This document shows, piece after piece, positions 1 to 64,000 of a stretch of DNA of 64,000 bases. The notes beneath the pieces were generated by a model that saw nothing but the letters and a program-made list of their open reading frames with translations, was not told where the DNA came from and did no database searches. The stretch spans positions 1 to 64,000 of IMG/VR virus record IMGVR_UViG_3300034417_000033, one strand, 5' to 3'. The stretch is from a virus. Both the position numbers and the translations under genes were made by a program. Every line of letters begins with the position of its first letter. The stretch's first letter is position 1.

Positions 1-45
1 TTTTGATTGGCACATTTGCCATTATCACATCGTAATTGCTCATTA

Positions 46-360
46 CTACTCTCCAAATTTCTCTTTTAGTCGCATGTACTCTGCGCGGTCTCTGTCTGTC
101 CGCTCTTGTGCTTTACGCTGTATTTCAGCAAGAGCTTCTTCCCGCTCTTCGTCTGTTTCTTCCCGCTCCACTCTTAAATAAAAGATAGGGCTTGGTCCAG
201 AATCGTATTCTCGCCAATGGTCAGGATCCCAGTCGAGATAAGCATTGGGGCCGTGTTCTTTGATCCAGCCGTCGATCATTTTCTTGACATCGTCCAACGT
301 GCAATCAAAAGTGTGCGGCGACACTTCCTCTATTGTTTCTTGTATAATTCTCTTATTCAT
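46..360 (-). CDS. Hypothetical phage protein (start likely MNKRII at 360)
   Basis: ORF 46..456. The ATG at 360 overlaps the stop of the upstream gene; charged C-terminal helix ending RAEYMRLKEKFGE. Confidence 0.7.
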   Translation of the reverse strand: MNKRIIQETIEEVSPHTFDCTLDDVKKMIDGWIKEHGPNAYLDWDPDHWREYDSGPSPIFYLRVEREETDEEREEALAEIQRKAQERTDRDRAEYMRLKEKFGE

Positions 361-671
361 AGCTGCTCGTACTTCCATGCAAAAAATTGGTTTAAAAAGT
401 CCTCGAGTGGGTTTATCTGCCATGAGCCAAATGGGGCTGGCGATCCGTATTCCCACGGGAATCGAGAAGTCTGATCAAATACACGAAACTCTATATCACT
501 AAGCCATGATTCTGCCATATCTCGATATAGCACTTGTACGTTTTCTACAGAATAGGCCAGCCTTTTTACAAGCGTGTCTTTTTCGAACTCAGCCTTCATC
601 GCGCCGAAGCGTCTGTTTTTAGCAGTTGTTCTAAATTCGCTAAGGGTTAACTTCTTTTGTTTGCTGGCCAT
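357..671 (-). CDS. GY.PWEY paralogue family, copy 1
   Basis: LVKRLAYSVE...FDQTSRFPWEY; SD GAGGAG upstream of MASKQ. Confidence 0.75.
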   Translation of the reverse strand: MASKQKKLTLSEFRTTAKNRRFGAMKAEFEKDTLVKRLAYSVENVQVLYRDMAESWLSDIEFRVFDQTSRFPWEYGSPAPFGSWQINPLEDFLNQFFAWKYEQL

Positions 672-698
672 AGTTCCACTCCTCAAGTCCTAAGCAGT

Positions 699-727
699 AT
701 ATTAACATGGCCAAGCGGGCAAGTCAA
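699..727 (-). promoter_or_regulatory. Sigma70-type early promoter
   Basis: TTGACT-17bp-TAATAT with extended TG, in an intergenic gap. Confidence 0.7.
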
Positions 728-746
728 CCTTTTTATCAGATGTTAT

Positions 747-992
747 TCAGATGTTGCTATTGCTACAGTCCTTTAAAAATCTCTGCTTCCTGGCCTCATC
801 CCATCGAACATTAAAATATTCCCAGGGTGCGTATCCCATCCGATTAAAAATTCGCATCATTGCAATGTTGTATCCTAAAATACTAGGCGGATCCATGCTG
901 TCTGTTAATAGGGCATATTCATTTCTGGCATCACTGTGCGTATGTATCAGCCTTCGCATCAGATGATTTTCAGATCCCTGGAATGCAGACAT
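747..992 (-). CDS. GY.PWEY paralogue family, copy 2
   Basis: LMRRLIHT...FNRMGYAPWEY. Confidence 0.75.
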   Translation of the reverse strand: MSAFQGSENHLMRRLIHTHSDARNEYALLTDSMDPPSILGYNIAMMRIFNRMGYAPWEYFNVRWDEARKQRFLKDCSNSNI

Positions 993-1290
993 ACGGGATT
1001 TCCTTTTTCTTCAGATACGATTCTAAATTGCACGTCTCTGCCGTTAAGACAGTTTGCCCATTACAATAATGTCGATATGCAGCGTGATACGCACCGTTGC
1101 CTCTCATACTTTTTGGTAGGAACAAAGACACATATTGAGTTTTGTTACTGTCCATATACCAAACACAGACGATGCCGTTTATGTTTATCTGGCCTGCTCT
1201 ACGATATCCGAATGGCAAGAACTGTGCGTCACGGATATTGTAATACGCGGCTATTTCCTCAAATGTTTCTGCATCATCAAAATTTTCCAT
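970..1290 (-). CDS. Small protein with GNAT-like motif A
   Basis: SLFLPKSMRGNGAY resembles the R-G-x-G acetyl-CoA loop. Confidence 0.5.
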   Translation of the reverse strand: MENFDDAETFEEIAAYYNIRDAQFLPFGYRRAGQININGIVCVWYMDSNKTQYVSLFLPKSMRGNGAYHAAYRHYCNGQTVLTAETCNLESYLKKKEIPYVCIPGI

Positions 1291-1549
1291 TCTCTATCTC
1301 TTCCTTACTTAGGCCACAATCTATTAAAAAATCCATTTCCTCTTCATCGTCCCATGACATAATTAAATATTCCCAGGGTGCATAACCTGTTTTCAGAAAA
1401 ACCTCTATCTTTGTTGCATAACCACGATCAAACATTGTTGTGTGATTGTTGATCTTATCCCGATACATATTACGAATGTCTTCAACAGAATACTTCAATT
1501 TCTTAATGAGTTTATCTTCAGGAGTCACAGGAATGTCTTCTTGTACCAT
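1277..1549 (-). CDS. GY.PWEY paralogue family, copy 3
   Basis: LIKKLKYSVE...FLKTGYAPWEY. Confidence 0.75.
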   Translation of the reverse strand: MVQEDIPVTPEDKLIKKLKYSVEDIRNMYRDKINNHTTMFDRGYATKIEVFLKTGYAPWEYLIMSWDDEEEMDFLIDCGLSKEEIENGKF

Positions 1550-1773
1550 ATTGATTTTTTAATACGATTAATGAATTCTTCTTTCCTATCTGTGGACCAT
1601 ATTATTTCTTGATATTCCCATGGGAGATATCCTGTTTCCTTAAAAACATTAAACTGAATTCTAAATCCATTAGTTTTGATATTTGAGTGTATATACCGAT
1701 GCACCCACAATCCCCAGGCTTGACTCGGCGAGTGTTTTAATTTTTGTGCTACTTGGAATTCACTCAGTTTCAA
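1525..1773 (-). CDS. GY.PWEY paralogue family, copy 4
   Basis: VAQKLKHSP...FKETGYLPWEY. Confidence 0.75.
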   Translation of the reverse strand: MKLSEFQVAQKLKHSPSQAWGLWVHRYIHSNIKTNGFRIQFNVFKETGYLPWEYQEIIWSTDRKEEFINRIKKSIWYKKTFL

Positions 1774-2050
1774 GAGGTATGCCTAATAAGTCTGCTATAT
1801 CTAAAATTCTGTCGTTTGTTTCAGCTGTCCAACCGTTCACTGTATGCGGGTTGACAGGCATGTATTCGTAAGGAAGATATCCAGTTTGAAGATAAACCTC
1901 AGCACCCATTTTATCCGTCGACAGTGGATGGTCTGAAAATCCTCTCTTAACCCAAGCTGAATTATATATTCGACGCGCCTCAGTTGGAGAGTACTTTAAT
2001 CTTTTAAAAAAGATATCCTCACGCATGTTTGACGCCCGTGCTTCATTCAT
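1760..2050 (-). CDS. GY.PWEY paralogue family, copy 5
   Basis: FFKRLKYSP...YLQTGYLPYEY. Confidence 0.75.
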   Translation of the reverse strand: MNEARASNMREDIFFKRLKYSPTEARRIYNSAWVKRGFSDHPLSTDKMGAEVYLQTGYLPYEYMPVNPHTVNGWTAETNDRILDIADLLGIPLETE

Positions 2051-2303
2051 GATCTATTCTGTATCTCCAATCTAAACCATGGGTGTCAAACATCAGTGCT
2101 CTTTCAGCAGTTTTAATAAATGTTTCTTTTTCATGTTTTGACCAAGTATGAACAGAATATTCCCACGGACTGTATCCAGTAGCAATGTAGATTTCAATGC
2201 ACGCCTGACGAATTGGCGTATTAGCTTTCATACATGCAGACCACATCGCTATTGCTTCGTCAACAGTGTGCTGCAAACGCTTGACTAGCAATGATTCATT
2301 CAT
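2043..2303 (-). CDS. GY.PWEY paralogue family, copy 6
   Basis: LVKRLQHT...YIATGYSPWEY. Confidence 0.75.
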   Translation of the reverse strand: MNESLLVKRLQHTVDEAIAMWSACMKANTPIRQACIEIYIATGYSPWEYSVHTWSKHEKETFIKTAERALMFDTHGLDWRYRIDHE

Positions 2304-2587
2304 AGCCAGGCGTGGGCAGTATAAGTGTTTGCGTAATTCATACTCTGTCTGGAGGCGTTCCCAAACTTCCTATTCTCGAACCTAGTCGCTGCTAAACGCC
2401 ATTTGGCGCGTACAGGCTGTGGGGCATGGGCACTTAAATAGTGAAGTTTGGAGAACACCATAACAGAAAACTGTTTGCATTTTTCAGCAGGGAAATTCTT
2501 ATAACGATTACACCAGTTATAATTAGGTTCCCTTCCATATCTGAAGTGAAAGTTTTTATCACCGGACGGACGAAACATTTTATTCAC
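2300..2587 (-). CDS. Basic hypothetical protein
   Basis: ORF with SD GGAG; its stop overlaps the next ATG. Confidence 0.65.
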   Translation of the reverse strand: MNKMFRPSGDKNFHFRYGREPNYNWCNRYKNFPAEKCKQFSVMVFSKLHYLSAHAPQPVRAKWRLAATRFENRKFGNASRQSMNYANTYTAHAWL

Positions 2588-2714
2588 AGCGGTTCTCCTG
2601 CCGTGCTACTTTCCATTCATGTACTGCTTTTATTAAAAATACAGTTGGCACTACCAAAACAGATAGCGTGATTACAAAGCCGGCATAGAATGCTTTTTTC
2701 TCTGAAGTAATCAT
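2580..2714 (-). CDS. 44-aa single-TM protein not in the ORF track (MITSEKKAFYAGFVITLSVLVVPTVFLIKAVHEWKVARQENRCE)
   Basis: Translated by hand; fills the gap exactly, with an ATGA overlap upstream and an overlap with the next start. Confidence 0.6.
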   Translation of the reverse strand: MITSEKKAFYAGFVITLSVLVVPTVFLIKAVHEWKVARQENRCE

Positions 2715-3190
2715 GCTAAGTACCACGTGCCGTCAGCGTTAGCAATATACTCGCCATGAACAAACTTAGTCAATTCTTTGTGCATCGGATTGTTCTGCGC
2801 ATTGTCATCGCGTTCAGCGTCAGTGTACGTTCTGACTTCAGAGCAGCGTAACACGCCGTTATCCAAGAAGAATTGGCGCCACTTGTTCATAAGCTCAAGC
2901 TGCTTATCAACTTCCACTTCATACGAAGTGTATCCAATTGTTTCAGATCCCGAACAACTAAAGTCATGCACGCCATACTCGGATTCAAGATCATCCAGCA
3001 TGATCGTGTATGGGTCGCTGTCGGACTCGCCAGTCATTGCAAGTTTAAAAAAGTTAGGCACAGCCATTGTGTCAATGTAGATCATGAATCCGTAATTAAC
3101 CCCGGCTCCCTTTAAGGGATCATCTTCATCAAGAAGATCATCAATCTCGTCATTGTAAAAGTTGAACATAAACGCTGCATCAACTAACAT
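2711..3190 (-). CDS. Acidic hypothetical protein
   Basis: ORF with SD GGAG and its own promoter. Confidence 0.7.
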   Translation of the reverse strand: MLVDAAFMFNFYNDEIDDLLDEDDPLKGAGVNYGFMIYIDTMAVPNFFKLAMTGESDSDPYTIMLDDLESEYGVHDFSCSGSETIGYTSYEVEVDKQLELMNKWRQFFLDNGVLRCSEVRTYTDAERDDNAQNNPMHKELTKFVHGEYIANADGTWYLA

Positions 3191-3216
3191 TTTTATCTCC
3201 AGTCTTGTATATAAGT

Positions 3217-3245
3217 ATTTTACACTAGCAAGACTGGGCCGTCAA
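3217..3245 (-). promoter_or_regulatory. Sigma70-type promoter
   Basis: TTGACG-17bp-TAAAAT. Confidence 0.75.
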
Positions 3246-3248
3246 GCA

Positions 3249-3638
3249 TTAACTGTTGTTCTTAGTATCTTCAATGATTTTCGGAATGTTCGGCTGGAAG
3301 AAGTTTGGCCCTTTCAGGATTTTACCATCTTCCCTGCGGATCGGCTTTCCTTGCTCATCAAGTTTCGACAAGTTAGAATTATGGATCTCTTGAAAGATTT
3401 CGTTAATTGGGATGCCATAGGAAACACATGTGCCGTAAATAATATACAGCATGTCGCCCAGGGCATCACATACTTCAACATAGTCGTTCTGTTCTTCTGC
3501 TTCTAGATACTCTTCCCATTCTTCACGCAACAGACCAATTCGCAAATCGCGAATCTCTTGTTTTGGAAAGCCAGGCTCAGCACCGATGTGACAGTCATAA
3601 ATCTCGTGGAACTTGTGCACCAATTCTTTCTTATTCAT
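3249..3638 (-). CDS. MazG-like / PRA-PH family NTP pyrophosphohydrolase
   Basis: LLREEWEEY...EVCDALGDMLY...HNSNLSK...DGKILKGPNF. Confidence 0.85.
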   Translation of the reverse strand: MNKKELVHKFHEIYDCHIGAEPGFPKQEIRDLRIGLLREEWEEYLEAEEQNDYVEVCDALGDMLYIIYGTCVSYGIPINEIFQEIHNSNLSKLDEQGKPIRREDGKILKGPNFFQPNIPKIIEDTKNNS

Positions 3639-3675
3639 ATTGTTTCCTTTTTATTATTATTTTATTTTGTAAAAA

Positions 3676-4635
3676 TTAATTCATAAATCCAAAACCTTTC
3701 TTATCTCCCTTAGAAGAAGATGGGTCGGAATCAATCATACGCTTAATTCTAGCTAGTGATTCATTAAAGTCATTACCTAAACATTCAACAGACACAATCA
3801 ATTCTTTCAAGTGTGCAACAGAGAACCCGTCTGTCGATTCAACCCATTTAGCAAGTTCGGTTTCATTTTCTAACAGTGCTGGGTTTTTAATTCTCAAGAA
3901 CTCACGTCTTGCATCGTCGCTCGGCATGCCAATGTAAATGACTTCGTCAAATCTGCTTGGGCGATTTGTGATACGCTTGTCTAGCAATTCCGGATAGTTT
4001 GTAGTTGCAACAAAGACTACGTTGTCTACTTGTAACTCGCCATCGAGCATTGCAAGGATTTCAGATTCCCCATATTGCTTAATGATTGAGTCGATGTCTT
4101 CGAGAATTACGACGATGGGTCTATTCGGTTCAATCTTGCGCAACATTCTAAGCCCTTCTGCATCGTGTGCAGGGTAGGTACTATAAATGGAAATGCCGCC
4201 CATGTCAATAATCTTTTTAGAAATTTGTTGCACAGTTGAAGTCTTACCGGAGCCAGGTGGGCCCCACAGCATTACACCACGTTTCCACAAGAATCCGAAG
4301 TCACGGAAGAATTGTTCTTTAGTCCAGAAGTTTTCGATTGAGTCAATTACTTTTGCACTGTTGTTATCTGGAAGAACAATCAAGTTGTCAAGACTAACAG
4401 TTTTTCTCACAAAGTAAAATCCCTGTGTGTCACTGTAGCGAACAAGATACTGCCCGGGTTCTAATTTGTCAACTGCCTTTTGGCAAGGGTAAAAGTTCTC
4501 ACCTGACACAGACCACATTTTACCATCTTCTCCAGCTCCTCGGAAATTGGAGGATGATGCTAATACTGGACGAAAATCTGGTGCTTCAATATCTTGCGCC
4601 ATGCAAGTTCCTTCGTTATCAACTTCTGTATTCAA
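3676..4635 (-). CDS. AAA+ ATPase (classic AAA clade)
   Basis: Walker A GPPGSGKT, Walker B ILEDID, SRH ATTNYPELLD..NRPSRFD. Confidence 0.9.
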   Translation of the reverse strand: MNTEVDNEGTCMAQDIEAPDFRPVLASSSNFRGAGEDGKMWSVSGENFYPCQKAVDKLEPGQYLVRYSDTQGFYFVRKTVSLDNLIVLPDNNSAKVIDSIENFWTKEQFFRDFGFLWKRGVMLWGPPGSGKTSTVQQISKKIIDMGGISIYSTYPAHDAEGLRMLRKIEPNRPIVVILEDIDSIIKQYGESEILAMLDGELQVDNVVFVATTNYPELLDKRITNRPSRFDEVIYIGMPSDDARREFLRIKNPALLENETELAKWVESTDGFSVAHLKELIVSVECLGNDFNESLARIKRMIDSDPSSSKGDKKGFGFMN

Positions 4636-5080
4636 TTATTTTTACTCCTGTTGAGTTTAACATATCTAATGATGCTTCCATAGACTCTTGCCATCTTTCA
4701 CTAAACCCCGTGTTCTTACCGGGGCCGTGTTCTTCATCTATTACTATTGTGGTAATGCCGTTTTGAATAATTGCCCTAGTGCAATCAGCACATGGGAAAT
4801 GTGTACAAAACATAACTGCATCTTTTAAATTAACTTCTGCGTTATAAATTGCATTACGTTCAGCGTGTTCGTAATAATACAATTTTTTTGGACGTTCGTG
4901 GATGTCAGTTCTGCTGTCATCCATTTTTCTTACCGGACCGTTATAACCAAACGACAGCGGCTTTCCTGTTCTACTAAAAATGTAGGCACCTGTTTTAGTA
5001 GACGGGTCTTTAGAATACGTAGACACTTCTTTTGCAAGTTTCAAAAACCTGCCAAGCCAAATATCGGACTCAATGTCCAC
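4619..5080 (-). CDS. dCMP deaminase
   Basis: SKDPSTKTGA, HAERNAI, PCADC zinc motifs; likely GTG start at 5080 with SD GAGG. Confidence 0.9.
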   Translation of the reverse strand: MDIESDIWLGRFLKLAKEVSTYSKDPSTKTGAYIFSRTGKPLSFGYNGPVRKMDDSRTDIHERPKKLYYYEHAERNAIYNAEVNLKDAVMFCTHFPCADCTRAIIQNGITTIVIDEEHGPGKNTGFSERWQESMEASLDMLNSTGVKIIEYRS

Positions 5081-5489
5081 GATAAGCCTCAAGTATGACT
5101 TGCATTCTTTCTTTTGTTGTTTCAGACAACTCGTTACACCCTTCACTTACATAGAATGTTTCTGACCTGCTACCAAACGAAGTGTATGGCACTTCATCCT
5201 TAATTGTGACGTCGCAGCCATATACTACTATACTAGTGGTTACAATCTCGTTAGTATTCACATCTCGCTGCTTGCTTTTCTCAACTATTTGATTGTTGTT
5301 TTGCAAGATAGTGTATGTTTTATGCGAAATGCTTTTGTAATACACAAACGGAGACATCAGGAATATAAAGGAAAATGCAACAAACAGACCACCACCTAAA
5401 GCGGCATTCTGCATATCTTCAGATGAAAATATTGCGACCATGCCCACAATAAATAATATAGCTCCGAGAATTACTAAAATTACGTCCAC
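5070..5489 (-). CDS. Two-TM membrane protein
   Basis: Two hydrophobic N-terminal segments. Confidence 0.7.
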   Translation of the reverse strand: MDVILVILGAILFIVGMVAIFSSEDMQNAALGGGLFVAFSFIFLMSPFVYYKSISHKTYTILQNNNQIVEKSKQRDVNTNEIVTTSIVVYGCDVTIKDEVPYTSFGSRSETFYVSEGCNELSETTKERMQVILEAYRGH

Positions 5490-5490
5490 G

Positions 5491-6639
5491 TTATGCTCCT
5501 ATGATGAAAGACGGCTGGGTGTTTGAAACATATTCCAAGATAAAATGTTTGCTGACGGTCGCCGCAGGAATATCCGCAGTTACCATTCTTTTGCTACTGC
5601 CATATCTGTAGCCGGAATCCTCTGTACAGAAAGAAACCCCACCTGAAGTTATTTCGCTAACACGACTTCCCTTCAACATGGATGGCGTGTGATGTTGGAT
5701 GGACCATGCAATAGCAACGTTATACAACAATGAGTCTTTTTCTACATACATTGTTCTTCCGCCGTGGCCGAGATTAACACAGTTAACCATAACCCTGTCA
5801 AATTCAGTAGCATCAACTTCTACTAAACGTGTCTCCAGTTTTTCTTTGGTACTTTCTAAAAAGTAAATGTAATCCAAACGACTATATGATCTAGGCGCAC
5901 TCTCCATTACATAGTCAGCAATAGAAGTTCTTGTATCTAATGCTGCTTGCAATTCTTTCCTAGCAACGTCCTTTGGAATTTCTTCATCAGCTACTTCGGA
6001 AATTCTAGAAACTTTCATTCCAGATGTGCTTAGGTAACAAGTGGCACCCGCTTTGTTTACATACTTAAACAAATATCGTCTCGCAGTTTTATCAAACACT
6101 GCACTGTCTGCGTATCTGTTTGATTCCATTATCACATTCCAGGAACCATAATAAATACCTTCGAACTTATCGTGCAATATTACTTTGTCGCCAATTTTGA
6201 CGTCCTTCAATGGAACAACTGTGCTAATGATATTAGTGTTCGTTTGTGCCAGTGCGTATGGATCAGAATTGACAGGAAGCAAAACATTTTCGGCTCCGTC
6301 ATATCCCCACACACAACGTTCTTGGATCAGTCCTTCAGAAATGGACGAACACGAAATAATCTGTTCTAAATTTTCCGAGGAGATTTCTGTAATAAATCCT
6401 CTGGGGTCAATAACTGTCCAGGATGTTTTTGTTCCGCTCCACGAACTTCGCCCAGGCTTAACAATAGTAAATCCTGGTAATGGAGTGTTAGTGTAATCCT
6501 GAACAAACTTCTGTTTTCTAACTCTTTCGAGTTTTACTTTCTTAGTCTTTGTATCCGGAACTAATTCTACATGAACAGCAGCAGTAGTCGGACCAGATCC
6601 GGCGCCAACAATAATCTTATCTGAAATATAAATAGCCAT
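5491..6639 (-). CDS. Conserved jumbo-phage hypothetical protein
   Basis: 382-aa ORF; WTVIDPRGF..EISSENL motif of a kind seen in large phages. Confidence 0.7.
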   Translation of the reverse strand: MAIYISDKIIVGAGSGPTTAAVHVELVPDTKTKKVKLERVRKQKFVQDYTNTPLPGFTIVKPGRSSWSGTKTSWTVIDPRGFITEISSENLEQIISCSSISEGLIQERCVWGYDGAENVLLPVNSDPYALAQTNTNIISTVVPLKDVKIGDKVILHDKFEGIYYGSWNVIMESNRYADSAVFDKTARRYLFKYVNKAGATCYLSTSGMKVSRISEVADEEIPKDVARKELQAALDTRTSIADYVMESAPRSYSRLDYIYFLESTKEKLETRLVEVDATEFDRVMVNCVNLGHGGRTMYVEKDSLLYNVAIAWSIQHHTPSMLKGSRVSEITSGGVSFCTEDSGYRYGSSKRMVTADIPAATVSKHFILEYVSNTQPSFIIGA

Positions 6640-6641
6640 TA

Positions 6642-6863
6642 TTAAAATCCAAAGTGTAGTTTAAAGCTCATGGCATCGCCACGGTCTTCAAAGCCGAATT
6701 TGTTTCCGCCCAACATGGTCCAGCGACCTGTTAGGTTTTCCTCACACCAAAGCACAATTCCACGGCCGGCAATTTGCTCATATGTTAGAGCTGGCAAAGT
6801 AGTGTACACCCAGTCTGTGGTTTTATCTCTAAACGCATCAGTCATTGGTATATAAGTTGACAT
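6642..6863 (-). CDS. Small protein, WC..N..G.W...F.F....DA..FKL family
   Basis: Ends FGFEDRGDAMSFKLHFGF. Confidence 0.7.
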   Translation of the reverse strand: MSTYIPMTDAFRDKTTDWVYTTLPALTYEQIAGRGIVLWCEENLTGRWTMLGGNKFGFEDRGDAMSFKLHFGF

Positions 6864-7144
6864 TAGATAAAATACTCCCGATATTTAAGCATCATTAATA
6901 ATTTTATTTCAGGCGATGCAACCTTCATTTTCTTACTTCGAAGATCCGTAAAATTTAATAGTCCAAACTCAACTCTAATTTTTAGAGGCAGTATCAAGTC
7001 TTGACGTAAGTTCAGTGTTGTGTTCCATTTTTCCCAACAGGCGTTTTGATAATAGATTTTATCTACAACCGTTGGCGTGTCAGTACCAAATGCCTGTATC
7101 CGTTCATCTTCAGTACAAAACTTTTGCAGTACATTAGATATCAT
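6863..7144 (-). CDS. Small protein with C-terminal LKY helix
   Basis: Ends EIKLLMMLKYREYFI; paralogue of 7134..7391. Confidence 0.65.
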   Translation of the reverse strand: MISNVLQKFCTEDERIQAFGTDTPTVVDKIYYQNACWEKWNTTLNLRQDLILPLKIRVEFGLLNFTDLRSKKMKVASPEIKLLMMLKYREYFI

Positions 7145-7391
7145 GGTAGTCCGGCGTGTTCTCGATGTAGTCAGCGTATTTCATTAGCGCCATCAACTTA
7201 ATTTTGTTTGATGAAAACTTTAATCCCACATGTGCAGGCCCATCTCGCATTATGAAAAATGTGCCAGTCACATGACCTTCGTAATCCTTAAAGAATTGTT
7301 CTGGCAGGACTGCTAGTCGCCTTAGACGAACGGTGGAAGACCATAGTTTCCACCGTATCCGATCCGTTTCTCTTTGTCTAGATGTTGCCAT
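7134..7391 (-). CDS. Small protein with C-terminal MKY helix
   Basis: KLWSSTVRLR and KIKLMALMKYADY match the neighbouring ORF. Confidence 0.65.
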   Translation of the reverse strand: MATSRQRETDRIRWKLWSSTVRLRRLAVLPEQFFKDYEGHVTGTFFIMRDGPAHVGLKFSSNKIKLMALMKYADYIENTPDYHDI

Positions 7392-8017
7392 TAAGTTGGG
7401 CGTTTCAGCAATACCTTATCAGCAAGCCCACTGTCAACTGCACCCTGTGCGGACAGGAACGTGTCGTAAGTCATTGTTGCAAACAGTTCCTCGTATGTTT
7501 TGCCGGAAGTGTTGTGATGCACATACAGTTCAGTCAAACGCTCGTTCAAGCGTTTTGCTTCGTCGATCGAACGTTTCGCATCTTCGAATTGCATTTCCTG
7601 AATGTGAATGGAGCCACGTGTGCCGCTGGTGCCCGAGCTAACACGGTGAATCATTGTGCGAGCTTCTGGCATAACAAAGCGTTTGCCTTTTGCGCCAGCT
7701 TGTGCAAGGAACGAACCCATCGACGCTGCTTGGCCCACGACCAAAGTGCTAACGTCTGGTTTGATGAATTCCATCGTGTTGTAAATTGCAAGACCGGCAG
7801 TTACTGAACCGCCGGGCGAGTTGATGTACATGTGGATGTCAGCGTCGGGATTCTCTGCTTCCAAGAACAGTAATTGGGCGACAATTAAGTCTGCCATCTG
7901 ATCATGGACTTCGCCGGTAAGAAAAACCACACGCTCTTTCAGCAAACGGGAAAAGATGTCATAAGAGCGTTCGCCCTTAGCTGTCTGTTCCACGACCATC
8001 GGTACTAAACTTGCCAT
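7391..8017 (-). CDS. clpP: ATP-dependent Clp protease proteolytic subunit
   Basis: [42 protein letters not shown]. Confidence 0.97.
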
Positions 8018-8050
8018 TGTATTTCTCCAGTAATATTAATTAGTTTGTGT

Positions 8051-8079
8051 AGTGTAACAGTAACTTTGTCGCATGTCAA
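8051..8079 (-). promoter_or_regulatory. Sigma70-type promoter for clpP
   Basis: TTGACA-17bp-TACACT. Confidence 0.8.
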
Positions 8080-8088
8080 TACAAAACA

Positions 8089-8096
8089 GATAAATA
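8089..8096 (+). promoter_or_regulatory. T4-late-like promoter GATAAATA
   Basis: 5 nt before the ATG at 8102. Confidence 0.6.
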
Positions 8097-8101
8097 ATAG
8101 T

Positions 8102-8446
8102 ATGAGACTTTCTGAACTAATATGTGAAAATTACGAATTTGGCCATTCTGGCAGCGACCTTGATTCTTGGTATAATCCTGAACTGGCAAAATACGCTGAT
8201 GATGAAAGAAGACGGACCGAAGAGGTGTGGGAACACGCAGATGGCGTTCCTGTTTTCACTAAGGACGTTCCTCACAGTAAATACGAGCTTATGAAAACTG
8301 AGCCCGGAAAGTACGAATACCAAAGTCCGGGCTATCGTGGTAGAGAAGAAGCTAAACAAAGAGCTGGGATGAAACATAAGCCTTATCAGCAGTTCGATCC
8401 CAACTTTATGAAAAAAGAAGAACCTAATCCAGCTTCGCCGAGATAA
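8102..8446 (+). CDS. Probable late / internal head protein
   Basis: Starts MRLSELICE (T4 capsid-targeting-like); one of the few plus-strand genes. Confidence 0.65.
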   Translation: MRLSELICENYEFGHSGSDLDSWYNPELAKYADDERRRTEEVWEHADGVPVFTKDVPHSKYELMKTEPGKYEYQSPGYRGREEAKQRAGMKHKPYQQFDPNFMKKEEPNPASPR

Positions 8447-9209
8447 CTGCTGCAACTGATTCTGCAAAGTCCTTGTCGTAACCGTCTGCGTCTTCGTTTA
8501 ACGAATCGAAGTTGTTAAGTGCCCACATCCAATAATCTAATGGAACATCTTCTAATTTGGCACCTTTGTACTTGCCGAACGGCATAGTTGCCAATTTAAT
8601 TGGTTCAGTCAACCAATGTTCCAACTGTACCCTGTATGAAATTCCTTCTTCAAGAATCCCACGCTTAATTGTTTCATCAAGCAAATGCTCAACTAGCAAT
8701 GTTGTCACAAGAACATCAGCACCCGCTCTATGTGCAGAAGTATCTTCAGGAACTTGCAAATCAAAACGGTATCGCAAATATGGAAGGTTAAATTCTTCTA
8801 CAGTTGCGTCGCCCGCATATAATTTTTTAGCCCAGCGCATAGTACAAATCCATGGCGTATTTAAATCCACAAGCATGTACTTTTCTAATACTTTCGAATC
8901 ATAGAAAGCATTGTGTGCAACTCTAGATCCTTTGCCTACTAAAGATTGCAACACAGGGTTAATGTCTTCTTTGGCGCCGTTTTTAAACAGAGGGCGACCA
9001 TCAACCATTTTGTTAGTGATGTTAGTTATTGAGGAAACTTTATACGAAATTGGTTCCATTGGTGTGTACAAGTGACTCACTATTTCCCACCCATGTGGAA
9101 ATTTTAAGCCAAAACCAAATTCAATGACTTCTGCTATCTTAAATTCTAAGCTAGTTGTTTCTGTATCAATTACAATACAGTCTTCTAAAAATTCTTCTCT
9201 TCTATCCAT
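8424..9209 (-). CDS. DEDDh 3'-5' exonuclease (ExoX / DnaQ-like) with C-terminal MPFGKYKG domain
   Basis: IDTETT, VAHNAFYD, HRAGADV, MPFGKYKG. Confidence 0.9.
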   Translation of the reverse strand: MDRREEFLEDCIVIDTETTSLEFKIAEVIEFGFGLKFPHGWEIVSHLYTPMEPISYKVSSITNITNKMVDGRPLFKNGAKEDINPVLQSLVGKGSRVAHNAFYDSKVLEKYMLVDLNTPWICTMRWAKKLYAGDATVEEFNLPYLRYRFDLQVPEDTSAHRAGADVLVTTLLVEHLLDETIKRGILEEGISYRVQLEHWLTEPIKLATMPFGKYKGAKLEDVPLDYWMWALNNFDSLNEDADGYDKDFAESVAAVISAKLD

Positions 9210-9766
9210 TATCTTATTTTCCTGAGTATATTGTTTGTGTCGAACCCGTCTATTATTTTTTTATTTTTTTCAAGCACATAATACTCTGCGTATACATCAG
9301 CAGTGGGGTCTGGAAGATCCCGGCTTATAATGTGGAAGTTATTTACAATACTGCACTGTGTTTCATGAGACAGTTTAATTCTATCGCCGGCTGGCAACAC
9401 TGCTCCCATTACTTTAGTAAAATATATTTTACTAGCGTAGAATAAACCATCAGCATAAATTTTGGAGCCACCAATGAAAAATATCTTTTCTTCATTCGAA
9501 ACCATATCCATTGCGTAATGTACTGAGTCTACAGTTTCAACGCCTTCGATATTTGCAAATTCATCTGGAGTGGATGTGACAATTATGTTTCTTCTGTTGG
9601 GAAGAGGCTTGCCCATAGAGTGGTATGTATTTTTCCCCATGATAACAGCAGAACCAGTGGTCAGTTGCTTGAACCGTTTCATATCATCTGGTAAGTGCCA
9701 CGGGATTGTATTGTTTACGCCGATAACGCCATCAATTGTGGCTGCGAAGATTAAAGCTATGTCCAT
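9209..9766 (-). CDS. folA: Dihydrofolate reductase
   Basis: GVIG..NTIPWHLPDDMKRFK, IMGKNTY, PLPNRRNI, IGGSKIY; SD GGAGG before MDIAL. Confidence 0.95.
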   Translation of the reverse strand: MDIALIFAATIDGVIGVNNTIPWHLPDDMKRFKQLTTGSAVIMGKNTYHSMGKPLPNRRNIIVTSTPDEFANIEGVETVDSVHYAMDMVSNEEKIFFIGGSKIYADGLFYASKIYFTKVMGAVLPAGDRIKLSHETQCSIVNNFHIISRDLPDPTADVYAEYYVLEKNKKIIDGFDTNNILRKIR

Positions 9767-9787
9767 TGTTTCCTCCATATTCAACCA

Positions 9788-9816
9788 AGTGTAGCATCCT
9801 ATGGAGGAAAAGTCAA
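9788..9816 (-). promoter_or_regulatory. Sigma70-type promoter
   Basis: TTGACT-17bp-TACACT; the -35 overlaps the upstream TGA stop. Confidence 0.75.
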
Positions 9817-10046
9817 CCTACAAGTTTTATCTTTGTTTTCTCTTCAGGCACTTCTACGAAGTCGGCAATTTTAAGCCCAATGTAAGTGTGATTCTTAGAT
9901 TGGAAAATTCCATGGCCGCGCATATTAGGAATCTCACCTAAAAACACGACGGCTTCGCCATCATATAATATTGCTGGGTACTGCAAAAGATCAAAGTCGG
10001 ACTTAAACTTGGTGTCAAGGACTACTAAGCTGTTTATTCTAATCAT
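9813..10046 (-). CDS. Small hypothetical protein
   Basis: VFLGEIPNMRGH motif. Confidence 0.7.
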   Translation of the reverse strand: MIRINSLVVLDTKFKSDFDLLQYPAILYDGEAVVFLGEIPNMRGHGIFQSKNHTYIGLKIADFVEVPEEKTKIKLVG

Positions 10047-10052
10047 GTTTAC

Positions 10053-11522
10053 CTATACGATTTTATATTGTTTTATTTCTTTCCCGGCGGAGTTGTATGA
10101 CACTAACCACGGAGTAAAACCCCATAGTCTTTTAATGTGCGCTAGGCACTGTGTTGCTTCCTCATCTTCAAGAAGACATCCGTTAATTATATAGTGGTGC
10201 AATTCTAATGTTCTATCACTATTTAAATTTGCATTCACAATCTGAATATTAGGAATGAGGTTGTTTACTTCGTATCGTCTAGACAATGCACGCCGAATAT
10301 CTTTGTAGCCTCGATCATCGTGAATGTTCGAAACTTCGTAATAGTCGGCATCATGATCTTCGATCCTAAACATTTTGAATTTCTCAATTACGTTAGGGCC
10401 TAGAAATTGTAATACAAAACTATCATCTCTATAGTTTTCTACAATTTCTCTAATTACTTCCATATAATTTTTTCCACAGATATCAGGAAACCATTCCCGA
10501 TCCTGTTTTGTTGGATTCTCACATGCACGTCTAATATCTCGATACATGGAAAGTCCTAACGCATATGGATTAAAATTTCCATATGCTAATTGATTGAGCA
10601 CTCCAGCATTAGTTTTAATATACTCCAACATAGTGCCGTCGCCAATCAAATCTTTGTCATACAAACGATTCATAATGTAGTCATGAGTAAAGGATGCGAA
10701 CCCTTCGTTCATTACTTGCGTTTGCATTTGTGGATAAAAATACTGCGTGATCTTACGAACAATGCGTATGATCTCTCTTTGCCATGGAGCTAAGATTGGA
10801 GAATTTTTCTCAATGAACTTTAGGATGTTCTCCTGCGGTTCCGCTGGGAACTTGCTTTCTTTCTCTTTCTTAGTCTTCTCTGGGGATTGCCATAAGTAAC
10901 TGACATTTTTTTGTAAATACTCCTCTCGTTCTGCTTGCCGTCTTGACTCTTCAGCAAAGTTAATTTTTTTAGGATGCTTGTATCTATCTATACCTTGATA
11001 TTTTAGCGCGTGGCAACTATCAAGGATTTGTTCAACTGCGTCATACCCGTAATTTTCCTCGCACTTGGAAATATAGTTTTTAGCAAAATCTAAATAGTCT
11101 ATAATACTAGATGCGTCAGTCCACATTTTGTACAAGTAATTATTTTTAAAGAAATGGTTGTGTCCAAATGCAGCATGTGCAATTACAACTGCTTGCACTG
11201 TTGCTGTGTTGTTTTCCATTAGATAGTTTATGCAAGGGTTTGCGTTAATAACTAACTCATACGCAAGTCCAGATTCGCCCGATTTATAACTTCTATCTTG
11301 TTGTAAAAAGTGTTTGCCGAAACTCCAATGGTTATAATTTATTGGCATGCCCACAGATGTGTATGCAGTAACCATATGCTCTGACGAAACAATTTCTAAT
11401 TGATTAGGGTAAACATCTAAGCCCATTTCTTCTACAGCGATTGTTTGGCATTCAGCGTAGATGTTTTTTAATGTGTTGGTGTCCCAATCGACGCCATCAA
11501 ACAATCTTTTTTTAGACGCCAT
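10053..11522 (-). CDS. spoVR: SpoVR / YcgB family protein
   Basis: GMPINYNHWSFGK, GLAYELVIN, AHAAFGHNHFFKNN, QTQVMNEGFASF. Confidence 0.95.
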   Translation of the reverse strand: MASKKRLFDGVDWDTNTLKNIYAECQTIAVEEMGLDVYPNQLEIVSSEHMVTAYTSVGMPINYNHWSFGKHFLQQDRSYKSGESGLAYELVINANPCINYLMENNTATVQAVVIAHAAFGHNHFFKNNYLYKMWTDASSIIDYLDFAKNYISKCEENYGYDAVEQILDSCHALKYQGIDRYKHPKKINFAEESRRQAEREEYLQKNVSYLWQSPEKTKKEKESKFPAEPQENILKFIEKNSPILAPWQREIIRIVRKITQYFYPQMQTQVMNEGFASFTHDYIMNRLYDKDLIGDGTMLEYIKTNAGVLNQLAYGNFNPYALGLSMYRDIRRACENPTKQDREWFPDICGKNYMEVIREIVENYRDDSFVLQFLGPNVIEKFKMFRIEDHDADYYEVSNIHDDRGYKDIRRALSRRYEVNNLIPNIQIVNANLNSDRTLELHHYIINGCLLEDEEATQCLAHIKRLWGFTPWLVSYNSAGKEIKQYKIV

Positions 11523-12804
11523 ACTTTTCCCTCTTCTTTTCAAATAAGTTTTTAAACACAGCGTATATTTCTTGCTCGCTGCCTATTTCTCTTACTTGTA
11601 AATGTTTACATATCGAAGCCAACTTTGTGTATAGCTGCCACAAATTGCCTACAGCTTTTCCTGTACGGCTTCTTGGCGCTTTAGCGATTTCAATGTATGC
11701 AAAATATTGGCAAGTTGGTAATATTTCATCTGTAAGTATTTTCTCAACATGGCGATTGTCACTTTCGTAATTGTCGCCGTCTGTAGCTTGGGCATAATAT
11801 ATATTATAATCTGATGCAGGGTAACGTTCTTTCTGGATTTTTTCTGCAACAGCAAATGCTGAAGAAACTATTGTGCCGCCCGTCTCTTTGTCATAAAAGA
11901 ACTGTTCCTCTGTGCATTCTCTAGCATCAGCATGATGTCGAATAAAAACTAATTCAACCTTCTCATATTTTTTGTGCAAGAACCAATACAATAATGTAAA
12001 GAATTTCTTAGCAATCATTTTATGATATTCTTCCATACTTCCAGACACGTCCATTACACAAAACATCACTGCTTTGCTAACAGGCTTAGGAACTTTATCA
12101 AAGTTTTTGTATCTTAAATCTATAGGATCGATAAAAGAAATATAATTTAATTTATGTCGCAACTTTTCGATTTGCTCTACAATTAATTTGATTTCTTCTT
12201 CGTTGCCTTTCTTATTTTCTAACTCTTCTATTTTTGCAAGTAATGCAGCAATCTCTTTATCGGATGGCGACTTTAAAGCAATTCTTCTTCCCAGACTGTT
12301 CTTCATTGTTCTAACTAAATCTAATGACGCCGGTGTGCCGTTGCAAGTAAATCCTGCCCGTTGCATTTTATATTCCGTTATGTCTTGATCAGAAGTTTTA
12401 ACTAAATTAGGAAGTTCCATATCTTCAAACAATATGTCATAGAACTCATCTTTGGAAATCGTAAAAGTAAATTCATCGTCGCCCTCACCACTGTCAGATG
12501 CTTTGGGTTCGCCACCTTCTCCTCGTTGAGGCTTTTCAATCAAGTCACCTGGAATATAGTTTTTATTTCCAGGCAATACTCGATCGGTTTGTCCAGTCTG
12601 TGTGTCATTGTTAAACGTAGGTTCGCCAATGCCGCCAGTTGTTATTGTAATATTTTCGCTGTCGTCTGAGGTTATTGATCTTTTGGAGAATCCTTCCTGC
12701 ACCTTACGCTTTAATTGATCCTTAACTTTCTTAAGGAAGCGTTGGCGGTTGGAAGAATTCTTATCTCCAGATGTTCCTCTTCGATCTACAATGGTGTAAT
12801 CCAT
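11512..12804 (-). CDS. yeaH: YeaH/YhbH (DUF444, vWA-like) protein
   Basis: IVDRR..NRQRF, AVMFCVMDVSGSM, FIRHH, ETGGT, QATDGDN. Confidence 0.95.
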   Translation of the reverse strand: MDYTIVDRRGTSGDKNSSNRQRFLKKVKDQLKRKVQEGFSKRSITSDDSENITITTGGIGEPTFNNDTQTGQTDRVLPGNKNYIPGDLIEKPQRGEGGEPKASDSGEGDDEFTFTISKDEFYDILFEDMELPNLVKTSDQDITEYKMQRAGFTCNGTPASLDLVRTMKNSLGRRIALKSPSDKEIAALLAKIEELENKKGNEEEIKLIVEQIEKLRHKLNYISFIDPIDLRYKNFDKVPKPVSKAVMFCVMDVSGSMEEYHKMIAKKFFTLLYWFLHKKYEKVELVFIRHHADARECTEEQFFYDKETGGTIVSSAFAVAEKIQKERYPASDYNIYYAQATDGDNYESDNRHVEKILTDEILPTCQYFAYIEIAKAPRSRTGKAVGNLWQLYTKLASICKHLQVREIGSEQEIYAVFKNLFEKKREKYGV

Positions 12805-12813
12805 TTGTACCTC

Positions 12814-14763
12814 TTAGGAAGATTTGCGGGCCCTTATGAACCACTCAGTTAAACGATTTATTTGACGTTCGCTGTAACCTTTGTCTTTCATCCTAGAAAC
12901 AAAATCGTTTCTTTTCTTTTCGTCGTCTTTGTTTGCTTTAGTGCCAAGACTAATAATAGGAAGCAAGTCTTCAGTTGAGGAAAAGATTTTCTTCTCAATG
13001 ACTTCTGCTAACTTCTCGTAACTGTTCCAACGAGGAGATGCGCCTCTATTTTTTGCTTTAGATCGTAATACAAAATTAACAACTTCAGAACGGAAGTCTT
13101 TTGGATTTGCAATTCCAGCAGGCTTTTCAATCTTTTCAAGTTCGTCATTAAGTATAGATCGGTCAAACATTTCGCCTGTGTTTGGATCGCGGTAGTCAAT
13201 GTCTTGCAACCACGAGTCAGCATAAGCGAGATATGTTTCAAATACATTTTGCCCATATTCGGAAAAAGACTCCACGTATGCACGTTGAATTTCTGTCCCA
13301 ATGAACTCTTTGTATTCCTCTGCCATGTAAGACTTAATAAACCCAATGTATAACTCTTCTTTCTCTGCGGAAAACTGCTCTTGCTTAATTGCGTTTTCAA
13401 GAACATACATTAGGTGTATTGGGTCAGCTGCAATTTCATCTTTGTCGAAGTTAAATGTCTGCGACAACACTTTAAACGCAAATCTAGTTGACGAGCCGGA
13501 CATGCCCTCGTTGACACCGGCAGCATCAGTATACTCTTGGTATGCTTTTACATTCGGGTCCTTGTTTTTAAGATTTTCACCGTTGTACACGCGCATTTTT
13601 GTCACAAGGTTTAAATTATTCTCATGAGTTTTCAATCTTGTTAAAACAGAAAAGTCTGCAAGCAACTCCAAAGTCTTTGGTGCGCATGGGTTATTTGCAA
13701 GCTGAGAATTTTCAAGCATCTTCTTGTAGATTTTAAGTTCTTCATCTCTACGCAAGCAGTATGGCACTTTAACAATGTAAATACGATCGATAAACGCCTC
13801 GTTATTTTTATTGTTTCTAAATGTTTGCCATTCTGATTCGTTGGAGTGAGCTAATACTACGCCTTGGAATGGAATAGCACCCAATCCGTCTTCTGTGCCT
13901 TTATAGTTGCCTTCCTGCGTAGCAGTTAGCAACGGGTGTAAAACTTTAATCGGGGCTTTGAACATTTCCACAAACTCAACAATGCCCTGGTTACCACGGC
14001 ATAATGCGCCATTGTATCCGTAAGCATCGGTATCATGCTGTGCGAAATATTCTAGTTTTCTAATTTCAATCTTACCAACCAAGGACGATATATCTTGGTT
14101 GTTTTCATCACCAGGTTCAGTTTTAATAATTGCAACTTGGTTAAGTTTGTTAGGCCAAATTTTAATTACTTTAAACTTTCTGATATCTTTTATTTCCGAC
14201 AAGCGTTTTACTGCCCACGGACTTGCAATTACCCCTTTTACATATCTTGAAGGAATATTGTATTCAGTTTCGAGTGCTGCTACAAGCTCAGGCTCTTCAG
14301 AGAACAAACCAAATGGAGACTCAAATACTGGGGAAATTTCATTCCCGTATTTAAGAACATAGATAGGCTCTTTCTGCATCAACTCTTTCAAACGTTCTGC
14401 AATACTAGACTTAGCAGATCCGACTGGGCCAAGCAAATACAGGATTTGCTTTTTCTCTTCGAGACCTTGTGCAGCGTGTCTGAAATAACCAACAATACGT
14501 TCAATTGTTTCTTCCATGCCATAGAAATCCTCAAAAGGCTTGTATCTTTTGATTGGCTTGTTTTGGAAGACTCTGGATAGCTTGGAGTCCGTAGATGTGT
14601 CTACTGTTTCAGGCTCGCCAATAGCAGCTATCATTCTTTCAGCTGCCGTTGCGTATACTGCGGGGGTTGTTTTACAGAGATTTAAGAATTCTTCTAACGT
14701 AAACTCTTCTTCTTTTCTCTCGTTTATGAGATTTGAATAAATACCGAATAAGTTACTAACCAC
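12814..14763 (-). CDS. prkA: PrkA/YeaG AAA+ serine kinase
   Basis: LYLLGPVGSAKSS, EPGDENNQDIS, EFVEMFKAPIKVLHPLLTATQEG, AHSNESEW. Confidence 0.97.
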   Translation of the reverse strand: MVSNLFGIYSNLINERKEEEFTLEEFLNLCKTTPAVYATAAERMIAAIGEPETVDTSTDSKLSRVFQNKPIKRYKPFEDFYGMEETIERIVGYFRHAAQGLEEKKQILYLLGPVGSAKSSIAERLKELMQKEPIYVLKYGNEISPVFESPFGLFSEEPELVAALETEYNIPSRYVKGVIASPWAVKRLSEIKDIRKFKVIKIWPNKLNQVAIIKTEPGDENNQDISSLVGKIEIRKLEYFAQHDTDAYGYNGALCRGNQGIVEFVEMFKAPIKVLHPLLTATQEGNYKGTEDGLGAIPFQGVVLAHSNESEWQTFRNNKNNEAFIDRIYIVKVPYCLRRDEELKIYKKMLENSQLANNPCAPKTLELLADFSVLTRLKTHENNLNLVTKMRVYNGENLKNKDPNVKAYQEYTDAAGVNEGMSGSSTRFAFKVLSQTFNFDKDEIAADPIHLMYVLENAIKQEQFSAEKEELYIGFIKSYMAEEYKEFIGTEIQRAYVESFSEYGQNVFETYLAYADSWLQDIDYRDPNTGEMFDRSILNDELEKIEKPAGIANPKDFRSEVVNFVLRSKAKNRGASPRWNSYEKLAEVIEKKIFSSTEDLLPIISLGTKANKDDEKKRNDFVSRMKDKGYSERQINRLTEWFIRARKSS

Positions 14764-14803
14764 GGAACCTCCTTATTCTTTAGTTTTTTATTGTTATTAA
14801 TAT

Positions 14804-14811
14804 TACTTATC
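14804..14811 (-). promoter_or_regulatory. Late-like promoter variant GATAAGTA upstream of prkA
   Basis: One mismatch to GATAAATA; lies just downstream of the ligase terminator. Confidence 0.45.
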
Positions 14812-14839
14812 TGTTTGTTCGAATAGAATATGGCTTTCC

Positions 14840-14864
14840 AGAAAGAAGGGCGTTTCCGCCCATC
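14840..14864 (-). terminator. Intrinsic terminator after ligase
   Basis: GGGCG-GAAA-CGCCC followed by TTCTTTCT. Confidence 0.65.
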
Positions 14865-14870
14865 GAACTG

Positions 14871-16208
14871 CTACTCTATTTTGGATGAATGGTCGGCGAT
14901 ACTTTTGTCATACCTCCGTTCTTCAAAACGCGGCAAGAACAACGAATCTACATTAGCTCGATTTGCACCTTTGCTTTTGATACGCTCGTTGTATTTTACA
15001 GTGACAATGCAACCAATCCAGTCATCAATGTCATCAGTAATTTCTTGACGCAGTGCATCTGAGAATCCGCTAATGCTAACTTCTACTCCGCCATCAGCAG
15101 ACTGACAAACTAGCGAACCGATCAGCTTTTCGTTTTTGGTTCCAGGAGTGCCCGGATTCCAACCAGTAACAACAAGCTCACATTCCTTTTCAGATTTCAT
15201 TTTTACTAAATCTTTGGAACGTTTGTCTTCCCAAATACCAGCTACGTTTTTAAGCATGGTGCCTTCTTCGCCTGCATTGAGCATTTCTTCAAAATGGTCA
15301 AGTGCTTCAGCTAAGTTATGCACAATGCGATTTTCAGTAACTGCAATCTTAGATGAACCAGATAACACTTTCACAAAATTATCAGTGCTATCACTTTTAA
15401 CAATGGAGCACAACGTTGCGTAGCGGGCATCGTACGCTGTTTTAAACACCTTCTTAACGAAGTCTGCATGTGGGATCCAATCCCACAACTTAATGCAAAC
15501 TCGGCTCGCTTCATCTTCAGAAATGGTTCCCTTAATCGCTTTGTTAAGGATACCATTGCCCTTTTTGCGAGACATTACAGTGCCGTCATGATTCAGAACA
15601 ACAAGTTCTCCATCAAATACGCACTTTCTGTTTCGGAAGGGTTCGAAAGCTGCTTCCAAATGCCCTAACGTGTCGATTGGCTTGCCCGACCGACCAAAAA
15701 TCAAAATGCTTTCCGGAGTACAGTGTACGTTAGCTCGCATCCCATCAGATTTTACTTGGGAAATTGCAGGATACACAATTGCCTTAATGCTTTTCTCGTC
15801 ATACCCTTTGCCTAGCAAGCAAGGATATGTTGGAACTAAATCATCCCACACTTTGTTTACTGTAGATTCTTGAATTCCGCAGCGCAAGTCTTTCTTAATG
15901 ATTCGCTCTGCAATTACTGCATCGCCAGATTCTAACTTAGACAACAAGTTAGACAAATGGTTTTGTGCTGCATGGCCTGTCACTTTACGCTGTGTCAAAT
16001 CCTTAATGCCTTCTAAGAATTCTACTAACGTAATTGTTTCAGTGTGGCGCGTGTATGCTGGGATCTTTTGAATGAAGTATTGTGTGTATGGATTAAGTGC
16101 TGCGTTGAAAATTGATTTTAAAAGTTCGTTGCTCTTGTTGTTTGATAAAATTTGAAGTTTGTCATTTCTGCCTGGAGTTGCTTCTAATGTATCAAATAAG
16201 TTCTTCAT
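14871..16208 (-). CDS. ATP-dependent DNA ligase (T4 gp30-like)
   Basis: QVKSDGMR, FDGEL, EEGTMLK, WEDKRSK..KMK, SLFLPRF. Confidence 0.95.
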   Translation of the reverse strand: MKNLFDTLEATPGRNDKLQILSNNKSNELLKSIFNAALNPYTQYFIQKIPAYTRHTETITLVEFLEGIKDLTQRKVTGHAAQNHLSNLLSKLESGDAVIAERIIKKDLRCGIQESTVNKVWDDLVPTYPCLLGKGYDEKSIKAIVYPAISQVKSDGMRANVHCTPESILIFGRSGKPIDTLGHLEAAFEPFRNRKCVFDGELVVLNHDGTVMSRKKGNGILNKAIKGTISEDEASRVCIKLWDWIPHADFVKKVFKTAYDARYATLCSIVKSDSTDNFVKVLSGSSKIAVTENRIVHNLAEALDHFEEMLNAGEEGTMLKNVAGIWEDKRSKDLVKMKSEKECELVVTGWNPGTPGTKNEKLIGSLVCQSADGGVEVSISGFSDALRQEITDDIDDWIGCIVTVKYNERIKSKGANRANVDSLFLPRFEERRYDKSIADHSSKIE

Positions 16209-16479
16209 CGGTCAGCTCAAAGTAGGTAGGTAAAAGTTTGTTGAGTGGAATTCCACTCTCTATTGAATCTATTAATTTCATTGTTTCTGAACGTGTAGCG
16301 CCTGCAAGTGGAACAACGTATATTTTACTGGGGTTGTTTAAAGTGGACGACAAATATGCACCGGCTACGTTAGTGTGGCAAAGGAACTTAGAAATTATAA
16401 AATAAGTTCCTGCTACACCAGGTTCAATATCACCGTTAACTAATAAGCAATCTTCAAAAAACGTAAACACTTTACTCAT
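16192..16479 (-). CDS. Hypothetical protein
   Basis: ORF overlapping both neighbours in operon fashion. Confidence 0.65.
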   Translation of the reverse strand: MSKVFTFFEDCLLVNGDIEPGVAGTYFIISKFLCHTNVAGAYLSSTLNNPSKIYVVPLAGATRSETMKLIDSIESGIPLNKLLPTYFELTDEELI

Positions 16480-18277
16480 GTCGTCGCTCCAATAATTCTA
16501 TAACTTCTTCCCTGTTGATCGTTTCACGTTCCACCAATACATCTGCCATTTTTTCGAGTATGTCTTTGTTCTGGATTAACAACTCTATAGCAGTATTATA
16601 GCTCCTTCTTAGTATCATGTCAACTTCTTTATCAATTAAATTTCCCATAGCTTCAGAATAATCACGACGTCTGTCATAGTCGTGTGCAGTAAGACCCACG
16701 TCACTCAATCCCCACTTAGTCACCATGTTTCTACAGATGCTAGTTGCCCGAGTAAGGTCGTTTGACGCGCCGGTTGTCACAAACTCTTTTCCATAAACAA
16801 CTTCTTCCGCTGCGCGGCCTGCTAATAGGGTTGTTAAAATTCCGTCCAATTTTCTCTTAGAGTAATTGTGTGATTCCACATCTGGTAAAAACATAGTTAC
16901 ACCAAGGCTGCGCGAACGTGGAACAATACTGACTTTATACACCTCGTCGTGCTCTGGAGATAAATGTCCAACAATTGCATGGCCTGCTTCATGTATTGCA
17001 GTAAGTCTAATTTCCGATGGATTCATTTTCTTTGGACTTTCATGCCCCATCATTACTTTATCTTTGGCTCTGTCTAAATCATTTATTCCCACTACATCTC
17101 TGTGATCTCTGGCGGCAAAAATTGCACCTTCGTTAACTAGCTTTGCAATGTCAGCTCCGGAGAAGCCAGGTGTCCCTTTTGCTAAGAACAATGTGTTGCT
17201 TTCAGAAACGTCTGAGATAATTTTTGACAAATGGATATTAATAATTTTCATTCTAGAATCTAAATCCGGAAGACCAAGTGTAACAATCCTATCAAATCTG
17301 CCTGGGCGTAGCAAAGCAGGATCTAAAGATTCAATACGGTTAGTTGCACCAATAATAATTACTCCTCCTGATCCTTCAAAACCATCCATTTCAACCAATA
17401 GCTGGTTTAGTGTTTGTTCCTTAGAGTTTGATCCAGATCCATTACCACGGTGTCCTCCCACTGCGTCAATTTCGTCAATAAATATGATTGCTTGTGTTTC
17501 TTGTCTAGCTTCTTCGAACATGCTTCTTATTCTGCTTGCACCTGTACCCACAAGCATTTCTTCAAACTCTGATCCACTCGATGAATAGAATGGTATGCCA
17601 GCTTCTTTGGCAATAGCTTTGCACACTAATGTCTTTCCAGTGCCGGGAGGTCCTGACAGTAAAATACCTCTGGGAATTTTTGCTTTTACTTTAGCATATT
17701 GCTCTGCGTTTTTAAGGAAGTCTACAATCTCTTGGATTTCCTGCATATCTTCTTCAGACCCAGCAACATCTTTAAATGTTACGTCTATATCTTCTGGATC
17801 GATACGCCTAGCTCTAGACTTACCCATCTCTGATAAGTGGTCTCCTCTAGGCGTGGATTTTTTGGATAACCAAAACATTGCAATAATTAAAACAAACACT
17901 GGCAACAGTGCTATAAGAGATGTTAGGCCAATAGACGATGCTGTAGTATTAGTAGAGTCTGAGTTTGACACATATACAGGGATGCCTTTCTTTGTAAGTT
18001 TTTCTACAATGGGATCGATGTTACTAATAACAGTTGATGATTTGCGGGCTCGCTTGTTATCGACATAGGATACTTTTCTGCCAGTTACTTTAAGTTCAGT
18101 AATTTGGCCAGTAGTATAGTCGTTTATAAACTCGGTATAGCTAACTTCGTTAGGTACAGTAGTGTAAAGCGTATCTGCTACTTGGAGAAGTAGCAGTACG
18201 GAAATTACGAGTAACAGAGTAATTATGGTTTTAGATAAAAACGTCTTTTTGATGGGTGTTTCAGTCTTGGTTTGCAT
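16472..18277 (-). CDS. ftsH: ATP-dependent zinc metalloprotease FtsH
   Basis: Two TMs, GPPGTGKT, FIDEIDAVG, EQTLNQLLVEMDGF, LLRPGRFDR, HEAGH. Confidence 0.97.
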   Translation of the reverse strand: MQTKTETPIKKTFLSKTIITLLLVISVLLLLQVADTLYTTVPNEVSYTEFINDYTTGQITELKVTGRKVSYVDNKRARKSSTVISNIDPIVEKLTKKGIPVYVSNSDSTNTTASSIGLTSLIALLPVFVLIIAMFWLSKKSTPRGDHLSEMGKSRARRIDPEDIDVTFKDVAGSEEDMQEIQEIVDFLKNAEQYAKVKAKIPRGILLSGPPGTGKTLVCKAIAKEAGIPFYSSSGSEFEEMLVGTGASRIRSMFEEARQETQAIIFIDEIDAVGGHRGNGSGSNSKEQTLNQLLVEMDGFEGSGGVIIIGATNRIESLDPALLRPGRFDRIVTLGLPDLDSRMKIINIHLSKIISDVSESNTLFLAKGTPGFSGADIAKLVNEGAIFAARDHRDVVGINDLDRAKDKVMMGHESPKKMNPSEIRLTAIHEAGHAIVGHLSPEHDEVYKVSIVPRSRSLGVTMFLPDVESHNYSKRKLDGILTTLLAGRAAEEVVYGKEFVTTGASNDLTRATSICRNMVTKWGLSDVGLTAHDYDRRRDYSEAMGNLIDKEVDMILRRSYNTAIELLIQNKDILEKMADVLVERETINREEVIELLERRHE

Positions 18278-18281
18278 TGTG

Positions 18282-18289
18282 TATTTATC
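18282..18289 (-). promoter_or_regulatory. Late-like promoter GATAAATA (leaderless ftsH)
   Basis: 4 nt before the ATG at 18277; no SD. Confidence 0.6.
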
Positions 18290-18307
18290 TACAAAACGCG
18301 ATCTATT

Positions 18308-18634
18308 TTACCACAGACTAAGTCCATCAGGAGGTAATATCTCAATGACTATTTTTTTGTTTCCTTCATTGATAGCCTGTGTTACTGCTTCCTGTAAATC
18401 GATGTCTTCTTGCTTTCTTGCATACCACGTCACGTTGTATGGGGACGACACAAAGCCTTGCATTGCTAATACGCACTCGGACATATACTCACTAAAATCT
18501 GGGAAATGATTAGTATCGTATTCCCCAAGGATTTCTAAAATTTGATCATACATAATGATTTGCATTTCGCTCTTCTTTCCAGAATCAGCTTGTATGATTT
18601 TATACACTTTACCAATCTCGTTTAGATCAATCAT
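18308..18634 (-). CDS. Hypothetical protein
   Basis: ORF with SD GGAG; TATAAATA at 18662-18669. Confidence 0.7.
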   Translation of the reverse strand: MIDLNEIGKVYKIIQADSGKKSEMQIIMYDQILEILGEYDTNHFPDFSEYMSECVLAMQGFVSSPYNVTWYARKQEDIDLQEAVTQAINEGNKKIVIEILPPDGLSLW

Positions 18635-18678
18635 TTTATCTCCAAAAAGTTAATGACGTAGTATTTATATTCGTTGTG

Positions 18679-18969
18679 TTACAGATCGTAAAAAAGTAGA
18701 GTACTGTCGTCATATATTGAATAACAAACGTTGTCTGGTAAGAAAAAGTATGTGTTTTCTATCCACCCTGCTGGTCCGTCTTTCCAAATTAATATGCTGT
18801 TGGCTTTGCCGAAGCCCCTTTCATAAACTTCTTTTTTTGCGTATACTTTTAAATTTTTAGTGTCGTAGCCCTCTTCTTTTGCGTATTCTTTTAGTTGAAA
18901 ATAAAGTTTTTGTGCGTGGTAATACGAATTCAGGGATTCGCATTCCTTCCAATGTGCGTTCGTTCTCAT
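18679..18969 (-). CDS. Hypothetical protein
   Basis: Co-oriented ORF. Confidence 0.65.
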   Translation of the reverse strand: MRTNAHWKECESLNSYYHAQKLYFQLKEYAKEEGYDTKNLKVYAKKEVYERGFGKANSILIWKDGPAGWIENTYFFLPDNVCYSIYDDSTLLFYDL

Positions 18970-18989
18970 GGCAAGTCCTTTAGAAAGTT

Positions 18990-19280
18990 TTACATAAACA
19001 TATATTTTAGAATTACAGATGCTAAGTGGTTATTTCCCTCCTCTAGTGCTTTTTTAATTCGTAAGACATCATTCACAGAATGACTGAAGTCCCGCGACAG
19101 CTTAGTTATTACATTTTTAGTTCTTAGTTGGTCGATTTCTTCGCCAGACAAGTTGCATGCCTGTATATAAGACTGGAATATTTTAGATTTGTTAAAGTCT
19201 TCTTCATATAAAGAGACTATGTCCAATGGGCCGATCTTTCCACCCATTGCGTGCCACACTAGCAACTCCTTGCTAATCAT
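18990..19280 (-). CDS. Hypothetical protein
   Basis: ORF with SD GGAG. Confidence 0.65.
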   Translation of the reverse strand: MISKELLVWHAMGGKIGPLDIVSLYEEDFNKSKIFQSYIQACNLSGEEIDQLRTKNVITKLSRDFSHSVNDVLRIKKALEEGNNHLASVILKYMFM

Positions 19281-19283
19281 TTC

Positions 19284-19823
19284 TTACTCCAATCTAGAGT
19301 TTATACGATCCCAGTCCACGATTTTCCAAAAATTATTGATATACTTTTCTTTGTTTGCGCCATAGTCGCTGAGATAGGAGTGTTCCCACATATCTATGAT
19401 AAGAAGAATATCTTTTTTAGGTTCGTGATTTTTTATTATTTTTATTTTTCCGGTATCCGACAGATAACACCATCCAGATCCGTGTATTGCTAGTGCTGCT
19501 TCCGTAAATGAGTCTTTAAAAGAATCATAGGAGCCAAAAATAGAGGTGACGAAATCTTTTATTCTCCCTGTAGCAGATTTCCCCGATGGAGTTGTGAATT
19601 GCTCGAAGAATTTGTTATGGAGAACAACGCCGCCTACAAAAAAGTCATCTGTTTCGCCTGCGTTGACTTTCTCGACGTAGTTTTTGTGCAGAGTGTTATA
19701 ATGGAAATCTAAATTTTCTTTTGATAGGATAGGGGCCAAAGCATCGAGTTTATAAGACAGCTTTACTCGATATGCTTCAGTTTGCGATTCAACAAGTGTA
19801 ATATACTTTCTAAATTCGCTCAT
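19284..19823 (-). CDS. sod: Fe/Mn superoxide dismutase (compact)
   Basis: LAPILS..FHYNTLHKNY, LHNKFF, GSGWCYL, DMWEHSY..YGANKEKYINNFWKIVDW. Confidence 0.92.
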   Translation of the reverse strand: MSEFRKYITLVESQTEAYRVKLSYKLDALAPILSKENLDFHYNTLHKNYVEKVNAGETDDFFVGGVVLHNKFFEQFTTPSGKSATGRIKDFVTSIFGSYDSFKDSFTEAALAIHGSGWCYLSDTGKIKIIKNHEPKKDILLIIDMWEHSYLSDYGANKEKYINNFWKIVDWDRINSRLE

Positions 19824-19853
19824 TATAAAAACCAATACTTTTTATTATAATAG

Positions 19854-19861
19854 TATTTATC
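19854..19861 (-). promoter_or_regulatory. Late-like promoter GATAAATA upstream of sod
   Basis: Exact motif in the intergenic gap. Confidence 0.6.
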
Positions 19862-19885
19862 AGTTTTAATAAAACTTCGGATTTA

Positions 19886-20233
19886 CTAGTCGTCTTTTAC
19901 CATTTTATAAATGAATTGGTACTGTTCCCACGCTTCTTTTAAAGCAGGGAAACGTTTATGTAGGTCGTCATGCTTTTCCCTGTTTTCTTTATCAGCTATA
20001 AACTCATCAGGAGCTGACAGGAACGGCGGCAACTCAAAAAACTTCGAGTCTCTGGTCGGATTAATAAAATCAATTTCTCGACTTACTATCTGTGTAGCTA
20101 GAATAAATGCGTTTGCGTATCCATGATTATAACTGTCGTAGTTCCAGTTGCCGTCAACACACTGGATGTCGCGCATGTTTTCTAATTTAGTATAAAGGTC
20201 TTTTAGTGTAGTAAGTCGAGTTTCATCTGTCAT
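19886..20233 (-). CDS. Hypothetical phage protein
   Basis: QC.DGNWNYD.Y.HG.AN motif plus C-terminal PALKEAWEQY. Confidence 0.7.
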   Translation of the reverse strand: MTDETRLTTLKDLYTKLENMRDIQCVDGNWNYDSYNHGYANAFILATQIVSREIDFINPTRDSKFFELPPFLSAPDEFIADKENREKHDDLHKRFPALKEAWEQYQFIYKMVKDD

Positions 20234-20420
20234 TTACTGCATCTTCCTGGCGTCTACGTTTCTTCAACTCTCGGTAAAGCTCATAGTAGTCGAATGTTGT
20301 AACTTTCTTGCCGAGGTGAATTGCCCGATACAGTTCTTTCACTGTAAGATCAGACACTTCCTTATCAGCAAACGGTCTCTGCCGTTTCGAATGAAATATG
20401 CCCTTTAGTTTGGAGAGCAT
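20223..20420 (-). CDS. Small hypothetical protein
   Basis: Start overlaps the clpS stop. Confidence 0.6.
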   Translation of the reverse strand: MLSKLKGIFHSKRQRPFADKEVSDLTVKELYRAIHLGKKVTTFDYYELYRELKKRRRQEDAVNDR

Positions 20421-20722
20421 TACGCCTCCTCAAAAGTTGCCAGAAGTGGGTACCCGTTTGCAGCAGCAAGGTTTACTGTTTCGATAGCTTTTTGTTCTGC
20501 CAGTTCTTTGGAGTATATGCCAGCAATACCGCGCCCTTGATTGTGGATCATAATAGTAACTACTTCCGCTTCTGCTGAAGTTTTGTGGAAAATGTTTTCT
20601 AGAACATAAATCACAAAATCAAAAGTGGTCTTGTCGTCATTGTGGAGAAGAACTTTGTATTTCTTCGGAAGTTCGATTTTAGATTCTGTGTCAGTTTTGT
20701 CAGCAATAGCAGTGTTAGTCAT
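20420..20722 (-). CDS. clpS: ClpS N-end-rule adaptor
   Basis: PKKYKVLLHNDDKTTFDFV..VL...F..., IH..G.GIAG.Y..E.AE.K, GYPL. Confidence 0.93.
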   Translation of the reverse strand: MTNTAIADKTDTESKIELPKKYKVLLHNDDKTTFDFVIYVLENIFHKTSAEAEVVTIMIHNQGRGIAGIYSKELAEQKAIETVNLAAANGYPLLATFEEA

Positions 20723-20750
20723 AGTCAGGCTCTTAGTTGATAGTGCTTGC

Positions 20751-20779
20751 ATAGTACATGAGTTTTTGTAGCGTGTCAA
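20751..20779 (-). promoter_or_regulatory. Sigma70-type promoter for clpS
   Basis: TTGACA-17bp-TACTAT. Confidence 0.8.
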
Positions 20780-20780
20780 C

Positions 20781-21032
20781 TTAAATACCATACTTTAATT
20801 TCATGATTAGTTTCTGTTTTTCATTAATGGAAAATCCTTCCCACCATTCTTTTTCTGTACATCTCATCCAAAGGTGCTGGCGCCTCTGTTTTTTCTTTCT
20901 TTTGTGGCCCAAATCTATAGAATAGTTAACTTCATCCTTGTAACTCCATGGTATGGGCACTTTTTCTTCCCTTAGGAGTTTCCCACATTTATCAAACGTG
21001 TATTCCGTACCGCAGGTTTTAGTTGCTTTCAT
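20781..21032 (-). CDS. Small protein ending KLIMKLKYGI
   Basis: Likely start MKATK, overlapping the upstream TAA. Confidence 0.6.
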   Translation of the reverse strand: MKATKTCGTEYTFDKCGKLLREEKVPIPWSYKDEVNYSIDLGHKRKKKQRRQHLWMRCTEKEWWEGFSINEKQKLIMKLKYGI

Positions 21033-21265
21033 TATATCCCAAACTTCATCTTCATAAAAAATATATCTTCTTTCTTCATGTTGGTTAATGCCCAAAATAT
21101 ATTAGCGTCATATAGACACTCTATTGTGGCTAACACAATTATATACAGTGGCTGACCTGCCGTGGGAATATATTGGGACCGTATTCTCCCCTCGTATTCT
21201 ACTACGCCGTTGATATCAAATGCAATCTCTTTATTTGGATATAAAATTACTTTATACAATGCCAT
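21032..21265 (-). CDS. Small protein ending DIFFMKMKFGI
   Basis: ORF with SD AAGGA. Confidence 0.6.
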   Translation of the reverse strand: MALYKVILYPNKEIAFDINGVVEYEGRIRSQYIPTAGQPLYIIVLATIECLYDANIFWALTNMKKEDIFFMKMKFGI

Positions 21266-21272
21266 CCTTTGG

Positions 21273-21881
21273 TTACTTAGTTCGTTCCTTGATCTTCTCC
21301 ATTAATTTACGTGCATATTCGTCGTTAGAATTTTTTGCTACATCTTTTTCTAGGTATTTTAGCAAATTTACTGACACTCGGTGCTTCTTACCGGATGATA
21401 AAAACTGTGTTGCAATATCCTTTGGTGAACTTTTAAGATCAACACAATCCATATTTTCTAAGAAGATACACTTGCGTCTTTTACCTTCTATTTGTGTTAT
21501 TGCTCTACCTAAACAGTCAAGATGGGAGTCTATTGTCCTGCTATTCAAATTTCTTCGATACGTAGTCGGAAGTCTTTCTACAAACTCCTTAATAACACAT
21601 CGAGACTGTCTGACCATATACCATTCTCGGACAATTACATACACAACCATAACAACAGCACAATACAAAAGTGTGTATATTCCGAATGAAAGCCAAGCAG
21701 CATAAGCAGTTGGGCTGTGAGCATCGCCGGAAAGTGCCACAGCTAACAACAGCGCCGGGAAATTAAAATATAACACTGTTGCTGAGTGTTTGACGAACGG
21801 TACTAGCCATAATATTGCTAGGATGGCGTTTGCTATTAAAAATGATGTTAGAAAAGTATTGCGTCTATGTATTGATCTCAT
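21273..21881 (-). CDS. Membrane protein (about 3 TM) fused to a soluble C-terminal domain
   Basis: Hydrophobic residues ~10-85 followed by a charged domain. Confidence 0.65.
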   Translation of the reverse strand: MRSIHRRNTFLTSFLIANAILAILWLVPFVKHSATVLYFNFPALLLAVALSGDAHSPTAYAAWLSFGIYTLLYCAVVMVVYVIVREWYMVRQSRCVIKEFVERLPTTYRRNLNSRTIDSHLDCLGRAITQIEGKRRKCIFLENMDCVDLKSSPKDIATQFLSSGKKHRVSVNLLKYLEKDVAKNSNDEYARKLMEKIKERTK

Positions 21882-22540
21882 TTCACTGCCTCCATGTATT
21901 CAGAAGGCAACAGTATCATTCCAGATTTAGCGTCAAAGAATTCTGATGGCATACTGGTTTTTCCAATAAAAATGTCGTAAGCCCAGAGTGTAGCACCTTC
22001 TAATTTTTTCCTTTGTAATTCCCGTGTTGAGCCACCGTCGTCTGGATATGTGGCCTCCTTCAAAACATGTTGAGTCTTACTTATTAAACTCTCGTCATCG
22101 TGCCAGGGTTGAAATCCTTGATGCGCTGGGGAAGTAGAATCTTGCAAGGTGTGTATAGCTTTACCTAGCTGTTCCATTGATTCTGGAATGTTGCCTTGCT
22201 GTCTGAAATGCTTGGCTTCAGTTAACTTACTAATGACAAATGCGTTCGACCTTACAACAAACACTGGTTTCCGATCATCATACTTTTCTCCTGGTGCCAA
22301 ACCAGTCATAGCATGTTCCTGGGAGTATTTAATGCCCTTATCTTGGTCTACTACAAGTTGCTGTTCTTGAAGAATATCAATAAACTGTGCATCTACCATT
22401 CCACTTAGAACTTTCTCCACAGCCATTTGGTGCACAGCTTCGAATATCGGGATGTCGCCACGACTTGACCATGCAAAACTATAATTTGGAAAAATACTAA
22501 GTGCTAACGTCCCTGTTAGTACAAATATCCCTATTTTCAT
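21878..22540 (-). CDS. Secreted zinc-dependent phospholipase C / P1-nuclease-like protein
   Basis: Signal peptide ending SFA|W (Trp1), H..., EHAM, LGKAIHTLQDSTSPAH. Confidence 0.65.
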   Translation of the reverse strand: MKIGIFVLTGTLALSIFPNYSFAWSSRGDIPIFEAVHQMAVEKVLSGMVDAQFIDILQEQQLVVDQDKGIKYSQEHAMTGLAPGEKYDDRKPVFVVRSNAFVISKLTEAKHFRQQGNIPESMEQLGKAIHTLQDSTSPAHQGFQPWHDDESLISKTQHVLKEATYPDDGGSTRELQRKKLEGATLWAYDIFIGKTSMPSEFFDAKSGMILLPSEYMEAVK

Positions 22541-22572
22541 TTTTACTCCTGGCTTAAATTCCTTTTAAGCAT

Positions 22573-22824
22573 TTAATTTCGTGTTCTATATTTCTCCAGT
22601 TGTTTGTCATCAACAATGTACATCTGACCATTTCGCATAACAGTTGCGTATTTCTTTCCGTTTACATCAGTGTGCCAAGTTAACTCTTCTGGCGATACTT
22701 TCTCGCCATCTTTTAAAACTGGATACTGATAATCTATTGCGGCCATAGTATAATCATATAAATCTGAATCAGACTCACATGCTGTAAAAGCAAGCATTAC
22801 TAACAGTTGAAGAAATTTCTTCAT
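22573..22824 (-). CDS. Lipoprotein
   Basis: Lipobox FTAC; paralogue of the next ORF. Confidence 0.7.
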   Translation of the reverse strand: MKKFLQLLVMLAFTACESDSDLYDYTMAAIDYQYPVLKDGEKVSPEELTWHTDVNGKKYATVMRNGQMYIVDDKQLEKYRTRN

Positions 22825-23129
22825 TTACTCCTTTGTTTCTTCTCCCGCTCCTTCAAACACGTGAAGTTATTTTGTTGCAACGGCCCGGCCAAGTAGTAAT
22901 TGTCCGATTTGTCTCGAGTAACAATAAATACTTGCCCTGCAATCACAGTGGTTGCATACAGCATACCATCCGTGTTTGTTTCCCATTCCAGATCATTAGG
23001 ATGCTCTGGTTTGGACGATGTGACATACTTGTCTTCCCACAATATTGTTCGTGGGTATCCCTTATTGTCAACTGTCTGGCGGCAACTGGCCAAGACAAGT
23101 AACATCGACAGTAAGATAAACCTTTTCAT
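22821..23129 (-). CDS. Lipoprotein
   Basis: Lipobox LASC; P.DLEW.T...G..YAT....GQ..IV shared with the neighbour. Confidence 0.7.
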   Translation of the reverse strand: MKRFILLSMLLVLASCRQTVDNKGYPRTILWEDKYVTSSKPEHPNDLEWETNTDGMLYATTVIAGQVFIVTRDKSDNYYLAGPLQQNNFTCLKEREKKQRSK

Positions 23130-23159
23130 TACAGAAATGCTCCAGAATATATTGCGCTG

Positions 23160-23405
23160 TTATTTTTCCAGTAATTGCTTTACACGCGAGTCCTGAATGT
23201 AACACTCAGCAACCATATGCAGCATTTGTGTGCGGAGGTTTTGAAAGGGTGGGTTGAGATAAAAGCGTAAAGTTGGGTGCATTTGCAACTTCCCTTTAAT
23301 ACCAAGGCAAAGCATTTCAAATGCTTCAAGATGTTCTGGATTGCGTGGATCAAAATCCACTGCTCGGTTAGCATGACGATCGAAATTGTGAACTTCATTC
23401 AACAT
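23160..23405 (-). CDS. Small conserved phage protein
   Basis: FDPRNPEH...RF.L..PF.N motif; own promoter. Confidence 0.65.
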   Translation of the reverse strand: MLNEVHNFDRHANRAVDFDPRNPEHLEAFEMLCLGIKGKLQMHPTLRFYLNPPFQNLRTQMLHMVAECYIQDSRVKQLLEK

Positions 23406-23440
23406 TTCATTACCCTCAGTAGTGTCTACAATGTTTATAT

Positions 23441-23469
23441 AGTATAGCAAACACCTATATTAAAGTCAA
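23441..23469 (-). promoter_or_regulatory. Sigma70-type promoter
   Basis: TTGACT-17bp-TATACT. Confidence 0.8.
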
Positions 23470-23478
23470 CCACTTACT

Positions 23479-23808
23479 TCAGATATTTACCTGATACGTT
23501 AGTTTTAGGATCAAGATATCCTCGTTTGATTGCATCGATAGTATGCACCATAACTCGAAAGTGTGTTCTATTCCTTCCCAGTACCAGTCGTATTTAACTG
23601 TGCCATCTGACATCACATGCTTATCCGAAGGGCCATCTGCTCTGTGGCGGAGGCCTTGCTTATACCAGTACTCTGATCCACATTGCATAATTCTAGCAGG
23701 GCCATCAGATCGGTGCACCTTTCCAGTCATGGAATCACGATAGGTGGTATTGCCGGTTTCAAGATCAACATGAATCCGCATGCAGTTGTTAACGTCTACA
23801 TATTCCAT
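23479..23808 (-). CDS. H(R/N)xDGPA beta-hairpin (MORN-variant-like) repeat protein
   Basis: HRSDGPA, HRADGPS; C-terminal F..WC....EDILILKLTY. Confidence 0.75.
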   Translation of the reverse strand: MEYVDVNNCMRIHVDLETGNTTYRDSMTGKVHRSDGPARIMQCGSEYWYKQGLRHRADGPSDKHVMSDGTVKYDWYWEGIEHTFELWCILSMQSNEDILILKLTYQVNI

Positions 23809-24044
23809 TTAGTGTTGTACTTCAGTTTAAGAAAGATTATTTCTTCATCAGTTTTGCCGGTTCTTTCACACCATTCCTCAAAAGTGACACGGACATTATC
23901 TAAATACCATATTGCCCAACCATCTAGAACGAAGGCAGGGCCTGACTCATCATGGAATTCAGCAATTCCATCCTTGTCAACCTTTATCTTGTCGTCCTTC
24001 ATCACATGGTTTAATATCTGTTCTACTAGCGTTGGCGTTTTCAT
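23796..24044 (-). CDS. HxxxGPA repeat protein
   Basis: HDESGPA; FEEWC....EEIIFLKLKY. Confidence 0.7.
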   Translation of the reverse strand: MKTPTLVEQILNHVMKDDKIKVDKDGIAEFHDESGPAFVLDGWAIWYLDNVRVTFEEWCERTGKTDEEIIFLKLKYNTKWNM

Positions 24045-24180
24045 TTTCCATCCTAAATATTTCACGAAGTGCTCTATTAAGACTTTCTTTCTCTTCTTCA
24101 GTCCACGGAGTCATCGGGTATCCTGGGCAAGCGTGGAGGCCTGACAGCCCGCAAGTTGGGCAACTCATTGCATACACCAA
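23977..24180 (-). CDS. Small Cys/His (zinc-ribbon-like) protein
   Basis: CPTCG..G.HACPG; PWTEEE. Confidence 0.55.
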   Translation of the reverse strand: MVYAMSCPTCGLSGLHACPGYPMTPWTEEEKESLNRALREIFRMENENANASRTDIKPCDEGRQDKG

Positions 24181-24232
24181 TAAATTGCTGCAACTAATAC
24201 AACAACAGCAAACAATTGAAACGTTCTGTATC

Positions 24233-24478
24233 TCACTTTATATCCTTATCTATGCCTCGCATAGAATCTAGTATTTTTGCCATGTAGTCACGCATCCGAG
24301 ACCAGTGTTCTCTCTGATACTCCTCTTGTGTCCACCCACCCTTCTCTAGAAGAAAGTTTTCCATCTCTGGGTCATCAGATTCAATATCATTCCAGATTCG
24401 TTTCTGCCCTGACATGATTCGGTCCATATCTTCATATGGTATTTTTCTTAACTTTCGAAAAAAATCATCTTCACTCAT
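24233..24478 (-). CDS. GWT..E paralogue family, copy 1
   Basis: MSEDDFFRKLRKIPYE...EKGGWTQEEY. Confidence 0.75.
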   Translation of the reverse strand: MSEDDFFRKLRKIPYEDMDRIMSGQKRIWNDIESDDPEMENFLLEKGGWTQEEYQREHWSRMRDYMAKILDSMRGIDKDIK

Positions 24479-24689
24479 ATTGATCTCTGAGCATCTGCTT
24501 GGCCATTTTCTTCACTTGTGCTTCTTGCATTTTGTGAAAAGCCTCTTCATATTCCGAAAAAGTCCAACCGTGTTCTTTCAGGGTAGCGCCGAGATCGTCA
24601 AACTCGGCGGCCCAGTATGCGTTATGGACAGTCTCGAACGTGGACTGTCGCAAACGTGTCACGAATTTGTCTTTCTCTTCTTCACTCAT
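24471..24689 (-). CDS. GWT..E paralogue family, copy 2
   Basis: MSEEEKDKFVTRLRQSTFE...EHGWTFSEY. Confidence 0.75.
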   Translation of the reverse strand: MSEEEKDKFVTRLRQSTFETVHNAYWAAEFDDLGATLKEHGWTFSEYEEAFHKMQEAQVKKMAKQMLRDQYE

Positions 24690-24871
24690 CCCAAATTCAC
24701 CACTATACTAAAACGTCGCTTGGATTCCTCACGAAATTCATCCATTGTCCAGCCAGCTTCGGATAATATTATGGAATAGTTTGGCCTCTCATAGATGTTT
24801 TCGTTGATGCGGGCATACAGTTCCTCGTACGGAATCCTAACCAACCGTCGAACAACATCGTCTTCACTCAT
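24686..24871 (-). CDS. GWT..E paralogue family, copy 3
   Basis: MSEDDVVRRLVRIPYEE...EAGWTMDEF. Confidence 0.75.
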   Translation of the reverse strand: MSEDDVVRRLVRIPYEELYARINENIYERPNYSIILSEAGWTMDEFREESKRRFSIVVNLG

Positions 24872-25670
24872 GTCCTAATTCTAATACCAGACATTTACAT
24901 GCGCCGCCACTTTTTAGGAACTCACTCATGTTCAACTGTACAACATTGTGTCCAGTTACAGCTAACCGCTCAACCAAATAGTCGGAGCACTTTGGCATAA
25001 TTACTGTGTGCCCAATAGAAACTGCATTACATGCAAATTTCATTGCATCTTCATCGTCAACAACAATTAGTTTGCTGCCGATCGTCTGAACAATGTATTC
25101 CCATGACTTTTTCGTGAATGCGGACTGTGCTGCTAAGTAATACCCTGTATCTAAAGGACAGAAACATGTGTCCAAATGATACCAACGCGGATCAACTAGT
25201 CGAACTGTGTGAAGGTAATCCTCTAGGACTCTCCCTTCGATCTCAAAGATTGCTTCTTTGGCCGAACGTTGCCCATAACCAAGCCAGTATTCGCCATAAC
25301 GATCAACTAAACAGTCACCAGCACCTTCAAACGGAACTTCTGACACGTATGTTTCCCAATCGTTCTCGTCAAAGAACTTTGCATACACTTCAGTTTCGCC
25401 CTGTCGCTCTTTATGCTTGAACGAACTAATCAAAGCCACACCTGTTTCTGGATTAACAACAGCAGCGTTGGCAACAAACACCATATCTGGCAATCCTTCA
25501 ATTGGATCTAGGATTACCACAGTTGCGTGTTCTGCTACTGCATCGTACAAGTTTTCCCATTGTTCCTTGGCTTCTACAACATCAACATAGTTTATGTTTC
25601 CAACCATATGCGGGTTGATCTCATAAGCTACGTTAAAAAAATCAGGCGGACACATCAGGAAAGTCTTCAT
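24864..25670 (-). CDS. Amidinotransferase / DDAH-arginine deiminase superfamily enzyme
   Basis: LMCPP..F.V.YEINP.M, LPDMVF.ANA, FEGAGD, YHLDTCF, EFLKSGGACKC. Confidence 0.9.
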   Translation of the reverse strand: MKTFLMCPPDFFNVAYEINPHMVGNINYVDVVEAKEQWENLYDAVAEHATVVILDPIEGLPDMVFVANAAVVNPETGVALISSFKHKERQGETEVYAKFFDENDWETYVSEVPFEGAGDCLVDRYGEYWLGYGQRSAKEAIFEIEGRVLEDYLHTVRLVDPRWYHLDTCFCPLDTGYYLAAQSAFTKKSWEYIVQTIGSKLIVVDDEDAMKFACNAVSIGHTVIMPKCSDYLVERLAVTGHNVVQLNMSEFLKSGGACKCLVLELGHE

Positions 25671-26084
25671 CTACGCTTTTTCTCCAGTCTTAAGGTTATA
25701 TTTTAGTTTTAAAAAGATTCTGTCTTCGTTAGATTTCTCAGTTATATCACACCAAACTTTAAATGTGTACTCAGTGCCATGTATATAAAATTCATACTCC
25801 GTGTCGAGGCCAGGAATGTGTGTGACGCAGGCTGGACCTTCAGTGTTGTGATGCAGTCCGTATAAATACCACCATTCATCGCCATCGGCAAACACGACGG
25901 CTGGGCCGGTGTCGTTATGCATCTTGCCGCCGGCGACTGCTAAGTAGTTAATATCAATTATACACGATCCTACATTAATAGCAAACTCATTAATGTATTC
26001 GCCATCAGGAACTAGGGAATCACCACGTTCATCGTCATAGTATGCTTCTCCGTGTGATGATGGGAATATTAAGTGTGGCTTCAT
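25671..26084 (-). CDS. HNxxGPA repeat protein
   Basis: HNDTGPA, HNTEGPA; FKVWC...EDRIFLKLKY. Confidence 0.75.
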   Translation of the reverse strand: MKPHLIFPSSHGEAYYDDERGDSLVPDGEYINEFAINVGSCIIDINYLAVAGGKMHNDTGPAVVFADGDEWWYLYGLHHNTEGPACVTHIPGLDTEYEFYIHGTEYTFKVWCDITEKSNEDRIFLKLKYNLKTGEKA

Positions 26085-26485
26085 GTTCGATCTCTAGAAT
26101 CAGGGTGGTATTTTAGCTTTAAAAACAGTATTTCCTGTGGATCTTTTTTTAATTCTCTGCACCATGCATCAAACGTGAAATTCACACCATCAATACACCA
26201 CTCTTTGTATGGTATATCAGAAGGGAACTCTGGCCACCACACTGCGGGCCCATCTGTTCGATGCTTTTTCCCTTTTCGAAACCATGTTTGCCGACCGTTT
26301 GTCTCTACTGTAGCTGGAAGGCCGTCATCTCTGTGCATGAAGGTGTCATCAATTGTCATTTCAGTAAACATGCAGCCTAAAGCTGAAATGTTTTTGTATG
26401 TGCCGTAACGGAGATCCGGCGTGAAGATGCGTTTCTCCTCGTCGTGTCTAATTCTAATAGCATACACTCGTTCACGTTCAGTCAT
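26081..26485 (-). CDS. HRxDGPA repeat protein
   Basis: HRDDGLPA, HRTDGPA; FDAWC...QEILFLKLKY; start MTERER. Confidence 0.75.
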   Translation of the reverse strand: MTERERVYAIRIRHDEEKRIFTPDLRYGTYKNISALGCMFTEMTIDDTFMHRDDGLPATVETNGRQTWFRKGKKHRTDGPAVWWPEFPSDIPYKEWCIDGVNFTFDAWCRELKKDPQEILFLKLKYHPDSRDRT

Positions 26486-26627
26486 CTGTCTTTCCAGGAA
26501 ATGTGCCAAGGAATCGTCGCATTGTTTCTTCAAGTTCAGCAATTTCTTCCACTGTCCATTCCTCGATGGGAGTTGATAGTGGTGTCGGTTGCTGTTTCTT
26601 GAGCTTTGCTACTACTGCACTTAACAT
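26478..26627 (-). CDS. 49-aa protein not in the ORF track (MLSAVVAKLKKQQPTPLSTPIEEWTVEEIAELEETMRRFLGTFPGKTDD)
   Basis: Translated by hand; fills the gap; P..EWT.EE resembles 23977..24180. Confidence 0.6.
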   Translation of the reverse strand: MLSAVVAKLKKQQPTPLSTPIEEWTVEEIAELEETMRRFLGTFPGKTDD

Positions 26628-26632
26628 GCTCA

Positions 26633-26959
26633 CTATTTTTGATTGTCGTGTACTAAGAGCTGATTGAACGTTTCAATTCCTACTTCATTACACTCAGTTA
26701 AATAGATTCCGTACACGCTATCTGGAGAAAGTTCATTTTTGTAGACATCTTTTTTTACGTGTTTTATGGAAAACGGTGGGTGCTTTACAGTGATAAACTT
26801 ATCTAGGCCAGCCGGTGGAATACCTTGATCCCTAGCTTTAGCTGCACCTTTTGCAAATGCTGCGACCTTGCCGCAATCAGTGCTTGGGGTTGATGTACAC
26901 CCGCTAAGTAGGACAAATGCAGCAATTAATAAAAGGACTGTAGTGATACGCTGTGTCAT
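26633..26959 (-). CDS. Lipoprotein
   Basis: Lipobox LSGC; C...A......ARDQG.P motif. Confidence 0.7.
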   Translation of the reverse strand: MTQRITTVLLLIAAFVLLSGCTSTPSTDCGKVAAFAKGAAKARDQGIPPAGLDKFITVKHPPFSIKHVKKDVYKNELSPDSVYGIYLTECNEVGIETFNQLLVHDNQK

Positions 26960-26966
26960 ATAGCAC

Positions 26967-27314
26967 CTAATCAGTAGTAATGGTTAGCTTTTCGTTAATA
27001 CAACATGTTTTCAACTGTTCGAACACTTCAGGCTGGACATTTACGCAACCCTTAGTGATAAATCTGTCCTTTACGTTCTTGCTCTGTATTCTTAAATCCC
27101 TATGTTGCTCTGGATTCAACAACCAAGTTCTGTGTATAGCGTATATTATAGTGTCTGTCTCGTGAAATTGCAAGACATTTCCACCATATCCGTATTTTTC
27201 TGTTAGTCTTTCCACAACATCGAACTCTCCAACCGGAGTGCTGTGCCCGACTAAAGCAGGATAGCATTGCATGGCAAAGCAGATTGTGGCAGTTTTTAGG
27301 CTTATTATTATCAT
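26967..27314 (-). CDS. L,D-transpeptidase (YkuD-like) catalytic domain protein
   Basis: PALVG..TP.G.F, YAIHR.W, ITKGCVNV (His...Cys catalytic pattern). Confidence 0.75.
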   Translation of the reverse strand: MIIISLKTATICFAMQCYPALVGHSTPVGEFDVVERLTEKYGYGGNVLQFHETDTIIYAIHRTWLLNPEQHRDLRIQSKNVKDRFITKGCVNVQPEVFEQLKTCCINEKLTITTD

Positions 27315-27318
27315 CGTT

Positions 27319-27340
27319 AAAAAGCCCCTTGCGGGGCTTC
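27319..27340 (-). terminator. Intrinsic terminator closing the 29128-27359 operon
   Basis: AAGCCCC-GCAA-GGGGCTT plus T-run. Confidence 0.85.
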
Positions 27341-27358
27341 CTTTTTACTTACTTAGTG

Positions 27359-27730
27359 TTACTCGCCGATTGGCTTCTTTTGAACTTCAATGTAAACAGG
27401 CTTCGGAGCCTTGTGCATAACTGGTTGGAAATACAAGTATTCCCCACGTCCCATTTTCGGACTCCAGTTGTACCCTTCACATTTGATGTTGCTTGCATCA
27501 ATCTCTACACAATCAACTTGGACAACTCTTGGCCAAATTGTTGCTGCTGTTGGGAAACCAACCATGTATTGTGGCACATGGTAAGCTTCTTCATCACCGA
27601 AAACATTTAATGCTGCGTCTGTGGTTGTTCCCAAAAACACATTTTCGTTTGATGTACCAGCAAAAGTTTTTGATGCCACAAGCAATCCTAGAGCTATAAC
27701 AATTGCTACTACAAATTTAATGCGTGGCAT
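27359..27730 (-). CDS. Secreted protein, unknown family
   Basis: Signal peptide; YHVPQYMVGFPTAATIWPRVV..C...CEGYNW.P.MGRGEYL. Confidence 0.8.
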   Translation of the reverse strand: MPRIKFVVAIVIALGLLVASKTFAGTSNENVFLGTTTDAALNVFGDEEAYHVPQYMVGFPTAATIWPRVVQVDCVEIDASNIKCEGYNWSPKMGRGEYLYFQPVMHKAPKPVYIEVQKKPIGE

Positions 27731-27745
27731 AATGTATACCTCCTA

Positions 27746-28228
27746 TTACTTGCGTTTGTGGGATGCGCGCTGCTCTGCAAAGTCCGGACATTTAACACCT
27801 GATACTTCCATTGCGTCACGGTTGTCGTCATCCATACACATACGAGCTACAGCCGCTGCACGAAGACCCATGTTCCACATTTCACGCGAGTTTTTCAACA
27901 TTACGCAATTGCTATCAGTCCAGGTTGTGCCTGCGCTGATTGAAATGCCATATGTTGATACGCCTGCAGAGCTGGAGCCCATACAAGTGTCGTTACTAGT
28001 GATCAGTTGTGGTCCAATTGCAGTGTTGGGTGCTGCACGTGGATTGTCAACTTCAGTGTTTGAAACAGGCGCATAATTCAAGTTGCCCATTGCGTTGCCA
28101 CTTACGGCAGCTCCAGCTTCAGACTGTGTGCCAACGTTTGTTTCTACGTTAGCATTTGCCTTTGCAACTTCTGCAAACGAGTGCGTTGCAAGCATGGTAG
28201 CGAATACAGCAAAAATTACCTTCTTCAT
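27746..28228 (-). CDS. Secreted protein with DTCMGS...GTTW.D..C four-Cys domain
   Basis: Signal peptide MKKVIF...SFA; low-complexity N-terminus; paralogue of 30842..31555. Confidence 0.8.
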   Translation of the reverse strand: MKKVIFAVFATMLATHSFAEVAKANANVETNVGTQSEAGAAVSGNAMGNLNYAPVSNTEVDNPRAAPNTAIGPQLITSNDTCMGSSSAGVSTYGISISAGTTWTDSNCVMLKNSREMWNMGLRAAAVARMCMDDDNRDAMEVSGVKCPDFAEQRASHKRK

Positions 28229-28254
28229 AATATTCTCCAAAAAGTTTAGTGGGT

Positions 28255-28280
28255 TGAGTGACATCGCAAGATGTCACTCA
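28255..28280. promoter_or_regulatory. Perfect 11-bp intercistronic hairpin
   Basis: TGAGTGACATC-GCAA-GATGTCACTCA with no T-tail. Confidence 0.7.
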
Positions 28281-28291
28281 CTCGGGCTGTA

Positions 28292-29128
28292 TTACGGTTG
28301 GATGTCAATGCCGTTAACTGACACTTCGCCGCTTGCGCCGGCCAATGCACCTGCACCAGCTAAGCCACCGTTAATCACACCGCCGAACGCGCCAGTGTGG
28401 CCGGCTGGGATAGTGTTAACTTGTGTGCTGTTGCTGTAAGCTAGGGCCGAAGTACCTGCTACGCTGGTATCGGAAGTAGTAACAGTGCTGGTTGGACCAA
28501 CTGCAAATCCAAACAACGTGCCTTGTGTGGTAGTTGTTTTGGTTTCTTTGTCGGCAGATGCCGCTGCGTCGAAGCCGGATTCGTTTGTTCCAAGAACATA
28601 TCGACCTTGGTTTGTACCAGCAATAACAAGTGAGCCTGCGCCGGAAACTGAACCACCAGCTACTACGCCGCCAACATCATCATTGCCGATGATCGCGCCT
28701 ACGCCGCTAGCTTGTGCTACGCCCAAACCACCTGCCGCTGCGCCGCCGAAGCCAGAACCAGTCGAAGTATTAACTGCGATAGTTTCAGTGCTAGTTGCAG
28801 TGTTGCCAGAAACATGTACGTCAGTGTCAACAGTGTTAGTACGGTCAGTAGTACGCAGTCCAATTGGCCCAAAGATCGGAGTATTGGTTACGTCGGTGAT
28901 TGCCGAGGTTTTGTCGTATTTTGCATCAGCTGCTACATCAACATGTGCTGCGGTGATGTTTGCACCATACGATGTGCTAGTGCCATTGCCTGCCGATGCC
29001 GCGAGTGCTGCGCTGCCGCTAATTGCGGAGTCAGTACCCGATGCCGTTGCAACTGCAACGCCTGCTGCCATTGCGCCAGTTGAAAACATTGCTGCTGCAA
29101 TTGCAGCGGATAAAAGAACTTTTTTCAT
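28292..29128 (-). CDS. Secreted Gly/Ala/Ser/Thr-rich two-repeat protein (putative fibre subunit)
   Basis: Signal peptide MKKVLL...AMA; no Cys; internal duplication. Confidence 0.8.
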   Translation of the reverse strand: MKKVLLSAAIAAAMFSTGAMAAGVAVATASGTDSAISGSAALAASAGNGTSTSYGANITAAHVDVAADAKYDKTSAITDVTNTPIFGPIGLRTTDRTNTVDTDVHVSGNTATSTETIAVNTSTGSGFGGAAAGGLGVAQASGVGAIIGNDDVGGVVAGGSVSGAGSLVIAGTNQGRYVLGTNESGFDAAASADKETKTTTTQGTLFGFAVGPTSTVTTSDTSVAGTSALAYSNSTQVNTIPAGHTGAFGGVINGGLAGAGALAGASGEVSVNGIDIQP

Positions 29129-29238
29129 TTATTTAAATCTCCAAAATTTTTGGGTTGTGTTGAGAGCCTTGTAAACCATTTCACAAGAATCCATTTCTGC
29201 TTTGGTTTCCTTACTACTACATTTAAATTGATCGCCTA

Positions 29239-29356
29239 AAGCTACAATTTACATAACAAAGTATACACTACATCATACACGCTGTCAACCACTGTTTTGT
29301 TACTTGAAGCTACAATTTACAAAAGACATAATACAGTATTTCTACGTACATGTCAA
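29239..29356 (-). promoter_or_regulatory. Tandem duplicated sigma70 promoters (68-bp period) with a 15-bp direct repeat
   Basis: TTGACA-17-TATTAT (29356-29328) and TTGACA-17-TATACT (29288-29260); AAGCTACAATTTACA at 29239 and 29307. Confidence 0.8.
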
Positions 29357-29366
29357 CATCTTTTTA

Positions 29367-29792
29367 CTATTTTTTTATACAAATGTCCGGAAAATCTGCT
29401 TTTTCACCTATTTCCAGAAATTTAACGGATGATACATAGCCACTTGGAGGAACTAAAAGGACAAACTCCTTAAATTCCCACGGTTTTTGTGCAAAGGTAC
29501 CCACGTATGTTGTTTCATATGGTCCCAATGCAACAAAATCGTCATAAGTTCTGTTTTCTAAGTCCACCAATCTCCATTGTGGTTGAACACACCAGGATAA
29601 TGGACTGTAGTTCACATACCTAACATCATACTGTTGTAACGTAATTCCATTTACGACAACTTCTGATTCTCTAACTTGTATTTCTACTTTATGTTCTTCA
29701 CTTACTATTTGCCAACCACCGTCGCGGTAGGTTCTTGTCGATGCGCATCCTGCTATTAATACAACTGACATAACCAAAGAGAATAATCTCAT
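29367..29792 (-). CDS. Lipoprotein
   Basis: Lipobox IAGC. Confidence 0.7.
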   Translation of the reverse strand: MRLFSLVMSVVLIAGCASTRTYRDGGWQIVSEEHKVEIQVRESEVVVNGITLQQYDVRYVNYSPLSWCVQPQWRLVDLENRTYDDFVALGPYETTYVGTFAQKPWEFKEFVLLVPPSGYVSSVKFLEIGEKADFPDICIKK

Positions 29793-30325
29793 TGATTTTC
29801 CGCCGTATCGTAAGGGACAATATACAGCGGCGTTCCATTAGGAAGGTTCAGCATATAGTCATAAAAGAATTTTGTTGGTACGTTTATGCAGCCATTAGTG
29901 ATGTTGTTATCATCAGGAGTTGGGCTGTCTAATCTTTCTTGGCGTTTTTGTTCTGGGTAGCCTAGCCATACAGGGTGCATAGCTAGTAAGGTTTTGTTTC
30001 CTTCTACAAACGCAATTACAGGTTCCTTTAATGTAGCACTGTAATAATGCTTTGTATTGAACACGCCGGCTGGTGTTACATATCCTGCTACACCATCGGG
30101 CAAAGAATCTATATCTATTGTATCTAGTTTCTTTTTGCCGTAAAGAGCAGGAGCGGTATACTCTTTGTCGTCAATAATAACTGACAGAGTTCCGTTAGGT
30201 TTGTCTGCAATAATTTTACTATCAGCGTGTGACATTTCTGCCACACACATTAATAAACTACTTGCAAACAGTTGTATGATAATACTGTTGCGAGTAAAGT
30301 GGATCGTTCGAGTCATGTGTATCAC
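29789..30325 (-). CDS. Exported L,D-transpeptidase-like protein
   Basis: APALYG, TPAGVF, LAMHPVW, RL.SPTP.DN.ITNGCINVP. Confidence 0.8.
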   Translation of the reverse strand: MIHMTRTIHFTRNSIIIQLFASSLLMCVAEMSHADSKIIADKPNGTLSVIIDDKEYTAPALYGKKKLDTIDIDSLPDGVAGYVTPAGVFNTKHYYSATLKEPVIAFVEGNKTLLAMHPVWLGYPEQKRQERLDSPTPDDNNITNGCINVPTKFFYDYMLNLPNGTPLYIVPYDTAENQ

Positions 30326-30569
30326 CTGACCTAAAAGTAAAAAGTTTGCTGTGCGGCATAATTTTACAAGCTAACTTGGTTCGTATGTCATCCATTTTAT
30401 CAGAAGCACGATCTTTATATTCGTAAATCTTCTCTTTTATTTCACCAGAATGATCATGTTCGCCAGGTAAGTAATCGTCGTCATCAGCATACGAAAATCC
30501 AGTAAGAACGATAGCACCTATCAAAACAACAGCTTTGTATATGTGTGTATTATTCATTTGTATCTCCAT
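30258..30569 (-). CDS. Small secreted protein
   Basis: Signal peptide ending SYA|DDDD. Confidence 0.6.
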   Translation of the reverse strand: MEIQMNNTHIYKAVVLIGAIVLTGFSYADDDDYLPGEHDHSGEIKEKIYEYKDRASDKMDDIRTKLACKIMPHSKLFTFRSGDTHDSNDPLYSQQYYHTTVCK

Positions 30570-30595
30570 AGTGAAAGGTCTTTCGACCTTTCACT
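30570..30595. promoter_or_regulatory. Perfect 11-bp hairpin with GAAA tetraloop on the minus strand
   Basis: AGTGAAAGGTC-TTTC-GACCTTTCACT. Confidence 0.65.
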
Positions 30596-30603
30596 GTTAC
30601 AGA

Positions 30604-30822
30604 TTAACCATTAACTGGTTTCGGCGTAGTTGGTGCTTCATGTGGTGCTGGAACTGGTTTAACCATCTCAACACGATCACACTTAATTAAGCCCATTTTT
30701 TCTTCAAGACGTAAAATACCATATCTTGCAGTAAAAATAACTAAAAGTACCATTACAAAAAAACGCCAGTGACTACCTAAAAAATAAAAAAATTTCATAA
30801 ATCCTCCGTGCAAGAATATCAA
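30604..30822 (-). CDS. Small single-TM protein with Pro-rich tail
   Basis: Hydrophobic segment; tail PTTPKPVNG echoes TTSKPIGG of the upstream gene. Confidence 0.6.
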   Translation of the reverse strand: MIFLHGGFMKFFYFLGSHWRFFVMVLLVIFTARYGILRLEEKMGLIKCDRVEMVKPVPAPHEAPTTPKPVNG

Positions 30823-30841
30823 TCATATTCTTGCTGTTTAA

Positions 30842-31555
30842 TTAACCGCCTATTGGTTTCGATGTTGTCGGAGTTGGCACAGGAACTGCAACTGGTGGAA
30901 GTGTAACTGCGATTCCACATGCAATTTTTTCTGCGTCAGATCCGGCGGTTGCTACCGCTTCCATAATCGACTTTTTGTCTTTGCATAAGTAAGACAATGC
31001 AACATTTTGGTGACCTGCGCTGTGTAAGAAACGAGCGTCCTTACGAACTACGCAGTCGTGGTCTTTCCATGTTGTACCGAAGCTTAAACCGAAGGTAACT
31101 CCTTGTCCGCCAGCCGTAGTGGAACCCATACATGTATCTTCCGATGCTGTAAGGTTCGGTGCAAATGCTGTGTTAACAGGAATTCTTGCTTCTTTTTCTA
31201 TGTGTACGCTATTATCAGTTTCGCCTTCAACGTATAGCGACGCTTTGCTTTCGTTATCGTTCTTGCTGCTATTGCTTTGGTGTTGGTAAGCATCGCCGCC
31301 TTTTCCGCCTTTACCACCATCTGCATATGCAGAGGAGTAAGAATCGGAATTGCCGCTGTTCTTCACCTCTCCACCCCTTGCGGATGAATAAGAGTCAGAG
31401 CTAGTGATGCCAACGTTAGTGTTAGAACTTCTAACATCAACATCAGATATCGCTGCTTGACCTTGAGCTTGACCTTGTACTTGGTCTGGCCCAAATGCGA
31501 ATGCAGAAGATGTAACCATCACTGCGAGACCCGCAGCGAAAATTATATTTTTCAT
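30842..31555 (-). CDS. Secreted low-complexity protein with DTCMGS...GTTW.D..C domain
   Basis: Signal peptide; QGQAQGQ and S/G/N-rich repeats (SDSYSSA x2); paralogue of 27746. Confidence 0.8.
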   Translation of the reverse strand: MKNIIFAAGLAVMVTSSAFAFGPDQVQGQAQGQAAISDVDVRSSNTNVGITSSDSYSSARGGEVKNSGNSDSYSSAYADGGKGGKGGDAYQHQSNSSKNDNESKASLYVEGETDNSVHIEKEARIPVNTAFAPNLTASEDTCMGSTTAGGQGVTFGLSFGTTWKDHDCVVRKDARFLHSAGHQNVALSYLCKDKKSIMEAVATAGSDAEKIACGIAVTLPPVAVPVPTPTTSKPIGG

Positions 31556-31717
31556 ATTGTATATCTCCATGTTACTGTTTACAGGAAATCCGTGTGGTTT
31601 TTTACAAGGATTTCTCGGGTAAAACCAGTTCTCGGGCTGGCTTCACCAATGGTATTTAGCGAATTTAGACTAAAGTACCCTAATATACCGGAGATATACG
31701 TCAGAAAATGGAGGGTT

Positions 31718-31957
31718 TTAGAACTCTTGACGCAGTGCCGAGTCACGTCTGCGTTGCTGTTCTACTTTAACAGCAATTTTAGAAGCTCGGGTTTTCTTAA
31801 CAGATGGCTTTTCATAAAAGTCACGCTCTCTGAGATCCTTAAGGATACCAGACGTTTGAACTTTCTTAGTGAAGATTTTGAAAGCACGGTCGAAGTTGTC
31901 GTTTTTAACTTCTACAGTGATGCCGTAGGTCTGTTTGTAACTATTGTATCTTTTCAT
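31718..31957 (-). CDS. rpsU: 30S ribosomal protein bS21
   Basis: V.VKNDNFDRAFKIF.KKV...GIL.DLRER.FYEKPS.K. Confidence 0.9.
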   Translation of the reverse strand: MKRYNSYKQTYGITVEVKNDNFDRAFKIFTKKVQTSGILKDLRERDFYEKPSVKKTRASKIAVKVEQQRRRDSALRQEF

Positions 31958-33180
31958 ATGTCTGCCTTTTGGGGTTGTGGTTGTTTTTCCGTAGTATATA
32001 CTGCTGTGCCGTTTTTGTCAATAAAAATATTAATCACGCCTTCCTTTCTTAATCGCGGTAAAACAAACTGCACCTTACCTAACGACTTTTCCATCAACGT
32101 GCGCAATCCTCTTGCACCTGTTTTATTCTTGATGCTTTTTACTGCAACATCACGAACAAAATCTTTATCAAACTCTAATTCAACATCGTCAATTTTAAAC
32201 AGAACTTTATATTGATCAATTAAGTTATTTTTAGGTTCAGTCAATACACGAACCATCATATCTTCATCAAGTGCTTGGAAAGTAACAGTAACAGGGAAGC
32301 GGCCAATAAACTCTCTAATGAAACCATATTGGTGCAAATCTTCCGACTCTACTAAATTTAAAACACTTTCCTTTTTATCTCTTGCTTCAACTTTAGCAGA
32401 GAAGCCAATGCTTGTGCCTAAAGACAACCGCTTGCGTATAATTTCTTCGAGGCCAACAAACGCTCCACCAACAATAAACAAAACATCTTTTGTATTAAAG
32501 TCGATTGTTTCTTCTCTGTGACTGCCTGGCTTTTGTATCTGAACTTTATCGCCATCTACTGCACGAAGCAATGCTTGCTGTACACCTTCACCGGAAACAT
32601 CTTTGGCGCCTACGCCATCTACCTTTTTTGTCTTCTTATCGATCTCATCAATAAACACAATACCTTTCTGTGCTTTATTGATATCGTTGCCTGCTACTTT
32701 CAGCAGTCTTTCAAAAATGGATTCGATGTTGCCACCTACATAACCTGCTTCAGTTAATGTAGTTGCATCAGCAGTAACAAATGGGATATCTAACAGTTTA
32801 GCAATTGTGGAAGCAACTAATGTTTTTCCACAGCCGGATGGACCCATCATCATTACGTTTGCTTTTTGTAATTCAGTTTCGTCCACTACTGGATTAGAAA
32901 TTCTCTTGTAGTGATTATACAGTGCAACCGCAAGTGTTTCTTTTGCATCGTCCTGGCCAACAACATATGTGTCGAGATATTCTTTTATTTCTTCTGGAGT
33001 TTTACGGACTGCAACGACAGTGTCGTCTACAGTTGTTGCATTCCCTGCAATCAGGCCGAAACTCAGCGTAATACACTCGTCGCATATGTACGGAGTGTCA
33101 GCTCCTTTGTCAGGACCTTCGATTAATTTTTTTACGCTGCTTCTACTTTTGTTGCAAAAGGAACATTTTAAATCTGACAT
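31954..33180 (-). CDS. clpX: ATP-dependent Clp protease ATP-binding subunit
   Basis: CSFC..CDEC zinc domain, GPSGCGKT, TTLTEAGYVG, DVSGEGVQQALL, IGF loop, TGARGLR. Confidence 0.97.
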   Translation of the reverse strand: MSDLKCSFCNKSRSSVKKLIEGPDKGADTPYICDECITLSFGLIAGNATTVDDTVVAVRKTPEEIKEYLDTYVVGQDDAKETLAVALYNHYKRISNPVVDETELQKANVMMMGPSGCGKTLVASTIAKLLDIPFVTADATTLTEAGYVGGNIESIFERLLKVAGNDINKAQKGIVFIDEIDKKTKKVDGVGAKDVSGEGVQQALLRAVDGDKVQIQKPGSHREETIDFNTKDVLFIVGGAFVGLEEIIRKRLSLGTSIGFSAKVEARDKKESVLNLVESEDLHQYGFIREFIGRFPVTVTFQALDEDMMVRVLTEPKNNLIDQYKVLFKIDDVELEFDKDFVRDVAVKSIKNKTGARGLRTLMEKSLGKVQFVLPRLRKEGVINIFIDKNGTAVYTTEKQPQPQKADI

Positions 33181-33203
33181 TTACTATCCTCTTATTGTAG
33201 TTA

Positions 33204-33232
33204 ACAATAACATCAAAGGCTGTTTGTGTCAA
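33204..33232 (-). promoter_or_regulatory. Sigma70-type promoter for clpX-rpsU
   Basis: TTGACA-17bp-TATTGT. Confidence 0.65.
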
Positions 33233-33240
33233 TGACGGTA

Positions 33241-34326
33241 TTATCTGTTTTTTGGACTGGTCCACAACTCAGCGTGGTGCTGGTTTGTGGATTCTGTAAC
33301 GTTGGGGGCATCTTTGACAAGATTACTTTCTTCATTGCCTTGATGAACAGGTGCTGTCGTTCGGTCAGGCGTGCTTTCTTTTGTCTTAGATTTTCTCTTC
33401 GGTATCCGGGGAGGTTTTCCATCCACGACGGGAACATGCTTGGTGTCAGGAAGGTTATTAGCATTCTTGTTGCGTTCATTTTTCTGGTGACTTTTTTTGG
33501 TGTTGCCAACAGGTTTGCTGTCTCTAGGTAGTGTTTTACTCCTACCACGTACGACTGGCGGCCCCATCGGATTCTCTTTTTTCTCACGGTTCATCCTTTG
33601 TGTGTGATTAGCTGCAATTAACAACAATATTGCAAGTGGATCAAACACTAGCACAATAATCAATATTAAAATACGAACTGCTTTATCTAACTCTTTTTCG
33701 GAGTCGCCATAAAGCATCTGTGCCAAATATTTGATTGGCCCAATTTCCATTTCTACTTTTTTTAACTCTGACGACAATTTCGATCTTTGTTCTACATAAA
33801 CATCAATATTCTTTTGTGCATCTGTTATTGTGTTACTTAGTTCTTTTCGCTCTGTCTTCTGTCCGTTACGTAAAGAAATAGACCCATTCTTTCCTCGGAT
33901 CCTTTCTGCCGCAACAAGGCCATCAACCTGCTTGTCTAACTGGCCAATTACGTTCTGTGCATCAGCAATGTCTCTTTTTTCACTTGCAATCTTATCGTCT
34001 AAGACTTGTATTTGATCAGCGTTGTTTGCAACAGGTGCGCCCTGTTCCAAATGTGCTTTAGAAAGATACCCGAAGATTCCCATACTTGTCAAAAGTATAA
34101 GAACCCCAGTGATTATAAACAGCGGTATTTTTAAAGTTCTAGGTGCATCATTCCAATGCCGGTATAGCCAACTTGCACAAACAAGTTTACCAAGTTCTAA
34201 CGCAGAGCTAAAGCTCATTGCTGCAATTGGGGCGCCAGCAAATACTGCTGCCATACCCGTAACGGAGAACCATCCCGATATGCACGAAATTAATAAAGCT
34301 GACAAGTATACAATAAATAAGAACAT
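33241..34326 (-). CDS. Membrane protein with long coiled coil (conserved in T4-like phages)
   Basis: LELGKLV.ASWL, TSMGIFGYLSKAH, EIGPIKY, VFDPLAILLLIAAN. Confidence 0.8.
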   Translation of the reverse strand: MFLFIVYLSALLISCISGWFSVTGMAAVFAGAPIAAMSFSSALELGKLVCASWLYRHWNDAPRTLKIPLFIITGVLILLTSMGIFGYLSKAHLEQGAPVANNADQIQVLDDKIASEKRDIADAQNVIGQLDKQVDGLVAAERIRGKNGSISLRNGQKTERKELSNTITDAQKNIDVYVEQRSKLSSELKKVEMEIGPIKYLAQMLYGDSEKELDKAVRILILIIVLVFDPLAILLLIAANHTQRMNREKKENPMGPPVVRGRSKTLPRDSKPVGNTKKSHQKNERNKNANNLPDTKHVPVVDGKPPRIPKRKSKTKESTPDRTTAPVHQGNEESNLVKDAPNVTESTNQHHAELWTSPKNR

Positions 34327-34331
34327 ATAGT

Positions 34332-34339
34332 TATTTATC
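34332..34339 (-). promoter_or_regulatory. Late-like promoter GATAAATA (leaderless)
   Basis: 5 nt before the ATG at 34326. Confidence 0.6.
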
Positions 34340-34342
34340 TGC

Positions 34343-34579
34343 TTATCGGCTATCGTCTTGAAACGCCTCGCCAGCTAATACTGCTGCACATGCTTCTACT
34401 TTTGAAATCTTGAAAAACTTGATACCTTCTACTGCAACAATAACAGTTACACCTGGCAATTTCTCTCTTGTGGTGTCATATATCTTTCGCATTTGAGACT
34501 GGCTGACATTAGGCACTGTAATAACTAATGCTTCATTAGGACCGATGGATAATGTTTCTATACTTTTAATGTCTATCAT
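34343..34579 (-). CDS. Hypothetical protein
   Basis: ORF in operon. Confidence 0.6.
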   Translation of the reverse strand: MIDIKSIETLSIGPNEALVITVPNVSQSQMRKIYDTTREKLPGVTVIVAVEGIKFFKISKVEACAAVLAGEAFQDDSR

Positions 34580-34776
34580 TTGCTAAAATCGAACTCCCAT
34601 AGGTCGCCACGTAGTAGTAACAGTAGTTTATCTTCTGGCGAAGGTTCTGGTGCCACTGTTATTTTTGGACCGTGGCCTTCTTTAAAAATTATGAAAAAGT
34701 TATTGGCAAATAACTCTCCCCTGAATATGTTTCTCAAATCACGTTTATGTTCTGTGTCAGCAAAATAATATTTCAT
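34576..34776 (-). CDS. Small protein ending SPEDKLLLLLRG
   Basis: Shares SPE(D/E)..LL with the neighbour. Confidence 0.6.
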   Translation of the reverse strand: MKYYFADTEHKRDLRNIFRGELFANNFFIIFKEGHGPKITVAPEPSPEDKLLLLLRGDLWEFDFSK

Positions 34777-35000
34777 AATTTAAAATTCGACTGGTATTGA
34801 TTGTTGAACTTTAGTAACATTTCTTCTTCAGGAGAAAGCTCATCTTCAACGACGATTGTGTTAACATCAACATACACATCATAAATCGCAATCCACCAAC
34901 GCTTGTGATTCATCTCAAGATAATTAAAGACTTCACCTACAGCAGTGCCAGGGTTTACTCTGATTATGTTGATGCTACGCTTATTCAAACTCTTTATCAC
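34773..35000 (-). CDS. Small protein ending SPEEEMLLKF
   Basis: ORF in operon. Confidence 0.6.
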   Translation of the reverse strand: MIKSLNKRSINIIRVNPGTAVGEVFNYLEMNHKRWWIAIYDVYVDVNTIVVEDELSPEEEMLLKFNNQYQSNFKL

Positions 35001-35457
35001 TCCTGTGACCTACACGTTTTGCCATATTTGCATCAGTTTCACGGACTTCAACTTTGCAGCACCAAACACGTTCTGCTTCGCCTGATCCAAACGATGGAAG
35101 GAAAATAGTATTAACATATTCATAAATGAAGTCTGCAATACCTTCACAACCTGTTTTCTCAACTTCAGTAATCTTTGCAAGACCAATTTTACCAAGGTGC
35201 AATAAATCTTCACGCTTAGGATCATCTTGTGCTACTAACAGAGTATGATCAAACCAATCTTCAAGCAAGCCTTTTAATGGCTTAAGACTGCCGAAATCCA
35301 CCACCCAGTTCCGTGCATCAAGCGTATCACTTTCAAACTCTATGTGAAACGACAATGCGTAACCGTGGATCAGATTGCAATGCGAATCTGCTCTCCACTG
35401 TCTGTATGCTACAGGACCAAGTTGCTTATACGTCTTGGTGGAAATATATTTCGCCAT
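34981..35457 (-). CDS. queD: 6-carboxytetrahydropterin synthase (QueD/PTPS family)
   Basis: YRQWRADSHCNLIHGY, NWVVDFG.LK..K..LE..FDH, VEVRET. Confidence 0.9.
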   Translation of the reverse strand: MAKYISTKTYKQLGPVAYRQWRADSHCNLIHGYALSFHIEFESDTLDARNWVVDFGSLKPLKGLLEDWFDHTLLVAQDDPKREDLLHLGKIGLAKITEVEKTGCEGIADFIYEYVNTIFLPSFGSGEAERVWCCKVEVRETDANMAKRVGHRSDKEFE

Positions 35458-36170
35458 TACGAACCTAACCTTGCGATGGACATAAACTCTGCTTTTGTGG
35501 AAGCATCGTCTTTGAAAGCGCCGCTAATTCTGCTTGTTACAGTTCTGGAGTTAACGTCTTGTACGCCACGCGATTTAACACAGAAGTGTTGTGCATCAAC
35601 AAGAACTGCCACGTTATCTGTTTCAAGGATAAAGCAAAGTGCAGCATGAATCTGCATAGTTAAGCGTTCTTGTACTTGTGGGCGTTTTGCAAAGTATTCT
35701 ACAATCCGATTCAGTTTGGACAATCCCAATACTTTCTTATTTGGAATATACGCAACTGTTGCATAACCATCAATAGTGATTAAGTGATGCTCGCACGATG
35801 ATTGAACGTTTACATTACGCTCAACAATCATTTCGTCAGAGTTGAATTTGTTTTCAATTGCAGTACATTTTGGGAACGTCTCGGCATCTAAGCCATAGAA
35901 GATTTCCGAAACATACATCTTAGCAACACGGGTTGGGGTGTCGATTAAACTGTCGTCAGTTAAATCCATACCTAGTGTTTCTAAAATTTCTTTTACATTT
36001 CTTTCAATAATGTCAATTTTTTCCTTAACGGTGTAGGCTCTATATTCGCCAACTGTGCCGCTGATTGGAACTTGATCGTTATTGAGTGGTGTTTCTAATC
36101 CAAGTTCAATTAAATGTTGTCTAACTCTTGCACCTAATTCTGGATCGCACTTACGTTTATCTAAAGACAT
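35457..36170 (-). CDS. folE: GTP cyclohydrolase I
   Basis: DSL.DTP.RVAKMY, CEHH, GLSKLNR, RPQVQERLT, HFCVKSRGV. Confidence 0.96.
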   Translation of the reverse strand: MSLDKRKCDPELGARVRQHLIELGLETPLNNDQVPISGTVGEYRAYTVKEKIDIIERNVKEILETLGMDLTDDSLIDTPTRVAKMYVSEIFYGLDAETFPKCTAIENKFNSDEMIVERNVNVQSSCEHHLITIDGYATVAYIPNKKVLGLSKLNRIVEYFAKRPQVQERLTMQIHAALCFILETDNVAVLVDAQHFCVKSRGVQDVNSRTVTSRISGAFKDDASTKAEFMSIARLGS

Positions 36171-36171
36171 G

Positions 36172-36237
36172 ACTACCTCCCGTAGTTGTTATTTTTATGG
36201 GGCGTATACGCCGCTTGCGTATACATGTTTATTTATC
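36172..36237 (-). promoter_or_regulatory. folE leader: GATAAATA promoter, 8-bp hairpin and hairpin around the SD
   Basis: GATAAATA 36237-36230; GTATACGC/GCGTATAC 36204-36224; ACTAC-GGGAG-GTAGT 36172-36186. Confidence 0.55.
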
Positions 36238-36610
36238 AGTAAAGCTGTTTACACTGGTAAATTATTTGACTTAATTCATAGTCATACGTCGATGCTGTTG
36301 AAGCAGTCATCATCCTGGAGTTTTTTTCCGCTTCCATAACCGTCATATATCTACGAAGCAAGTCTTTCATTTTGTAAATATCATTTCGCAGCGACATGTT
36401 GTCATTGTACAAACTCACAATATTGTCGTTCATTGCTTGCAGTATGTTTTTGTTAAATTCTGGCTCTTCTGTTTTTGCAACATTGGTTGCAAGTTTTTCC
36501 GCCAGCCTATCTTGGTGTAATTTATGATACAGCTCTGGAGTCACATACTGGAATATGTATTCATCTATTCGACTTAAATAGTCTTTCTCTACATTATTGA
36601 GATATTTCAT
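36236..36610 (-). CDS. Hypothetical coiled-coil protein
   Basis: ORF in operon. Confidence 0.65.
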   Translation of the reverse strand: MKYLNNVEKDYLSRIDEYIFQYVTPELYHKLHQDRLAEKLATNVAKTEEPEFNKNILQAMNDNIVSLYNDNMSLRNDIYKMKDLLRRYMTVMEAEKNSRMMTASTASTYDYELSQIIYQCKQLY

Positions 36611-36789
36611 TTTCCCATCCTTTTTAATTTTTCTACTAATTCATCCTTAATATATACTTCAATCCGTGCAATCATCGCAATTGCATCTGCTTTCGTTCTA
36701 GCGGAATACACCAGTTTCTTTTCTGGGCATTTCCAATACCAAGGTGTGGATAATCCGCCAATAAACGGGTTCCACCGTGGATCGTTCAT
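36607..36789 (-). CDS. Small hypothetical protein ending ELVEKLKRMGK
   Basis: ATGA overlaps on both sides. Confidence 0.6.
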   Translation of the reverse strand: MNDPRWNPFIGGLSTPWYWKCPEKKLVYSARTKADAIAMIARIEVYIKDELVEKLKRMGK

Positions 36790-37049
36790 CCTCGCACTAC
36801 CTTAATGTTTGTAACACATGCTTCTGCGTATTTCAAAGCGTCGGCTTCATTGGAAAACAAACGGTCACGATACGATTCTGAATAGTCGTTTTTTATCTGT
36901 GCAATAGATGTCCACCAAAGTAAATATCGGCGCTGTCTAATCACCACATAATATTTTGCTTGTTTGTGACAATATCTTACCCAAGCTGCTGTAATCACTT
37001 TAATTTTATCTCCAGCCGTAGCCGTGTTCTTCGGGGCCGTAGGTGCCAT
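36786..37049 (-). CDS. Hypothetical protein
   Basis: ORF in operon. Confidence 0.55.
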   Translation of the reverse strand: MAPTAPKNTATAGDKIKVITAAWVRYCHKQAKYYVVIRQRRYLLWWTSIAQIKNDYSESYRDRLFSNEADALKYAEACVTNIKVVRG

Positions 37050-37236
37050 CTGCCATTACCTCTTTCCAACGCCAATGATTAGATATTCCATATGTTCCCC
37101 AGTACTGACCTTCGGTAATTTCTACAGTTCTGCCAGACGGGTGAGTCACAACGTCTCCGATTTTAAAAGGGGAACTGCCGAGCACACTCGACACCATATC
37201 TTGAATACTTTTGGAAACGTGCGTCATGTTAGTCAC
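37006..37236 (-). CDS. Small hypothetical protein
   Basis: PFKIGDVV.HP.GR.V.I..GQYWG..G.SN.W.W...E.GYGW. Confidence 0.65.
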   Translation of the reverse strand: MTNMTHVSKSIQDMVSSVLGSSPFKIGDVVTHPSGRTVEITEGQYWGTYGISNHWRWKEVMADGTYGPEEHGYGWR

Positions 37237-37552
37237 CTTGATAAAAATCCGATACTCTAACGTACCCTTTTATTTTAATAATGCGTTCTCTAACCCAACA
37301 ACCTATTATAACACAGACAATGAACGAAAAGCAAGCAATTGATCCATGCATCGTTTTCGGTTGATCAGAAATATAATATTCATACAGTGCAAGTAATGGA
37401 AAGAAAGTAAACAATGATGTGATAGGAATTGTAATTGGTCCTGACACATAAGTAAATTTCTCACCTTGCATGGTACGAATTAATATTTCGTTCTTATGCA
37501 ATATCTTTGACACTGCGATCCCTGAAATAGTTAACAGTGCGATACACTGCAA
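37229..37552 (-). CDS. Membrane protein
   Basis: Hydrophobic segments; start uncertain. Confidence 0.5.
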   Translation of the reverse strand: MQCIALLTISGIAVSKILHKNEILIRTMQGEKFTYVSGPITIPITSLFTFFPLLALYEYYISDQPKTMHGSIACFSFIVCVIIGCWVRERIIKIKGYVRVSDFYQGD

Positions 37553-37760
37553 TCAAAACTGCCAGAGCACCAATAAACCAAAGCTCATATGGTGTGCCCG
37601 GTTCTTTAAGTGCTTGCCTAAAAGCATATGCAAACAATGCTAATGGAGAACCAACAAGTGCAAGTTTATACAGACCTGCAATGTTTCCAGGATTTTCATA
37701 TAAGACTGTGCCCTGCAATTTTGCTAGGACTCGGTCTTTTTCTGTGCGTGTTACCCTCAC
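37494..37760 (-). CDS. Two-TM protein starting EKDRVLAKLQG
   Basis: GTG overlaps the thyA stop. Confidence 0.6.
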   Translation of the reverse strand: MRVTRTEKDRVLAKLQGTVLYENPGNIAGLYKLALVGSPLALFAYAFRQALKEPGTPYELWFIGALAVLIAVYRTVNYFRDRSVKDIA

Positions 37761-38608
37761 ACTGCCATCCCAGGTTTGTTTTCAATATCTGGAAGTGGAT
37801 CGTAACCAAACAATTCTAAATCTGTAAACTCTAAAGCCAGAATGTCATCCAGCGAATTTAGTTCTTTGTTAATAACTAGCTTCGGCAATTGTCTTGGAAT
37901 CCTAGTCATTTGTTCTTCAACCATTGCTAGTTGGTTTTGGTATATGTGTACATCATTACCGAAGTATACTAATTCACCAGGTTCTAATTTCAACATTTTT
38001 GCAAATGCCATATTCAAGAATGCGTATCCCATAATGTTATACGGTAAGCCAAACGGGACGTCGTTTGATCTCAATATAAAAGAACTATTGAGTGAACCAC
38101 CAGAAACAATATATTGATGATACAAGTGGCATGGCGGCAGTGGGGTTCCAGATAGCTGCTGCGGATTCCAGGCGCTGACGATGTGGCGTCTCCCGTTTGG
38201 GTCCTGTTGCAGTCCAGCTAAAAGACCTTCAATTTGGTCTATGCCACTGTTGGCTGCGCCTAATGTTCCGCCGAAGTTTCGCCACTGATGGGAGTAACCT
38301 GTTCCTAAACTTCCTTCTGGCAAATGGTGAAGGCCTCGTGCGTCTAAAAACTCTCGAGTCGTATTTCCTTTCCATATGTTAATTCTCTTTTCTTCCAACA
38401 GCTTAGTGTCTGTTTCCCCACGAAGAAAGAACATCGTTTCTTCAAATGCAATCCTTAGTGCAACTCTTCGAGTAGTTAGGATTGGGAAGCCTTCTGCCAA
38501 ATTCCAACGCAGGGTTCTTCCAAAAACTGAACGAGTGTTACCGGCTCTAGATTCTTTGTCGATGCCATTTGCATAGACATCTTGTAGTAACGCAATATAA
38601 TTTTTCAT
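37757..38608 (-). CDS. thyA: Thymidylate synthase
   Basis: GFPILTT, GRRHIVSAWNP, LPPCH, RSNDVPFGLPYN, DVHIYQN. Confidence 0.97.
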   Translation of the reverse strand: MKNYIALLQDVYANGIDKESRAGNTRSVFGRTLRWNLAEGFPILTTRRVALRIAFEETMFFLRGETDTKLLEEKRINIWKGNTTREFLDARGLHHLPEGSLGTGYSHQWRNFGGTLGAANSGIDQIEGLLAGLQQDPNGRRHIVSAWNPQQLSGTPLPPCHLYHQYIVSGGSLNSSFILRSNDVPFGLPYNIMGYAFLNMAFAKMLKLEPGELVYFGNDVHIYQNQLAMVEEQMTRIPRQLPKLVINKELNSLDDILALEFTDLELFGYDPLPDIENKPGMAV

Positions 38609-38976
38609 TATTCTCCTTGTAATTTTTGTACTAGGGCAGCTCGGTTTCTTTGGTATTTTGCGATAACATACATCAATATCAGAGGAGAAGAAATTAGTCC
38701 AACAACAATAAAGAAAGTAGAGTTAATCGTAGGAACAACATAATACAGTATTGTTCCAAACGCTAAACTTGAGAAAGCCGTTAGGAATAATAAACATGTT
38801 TGTAAAATAACAACAGGCCCATTGACGCTGTCTATAGGTCCTGGTAGAGGGACAAGAATCTGATCAGATGTCCAGTTGCCGGTCTTCACAAAGTTCCTAG
38901 TCGAAAGGTATGCTTTATAATTAAGGAACAGAAATATCACAATAGAAGAAAGCACAATAGCTAAGCCTGGACCCAC
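38608..38976 (-). CDS. Three-TM paralogue array member 1
   Basis: FVKTG...LVQKLQGE. Confidence 0.75.
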   Translation of the reverse strand: MGPGLAIVLSSIVIFLFLNYKAYLSTRNFVKTGNWTSDQILVPLPGPIDSVNGPVVILQTCLLFLTAFSSLAFGTILYYVVPTINSTFFIVVGLISSPLILMYVIAKYQRNRAALVQKLQGE

Positions 38977-38977
38977 G

Positions 38978-39337
38978 TTATTCCCCTTTTAATTTTTCTA
39001 CAAATGCGTATGGTTTGCGTAAACGTTTTGCTGTAAAGTATACAACTGCCATAAATATTAATGCCGATACAAAAGAAATTGCAATCGGATTTTTATCAAG
39101 AATGAAATTAATCACGTTCAGTACTATTTCACAAACAAAAAATGCACCCATTGCAATACAACATGCAACAACCGGAATCTCAGATATGTGTGTGTTTTCT
39201 ATTGAGCCAGGTATAAGCGCATAGTTTCCAGTCTTAACATATCGATATGCTGCAACCAATATGACTACAGCAAAGGAAAGCCCTGATAAAATAAAACTGG
39301 CAACAGCCATATTCTCATCTGTTAGTAGCATACTCAT
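38978..39337 (-). CDS. Three-TM paralogue array member 2
   Basis: YVKTG...FVEKLKGE. Confidence 0.75.
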   Translation of the reverse strand: MSMLLTDENMAVASFILSGLSFAVVILVAAYRYVKTGNYALIPGSIENTHISEIPVVACCIAMGAFFVCEIVLNVINFILDKNPIAISFVSALIFMAVVYFTAKRLRKPYAFVEKLKGE

Positions 39338-39675
39338 TTTCCCGTTAATCGGTTAATAAACTTTTCCTTTTCTCGAAAGTGACTAGCTATAGCAATAGTC
39401 GCAATAGTAAATATTAACAGAAGTAAGAAAAGGTAAACTACAGGATTATAGAGTGCAAGCTGTTTGCATATTACAAAAAATCCTTCAATAAGTAACGCAA
39501 TTATTCCTCCAGATACAGATGCAATAGTTATTGTGGTTAGCCAACCCTCAAGAACTCCGCCAGTTGGAGTCATAGGCAGTATTCCAGTTTTTACAAACTT
39601 AACTGCGGCAGTTATCATCACTGTGCCAAAAACCAACAGTGCTGAACAAACAGCAATTTTATCAACTACAGTCAC
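39334..39675 (-). CDS. Three-TM paralogue array member 3
   Basis: FVKTG..LEGWL...FINRLTGK. Confidence 0.75.
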   Translation of the reverse strand: MTVVDKIAVCSALLVFGTVMITAAVKFVKTGILPMTPTGGVLEGWLTTITIASVSGGIIALLIEGFFVICKQLALYNPVVYLFLLLLIFTIATIAIASHFREKEKFINRLTGK

Positions 39676-40016
39676 CCTTCTTCTCCTCTTAATCTTTCAA
39701 CAAATCTTTCTTTTCTTCGCATTCGCCTTGCAACAAAAACTGTTATAGAAACAAATACCATGGCTCCAGCAAATGCGTACATAATTGGGTTATGGTTCAG
39801 TAGTTGTTTGCCTATCTCTAGCACTCCCCTTACCACTAAGATACCAAGCAAACTTACGCACAGCCCAGCGAGAAAACTTAGCAACCATCCCTCAAGTTCG
39901 GTGGAGGCAGGAAAGAAAAAAGTTCCAGATCGAACATACTTCACCGATGTCCACAATATAAATGCAGTAAATGTAACGATGGGTGATGACATTGCAATTA
40001 CATCAATGGGCGGCAC
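39672..40016 (-). CDS. Three-TM paralogue array member 4
   Basis: YVRSG..LEGWL...FVERLRGEEG. Confidence 0.75.
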   Translation of the reverse strand: MPPIDVIAMSSPIVTFTAFILWTSVKYVRSGTFFFPASTELEGWLLSFLAGLCVSLLGILVVRGVLEIGKQLLNHNPIMYAFAGAMVFVSITVFVARRMRRKERFVERLRGEEG

Positions 40017-40365
40017 GTCCGTCTCCTTTTAATCCATCAATTAGCACTGCTTGGGCACGAAGCCTCTTAGCTCGGCGCACCATCACTATAATAGCAAATA
40101 TAACAATTGGGATTGTCCCTGTTACTATATTCCATTTCCAGAAACATAAAGAAAGAGTAGTTGCTACAACACCGCAAAGTTGTATTAGCACAAATGGAAA
40201 AAAGACAGTTTTTAAATTAAACAAGCCGTCATTAGTATCAAGCTGGAGCCACTTTCCAGTAACAATGTGAAAGTCCACAAGATACCACACCTTAACAAGA
40301 ATAAAAGCCATAGCTATATAAAATACAGCATATGGCGTAAATACTTCTACACTAGGCATTTCCAT
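40003..40365 (-). CDS. Three-TM paralogue array member 5
   Basis: HIVTG...LIDGLKGD. Confidence 0.7.
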   Translation of the reverse strand: MEMPSVEVFTPYAVFYIAMAFILVKVWYLVDFHIVTGKWLQLDTNDGLFNLKTVFFPFVLIQLCGVVATTLSLCFWKWNIVTGTIPIVIFAIIVMVRRAKRLRAQAVLIDGLKGDGRAAH

Positions 40366-40570
40366 CTTTTAGGATCTCCGCTTTATGCAGCCTTTTTATA
40401 TTCGCAATATAAAACTTGCCAATTGACTCTGCTGCAAGCAATTCTTCAAACAAATGATGTGGCACATCCTTATACTGGTATTTAGAGCCAGTTAAGAATT
40501 CCACATACACATCGCCTTCAAAATATGCAACTGCTTTAAGATTGCTGCTTTTTACATTATGCCAATTCAT
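40352..40570 (-). CDS. KTSC domain protein
   Basis: VKSSNL..V.Y...VEF..G..YQY.DVP..F..LL.A.S.GKF...NIK. Confidence 0.9.
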   Translation of the reverse strand: MNWHNVKSSNLKAVAYFEGDVYVEFLTGSKYQYKDVPHHLFEELLAAESIGKFYIANIKRLHKAEILKDGNA

Positions 40571-40571
40571 A

Positions 40572-40985
40572 TTACCCCGCCAATTTTTCTGCCAAAAGTT
40601 TCATTTTGTGTCTCTTACTAAAGAACACGTACCTAATTAAATACAGTATTGCTATGGGCCATGCCACAAAAAATACACAAAGCATTACGAGCGATGAGAA
40701 AAGACTAGCAAACCAAACATCTATACTATTACACCGAAGTGTAAAAATAGTATCAGCAATAATCTCGAAGCCTACTAATTTGTTTAGATATTTCTTCCAA
40801 TCCTGATATTTAAGTGAGAGGGTGTCTTCCTTCAATTGGAACCAGTCGTAATTGTACAACATGAAATCGTAAAGCGCAAATATTAATTTTGCAATTGCAG
40901 CTAATACAACAGCAGCAATAATCATTATAGAAACAATGACGCTGACTGCCAGATACTGCGTGTACAAATTATGCAATGTTTCCAT
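40572..40985 (-). CDS. Membrane protein ending LAEKLAG
   Basis: Two or three hydrophobic segments, AWP motif. Confidence 0.7.
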   Translation of the reverse strand: METLHNLYTQYLAVSVIVSIMIIAAVVLAAIAKLIFALYDFMLYNYDWFQLKEDTLSLKYQDWKKYLNKLVGFEIIADTIFTLRCNSIDVWFASLFSSLVMLCVFFVAWPIAILYLIRYVFFSKRHKMKLLAEKLAG

Positions 40986-40986
40986 T

Positions 40987-41811
40987 TTATACCCTTATTA
41001 AAAGTTCAGAGTTCCAACCTGGGTTAAGTTCGTTCGGTTGATATCCACGTGGGTTGCAAATTACCCGTGTGTTTCCAATCATGTAATCGGAGCTATCGTG
41101 CATATGACCATGGAACCAAAAGTCTGGCTCATACTTTAGAACCAGTTCATCCAAGTTGCTGTAATATGCTGAGTTATATTGATCACCATGAAACTTAGTG
41201 TGAACGGATTTAAAAGATGGGGCGTGATGTGTTATTACCACTGCCTTTTCATCCTTCTTCAGTTTCACTTCTATTAACTGAGATTCAATAAACGCAACTG
41301 CATCCAAGTGCCTAACATACGCATCGCCCGGAAGAAATTTACGCAAGTATGGTTCAGACATAGTTCCGGTGCGGATCGTTTTGTGATCATACACACCCAT
41401 CTGTGCAGTAATCATATCACTATGATTAGCGTTGTTGTAATTCGTCCACATTGTAGAGCCAATAAATGTTACATCATCTATTTTAACAGAATCGTTCTGC
41501 AGGAAAAATACGCCAGTGTGCTGCGCCAATTCCCGAAACTTTCCGTATGCTGTAGTAATGCTTGCGCCATACAGTTCGTGATTTCCCGGAACATATATTA
41601 CCGCTTTAAATCTAGGGCACACTTCTTCCAAAAACGGAATAATTGTGTATGGCCTGTCTATCACGCCAATGTCGCCAGCTAGAATTAACACAGTCTCGTG
41701 ATCGAACGGAAGTTTCGGAAGAGAGAAGTAGTAATCAGGCAGAGCCCGTACCCCGTTCTTATACCGTTCAAATTCAAGATGTATGTCGCTTGCTTCGCGA
41801 ACTAAAAGCAT
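40987..41811 (-). CDS. Calcineurin-like metallophosphoesterase
   Basis: SDIHLE, LAGDIG, PGNHE, THHAP, FHGHMH, CNPRGY. Confidence 0.92.
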   Translation of the reverse strand: MLLVREASDIHLEFERYKNGVRALPDYYFSLPKLPFDHETVLILAGDIGVIDRPYTIIPFLEEVCPRFKAVIYVPGNHELYGASITTAYGKFRELAQHTGVFFLQNDSVKIDDVTFIGSTMWTNYNNANHSDMITAQMGVYDHKTIRTGTMSEPYLRKFLPGDAYVRHLDAVAFIESQLIEVKLKKDEKAVVITHHAPSFKSVHTKFHGDQYNSAYYSNLDELVLKYEPDFWFHGHMHDSSDYMIGNTRVICNPRGYQPNELNPGWNSELLIRV

Positions 41812-41837
41812 GATAATAAACTCTGTTGTGTTTTGCT

Positions 41838-41865
41838 ATTATAACAAAAACAACGTAAATGTCAA
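41838..41865 (-). promoter_or_regulatory. Sigma70-type promoter
   Basis: TTGACA-16bp-TATAAT. Confidence 0.8.
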
Positions 41866-41866
41866 G

Positions 41867-42160
41867 TTATTTTTTAACTGGAACTGTAATGTTAACTTGG
41901 GAAACTGGAGCGGCGATTCTAATCTGGGCAACTAGTGGTTTCATTTCTCTCCACCTTTTAGAATTTACTACGTCAGCACTGTTTTGCTTCCGAATGTCAC
42001 CAAATTTGTACCACGGTGTTTCTATCCACTCTCCTCTTTCTTCATCCCAGACGCCGCCAATCGCATTACTTGGCAATTTAGGTTTAGGGAATTTGCCAGC
42101 TAGGCGTAAAGCACAGTCGTACTGGTCTCTAAGATACGCTCGGCGTCCAACCGTAGCTCG
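41867..42160 (-). CDS. Hypothetical protein (start uncertain; listed ORF overlaps the next gene)
   Basis: The 3' part of ORF 41867..42265 fills the gap. Confidence 0.45.
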   Translation of the reverse strand, partial: RATVGRRAYLRDQYDCALRLAGKFPKPKLPSNAIGGVWDEERGEWIETPWYKFGDIRKQNSADVVNSKRWREMKPLVAQIRIAAPVSQVNITVPVKK

Positions 42161-42533
42161 CCATAATTTCTGCAACACGTCTATTAACAATCCCCTCAGT
42201 CGTCGAGCAGTACCAATCCATGTAACTTTCATTTTTACCATGATGCTTATTCCTAATAGTTGCAATTAAACCAGAAGCATACCGAAAAGATCCAGACCAG
42301 GTGTAAATATTTCCCCTCAGTGCATCCATTAGATTGTCTTCTGTTACATCTAATTTCTTATACCAGGTAGTGTTCGTTAGGGCAGAGTATAGCATCTTTG
42401 CGCCGTACTCTCTTTTAACAAGATTTGTAATTTCAGGAGATTCAAGCAAAATAGTTTCAAACTCTGCCCTATAACGATCGCTTTCTTCTTGTTGTCTTAT
42501 ATAATTAATCTTTTCATGTTCGTTTATGTCCAT
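42129..42533 (-). CDS. Conserved hypothetical protein
   Basis: YA..LY.AL.N..W...WSGSFR.A.GLIA..R....SYMDWYCS..EG.V. Confidence 0.75.
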   Translation of the reverse strand: MDINEHEKINYIRQQEESDRYRAEFETILLESPEITNLVKREYGAKMLYSALTNTTWYKKLDVTEDNLMDALRGNIYTWSGSFRYASGLIATIRNKHHGKNESYMDWYCSTTEGIVNRRVAEIMASYGWTPSVS

Positions 42534-43249
42534 AGCTGACCCCTGATTGTTGCCAATCTCAAAAACATTTCTTCCTGTTCTTTTTCAAACAATTCTCGCT
42601 TCGCGTTGAATTCGTCCATTGCTAACGCATATGCTGCATATTCAGGTGTCTTTCTGTACGATGGATTAAATTGTTTTCTAAAATCAATGTCTGGCACAGA
42701 ATCATAACTTGGCTCTAAGGATTCTTTATTTTTCCACCACTTGTACAAACACAGAACTTCTCTTGCTAACACTGCCTGCTCAGGGTAATAACATGCTGGA
42801 TCCAAGTCCAGCGATGCTTCCCACTCTAAATACTTAATTCCCTGTTCAGGATATCTCTGTTTCCCAAACTTTCTAGAAAACCAACCAGGGTACATTTCGT
42901 CGGGGCCAGTTGACAGTTGGCGCCAACCTTTACTTATTTCTACAAAGTCAACTAGGATAGAAAACATTGCGTTAAGCATCACAACTGGCGGCTCATAATA
43001 CCCAGGCTTTAGCTGTATGTCGACTAAGTGATATCGATGTCTAGGAATGATGCGATACATAAGCCAACGGGCCATTTTTTCACTTCTGATAGACACTGGT
43101 AGAAAAATACGCTTCCTTAAAGTCTTTGTTAAAAAATACCTAAAAGGAGCTTCAGCTCGAAATCGTGCATCAAATTTTTCCCAGCCTTCCATTGTGGTTG
43201 TGACAGGATTAAATTTTAGCCATTGTATAAAATCTTCAGTAAATAACAT
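42524..43249 (-). CDS. Conserved phage hypothetical protein
   Basis: L.AMFSILVDFVE, G..YL.WEASL, QA..AREV..LY.WW, RL..IR..LWT. Confidence 0.75.
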   Translation of the reverse strand: MLFTEDFIQWLKFNPVTTTMEGWEKFDARFRAEAPFRYFLTKTLRKRIFLPVSIRSEKMARWLMYRIIPRHRYHLVDIQLKPGYYEPPVVMLNAMFSILVDFVEISKGWRQLSTGPDEMYPGWFSRKFGKQRYPEQGIKYLEWEASLDLDPACYYPEQAVLAREVLCLYKWWKNKESLEPSYDSVPDIDFRKQFNPSYRKTPEYAAYALAMDEFNAKRELFEKEQEEMFLRLATIRGQLWT

Positions 43250-43271
43250 TATGTCTCCGTATAGAACTAAG

Positions 43272-43300
43272 ACTATAGCATCAGTATACTTAAATGTCAA
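43272..43300 (-). promoter_or_regulatory. Sigma70-type promoter
   Basis: TTGACA-17bp-TATAGT; the -35 overlaps the upstream TGA. Confidence 0.75.
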
Positions 43301-44403
43301 GCCATGCGTATTAAGCCGGGCCTGTAAGAATTAGGGGCAATTTGAGTTAAGACCATATGTCTGTGCCCTGATTTGTTGGACGATATGTGGAACCACGGAT
43401 TTCTTCCGCCGTATTCCAATATCATTTGATCGCAGTTGATGTCAGCTTTTATTTCCTGTGCTCTGTCCCAAATTTGTTGGGCATTAAATCCGGGGAATTG
43501 TATATCGCTTGCTTGTCCCTTGTTGTGCTGACTAGATCCAGATTTTTGGCGATAGCACGAAGTGATTAAAAAGTTTCCGTATTTTGCTCTTACTGCCTCT
43601 AATACAACATTTGCATGATAACATAAATTACTAAGCAATTGCTTTTGCGTTAGTCCTACGATTGCAACAGTGTCACCAAACTCGTATGTACTAACTGCGG
43701 TTTTTATTGTTAGGTCAGCTAAGGTATAATTTGTAGATAACTGAAACGAATTTGCAAATTGTGAAAAACTTGCGTATGGTTGCCCAGTACCTGGGTTAAC
43801 TGCTGCTTGCCACGTAAAGTTATCTGGCAAGGCGTCAACGTCTGCGCAAGTGTGTGGCGGAGCAGGCGGTTGTTCTGGAGGTGCATCATCTTTCTCTATG
43901 GGCTCAGGAACTTCTACACTGCCAGGTGGAGTAACTGGAGGATCAGATGGATCTTCTGCGCTAGTCTCTTCATCGTCGTGCATTGTAGTGTGGTATTCAA
44001 ACTCAGTAGTCTGCATTGTTGCGCCAGGTGGAGGAATAACTAAAGGTGTGCTACTAACAGGACTAACAAATGCAGAATATTTGGGCGTGTTGTCTACCAT
44101 GTAAGATGTACCGCCTCCGCTGTTCACAAAAACATTTGGCGAGCCTGCCAAAGCAAACGAGCCATCTGTTTCTGGACAACTAGTGTAACTAGCACCTAAG
44201 TAATTAACAAACACATTACTAGAACCTTTCTGTAAGGTACTATCGTGACAACTTTGTCCCTTACAGTGTGTGGGCCATAAATCTGTTTCTCGATGTACGC
44301 CAATGTTATTTGCAAAGACGTTCGAGCTGGCTTGCACGTTTCCACGAGCTGGCCAACCGTCATGTTCTGTATCTACATCGCCGAGTCGAGTAATTTTTGG
44401 CAA
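43297..44403 (-). CDS. PAAR (gp5.4-like) domain fused to a peptidase M15A (Zn D-Ala-D-Ala) domain
   Basis: N-terminus RLGD..H...SSNVF.N..HC..H..GSSNVFVN..GSPNVF; C-terminus ITS.YR...SQH.KGQA.DI, DQ.I.E...W.HIS. Confidence 0.8.
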   Translation of the reverse strand: MPKITRLGDVDTEHDGWPARGNVQASSNVFANNIGVHRETDLWPTHCKGQSCHDSTLQKGSSNVFVNYLGASYTSCPETDGSFALAGSPNVFVNSGGGTSYMVDNTPKYSAFVSPVSSTPLVIPPPGATMQTTEFEYHTTMHDDEETSAEDPSDPPVTPPGSVEVPEPIEKDDAPPEQPPAPPHTCADVDALPDNFTWQAAVNPGTGQPYASFSQFANSFQLSTNYTLADLTIKTAVSTYEFGDTVAIVGLTQKQLLSNLCYHANVVLEAVRAKYGNFLITSCYRQKSGSSQHNKGQASDIQFPGFNAQQIWDRAQEIKADINCDQMILEYGGRNPWFHISSNKSGHRHMVLTQIAPNSYRPGLIRMA

Positions 44404-44721
44404 TTAAGTGATAATTCCTGGTTTAGTAACAAGTACAATTTTAGAAATGCTGCGCTCGTAATCAGCTTGCAATTCTTTTGGCAGCAAGAAGTATGTAACA
44501 ATGCTTGATCTACTAATAGGTAAATCTGCTTCGCCAGCACTAAACAATGGCCAGTGGCCTAATTGTATTCCTGCTTCACCTTGCATTAAAGTCTTAGGGC
44601 TTTGTAAAATTAAGTCTGTTCTATCAACAGAAACAATCTTTGCAAAAATTTCATCGCCAGTAAATAACTTGAATCCGAAAATTTTGCCTTCTTCTAACAT
44701 CATATTTTTATCTTGCAGCAT
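44404..44721 (-). CDS. Sm/LSm-like small beta-barrel protein
   Basis: FKL.TGDEI.AKI......L..P..L pattern. Confidence 0.6.
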   Translation of the reverse strand: MLQDKNMMLEEGKIFGFKLFTGDEIFAKIVSVDRTDLILQSPKTLMQGEAGIQLGHWPLFSAGEADLPISRSSIVTYFLLPKELQADYERSISKIVLVTKPGIIT

Positions 44722-44945
44722 TACATATTTACCTTTTTAACAAGTTCGGGATATCCACCAACGTATTCATCATTTATAAAAATTTGTGGAACTGATCGAA
44801 CTGGAACTGGACAAATATCCATTAACTGCTCTCTTGTAAGATCAACCCCTACTTTTTTATATTGAAAGGAGACACCTTTCATTTCACATAATTTTTTTGC
44901 TTGTTCGCAAAACGTACAATTATCTTTACCATAAATTACTACCAT
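44721..44945 (-). CDS. Glutaredoxin
   Basis: YGKDNCTFC..AK, SVPQIFI...YVGGY. Confidence 0.92.
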   Translation of the reverse strand: MVVIYGKDNCTFCEQAKKLCEMKGVSFQYKKVGVDLTREQLMDICPVPVRSVPQIFINDEYVGGYPELVKKVNM

Positions 44946-44956
44946 TAATTTTCTCC

Positions 44957-45175
44957 TTATACATTTCTAAATTTTACGGGTGTTACGTGGCACATTTTTA
45001 TCTGACCAGCTTCAAACATTGCTTGCGATGCTGTCATTTCAGCATCAGAAACACAAAACTGCCAAGTGTTAGATACTGGTTGATGCACAAATGTTAAACA
45101 TAAAACTTGCCCATCAGATAAAGGCAACAATATTTGTTTTGACGGTTTAATATTCCCACGGTTATGTTCTTCCAT
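44957..45175 (-). CDS. Small hypothetical protein between nrdB and glutaredoxin
   Basis: Strong SD GGAGG. Confidence 0.55.
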   Translation of the reverse strand: MEEHNRGNIKPSKQILLPLSDGQVLCLTFVHQPVSNTWQFCVSDAEMTASQAMFEAGQIKMCHVTPVKFRNV

Positions 45176-45184
45176 ACTACCTCC

Positions 45185-46285
45185 TCAGAGATCAGGTAAT
45201 TCATCAGAGTCGATGTCCCCTGACATAACTCCTATTACATAGTTTGTAGATTCACTTTCTTGTAACGCGGTTTGTTTTTTATTAATATTTAAATGTCTGT
45301 TAAACCAAGGGATAGGCGATGTTTTGGGATGATCATTTAAATACTTGATGCCAATGTCTTTTAGTTTTGTAAACGCAGTCCAATCGACAAAGTCACGCAA
45401 AATGTTTTCATTCAATCCAATCACAACACCTTTTTGGAACAAATAGTTTGCCCAAGATTTTTCTTCTTCAATTACAGACAAGTACATTTGGTATACTTCT
45501 TCCGCACACTCTTTTTCTAAGTTAGCAAAGTCAGCATCGTCTTTAGTAACGTTATTTATAAGCCAAGCAGTCCATTCAGTGTGTAATAGCTCATCTTGTA
45601 AGATCAAACTAATGATATTACCGTTACCAATAAAGATTTTGTTTTCTACCATAGCAAGGCTTGTCGCAAACGAAACCATAAAACGCAATGCTTCAAGAGC
45701 ATAGCTTGCATGTAATGCTAACCAAATTGCTTTCTTATGTTCGTATGTATCTACAGCAATACCTACTTCTACTTTACAGTTAAGCAAATGCAAAGCATCG
45801 TAATACTCACCGATGTTTGCTGCCATCGACACAATTTCTTGTGTGTCGTGGATAGAATCAAACACATCTTTTGGCACGCCATAAATATTTCTAATAATGT
45901 GACTGTACGACTTAGAGTGAATGTTGCTTTCAAACATTGACCAGATAGAAACAAGTGATTCTAATTCTGGAACTGAACAAACAGGTGTAAATATTTGTGA
46001 TGGTGCTTTACCTTGCACAGAATCCAATGCTGTTTGTCTTAACAAGTTAGCAGTGAACATGTGCTTGATTGCGTCTGATGCTTCTTTAAAATCAATTTTA
46101 TCTTTTGTTAAACTAACTTCTTCTGGAACCCAAAAGAAGCCACGTTGCATTTCTTCAAACCTTGCAAGTTTAGGATAACGATATTCTTCGAAACGCTGAA
46201 CCGTTACCGGTCCGGCTGGATCTAGAAACATTTTCCTATTCAAGTAGTTTGTTGGTGTAGCTAAATTATATTGGTACTTACTCAT
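45185..46285 (-). CDS. nrdB: Ribonucleotide reductase class Ia beta subunit
   Basis: FFWVPEEVSL.KD, LDSVQG, E.NIHSKSY.HI, LE..RF..SF, DE.LH, QE.E...Y. Confidence 0.96.
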   Translation of the reverse strand: MSKYQYNLATPTNYLNRKMFLDPAGPVTVQRFEEYRYPKLARFEEMQRGFFWVPEEVSLTKDKIDFKEASDAIKHMFTANLLRQTALDSVQGKAPSQIFTPVCSVPELESLVSIWSMFESNIHSKSYSHIIRNIYGVPKDVFDSIHDTQEIVSMAANIGEYYDALHLLNCKVEVGIAVDTYEHKKAIWLALHASYALEALRFMVSFATSLAMVENKIFIGNGNIISLILQDELLHTEWTAWLINNVTKDDADFANLEKECAEEVYQMYLSVIEEEKSWANYLFQKGVVIGLNENILRDFVDWTAFTKLKDIGIKYLNDHPKTSPIPWFNRHLNINKKQTALQESESTNYVIGVMSGDIDSDELPDL

Positions 46286-48588
46286 AAAACACACGCCTCA
46301 CATTGTTCTTCATCTTCAAATTGTTCTAACACTGTGCTTACTACTGCATCAGCTTCTTTTGCCCCTGACTTGTTAATTAAAGAATAGTACATTGTCTTTA
46401 ATCCCCACTTGTGTGCCAACATCAAGTTCTTAGCAATAAGTGTTGCTGGAACTTTTCTTTCTGGGAAGAAAGCAGGGTTGTAAAATGTATTAGTGCTCAA
46501 GCTCTGATCTACATACGCTGCAATTACTGCTGCTGTTTTTAAATAACTAGAGCAGTCCATTTGTTCCCACATAAGTTGATAACGGTTTTTCAAACGTCTA
46601 TACTCTGGAACAACTTGTACAAAACTACCTGCTTTAGATTCTTTAACGGAAATCAATTCCATTGGCATCTCAATTCCGTTTGTAGAATTTAATACCACTG
46701 ACGAACTTTCAACTGGAGCAACAGCCATCAATGTTGCATTACGGATACCATACGTTAACAACATTTTACGCAAGGGTTCCCAATCCATCGACGGTGTAAA
46801 GTCAGCAAGTTCATTAACACCTTTGGATCTACGTTCCCATGGGAACACACCTTTGCCATAATACGTGTCTGCGCTGTTTTTACATGCGCCACGTTCTTTA
46901 GCAAGTTCGACACTCATTTCTGTTAAGTAGTATGCTTGGTGTTCCATCCATTTCTTAACTTCTGCCAAACTGTCTTTTTCGCCATATTTAAAATTACGAC
47001 GTGCATGCCAGTATGCAAGGTTTGTGATACCGATGCCAAGCGGCTCAAATTCCAAATTAGCCAATTGGCTTTGCACTGACAAGAAGTCCTGATAGCTAAG
47101 TAAGTTACTCAGGCTACGCACAAGGATACGACATGCTTTACGCATTTCTGCTGGATTACGGAACGAACCCCAGTTAATAGAACCAAGTGTACACAGTGCA
47201 ATTCTTCCTTTAATATCTTCAATACGTTGGAAGGGAATTGTTGGCAACAGGATTTCTTGGCACAGGTTAGATTGATAAATTGGGTTAACCATTGTATCAA
47301 ACGGTCCTTGATTAATAACGTTATCTACGTTAACAAGATAAATTCTGCCTGTGTCAGTTCGTTCTTTAAGAATTCCTTGTTTGAAGATTTCTTCTGCAGG
47401 AATAACTTTTTTCTTAATGCCTTTCTTGTGTTCGTACTCTTCATACAATTTGTCAAACTGTTCTGTGTTGCGATAGAACGCTTCGTACAAATCTGGAACT
47501 TCGCTTGGATCAAACAAAGTGATGTTTTCTTTGTTTTTAAATCTGCGCCAAAAGAACGCGCTAAGTACAACAGAATAATCCATTTGTCTTACACGAGTTT
47601 CTTCTGTACCCTGGTTGTTCTTTAAAACAATCAAGTCTTCAAACTGTAAGTGCCAAATAGGGAACGTAACTGTACAGCTTGCGTTACGAATACCGCCTTG
47701 CGAGCACGAACGTAAATCACCAAACCATTTCTTTAAGAACGGAATGAGACCTGTGTGTTTAATTTCGCCATTTCTAATAGGAGATCCAACTGGACGAATG
47801 CGACCAATCTCAAGACCAATACCAGCACGTTTAGAAGCATACTTAGCCATCATCTCGCCAGAAGCAAAGATGGAATCAAGTGTGTCATCAGACGAAATTA
47901 ATACGCAAGACGAAAACTGCTTAGTTGTTGTTCCAAGGCCTGCCAATACTGGTGTTGCAAGTGTAAACTGGCCTGCGCTTGCGCATTCATAATACTCTTT
48001 TACTAATTTTAATCTCAGGTCTTTAGATTCATTGTGAAACGCTGTTGCTGCCGCTAGTGCATAACGAACTTGTGGCGTTTCATAAATTTGACCAGTTGCT
48101 CTATTTTGCACAAGATATTTTTCTGCAAACTGTGCAATAGCAGCGTATGTGTAATCTTCATCTTTAGAGTGATCAATAAAGAGATCAATTATTCCCCATT
48201 CGTCTTCTGTGTACCAATCTAACAATTCTGATGTATATACACCAGCAGCCACATTCGTGTTTACAATGTCAAATAGTTTTGGGGGCGTGTACGTCCCATA
48301 CACTTCTTTTCTGAGCATAGACACTTTTTGTCTGCCAGCCACATACTGGTAGTTAGTGTTGTTTATTTCTGGATTTTCTGTCTCGTCAATCAAATCAACC
48401 ATCGCCTTTAACAAAAGCTCATCGATAGTTTTTGTGCTCATCCCTGTATGGATTTCGATTTGTGATTTAATTTCAATCATTGAAGGACTTACACCTTCAA
48501 TACCTCGACAAGCGTTTGCTACTTGACGTTGTATTTTAGAAATATCGAGAGGTACCCGTTCACCGTTTCTTTTAACGACTGTAATCAT
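46282..48588 (-). CDS. nrdA: Ribonucleotide reductase class Ia alpha subunit
   Basis: ATP cone VVKRNG, QFSSC, SCSQGG.R, SNLCQEI, LCTL, C-terminal CEAC. Confidence 0.97.
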   Translation of the reverse strand: MITVVKRNGERVPLDISKIQRQVANACRGIEGVSPSMIEIKSQIEIHTGMSTKTIDELLLKAMVDLIDETENPEINNTNYQYVAGRQKVSMLRKEVYGTYTPPKLFDIVNTNVAAGVYTSELLDWYTEDEWGIIDLFIDHSKDEDYTYAAIAQFAEKYLVQNRATGQIYETPQVRYALAAATAFHNESKDLRLKLVKEYYECASAGQFTLATPVLAGLGTTTKQFSSCVLISSDDTLDSIFASGEMMAKYASKRAGIGLEIGRIRPVGSPIRNGEIKHTGLIPFLKKWFGDLRSCSQGGIRNASCTVTFPIWHLQFEDLIVLKNNQGTEETRVRQMDYSVVLSAFFWRRFKNKENITLFDPSEVPDLYEAFYRNTEQFDKLYEEYEHKKGIKKKVIPAEEIFKQGILKERTDTGRIYLVNVDNVINQGPFDTMVNPIYQSNLCQEILLPTIPFQRIEDIKGRIALCTLGSINWGSFRNPAEMRKACRILVRSLSNLLSYQDFLSVQSQLANLEFEPLGIGITNLAYWHARRNFKYGEKDSLAEVKKWMEHQAYYLTEMSVELAKERGACKNSADTYYGKGVFPWERRSKGVNELADFTPSMDWEPLRKMLLTYGIRNATLMAVAPVESSSVVLNSTNGIEMPMELISVKESKAGSFVQVVPEYRRLKNRYQLMWEQMDCSSYLKTAAVIAAYVDQSLSTNTFYNPAFFPERKVPATLIAKNLMLAHKWGLKTMYYSLINKSGAKEADAVVSTVLEQFEDEEQCEACVL

Positions 48589-48616
48589 GTATTGTTTACC
48601 TTATTATTATTATATG

Positions 48617-49066
48617 TTAGACTATTTTGGTAACTTCTTTTGTAAAAATTTCCACAGTCTTAATATCTTTTTTGATTTTTTCTAAAGTGGCGATGTCGCC
48701 ATGATAGTAATTGATAACGTATTTATTATCAAAAACTACAACCAGATAGCGATCCTGGTTATCATCTATCAAGTGAAGATGCAGCTTTTCTCTCTCCACA
48801 TCTGCTAAAATTACATACAGTGTATGGAAGATTAGTAGTGCCGCAGTGTTCTTACAGAACAAACTATCTATTAAAATTTCCCAAGGCGTAGGCCAAGTTT
48901 GCGGAGTATAAAAATCTATAGACCTTGCCCCCATCGGGAAAGATCTAAAGAAATTTGCGGTTTGTTGTAATTGGTCTATCTGTGGGAGATTAGAAAGTTC
49001 TTTTCTTAGGTCTCTCCATAATACTATTCTTTTATCTACAGGAGTATTATTCCAATCAATTATCAT
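48617..49066 (-). CDS. Conserved hypothetical protein
   Basis: R...WR.LR...WPTPWEI.....FC motif. Confidence 0.7.
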   Translation of the reverse strand: MIIDWNNTPVDKRIVLWRDLRKELSNLPQIDQLQQTANFFRSFPMGARSIDFYTPQTWPTPWEILIDSLFCKNTAALLIFHTLYVILADVEREKLHLHLIDDNQDRYLVVVFDNKYVINYYHGDIATLEKIKKDIKTVEIFTKEVTKIV

Positions 49067-50924
49067 CGAAACTTTTCCATCTGCGAGCGATGACTTTCAT
49101 AATTACAGGAGCGCCAAACTGATGTCTGTACATTACTGATACTACTTTAGTCACAGCATCGTATGAAGTTGAAAATTCAACATCAGGAGCAGTTGGACTA
49201 TCTGTGTTTAACACAGTGTTGTTTCTAATTTCAACTGACTGATCCGACAACGTAGACTCTGACCCAACAATTAACGGGTTACAAACAACAGTCAACTTTC
49301 CAGCTTGTTGGAAATCTGGGCCGGAGTGCAAGCTGTATTCCATAAACTGTATGTCCGAAACAATTATTGAATATTCTAATGGTAAAGAACTAGAGTCTGA
49401 CTGTGCAGGATTTTGAACTTTTGTAAATATTGCCGATGCTGGCAGTTCATAAGTATACACTGCGTCATACAGTGTGTCTGGAGATACACCAGCAGTTGTT
49501 AATTCAGTAATAATCTCTACGTTTTGCTTTGTTGTAACATACCCTTTGTCGTAATTACTCAAGGAGTTAATTAATGCAGCAACGTTGGACGATTGTCTAG
49601 GTGTTGTTAAGAATAAAAACCCATTAATCATTTTGTTTCCGAACGGATTCAAATTGAAGTTATCTGGATTCCCTAAAGTTCCAGAACCAAAACTGTCAAG
49701 TTTAGGGTTTGTTATAGTATCAGCGCCTGACAATGCCGCTGTGTTCATATAGTTAATAAGGAATTCAAGTCTACCATCTATTGCAGCAGAAGTGTCATCC
49801 GGGCCAGACAGCGATGTGTTACTTTCAGGATATTGTGATCCGCCAACACTGTCGCCCAAACCAACATCATATATAAAAGAATACAACGAGTTCGATAGTG
49901 GTGCTTGTATTACAACTGTTGCAGTTGTATACCCAGACCCAGTGTTTACAGGTGTAAATCCAGTTACAAACCCAGTGTTTAAATCTACTATCGCAGTAAA
50001 TTTTGCGTTGATGCCGTTGCCCACAATAGTAACTTCTGGAGAGCCGCCATAATATGCGCCTGGCGTCAATAGTGTTATGGATTGAATTGATCCAGAAACA
50101 ATGTTAGCCGTTGCAGTTGCAGTTATAGCAGACTGGGTTGGAGCAGTCAACTCCACCACAGTATTAATGTCGTATCCAGTACCAGGATTATTGATTGTGA
50201 ATCCAATTACGCGACCTTCACCATCAGATGAAATAATTGCTGTTGCAGATGCACCTGACCCTGGAATTGGGCCGCCGCCATAGTTAGAAATAGTAACGCT
50301 AGGAGGAACAAGATATCCCAACCCAGCGTTGTCAATAATAAACCCTGTAATAGCGCCGGCCGTTACAACTGGAGTTACCTCTGCTTGTGTTTCAACAGTT
50401 TCTGTCCAATCGTATGTTATTAGCGTGCCTGGTCTAAAATCTTCGTAGGCTGAAGTTCCGTGACGAGCGCCATACTCAACAGATGCTAACACTACGTCGT
50501 TTAAATCTCTAAGAATAGTAATGTTTTGCTCTAATGCTGTTACCACATCTCTATTCTGTGGGTCAACAAACACAGAAGATGGAATTAAACCTAATTGCTG
50601 AAGAAGATCAGATTCGTTTGCTTTGGTGTTCACGTCTTGAATAAGTTGCACTGCATTGTACAGACGTCTTTTCTTAGTAACGAACTGGAGTATTTTGTAG
50701 TTGATAATGCCCTGAACAATGTTCTGTCCATTAAGAACTTGTCCCTGGAATAATTCAATACCAGAGATTGCATCTTGTGCATCAAGACCGATGAAGAGTT
50801 GCTTAGTATCAAGACACCAGCCAAGTTCACCTGGCTCTAAAGGTTGTGGGAGATTTACTCTATTACCACGACGGTTTTGTATTCTTGCTACGACAATTTT
50901 ACTAGAAGAAAAATCAGTTGCCAT
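49056..50924 (-). CDS. Virion structural protein (tail/baseplate-like)
   Basis: RIQNRRG....LPQPL.PGELGW..D..QLFIG; repeated G.GY...P.VTI units; CATAAATA at 50950-50957. Confidence 0.75.
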   Translation of the reverse strand: MATDFSSSKIVVARIQNRRGNRVNLPQPLEPGELGWCLDTKQLFIGLDAQDAISGIELFQGQVLNGQNIVQGIINYKILQFVTKKRRLYNAVQLIQDVNTKANESDLLQQLGLIPSSVFVDPQNRDVVTALEQNITILRDLNDVVLASVEYGARHGTSAYEDFRPGTLITYDWTETVETQAEVTPVVTAGAITGFIIDNAGLGYLVPPSVTISNYGGGPIPGSGASATAIISSDGEGRVIGFTINNPGTGYDINTVVELTAPTQSAITATATANIVSGSIQSITLLTPGAYYGGSPEVTIVGNGINAKFTAIVDLNTGFVTGFTPVNTGSGYTTATVVIQAPLSNSLYSFIYDVGLGDSVGGSQYPESNTSLSGPDDTSAAIDGRLEFLINYMNTAALSGADTITNPKLDSFGSGTLGNPDNFNLNPFGNKMINGFLFLTTPRQSSNVAALINSLSNYDKGYVTTKQNVEIITELTTAGVSPDTLYDAVYTYELPASAIFTKVQNPAQSDSSSLPLEYSIIVSDIQFMEYSLHSGPDFQQAGKLTVVCNPLIVGSESTLSDQSVEIRNNTVLNTDSPTAPDVEFSTSYDAVTKVVSVMYRHQFGAPVIMKVIARRWKSFDDN

Positions 50925-50961
50925 TTAAATGTCCCTGTGTTGTATCTTATATTTATGACTT

Positions 50962-51627
50962 TTATAAGGTGTTTTTATAATAATTGTAAACTCTTTCAAG
51001 CCACATATCTTTATACTTGTGGTATTCCGAGCCCTCAATGACAAATTCCTGGTATGCTCCTTCTCGGGACATCATCAAGATTACGCCAGTTTCAATGTTT
51101 GTGCCAAACAGCGCATTATGTGCTTCGCCATATGCACAAAGTTGCAGCTTGTAATCTTCAACCCACTCATCTTTTTTGGCGCGGCGGGCGTTTTTATAAT
51201 CTATAATGGCAGGCTTATGTTTCCATTTGCCAACCAAGTCAGTTGTACCTGCGAAAAGCTGGGGATAGTAGACTGTTGCCTCAATCCCCCAAATTTCCGT
51301 CACATGCTTAAGACCCTTTCGGATAATAGTATCAGCAAACATCTTCGATATTAACGGTCCAGTTCTCTCTGGTTTATCAAGCAAAAAGTTTTCTAAATTA
51401 GAATGAAGATGCGTTCCGATGTTTTGGGCTTCTTCTGTAATTCTTTTTGCTTCATCGTCGCCTACACGTTCCCTCCATTGGTCAAGAAAAGAAGTGTCTT
51501 TTCCATAAGAAAGAATTGTAGTGACTGAAGGTAATTTATATCCGTCTTGTGTATCGTAAAAGCGAATGCCGTTGTTCTCTATTCGCTCTAATTTTTTATA
51601 ATTGTATAAGTTGAGCATCTTATTCAT
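50962..51627 (-). CDS. PD-(D/E)xK (Cas4-like) exonuclease
   Basis: LPSVTTIL, W..RVG..EA, GT..H..LE, AGT.D, IIDYK, LQL.AY..A. Confidence 0.88.
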   Translation of the reverse strand: MNKMLNLYNYKKLERIENNGIRFYDTQDGYKLPSVTTILSYGKDTSFLDQWRERVGDDEAKRITEEAQNIGTHLHSNLENFLLDKPERTGPLISKMFADTIIRKGLKHVTEIWGIEATVYYPQLFAGTTDLVGKWKHKPAIIDYKNARRAKKDEWVEDYKLQLCAYGEAHNALFGTNIETGVILMMSREGAYQEFVIEGSEYHKYKDMWLERVYNYYKNTL

Positions 51628-51632
51628 ACCGT

Positions 51633-51661
51633 AGTATAGCTTAAGATGCTGGGTATGTCAA
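51633..51661 (-). promoter_or_regulatory. Sigma70-type promoter (leaderless exonuclease mRNA)
   Basis: TTGACA-17bp-TATACT, then 5 nt to the ATG at 51627. Confidence 0.8.
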
Positions 51662-51673
51662 GTGTTTTCTACA

Positions 51674-52564
51674 TTACCACTTAACAGTCCACTGAAGTGT
51701 GGTTCCTGTCGATGGGTTTTCTGCAAGTGTAATGCTGTATCCCAAGTCAGTGAAATGCTTTTTAACATAATCTATTTGGTCTTGGATGATAGGGTCTTTA
51801 GAAGTCCCTGCAACAACATCGTAATAAGGATACGAATCAGGCTTAGCATCGTTGTTAAGATCCTGAGGTGTTGTCATTGGAGTATTTACGTCAACTGTTA
51901 CAGGAGATGTGTTTGTGTACAATTTTGTATACAACAAGCCAGTTTCAGTCGATAACACAATTCCCCAAAGTAATGGATCCATACCAAGGTCAACATCAGT
52001 GGATTGTACTACCCATCCAGTGTTTGCTTGAGTTCCCTCTGTTACATACACTGCTGCGTTCGGAACGTCAGTGTCGAGATTAAAATCAACTACTCTTGCC
52101 CAACCAAACTCACTAGCAGCGAAAAGGCCGTTTTGTTCAGGACGTGTTTGGTTCTTAACTAACACTCTATCCTGATCGACAGTTTGAATTCCGTCAATTA
52201 CAAGTAACCCGCCAGTTATAATATCTATATCAGCGGTAGTTGCAAGACGAACAGGAGTATGCCATGTAATGCCGGATGGTGACGGGGAAACCCAAACATC
52301 GCCTGCATTAGGATTAGCAGGAGATATTGTCTGAACATATACTGTCCCATTAACATTTGTTTTAGGAACTGCAACAGCAACCCAAGCATATGTAGCTGGT
52401 GTTGACGATGTCATATGTGGAACTAAAGTAGAACGCTTATGCAAGTCTATTTGCACTAAAATTGATTGTTGAATCGCACAAATCTCTTTAAAGATTACAG
52501 CATAATCTCTAGAGCTAATCTTAGCATCTGATGCGGGTAAAAAAGAACTTGAGTCGCAGGTCAT
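51674..52564 (-). CDS. Virion structural protein with inserted tail-fibre-type domain
   Basis: VRLATTA.I...GL..IDG....DRVLVKNQT...NG.F; C-terminal F..LGY.I....N..TG.T..W...W. Confidence 0.7.
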   Translation of the reverse strand: MTCDSSSFLPASDAKISSRDYAVIFKEICAIQQSILVQIDLHKRSTLVPHMTSSTPATYAWVAVAVPKTNVNGTVYVQTISPANPNAGDVWVSPSPSGITWHTPVRLATTADIDIITGGLLVIDGIQTVDQDRVLVKNQTRPEQNGLFAASEFGWARVVDFNLDTDVPNAAVYVTEGTQANTGWVVQSTDVDLGMDPLLWGIVLSTETGLLYTKLYTNTSPVTVDVNTPMTTPQDLNNDAKPDSYPYYDVVAGTSKDPIIQDQIDYVKKHFTDLGYSITLAENPSTGTTLQWTVKW

Positions 52565-52575
52565 TTATATCTTCC

Positions 52576-52905
52576 TCAATTAACTGCTTTTTGGGCTAAA
52601 TCCGAAACCATATCACTGCTGCTTTGGCCATCGCCACCATTATCGCCGCCCATCGAAGAATCTTCTTTAGCTCCCAACGTAACAGACTTTTCATTTGCAT
52701 CTGAAACAAATGGGCTGCTTTGTAAAACAGGAATCAAAGATTCTGCGTCTGCATTAAAGCCCATTTGATTAAGTTGCTGACAAAGTTTACTTGTGTCTAT
52801 TTCAGAAATGCCATTTGCTTTTAATGTTGCAAGCAGGTCAGCCAGGGCTGACTCTACTTTATTAGTATAGTCATTCCCTTCCTGTAATATTTCGTGTGCT
52901 CGCAT
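52576..52905 (-). CDS. Probable head/core protein
   Basis: Starts MRAHEILQE. Confidence 0.65.
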   Translation of the reverse strand: MRAHEILQEGNDYTNKVESALADLLATLKANGISEIDTSKLCQQLNQMGFNADAESLIPVLQSSPFVSDANEKSVTLGAKEDSSMGGDNGGDGQSSSDMVSDLAQKAVN

Positions 52906-52906
52906 C

Positions 52907-54205
52907 TTATTTTCTAGACTTAAGACGTTTAGCTTGTGCAATAAGATTTTTTGTTTCTAAAATTTTACGCTTTAAATCAGCTTCCTTGGATTCTTTTGTT
53001 GCACGTCCCAATGGCTCTTCTTCAGGACCAGCAGCAGCAATGTCGCCACCGAAAGCGTCACCTGCTAAGTCTTCAACATCGTTGCCCAGCTCGTCGTCAA
53101 CACCCATATCGCCCATATCGTTAAAATCTTCACCGCCGCCGATCTCGGCGTCCATATCTGTTTCAGCATCCATTCCACCACCAGTGGAAATGCTTGTTAC
53201 AGATGCATCAATTTTATCTTTAGTAGAACGCAGATTTCCAAGAACGTTTTCAAGTTCGCTTTGCATTGTAGTTTGAAACGATGCCGCAACGTCTTGACCG
53301 TATGCTTGACGCATTTGATCGGAAACTGGAGGAAGATCTTCGTTCATAAGTCTGCCTACTTTTTCGATCATATCTTGCAATTCTTGACTGAAGCCTTTAG
53401 CAGCAATAATAACTTCTGCTTGCTCAACTTCGCTTTCTAGAAGAGCACGTAATTGTTTTACAAAATTTTCTTTCATTTGTGTGGTCCCTTTTTTTCTAAG
53501 AAGTGCTTGTTTGCCATGTGGGTATGATACTTTTCCGTCATGGTCGTGATTATGGTTATTTTGTGGGGAGTCAACTGTGATGTTGTCCCAATCTATTCCT
53601 GAGCTGCTTTTAGGGCCCGCTTTAATGAATTGGGATGCTCTTTCTCTAGCTGCTGGATCAGCAATATCACGCCCTGTTTTATCTAAATTGGCGTTGTATG
53701 CTTCATCTACTTCTGGCTCAAGCAATTGATTGCCAATGTTCGGCAACAGTTCTTGCACTTTGTTTTTCAAATCATATTCGATTTCGTAATCTGGGAATCT
53801 ATACTTGCTGGAACGGTAATGTTTCATGGCATGTTTGATTGCCTCTTCTTCATCATCGCCAACTTCTACATTCTGCACAACAAAGTTAGCCAAGTTATCA
53901 ATAACTTTAGTATATACTCTGCTTGCTGGGCCTACGCTTCCAGATTCGTTTAATTGCTTCTTGCCGGATATAAGAAGATTTACACCTTCCAGCATAAGCA
54001 ATTGCTTAACAAGCTCCGGATCTTTTGGAGACATGTTTTCCTTAATTTTTAAGGTCATGACATTTTTCTTAATGTCACTTTTAATGTTGTTAAGATCTTC
54101 AACAGAAACTTCAGAATCAAGTGTAAACCCAAAGTTCTCTCTCAAAAACGAGTTGATTTTACCCAACTTAGTGTCTCTGTTAAAATCAAAATCCTGTAAA
54201 AGCAT
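52907..54205 (-). CDS. Probable prohead core/scaffold-like protein
   Basis: Acidic, many L.E sites (QLNES, LLESEVEQAE); GATAAATA at 54234-54241. Confidence 0.65.
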   Translation of the reverse strand: MLLQDFDFNRDTKLGKINSFLRENFGFTLDSEVSVEDLNNIKSDIKKNVMTLKIKENMSPKDPELVKQLLMLEGVNLLISGKKQLNESGSVGPASRVYTKVIDNLANFVVQNVEVGDDEEEAIKHAMKHYRSSKYRFPDYEIEYDLKNKVQELLPNIGNQLLEPEVDEAYNANLDKTGRDIADPAARERASQFIKAGPKSSSGIDWDNITVDSPQNNHNHDHDGKVSYPHGKQALLRKKGTTQMKENFVKQLRALLESEVEQAEVIIAAKGFSQELQDMIEKVGRLMNEDLPPVSDQMRQAYGQDVAASFQTTMQSELENVLGNLRSTKDKIDASVTSISTGGGMDAETDMDAEIGGGEDFNDMGDMGVDDELGNDVEDLAGDAFGGDIAAAGPEEEPLGRATKESKEADLKRKILETKNLIAQAKRLKSRK

Positions 54206-54253
54206 AGTTAAAATTCCTTTAAATTCTTTCTATTATTTATCATATTTCTGTAG

Positions 54254-54697
54254 TTAAACAGAAATTTTCTTCGACTGTATTTTTCGACGCAATCTTTCCA
54301 TTGCATCCATTGCAACTAGTATCCTATCTTCTAACACAAGGTATCTTTCTACATCCTTTTTATCCAATGCAAACGACGCATTGTGTTTATAGAACTTTAA
54401 ATCTTCCTTATGCTTTGCAAACTGTGTATCTAACTCCAACAATGCTGGGATATCAAAATATTTCTTTTTAATCACTCTACCATATATCATAAGTGCTGAA
54501 TCATATAGAAAAATATCAGAATACAATATCTTTCCAGAAACAACACTGTATAAGCCAGTGGTTCGACGTATTAATGAACATGTTCCAGATTGTTGGAGAA
54601 TTTCATCTACTAATGCTGCGGCGTTTATTTTTTTAGCAGCAAGTTCTACGGCCTTCTCTAATGTGTCTATAGCTTTCTTTCTTTTATTTTTATTCAT
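54254..54697 (-). CDS. Hypothetical protein
   Basis: ORF in operon. Confidence 0.65.
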   Translation of the reverse strand: MNKNKRKKAIDTLEKAVELAAKKINAAALVDEILQQSGTCSLIRRTTGLYSVVSGKILYSDIFLYDSALMIYGRVIKKKYFDIPALLELDTQFAKHKEDLKFYKHNASFALDKKDVERYLVLEDRILVAMDAMERLRRKIQSKKISV

Positions 54698-55388
54698 GTC
54701 TGGGCTTTGGGCCCGGTTTTTTATTTGGTTTCAGTTTTCGTAGCTTATTCTTTAATTCATTTTTTGGCATAACTGCGCCAGCAATGGATGCAGAATGTAA
54801 TACACCAAATGTAGATTCTTCAACTCCCAAAGGAGATGATTTATCTTCTATGCCTGCGAGCTGTTTAATTCTCTGTATTTCTTTTTCAGCAGCAGCTTTA
54901 TTTGGTACTTGAGGTGTATTAGTGGCAACAATTTGTTCGGGCCCATTCGTTCTGTAAGTTGTTGCTCCAGCTATATTGTTAACGTTTTTGACGGTAACTT
55001 CCTTTGATTGACCTTTATTTTGTTTTGGTATTCTAACTTTGTCGCCAGCATGTAACTTAGTTAAATCTATTTCTTGGTTACCAGGAGTTGTTGGATTGGC
55101 TGGCTTGCTGGCAGCGTTTAGTGACGCATTTCCAGATTGTGCAGCAGGATCAGGCTGCATAGATTGTTGTGCAGTTGCATACGAGTTTGCACCTTCCTCT
55201 GTTTTTCTAGGAATGTCTGATACTCCTAAAATGTTTGCAACAGTCTGAAGGTCATCAGCATTTATTGCTTTTTCAACATTTACATAGTCACTAAAACTCA
55301 ACTGACGTACTAGTTCCTTTGCTACATCAGTGTCCATTCCTAATCTAGACGACAGTGTATATTCTAACCCTTCTGACAATTTTCTCAT
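54690..55388 (-). CDS. Probable virion protein
   Basis: MRKLSE start, RIKQLAGI motif, V.ES site. Confidence 0.6.
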   Translation of the reverse strand: MRKLSEGLEYTLSSRLGMDTDVAKELVRQLSFSDYVNVEKAINADDLQTVANILGVSDIPRKTEEGANSYATAQQSMQPDPAAQSGNASLNAASKPANPTTPGNQEIDLTKLHAGDKVRIPKQNKGQSKEVTVKNVNNIAGATTYRTNGPEQIVATNTPQVPNKAAAEKEIQRIKQLAGIEDKSSPLGVEESTFGVLHSASIAGAVMPKNELKNKLRKLKPNKKPGPKPRHE

Positions 55389-55834
55389 TTATTAACCTTT
55401 ATAAACTCCACGTTTTTGTTTTCACCCACTGTATTTATCACAGATCCGTTTGGCAAAACAATCCCATGAAGTTCTTTGATTAACAGCCCTACTGGGTCTG
55501 AATCATCTTCAAAAGAGTATTCGTCCTCTACTGCAAACTCCCATATGAACCCCTCACCATCTAGTGTGGGAGAACCCATTAGTTTTAAATCCACAGTCAC
55601 TTTAGGCTCCATCATTACATATGGCATAGACCTAAGAGCAATACTTTGCAACAGTAGTTCAAAGTTTTTTTGACTCTCGTCCTGTATGCTGCCAGTTGTC
55701 AGAATATAGATCCCAGTTGCATCTTCCGGGTATGTTACTGCTTTGGGTGACGAAGCATACATTTTAAAATGCCCAAGACTTTCCACTGATGAGTTGAATT
55801 GAGCTTTTGCGCTTCCGTTAATTCTGTCAGGCAT
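55385..55834 (-). CDS. Probable virion protein
   Basis: RING..., SQKNFE.L.Q.I.LR..P, W.FAVE. Confidence 0.6.
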   Translation of the reverse strand: MPDRINGSAKAQFNSSVESLGHFKMYASSPKAVTYPEDATGIYILTTGSIQDESQKNFELLLQSIALRSMPYVMMEPKVTVDLKLMGSPTLDGEGFIWEFAVEDEYSFEDDSDPVGLLIKELHGIVLPNGSVINTVGENKNVEFIKVNK

Positions 55835-55843
55835 TGCCTATCC

Positions 55844-57238
55844 TTATTTTTCTAATTTCTTTAAAATGCTTTGTAAGTCACTGCCTCTACTCAGCACACT
55901 TTTTTCTTCTTTCTTTTTCTCTGGACTCACAACACTTTTTTGTTTCAAAGTATTTAGAATATTGGAAGTTTGTGCACCAATTGATGTTTCTTCACCCTCT
56001 TCCAAATCTAAGATCCTTAAGGACTTTGTGTTAAACTTCAAGTCTACTTTAGATCCAACACCAGAAGACGACCGCGTTTTCATAAACTGTATTTGGTATC
56101 TTCCTTGTTCTTTCATAGACGAAGTAACAAAAATACCAATAACATTATCCGCTGTGTTGATTTTGGAAATACCACCAGAGATGTGTGAGTGATCAAATTC
56201 TACTTCTTCATGAGACGATCTGTTTAACTGCGATGCTGTTACAAACAATACATTTAGATCTACTGCTAGGTCACGCAAGTTCTCACTTACATACTTATCT
56301 TTGACGAACAGGTCACTCGGTGAAACTTTGACATTCGTTGGCATACATAAGTCCAAATAGTCGAGTAGGATTGCATCTACCTTAACGCCTGTTTGGATTT
56401 CATATTCTTTAATGTAGGCCTTAATGTCGTTTGCTGTACAACCGTTTTTAAGCTGTTTAATACGCAACGAGCCTTTATTTTTCTTTGCCGCGACTCTGAT
56501 CTTGAAATCAACATCAGTTCTATTCTTCATTACTTCTTGTGTTGCATACCCAGTGAACATGGCGTCGATACGCATGGCACAAAGGACTTCACTTAATTCC
56601 AAACTAAGGTAAACTACGTTCAGACCCATATCAGACCAGTTAACTGCAAAATTCTGCAAGAACAAAGATTTACCAGCACCTGACTGTCCGCAGAAGATTG
56701 TCAATTCCCCTCTGTTCAATCCACCATATAGCTTTTGGTCAATTGATTTATATCCGGTGCTAATTGTATTTTTACTGTTGGCCATTTTATCCAAACGACC
56801 TAACGGATCAGCAAAATAGTCTGTACCTAAATCTTTAACAAGACCAATAGAAACAGCGTCTTTAACTTGCTTTTCAACTTCCCCGTATCTCCCTTCCATT
56901 AACAAGTCTGGAGATTTATAAATCACATGTTCTAATTGCCGGTACCTTGCAAACTCTTCGTATTCCTTTAAAAACCAATCCTTATGTCCGTCGTTTACGC
57001 TATCTAATATTGATACTTCTTTTCCTGTGGTTGCTTTTATCTGCTGTATTAGCGGCAGTGTTCCAAACTCGTTTGCATGTTCTAGAATAAACGCAACTGC
57101 TTTTTTATTTTTATTATCATGAAAGTGGCTTGGGTCAATTACCCCCATACACCTAACAAATAACTCCGGTTCTGTTACGAAGAAGTTTACAAACACATCC
57201 TCGATTTCCTTCGTATACTCTTTTATATCATTGCTCAT
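55844..57238 (-). CDS. Replicative DNA helicase (T4 gp41 / DnaB-like)
   Basis: GGLNRGEL..F.G.SGAGKS, SLELSE, LDYLDL, TASQLNR, KTR. Confidence 0.93.
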   Translation of the reverse strand: MSNDIKEYTKEIEDVFVNFFVTEPELFVRCMGVIDPSHFHDNKNKKAVAFILEHANEFGTLPLIQQIKATTGKEVSILDSVNDGHKDWFLKEYEEFARYRQLEHVIYKSPDLLMEGRYGEVEKQVKDAVSIGLVKDLGTDYFADPLGRLDKMANSKNTISTGYKSIDQKLYGGLNRGELTIFCGQSGAGKSLFLQNFAVNWSDMGLNVVYLSLELSEVLCAMRIDAMFTGYATQEVMKNRTDVDFKIRVAAKKNKGSLRIKQLKNGCTANDIKAYIKEYEIQTGVKVDAILLDYLDLCMPTNVKVSPSDLFVKDKYVSENLRDLAVDLNVLFVTASQLNRSSHEEVEFDHSHISGGISKINTADNVIGIFVTSSMKEQGRYQIQFMKTRSSSGVGSKVDLKFNTKSLRILDLEEGEETSIGAQTSNILNTLKQKSVVSPEKKKEEKSVLSRGSDLQSILKKLEK

Positions 57239-58241
57239 TATAGTTGTCCATTTTCCTTAGAATATTTATTTTTAATGGATTTGTCTCTATCGACGACAAG
57301 ATGGAATGCAATGTAATCAGTCTGCCATACACCTGGCATGCCTGTCCAGCGTCTTTAATATTATTCGCCCATTTTGGAAAAGCGACTGCCCATTTATTTT
57401 CTATTGCAACTGCAACTAGTGGGTCGCCATCCTTATCCCTGTCCGGACATACAACAATTTGTTTATTTAGAGAATTTATAATATCTATTTGGGTTTTATT
57501 TATAGTTCCTAAACTAGAAACCCCATCTGTTAAGTATGCGTCTAACACACCTTCATTTACAATGCAGTATTTTCTGTCATCCTTCTGCTTGTCTAAATTA
57601 TAAACATAATTGTCCGGCATCGTATTTATGTACCGGCGTATGGTTTTATTATGAACATCCTTATAATATCTACCAGTGTTGCCTACAAGTTTGCCATTAT
57701 AATAAAACGGTATTATTATTCGTTTGCATTGCTGCAATTCTTTTTTAGGACTCCAGTAGATATCACCTAAGGACAAATGTCTCTCGTTTGCATATTTCAC
57801 AGCCTGCAAATAATCCATATCTGTGCATCCTTCCCAGCTAGACAAAGGCAGAGAATCCTCCGGAAGTTCAATCTCTTTCCATTTGTCAAATACATTTCCG
57901 GCTAAGACAGGAGAAGCAAATATTTGGCCTGCTTCCTTTTCCCTAAAAGATTGGAATTTTAATTTGTTTACATCAGCCTTTGGCATGCCGATCGCAGTAA
58001 GGAACCAACAGAAATCTTTACTCAGTTCTGTTCCCACTGTCCACAGTGCATGAAATTGGCAATTGAAACAATTTATTCCTATGCCGTCGGGCGACAGCTT
58101 GACTCCGAATCTGCCCTTCTTATCCTGAGTGTAGCCACGCTGGACACAAAGTGGGCAGTTTCTAGTTTTCCAACCTTTTCTGGAGTTCTTTAAATTAGGA
58201 AGATAATTTGTTATTGTTTGTTCTAATACTTCCGCTAACAT
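57228..58241 (-). CDS. DNA primase (gp61-like, zinc finger plus TOPRIM)
   Basis: CPLC..CFNC, RIIIPF, EG.LDA, PDRD..G, KD. Confidence 0.9.
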   Translation of the reverse strand: MLAEVLEQTITNYLPNLKNSRKGWKTRNCPLCVQRGYTQDKKGRFGVKLSPDGIGINCFNCQFHALWTVGTELSKDFCWFLTAIGMPKADVNKLKFQSFREKEAGQIFASPVLAGNVFDKWKEIELPEDSLPLSSWEGCTDMDYLQAVKYANERHLSLGDIYWSPKKELQQCKRIIIPFYYNGKLVGNTGRYYKDVHNKTIRRYINTMPDNYVYNLDKQKDDRKYCIVNEGVLDAYLTDGVSSLGTINKTQIDIINSLNKQIVVCPDRDKDGDPLVAVAIENKWAVAFPKWANNIKDAGQACQVYGRLITLHSILSSIETNPLKINILRKMDNYNEQ

Positions 58242-58247
58242 GTTGCA

Positions 58248-58276
58248 ATTATAGCAAATTGTTATATAATTGTCAA
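58248..58276 (-). promoter_or_regulatory. Consensus sigma70 promoter (leaderless primase mRNA)
   Basis: TTGACA-17bp-TATAAT, then 6 nt to the ATG at 58241. Confidence 0.85.
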
Positions 58277-59154
58277 GCCCTTAAATAAACTTTTACAATT
58301 GGCGTGTTATCTTCTTTTAATGATGATGGACGCTCGTAAGCATTAAGAATAGGTGAATCTGGTCTCCAAGAAAATTTAAGCCATCTGACATTAGCACTAA
58401 AAGTATAATACTTAAATGAAGTCTCGTGTACAAAAGGATGCTCTACGCCATCGCCCATATAATCAATCTTAAAAAATTCATTCGGATCGACAGGAGCCAC
58501 GGTTTCTAAACTTCCCATTAAATAAAACTTGCCAGAGAAGTCACGCATATTCACAGCAAAAGTGTGGGAAGCATGAATGTTGTTTTTTATTCTGTTTGCT
58601 TGGAATGCAGAACTGTAATACACATTAGCTGGCATGTCATCCCAAATTTCCATCTGGGAAACCCAATCGCTGTACCCAACTTCTTTTGTTGGTGCGGGAG
58701 TCATATCTACTGCGGGCATTATTTCCACTGTCATGGATATATGTGCAGACAAGTCTGTGTATAGTGGAGTTGTTGGAGTATCGTATTCATCCGAAGTATT
58801 TCCAGCAACAAAGAAGTTGTAAAAGCCAGGGGCAATGTCGGCAATCTCACGCTCAAGAATATCTAAAGAAAATAATCCCTTAGTTGATGTCGTGAGTTTT
58901 GCTTTTTTCTGCAATACTCGCTCTTGATTTTCGACAGACACCATAGTAGCAACAAGATTGAATTGGTCTATCTTTGTTTTCTTTCGATCGGAGTCATACA
59001 CAATAAAATTAATTTTATTATCAACACCTTTGTAAATGCGTATAGTATTATCGTTCATAGGCCTGTTGTCGGTTGTATTACAAGAGCAGGTTATCACATC
59101 ATCCTCTAAAAGAAGGGTGATTAGCTGATTGTAAAGGTATAGTGTGTGAATCAT
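58273..59154 (-). CDS. Probable virion (baseplate-like) protein
   Basis: IYKG.DN.I.F...D.D.K N-terminal motif; GGTAAATA 5 nt upstream. Confidence 0.6.
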   Translation of the reverse strand: MIHTLYLYNQLITLLLEDDVITCSCNTTDNRPMNDNTIRIYKGVDNKINFIVYDSDRKKTKIDQFNLVATMVSVENQERVLQKKAKLTTSTKGLFSLDILEREIADIAPGFYNFFVAGNTSDEYDTPTTPLYTDLSAHISMTVEIMPAVDMTPAPTKEVGYSDWVSQMEIWDDMPANVYYSSAFQANRIKNNIHASHTFAVNMRDFSGKFYLMGSLETVAPVDPNEFFKIDYMGDGVEHPFVHETSFKYYTFSANVRWLKFSWRPDSPILNAYERPSSLKEDNTPIVKVYLRA

Positions 59155-59196
59155 ACCAGTATTTACCTTTTTTTAATCAACAAATCATTTTCATCT

Positions 59197-59204
59197 GATA
59201 AATA
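59197..59204 (+). promoter_or_regulatory. Late-like promoter GATAAATA
   Basis: 7 nt before the ATG at 59212; divergent from GGTAAATA at 59160-59167. Confidence 0.6.
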
Positions 59205-59211
59205 AAAAGCC

Positions 59212-59580
59212 ATGGATGAAAATGATATCAAACAAAATTTTCCGTTCCTCACTATTCTGAAACATCAGATAAAGGAGTACATCTGTATCGTTCAGAATTC
59301 AGATGAAAACATAATCAGCTTCTATGATTTTAATTCTATTAAAACTCAAGCAGAAAAAGAAATATTCCTACAACTAGGGGATACTTGGTGGTGGGAGTCT
59401 AATAGGATGTTACCTATATCAGTATTCCTCCCAAATCAAATGAAGACCTTCCAATACTGCTTAAAAACCATTCTTAGAAAAGATGCAGAAGTAGTAGTTG
59501 GGCCTTGCACTTCACTTCAAAACATTATACAGAAAAGAATCAAGCGTCGGCAGATATCTTTAATCAGGAAGATCGTTTAG
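59212..59580 (+). CDS. Conserved jumbo-phage core hypothetical protein
   Basis: FPFLT...EY..I.QN.D....S.YD, FL.LG..WWWESNR..PI..F, GP. Confidence 0.75.
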   Translation: MDENDIKQNFPFLTILKHQIKEYICIVQNSDENIISFYDFNSIKTQAEKEIFLQLGDTWWWESNRMLPISVFLPNQMKTFQYCLKTILRKDAEVVVGPCTSLQNIIQKRIKRRQISLIRKIV

Positions 59581-60150
59581 AAGATTAAGATGCACGCCTA
59601 CCAAGTGTGCATACGAAATCGAATGCGCCATTTTGAAATAGTAGCTTCCGTCTGTCGGTTTATCCCAAACAGTTTTGGCAACTTCGTCCCACTTCTTACC
59701 AACTAAATGCCTTTTGCCTGGCCTAATTACAGCAAGAAACATTGCGACCTTTTCAAACGTATCAACTGCTTCTGGCATTTCTAACAATAAATCATAGTGG
59801 TTTGCAATATGAACTAACTGTTCGCATACTGCCCTATCATAAATCAATGCCCAATTGGGCTCTACCATGAGAGCATCGAGGTGCTCTTCATCACGAACTA
59901 GCTCATATACTGAGTTGTTTAGTATATCTATTTTAAAATAGCCTAAGTTCGGAGATTCCTTATAATCAATGGTAGCGATATTTGTAAATGGGTTAACAGG
60001 TATATTTTGAAGATATATCCCAGTGTTGTGCTTAACTATTTCTTCGTTACGGTGCATCATAGCAAGCGTATGTGGTAACTTAGAAAGAACCAAGTCTCTG
60101 TTTGCTACGTCGATATCAATATCAGTGTCAAAATTTATTCTTGTGTCCAT
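59560..60150 (-). CDS. Minimal DNA polymerase III alpha (DnaE-like) catalytic fragment
   Basis: DIDID, H.TG.Y, G.FK.D.L, LA.IRPG, Y.FK..H...YA. Confidence 0.8.
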   Translation of the reverse strand: MDTRINFDTDIDIDVANRDLVLSKLPHTLAMMHRNEEIVKHNTGIYLQNIPVNPFTNIATIDYKESPNLGYFKIDILNNSVYELVRDEEHLDALMVEPNWALIYDRAVCEQLVHIANHYDLLLEMPEAVDTFEKVAMFLAVIRPGKRHLVGKKWDEVAKTVWDKPTDGSYYFKMAHSISYAHLVGVHLNLLNDLPD

Positions 60151-60437
60151 TTCCTAAATTCGCTCGTGAAATATTCGCCAGTGTATTTTAATTTAAAAGC
60201 CAGCTCATCTTGTTTGTTGTGAAAATCCACCATACTCAGGAAGTGCAAGTTGCGGACAAAATATTGTGGTATCATAATATCCTCGTCAACAACGGTGTCA
60301 GACCATCGACGGCAAAAGTCCTCAACTTTATCAGCATTGGCATCGCATGGAAAGCCTAGTATGGTAGTAAAAATGCAAAGATTCGTAATAAGGCTCAACA
60401 TACTCCTGCTTCGAAAAGCTAAATCTTGATCACCCAT
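60135..60437 (-). CDS. Small protein ending F..KQDELAFKLKY
   Basis: Same family pattern as 6642..6863. Confidence 0.6.
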   Translation of the reverse strand: MGDQDLAFRSRSMLSLITNLCIFTTILGFPCDANADKVEDFCRRWSDTVVDEDIMIPQYFVRNLHFLSMVDFHNKQDELAFKLKYTGEYFTSEFRKWTQE

Positions 60438-61150
60438 TATACTCCTGCGGCAGCTAAAATTTCCTTAACAAACTTAGCATCGTCCTGATTCTGTAGGATT
60501 TTATTTCCCCAAAACTCTGGGTTAATAGCACTCTCAATTATAGTCCCTTGTTCTTCGTTCATTCTACCTAGCAATTGCGGGCCAGTGCTGGACAAATACA
60601 ACACCCACGGACTTATCTTTCCTGATTTTATGAGGTGTGTTGCTTCCACTGGATGGCACGCCACAAAGAAATCAGTAAATTCACGCTGATGTGCTGTTGC
60701 CCATAATTGCATTTCAACAATTGTTCGCTCAACTGCTTTTTCAACCGGCTCTCTTTTGACAAGTTCCGATAGATACGCCTCATACACAATATCGTTACAC
60801 CACTTATCTAGTGGGATGCCCTGTTTAAGAACAAAATCAACAAATTGCTCTGGCATAATTGGATTTAAACCAATCAAATGTCTGCCAAATTTAACAAACG
60901 CCGAATAAAATTGACTATTGATAAAATCCATTTCATTTTTCGGCGTTTTAGACGTAGTAGTTATTTCATAAAACTTTTGAAACACCCTAAAACCAAATCT
61001 AGCTCCAGGTGTGTCCTTATCAGTGTATCTTCTTTTCTTAACGCACATGTGCGCAGACAATGTCTTCTCTGAAGAAAAGCCTTTCTCACAAAATTTGCAA
61101 ATGTGATCTCTATTTGAAAATAACTTTGATTGTTTCTTCGTCATACCCAT
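60437..61150 (-). CDS. Conserved protein with N-terminal C2H-type zinc finger
   Basis: CKFCEKGFSSEKTLSAHMC; I..GKISPWV. Confidence 0.7.
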   Translation of the reverse strand: MGMTKKQSKLFSNRDHICKFCEKGFSSEKTLSAHMCVKKRRYTDKDTPGARFGFRVFQKFYEITTTSKTPKNEMDFINSQFYSAFVKFGRHLIGLNPIMPEQFVDFVLKQGIPLDKWCNDIVYEAYLSELVKREPVEKAVERTIVEMQLWATAHQREFTDFFVACHPVEATHLIKSGKISPWVLYLSSTGPQLLGRMNEEQGTIIESAINPEFWGNKILQNQDDAKFVKEILAAAGV

Positions 61151-61571
61151 ACGTTCGCGCCAGAGTTTTCAAATCATCAGGTGTGTTTACTGCAATGAAT
61201 GCGTCAATATCATCCAACTTCATTTGCGGATAAAGATCAGACACAAATTCCTGCAATTTGTTTTTCTTCTTGCCCTTTGGAGGCTTCATGAATCTACGGC
61301 GTGTGTTACGTTCCCCGCATATTGCAATTGTCATCCATGTTAGTTCTGGATGATTCTTTAAATCAGAAAAGTTCTTATTAACGACTGCATTAACTAATGG
61401 CACAAAGTATTCATTATACTCATTAAGTTCACACGATGTTGCCCAGCGCATAGTTAACCAAGGCGAGAACTCTTTCTTCTGCTCTGGTGTTAACTTGCGA
61501 TAAAACAGTTTGTCTTTTCTATCTATTGCATTTAACAAATCTTTTAAATCAATTAATGTTTCTTTAGCCAT
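61110..61571 (-). CDS. Clamp-loader small subunit-like (T4 gp62-like)
   Basis: Y..L..E.KK.FSP....RW.., N.NF..L..HP, short basic linker, C-terminal helical hairpin. Confidence 0.6.
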   Translation of the reverse strand: MAKETLIDLKDLLNAIDRKDKLFYRKLTPEQKKEFSPWLTMRWATSCELNEYNEYFVPLVNAVVNKNFSDLKNHPELTWMTIAICGERNTRRRFMKPPKGKKKNKLQEFVSDLYPQMKLDDIDAFIAVNTPDDLKTLARTYGYDEETIKVIFK

Positions 61572-61788
61572 GTTCGTGCCCAGTCCAAGGTATACTTAGT
61601 TTATTACAAATACTTTCTTCGCCCAGTAATTTTAATACCATCATATCTGCATTATTGAGAAGGACAAAATAAAGTTTGTCCCCATCTATGCCTACTGCTA
61701 ACACGCCTGGCAAATTACCCATATATTTTTTAGCTTGCTTGTACCAGCGAAACGATATATTTGTAGTCAGGCGCGTTCTTTTTGCCAT
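61564..61788 (-). CDS. Small hypothetical protein
   Basis: YF...ADMMVLKL. Confidence 0.55.
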   Translation of the reverse strand: MAKRTRLTTNISFRWYKQAKKYMGNLPGVLAVGIDGDKLYFVLLNNADMMVLKLLGEESICNKLSIPWTGHEHG

Positions 61789-62291
61789 TACTGAAACAGT
61801 GTTGCGATGTCGATTGGTGTTTGAATCTTAGCACCTTCTTTTACAAACAATGCACACAAGGGTTTTTCTCCGCCTTCGACTGGAACAACAAGAATGTTGC
61901 CATTTTTCAATTTTGGGAAATACCACTTAACATCTGCATATACGTTGGAAATAGTAATTTCTTTGGATGCCGGTACCATATGCTCTAATGGATTAAATAG
62001 CAGTGAGTGAAATCCCCTGTCGTTTAACTTTGTTAGCGGCATAATTTCTAAATCGCCATAATCTTCATCACACACAACAATCGACCAATCTAGTGGCATC
62101 TTAATTGTGTGCTTACCAATCTCTAACACAATCGCTGGAGAATGGAACGACTCCAAGAATATCAAAGGAAGGAAGTAAAAGTCTATGTTGTGTTTATCGG
62201 AACAATCAAGCACACAATATCTTATGTCTTCAATTTCCTCTGGAATGCTATCCAGCTCGTATGGGTTATTTTCTACTGTGAGTATTCTCAA
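61788..62291 (-). CDS. Conserved protein downstream of uvsW, possibly degenerate Hint fold
   Basis: PAIVLEIG..I.MPLDW.I.V.D...VKWYFPKLKNG. Confidence 0.65.
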   Translation of the reverse strand: MRILTVENNPYELDSIPEEIEDIRYCVLDCSDKHNIDFYFLPLIFLESFHSPAIVLEIGKHTIKMPLDWSIVVCDEDYGDLEIMPLTKLNDRGFHSLLFNPLEHMVPASKEITISNVYADVKWYFPKLKNGNILVVPVEGGEKPLCALFVKEGAKIQTPIDIATLFQ

Positions 62292-62311
62292 AATTTGTCC
62301 TATTGTTATTA

Positions 62312-62575
62312 TTATTTTGCAATTTGATTTACCTTTCTATTCTCAAATGGTTGTATAACATCTCTAAATAACTTAATATCTAGTTCACCTGCTAAACAGC
62401 CCAATAAAAAAGTTTCTTTATCCGCACACCTAAACACAACATCGAGAAAATACTTACCTCCGCGCTGCTGTCTAACAAGGTCTGCATACGGAATTCTATT
62501 TTTTCTTAACTGCATTTTTAATGCACTTATTGGAAAATCAAAACTGTATGGAATATTCGTTTCGTGTATATACAT
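62312..62575 (-). CDS. Small hypothetical protein
   Basis: ORF; start overlaps the -10 box, so uncertain. Confidence 0.5.
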   Translation of the reverse strand: MYIHETNIPYSFDFPISALKMQLRKNRIPYADLVRQQRGGKYFLDVVFRCADKETFLLGCLAGELDIKLFRDVIQPFENRKVNQIAK

Positions 62576-62602
62576 TATAGCAGTTCCTTATAAAGATGTC
62601 AA
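62574..62602 (-). promoter_or_regulatory. Consensus sigma70 promoter
   Basis: TTGACA-17bp-TATAAT; the -35 overlaps the uvsW TGA. Confidence 0.8.
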
Positions 62603-64000
62603 CGATCTAGTTTTACCACTTTAAATGGGTACTGCTCTTGTTTATAATATTTCTTACGTTCGGTTAGATGGCGTTTAGAATATTTAGAAGAGGAACACAA
62701 ATCGTATACGTTTGCAAAGTCTTTATCTTCTGCTTTCCGTATGCTTCTGCCGATTGATTGAATAACTCGAATAAAGCTCTTGCCTGGTTCTAACATGAAC
62801 AGATTAAAAATTCTTGGAACGTCAATGCCCACGGCCGCGACACCATAAGTAGCAATGATTGTGTTATTGTCTGAAGTTTGGATCTTTTTATATTCTTCTT
62901 TTCTTTCGTCACTGTCAACTGTCCCGTTAATAAAAACTGAGCCTGGAATAAGCTCTTGTAATATTTTACCTGTCTCAATTCTATCAATTAAGATAAGTGC
63001 GTTGCCACCGTCTGCATGTGTAGTAATGTAGTTTGCAAGAAACTTTAGTCGATCCTTGTCTGTTACTAGATATTTTAGCTCAGTTGCATAGCTTGCAAAC
63101 TTATAATCATAATCTTGTATCTGTGCGACAGTAATGTGCAAGTTACTTAATATGCCTTTGTCTTGCAATTCTTTTGCAGTAACAGAATTAATAAGAGGGC
63201 CAATTGAACAAAGCAATGACATCTTGTCATAATCTTCTAAAGGAATAGTGCCAGTCATCCCCCAACGTATTGGCACATTTGCAAAAGTAGATGTCAGATG
63301 TTTTCGAAGTACCTTTGCATCTGCTCCGTGACATTCGTCCACAATAACAGTTGCAATGCCTTCGACAAAATCATCAAGATCCAATTCCAGATCGTATTTT
63401 TTGCTTTTCTTATCTAGAGCTTCAATACTTTGCCATGTACAAATAATATGTTGGTGCCCAGGCTCTTTTCTATCACCAAAGTAAACACCCACATCAAGAC
63501 CAAGTAATTTGAAATCTCGTTCTGTCTGTGTTACCAGATCCTTACTTGGAACGATAGTTATTGTTCTTCCATACTTTTCTGTCTTGTGTGCAAGTATGGC
63601 CGTGATTAAAGTTTTTCCTGCTCCAGTTGATACTTTTTGTATAGACTGAGTATTTGCAAGATATTCGTTAACTACTTCAACTTGGTGCTCTCGAACCATA
63701 ATTGATTCGCCTGCTTTTACGTGGCCTTCTGGCCAAACAATATGGGCATACGAATCTTCACTAACTGCATCAAATTCAAAAGTGTTATGTACGCGGGCAT
63801 CATCAATCGAAATTAAATATCCTGCCTCTTGTACAATTGGCAACAGCCTATCTAACAAATTAATATTTGTTCTGCCGCCCACATCACAAAACGCTTCTTT
63901 TCCATTCCAACGGCCTAACTTAAAGGCAGGTGAGAACTTAGCCCAAGGCATGAAGAATTCTGTTGCTTGAACTAATTTTCGTCTTGTGCCGGCATCGAGC
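62599..64000 (-). CDS. uvsW: UvsW-like SF2 DNA helicase (5' end outside window)
   Basis: TGAGKT, VDECH, GMTGT, ATYGVAAVG.D.PRI, QSIGR..RK. Confidence 0.92.
   Translation of the reverse strand, partial: LDAGTRRKLVQATEFFMPWAKFSPAFKLGRWNGKEAFCDVGGRTNINLLDRLLPIVQEAGYLISIDDARVHNTFEFDAVSEDSYAHIVWPEGHVKAGESIMVREHQVEVVNEYLANTQSIQKVSTGAGKTLITAILAHKTEKYGRTITIVPSKDLVTQTERDFKLLGLDVGVYFGDRKEPGHQHIICTWQSIEALDKKSKKYDLELDLDDFVEGIATVIVDECHGADAKVLRKHLTSTFANVPIRWGMTGTIPLEDYDKMSLLCSIGPLINSVTAKELQDKGILSNLHITVAQIQDYDYKFASYATELKYLVTDKDRLKFLANYITTHADGGNALILIDRIETGKILQELIPGSVFINGTVDSDERKEEYKKIQTSDNNTIIATYGVAAVGIDVPRIFNLFMLEPGKSFIRVIQSIGRSIRKAEDKDFANVYDLCSSSKYSKRHLTERKKYYKQEQYPFKVVKLDR

Follow-up and report, generated by a model that had tools for sequence, protein, structure and literature searches.

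A five-gene cassette shared by giant phages and Comamonadaceae/Oxalobacteraceae whose layout suggests a cell-envelope coat or fibre

The window analysed is a stretch of 64,000 nucleotides from a virus (positions 1 to 64,000 of the IMG/VR record IMGVR_UViG_3300034417_000033). Three genes for exported proteins and their regulatory features all lie on its minus strand (Table 1), and classic Sec signal peptides are predicted for genes 1, 2 and 3. An earlier note on this DNA had described the three genes as one self-contained unit. That they belong together is borne out by an identical gene order in bacteria and other phages; the unit is not self-contained, since the conserved cassette runs past the terminator into genes for a YkuD-fold protein and a lipoprotein, and the original finding is the front part of it. 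The sequence features reported in the note were confirmed overall, the sole weak point being an internal duplication in gene 1. Judged from sequence, genes 1–5 appear to be an undescribed cassette family common to giant phages and to Comamonadaceae and Oxalobacteraceae. Pfam, NCBIfam and PADLOC assigned no function to genes 1–3, and profile searches against PDB sequences returned nothing for them. Of the three, PHROGs placed gene 2 alone. The region has no DNA match in deposited phage genomes, and genes 1 and 3 have no protein match among 50,697 deposited phage records.

Table 1. Positions of the cassette and of related features in the window
Feature	Position	Strand	Description
Cassette as a whole	29356 down to 26633	-	five genes; original finding is the front part
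Distal promoter	29356-29328	-	TTGACA-17-TATTAT; sigma70, 11/12 consensus match, perfect TTGACA
Proximal promoter	29288-29260	-	TTGACA-17-TATACT; sigma70, 11/12 consensus match, perfect TTGACA
Gene 1 5' leader	29129..29259	-	~125 nt counted from proximal promoter
Gene 1	28292-29128	-	278 aa; signal peptide ending AMA/AG (cleavage at slash); presumed major product
Intercistronic hairpin, gene 1/gene 2	28255..28280	-	perfect 11-bp stem, T tail absent
Gene 2	27746-28228	-	160 aa; signal peptide ...SFA/EV; low-complexity N-terminal part and 4-Cys domain
Gene 3	27359-27730	-	123 aa; signal peptide ending TFA/GT; 2-Cys core; Pro-containing tail ending QKKPIGE
Intrinsic-terminator-like hairpin after gene 3	27317..27345	-	stem 27322-27339, then T run
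Gene 4	26967-27314	-	115-aa mini L,D-transpeptidase-fold (YkuD-like) protein, no signal peptide
Gene 5	26633-26959	-	small lipoprotein, lipobox LLSGC
Gene 2 paralogue	30842..31570	-	phrog_20531 E 2.5e-24; gene 2 HMM 1.3e-28

The tandem near-consensus sigma70 promoters of the earlier note were recovered, and the pair sits in a duplication (32-nt repeat, 81% identity, 68-nt spacing). Across the whole window, 11 promoter matches of at least 11/12 were found compared with 2.0 in shuffles, an excess above chance (~5-fold), and the coding strand carries 10 of the 11. The long 5' leader reported for gene 1 is present, and its folding does not go beyond that of shuffles (z +0.75). An Rfam search of positions 26000-32500 at E<=1 returned no match, so there is no c-di-GMP riboswitch in the leader; the RF01051 aptamer was not found in the whole 107-kb contig either. 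The perfect hairpin lacking a T tail, described after gene 1, reaches -23 kcal/mol over a 76-nt context (z -5.5), and a strong hairpin of unrelated sequence occupies the same position in 11/12 loci. Its conservation is compatible with overproduction of a major subunit relative to minor partners; the layout that had been noted, in which a stem-loop separates a dominant low-complexity subunit from the minor subunits, is a conserved one. The terminator after gene 3, also as described, folds at -15.9 kcal/mol (z -3.0), and the start codon of gene 4 lies 8 nt beyond its stem.

The mature gene 1 protein contains no Cys and ~10% charged residues and is composed of G 17%, A 16%, T 15%, S 10% and V 9%, in agreement with the earlier description of a low-charge protein rich in these residues. 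The note had also proposed two repeats of ~105 aa. The two halves of the protein align at a score of 79 vs 53 +/- 9 when shuffled (3 of 500 shuffles reach 79), and a family-wide profile-profile comparison between them gave nothing; what stands is a weak two-fold duplication. Short regular repeat units were not found. Exhaustive HMMER searching of 1.84 billion representatives yielded 7 relatives, all of them distant, and the equivalents of gene 1 in relatives lie directly upstream of gene 2. A word-indexed search retrieved only gene 1 itself because low complexity saturated the candidates. Nothing was retrieved from viral contigs with gene 1 alone as the query, or from genome contigs with a closer 4-sequence alignment. 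Gene 1 diverges faster than its neighbours, with a mean identity of 33% vs 45-46% for genes 2 and 3. The AF2 model has low confidence (pLDDT 61, pTM 0.49) and predicts an all-beta meander of long beta-hairpins, neither solenoid nor barrel. Fold searches with this model gave no credible match, the best resemblances having a TM-score of at most 0.25 and a Z of at most 4.7. Matches to MACPF and gasdermin proteins were rejected as generic long-hairpin likeness. A test for an outer-membrane beta-barrel, made on the same poor model, found no barrel match (best Z 4.7), and the C-termini of the family mostly end in Pro rather than Phe, Tyr or Trp, with the aromatic beta-signal lacking. A role as virion protein was rejected, since bacteria carry the cassette on their chromosomes with a regulator of its own.

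Gene 2 has the low-complexity N-terminus and 4-Cys domain that had been noted. The listed open reading frame begins at 28264; the start that has a ribosome-binding site (GGAG) and a signal peptide is 28228. The protein matches phrog_20531, a family of unknown function, at E 3.9e-16 and has 217 homologues. Invariant columns number 13, among them D80-S85 (DTCMGS) and three of the four Cys. AF2 models the 4-Cys domain as a beta-hairpin with four helices, the 10-residue blocks over residues 111-150 averaging pLDDT 92-94, and the N-terminal part is disordered. Fold searches gave no credible match; pediocin-like rows were rejected at Z < 3, and in the ESM Atlas the only clusters to contain gene 2 were unnamed and mostly viral. 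Where viral loci are missing gene 1, their gene 2 bears a low-complexity extension of 390-470 aa. The window also holds a second, analogous exported module at 29367-31570, headed by a gene 2 paralogue with a longer stalk rich in Q, S, G and N and a tail ending SKPIGG.

Gene 3 is the small 2-Cys secreted protein that had been described. It has 119 homologues, its motifs PTAAT, PRV and GRGEYL are invariant, and the ESM Atlas gave nothing useful for it. Cysteine pairs and signal peptides are conserved in the cassette families. Gene 4 matches phrog_38499 at E 2.7e-41. Its Pfam YkuD score is 14.7 bits and that of the gene at 29789-30325 is 21.7 bits, both below the cut-off of 23.4; all 17 sequences compared have the catalytic His61 and, in a motif of the GC(I/V)N type, Gly89, Cys90 and Asn92. 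No export signal was found on gene 4; its N-terminus already lines up with the initial strands of the domain, and the same strands in a 178-aa paralogue come after a signal peptide. Periplasmic transpeptidation by gene 4 is therefore doubtful. The order of gene 4 after gene 3 is kept in 7 bacterial and ~21 viral loci, and in 7 viral loci a homologue of gene 5 comes after the YkuD-like gene. The tail of gene 3 has its lysines 3-4 residues from the C-terminus. Across loci, the Pro-rich KK tail and the YkuD-fold gene are both present in 27 and both absent in 46, with 4 exceptions, at least one of which (L087) is an artefact of the regular expression used. Tail and enzyme gene are inherited together, with almost perfect co-occurrence. 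The correlation is partly phylogenetic, one Variovorax-Comamonas clade supplying most of the loci that have neither.

The same gene order occurs in the chromosomes of Comamonadaceae and Oxalobacteraceae (~48 loci) and in metagenomic contigs, of which there are at least 24, mostly from giant phages; the related viral loci number 30. The homologue and neighbourhood check proposed in the earlier note thus found the three-gene order in both bacterial and viral loci, among them an IMG/VR contig (L002) with genes 1, 2 and 3 in the same order. Gene 2 lies directly ahead of gene 3 in 53 bacterial loci, and a signal-bearing gene rich in G, A, S and T precedes gene 2 in 44-48 of 48. The tree of the gene 2/gene 3 core follows bacterial taxonomy, which argues for the cassette as a resident bacterial system. 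It is rare in Burkholderiales: of 401 genomes sampled evenly, gene 3 was found in 2, and the search was centred on one of these two. A divergent REC-LuxR (REC+GerE) regulator stands beside gene 1 in 35 bacterial loci, and RF01051, the c-di-GMP-I riboswitch, lies directly upstream of the cassette in five phage loci (L059, L060, L061, L078 and L079) at 57-64 bits vs a gathering score of 35. Neither was found in the window itself. Regulation in the relatives points to biofilm control. A diguanylate cyclase beside the regulator in Variovorax paradoxus VAI-C proved not to be a general feature.

Overall, the layout of the cassette suggests a cell-envelope coat or fibre. The best explanation, held tentatively and with slightly less than even confidence, is that gene 1 encodes the building block of an envelope layer or fibre and that the phage uses the five-gene cassette to remodel the envelope of its host. 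Host RNA polymerase would read the two consensus promoters, and the hairpin after gene 1 would stop or protect part of the transcripts. The G/A/T/S-rich beta-protein of gene 1 would then be in excess and would build a layer or fibre associated with the envelope. The products of genes 2 and 3, made in smaller amounts, would serve as organising or anchoring partners. Gene 2 would supply a disulfide-stabilised domain on a flexible low-complexity stalk, and the L,D-transpeptidase-fold enzyme could attach gene 3 to peptidoglycan by way of the lysines in the Pro-rich tail of gene 3, just as LdtA-C do for Braun's lipoprotein. The infected cell would thereby acquire a remodelled envelope or surface. 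The hairpin after gene 1, the faster divergence of gene 1 and the stalk extension where gene 1 is missing support a layer or fibre; polymerisation of gene 1 is itself proposed from the gene layout. The earlier interpretation is, as a whole, partly supported. Early expression and receptor masking, which it included, would have the sigma70-like promoters as their sole basis.

The cassette and the 107-kb contig yielded no usher, secretin or outer-membrane channel, which leaves export beyond the periplasm unexplained. CsgG (PF03783) and usher (PF00577) profiles had no match in this contig (~29% of the genome) while positive controls were detected, and no CsgG-like protein and no chaperone or pilin family occurs among the nine island proteins. 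This agrees with the absence of usher, CsgG and pilin motifs stated in the note; a curlin signature is likewise absent (Pfam result below). The cassette could be a new Sec-dependent coat or fibre that has no outer-membrane channel of its own, with a hypervariable G/A/S/T-rich major subunit, two conserved small proteins as organisers, attachment to peptidoglycan by a C-terminal, Pro-rich VPxKKxxE-type tag on gene 3 that the mini L,D-transpeptidase would process, and c-di-GMP/biofilm wiring in bacteria, captured by giant phages to re-dress the host surface; this fuller proposal is unlikely.

Products that stop at Sec export would also suit a set of proteins for periplasmic envelope remodelling or superinfection exclusion, in which no polymer forms and gene 1 is an abundant filler or decoy. 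Each protein would act singly, its target being peptidoglycan, the outer membrane or the DNA of incoming phages, and the effect would be protection of the infected cell or a changed wall. The two L,D-transpeptidase-fold genes and several lipoproteins of the island fit such a set, as does the gene 2 domain, whose occurrence alone in many cultured Pelagibacter, Ralstonia and Achromobacter phages suits a general periplasmic role in phages. However, a vertically inherited Comamonadaceae operon with its own response regulator argues for a primary role that is cellular rather than anti-phage, PADLOC gave no match, and the conserved hairpin, together with a gene 1 composition that is likewise conserved, is in keeping with a structural major subunit. 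A periplasmic set is judged possible and somewhat improbable.

The earlier note had raised an amyloid-like structure. In a true functional amyloid, gene 1 would form extracellular cross-beta fibres, with gene 2 as their nucleator in the manner of CsgB for CsgA. The low-charge composition of gene 1 (G/A/S/T/N/V), the major/minor design of the operon, the ability of the gene 2 stalk to stand in for gene 1 in some loci, a divergent regulator of possible CsgD type (REC-LuxR) in bacterial loci and the c-di-GMP control of relatives all agree with amyloid. Nevertheless, no curlin or other amyloid family came up when gene 1, gene 2 and the gene 2 paralogue were compared with Pfam by hmmscan at E<=1, gene 1 has the weak duplication in place of short regular repeats, and no channel of the CsgG/FapF type was found. 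The low-confidence model, with its long hairpins and no fold match, does not support a beta-solenoid or amyloid, and cross-beta fibres are considered quite unlikely. Alternatively, gene 1 might insert long amphipathic hairpins into the outer membrane and act there as an oligomer that forms a pore or disrupts the membrane, with a link to lysis or permeability. The only structural likeness of the model, a weak one, is to the hairpins that MACPF, gasdermin and aegerolysin pores insert into membranes. The low TM-scores and Z values, the Pro-ending C-termini and the conservation of the genes, along with a response regulator, in chromosomes of free-living bacteria, which ill suits a lysis factor, make a pore very improbable.

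If the cassette does build an envelope structure, it would represent an undescribed surface or matrix system of common soil and water Betaproteobacteria (for instance Variovorax, Comamonas and Polaromonas), and giant phages would carry a whole structural envelope module, sometimes under the biofilm signal of the host. Together, the tail and the mini-transpeptidase hint at what may be a new mechanism for anchoring proteins to the cell wall. None of the three core proteins has an annotation, so genetic work in Variovorax or Comamonas could assign a function to several hundred orphan proteins at a stroke.

Several known systems resemble the proposed envelope layer or fibre in part. Curli are encoded by csgBA with the divergent regulator CsgD and are exported by CsgEFG. 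The cassette likewise encodes a low-charge, Sec-exported major subunit first and a minor partner with a related low-complexity part, and among its relatives there are a divergent REC-LuxR regulator (bacterial loci) and links to c-di-GMP control. Unlike curli, it lacks curlin repeats and CsgG/E/F, has no detectable sequence or fold similarity to Csg proteins and includes L,D-transpeptidase-fold and lipoprotein genes. Braun lipoprotein is attached to peptidoglycan by the L,D-transpeptidases LdtA/B/C of E. coli, and here too a YkuD-fold enzyme (His/Cys/Asn) is inherited with a small exported protein that has lysines near its C-terminus. In contrast to Lpp, gene 3 has no lipobox and does not end in lysine, the gene 4 enzyme has only 115 aa and no signal peptide, and the covalent link is proposed here from the genes. 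The phrog_20531 domain, to which both gene 2 and its paralogue belong by match, is also found in Pelagibacter, Ralstonia, Achromobacter and Roseobacter phages; in those cultured phages it stands alone, unlike here. In Vibrio cholerae the c-di-GMP-I riboswitch Vc1 (Rfam RF01051) precedes gbpA and exemplifies surface/adhesin control. The window differs in having two consensus sigma70 promoters instead of an aptamer, whereas the five related phage cassettes resemble such riboswitch-controlled surface genes in carrying RF01051 directly upstream.

Genes 1, 2 and 3 form a genuine conserved cassette, since their order recurs in bacterial and viral loci. The earlier note had held that the same three-gene order elsewhere would support a system, and this order was found in bacteria as well as in phages. 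For gene 1, a search of 1.84 billion representative proteins turned up only seven relatives, all distant ones that bear signal peptides and resemble it in length and composition, while 217 homologues of gene 2 and 119 of gene 3 were obtained. The IMG/VR contig L002 carries homologues of all three genes in unchanged order. When the gene 3 alignment was run against prokaryotic genomes, one per species, it hit 53 loci, the named ones all belonging to Comamonadaceae (Variovorax, Comamonas, Polaromonas, and Xenophilus) or Oxalobacteraceae. A gene 2 homologue lies immediately 5' of gene 3 in 49 of these; of the remaining four, three or more end at a contig edge. All 48 bacterial loci with sufficient upstream DNA encode, immediately before gene 2, a signal-bearing protein of ~230 aa with 63–88% G/A/S/T/N/V (44 recognized by a strict heuristic, the other four by HMM or inspection). 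The same alignment found 30 loci in IMG/VR, among them contigs of 135–385 kb; gene 2 precedes gene 3 in every one, and a gene 1 equivalent is present in 17 of the 26 with room for it. In viral loci without gene 1, gene 2 often bears a low-complexity N-terminal extension of 390–470 aa. Gene 2 homologues at two viral loci (L063:3573-4979 and L065:3769-4977) have very long repetitive stalks, of GGA and of KGD repeats, instead of a stand-alone gene 1.

The window makes up the opening 64 kb of a 106,907-bp source record with an estimated completeness of 29%. The record's replicative helicase shares 63% identity with its counterparts in Pseudomonas jumbo phage PA5oct and relatives; the record is therefore a piece of an uncultured giant phage. 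In a tree of concatenated gene 2 and gene 3 cores, Comamonadaceae and Oxalobacteraceae form clades with genus-level groups, and phage sequences fall between them. The window copy sits on a long branch closest to the related locus L059 (58% identity); the tree is unrooted, so the direction of transfer cannot be stated. Gene 3 occurs in 2 of 401 evenly sampled Burkholderiales genomes, one being that on which the search was centred, and the cassette is thus patchy in bacteria.

Features of the cassette and its surroundings in the window
Feature	Positions	Strand	Details
Gene 1	28292-29128	minus	ORF, 278 aa
Gene 2	27746-28228	minus	160 aa, best-reading start 28228
Gene 3	27359-27730	minus	ORF, 123 aa
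Gene 4, mini L,D-transpeptidase (YkuD) fold	26967-27314	minus	115 aa; phrog_38499, 2.7e-41
Gene 5, lipoprotein gene	26633-26959	minus	next in order in 7 viral loci
Promoter-like site, distal	29356-29328	minus	TTGACA-17-TATTAT, 11/12 consensus
Promoter-like site, proximal	29288-29260	minus	TTGACA-17-TATACT, 11/12 consensus
Hairpin between genes 1 and 2	28255-28280	minus	11 bp, z -5.5 vs shuffles, no T tail
Terminator-like stem after gene 3	27322-27339	minus	GC-rich stem + T run
Second module, gene 2 paralogue	30842-31570	minus	tail ends SKPIGG
Second module, 72-aa membrane protein	30604-30822	minus	ends PKPVNG
Second module, 178-aa YkuD-fold protein	29789-30325	minus	signal peptide
Second module, promoter-like site	32021-31993	minus	11/12 match
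Small paralogues downstream of cassette	26081-26542, 25671-26084, 23479-23808, 23796-24065	minus	phmmer

At the start of each product of genes 1–3, a basic n-region leads into a hydrophobic core and then an AxA-type cleavage site. Homologues retain these N-termini, in agreement with the three Sec-signal proteins first described. For gene 2 the ORF list reaches 28264; the ATG at 28228 was chosen because GGAG lies 8 nt upstream and a classic signal peptide opens there. Once mature, the gene 1 protein lacks Cys and contains 58% G+A+T+S and only ~10% charged residues, as its earlier description as a low-charge, low-complexity protein implied. The two-fold repeat also described for it fared less well: the halves give a pairwise score of 79 against 53 ± 9 in shuffles (3 of 500 shuffles reach 79), but profile-profile comparison found no similarity between them, so that a repeat is only weakly suggested by the sequence.

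Genes 1–3 have no match in Pfam, NCBIfam, PADLOC or PDB sequences. The AF2 model of gene 2 (128 sequences) comprises a disordered stalk, a beta-hairpin and four helices, with 10-residue blocks averaging pLDDT 92–94 across residues 111–150, and no fold match (best Z 2.9). That of gene 1 (24-sequence alignment, pLDDT 61) is an all-beta meander of long hairpins; structurally it comes nearest to pore-forming proteins, through long hairpins of a generic kind (TM ≤0.25, Z ≤4.7), and a membrane-active hairpin protein is one rival explanation. A true amyloid is another; neither CsgG nor an usher is encoded in the 106,907-bp contig, estimated at 29% complete, just as neither had been seen at first reading. 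A third rival is a non-polymeric set for periplasmic remodelling or exclusion. The best-supported reading takes the cassette for an envelope assembly module exported by Sec, in which gene 1 supplies the main building block.

Expression signals anticipated in the earlier note were recovered: the tandem near-consensus sigma70 promoters, which lie inside a 68-bp-spaced duplication, a leader measured at ~125 nt (~120 nt had been claimed), the hairpin after gene 1, far more stable than shuffles, and the terminator after gene 3. The leader fold is not unusual and has no Rfam match at E ≤1. Across the 64-kb window, sigma70 matches of ≥11/12 number 11 against 2.0 in shuffles (both strands together); 10 are on the coding strand, each with perfect TTGACA and mostly a 17-nt spacer. 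This points to use of consensus host-type promoters by the phage, two of which would drive genes 1–3. Examples on the coding strand are at 62602, 58276, 41865, and 16623. When gene 1–gene 2 spacers of 12 further bacterial and phage loci were folded, 11 gave a perfect stem of roughly 8–13 bp, with unrelated sequences. Gene 1 diverges faster than genes 2 and 3 (mean pairwise identity 33% vs 45–46%), and together with the recurring stem this fits a major product in excess of two minor partners. The c-di-GMP-I riboswitch RF01051 lies immediately upstream of the cassette in five related loci (L059, L060, L061, L078, and L079; 57–64 bits, gathering score 35) and was not found in the window, its contig or ten more loci (nine bacterial and L002). 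A REC+GerE (LuxR-type) response regulator is divergent from gene 1 in 35 bacterial loci. It is adjoined by a diguanylate cyclase in one Variovorax paradoxus record, that of strain VAI-C (CP063167.1, locus L088); such a cyclase was rejected as a general neighbour of the cassette. In this record the cassette genes, annotated as hypothetical, are flanked by the cyclase, which is of the sensor type, and by two response regulators, the gene 2 locus tag being missing from the table.

The unit had been called self-contained, which is wrong: the conserved cassette continues past the terminator with YkuD-fold and lipoprotein genes. A gene 4 homologue immediately follows gene 3 in 7 bacterial and about 21 viral loci. 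The Pfam score of gene 4 is under the cut-off; His61, Gly89-Cys90, and Asn92 are invariant and agree with the catalytic motif of LdtMt2 and Ldtfm. Four more Cys (C12, C17, C104, and C105) are nearly invariant in the homologue alignment and may pair as disulfides or bind a metal, a point relevant to whether the protein resides in the cytoplasm. In 27314-27345 the gene 4 start codon lies 8 nt past the terminator stem, and the gene has no promoter of its own, so that it can be expressed only by read-through. The sole Shine-Dalgarno-like bases before it (GGGG) are buried in that stem, and termination and gene 4 translation may be coupled. In many related viral loci, among them L058 (5868-6794), L063, L065, L067, L070, L072, and L077, the YkuD-fold gene is followed by one for a caspase-like protein (Peptidase_C14, E 1.4e-31) with a C-terminal membrane segment; this gene is absent from the window. 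Just 3' of the cassette (23479-26542, minus strand) lie four small paralogous proteins with mutual phmmer matches. Just upstream of genes 1–3 is a second, analogous exported module (29367-31570, minus strand), which also encodes a 103-aa secreted protein and a lipoprotein; its promoter would give a ~420-nt leader, for which there is no Rfam match.

Gene 3 exists in a tailed form, with 24–52 residues that are often Pro-rich and end in motifs such as VPxKKxxE or KKPLG, and a short form ending 7–13 residues beyond the core. Among loci with downstream sequence, tail and YkuD-fold gene occur together in 27 and are both lacking in 46, with 4 exceptions (at least one, L087, an artefact of the tail search pattern), a count that overstates independence because most loci lacking both are from a single Variovorax-Comamonas clade. 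Similar tails close the gene 2 paralogue and the 72-aa protein of the second module. An established precedent for such a pair is Braun's lipoprotein, whose C-terminal lysine is joined to peptidoglycan by L,D-transpeptidases. The mini YkuD-fold enzyme of the cassette differs in having no signal peptide, its N-terminus aligning with strands that lie past the signal peptide in the 178-aa paralogue, and this counts against a simple analogy with Braun's lipoprotein.
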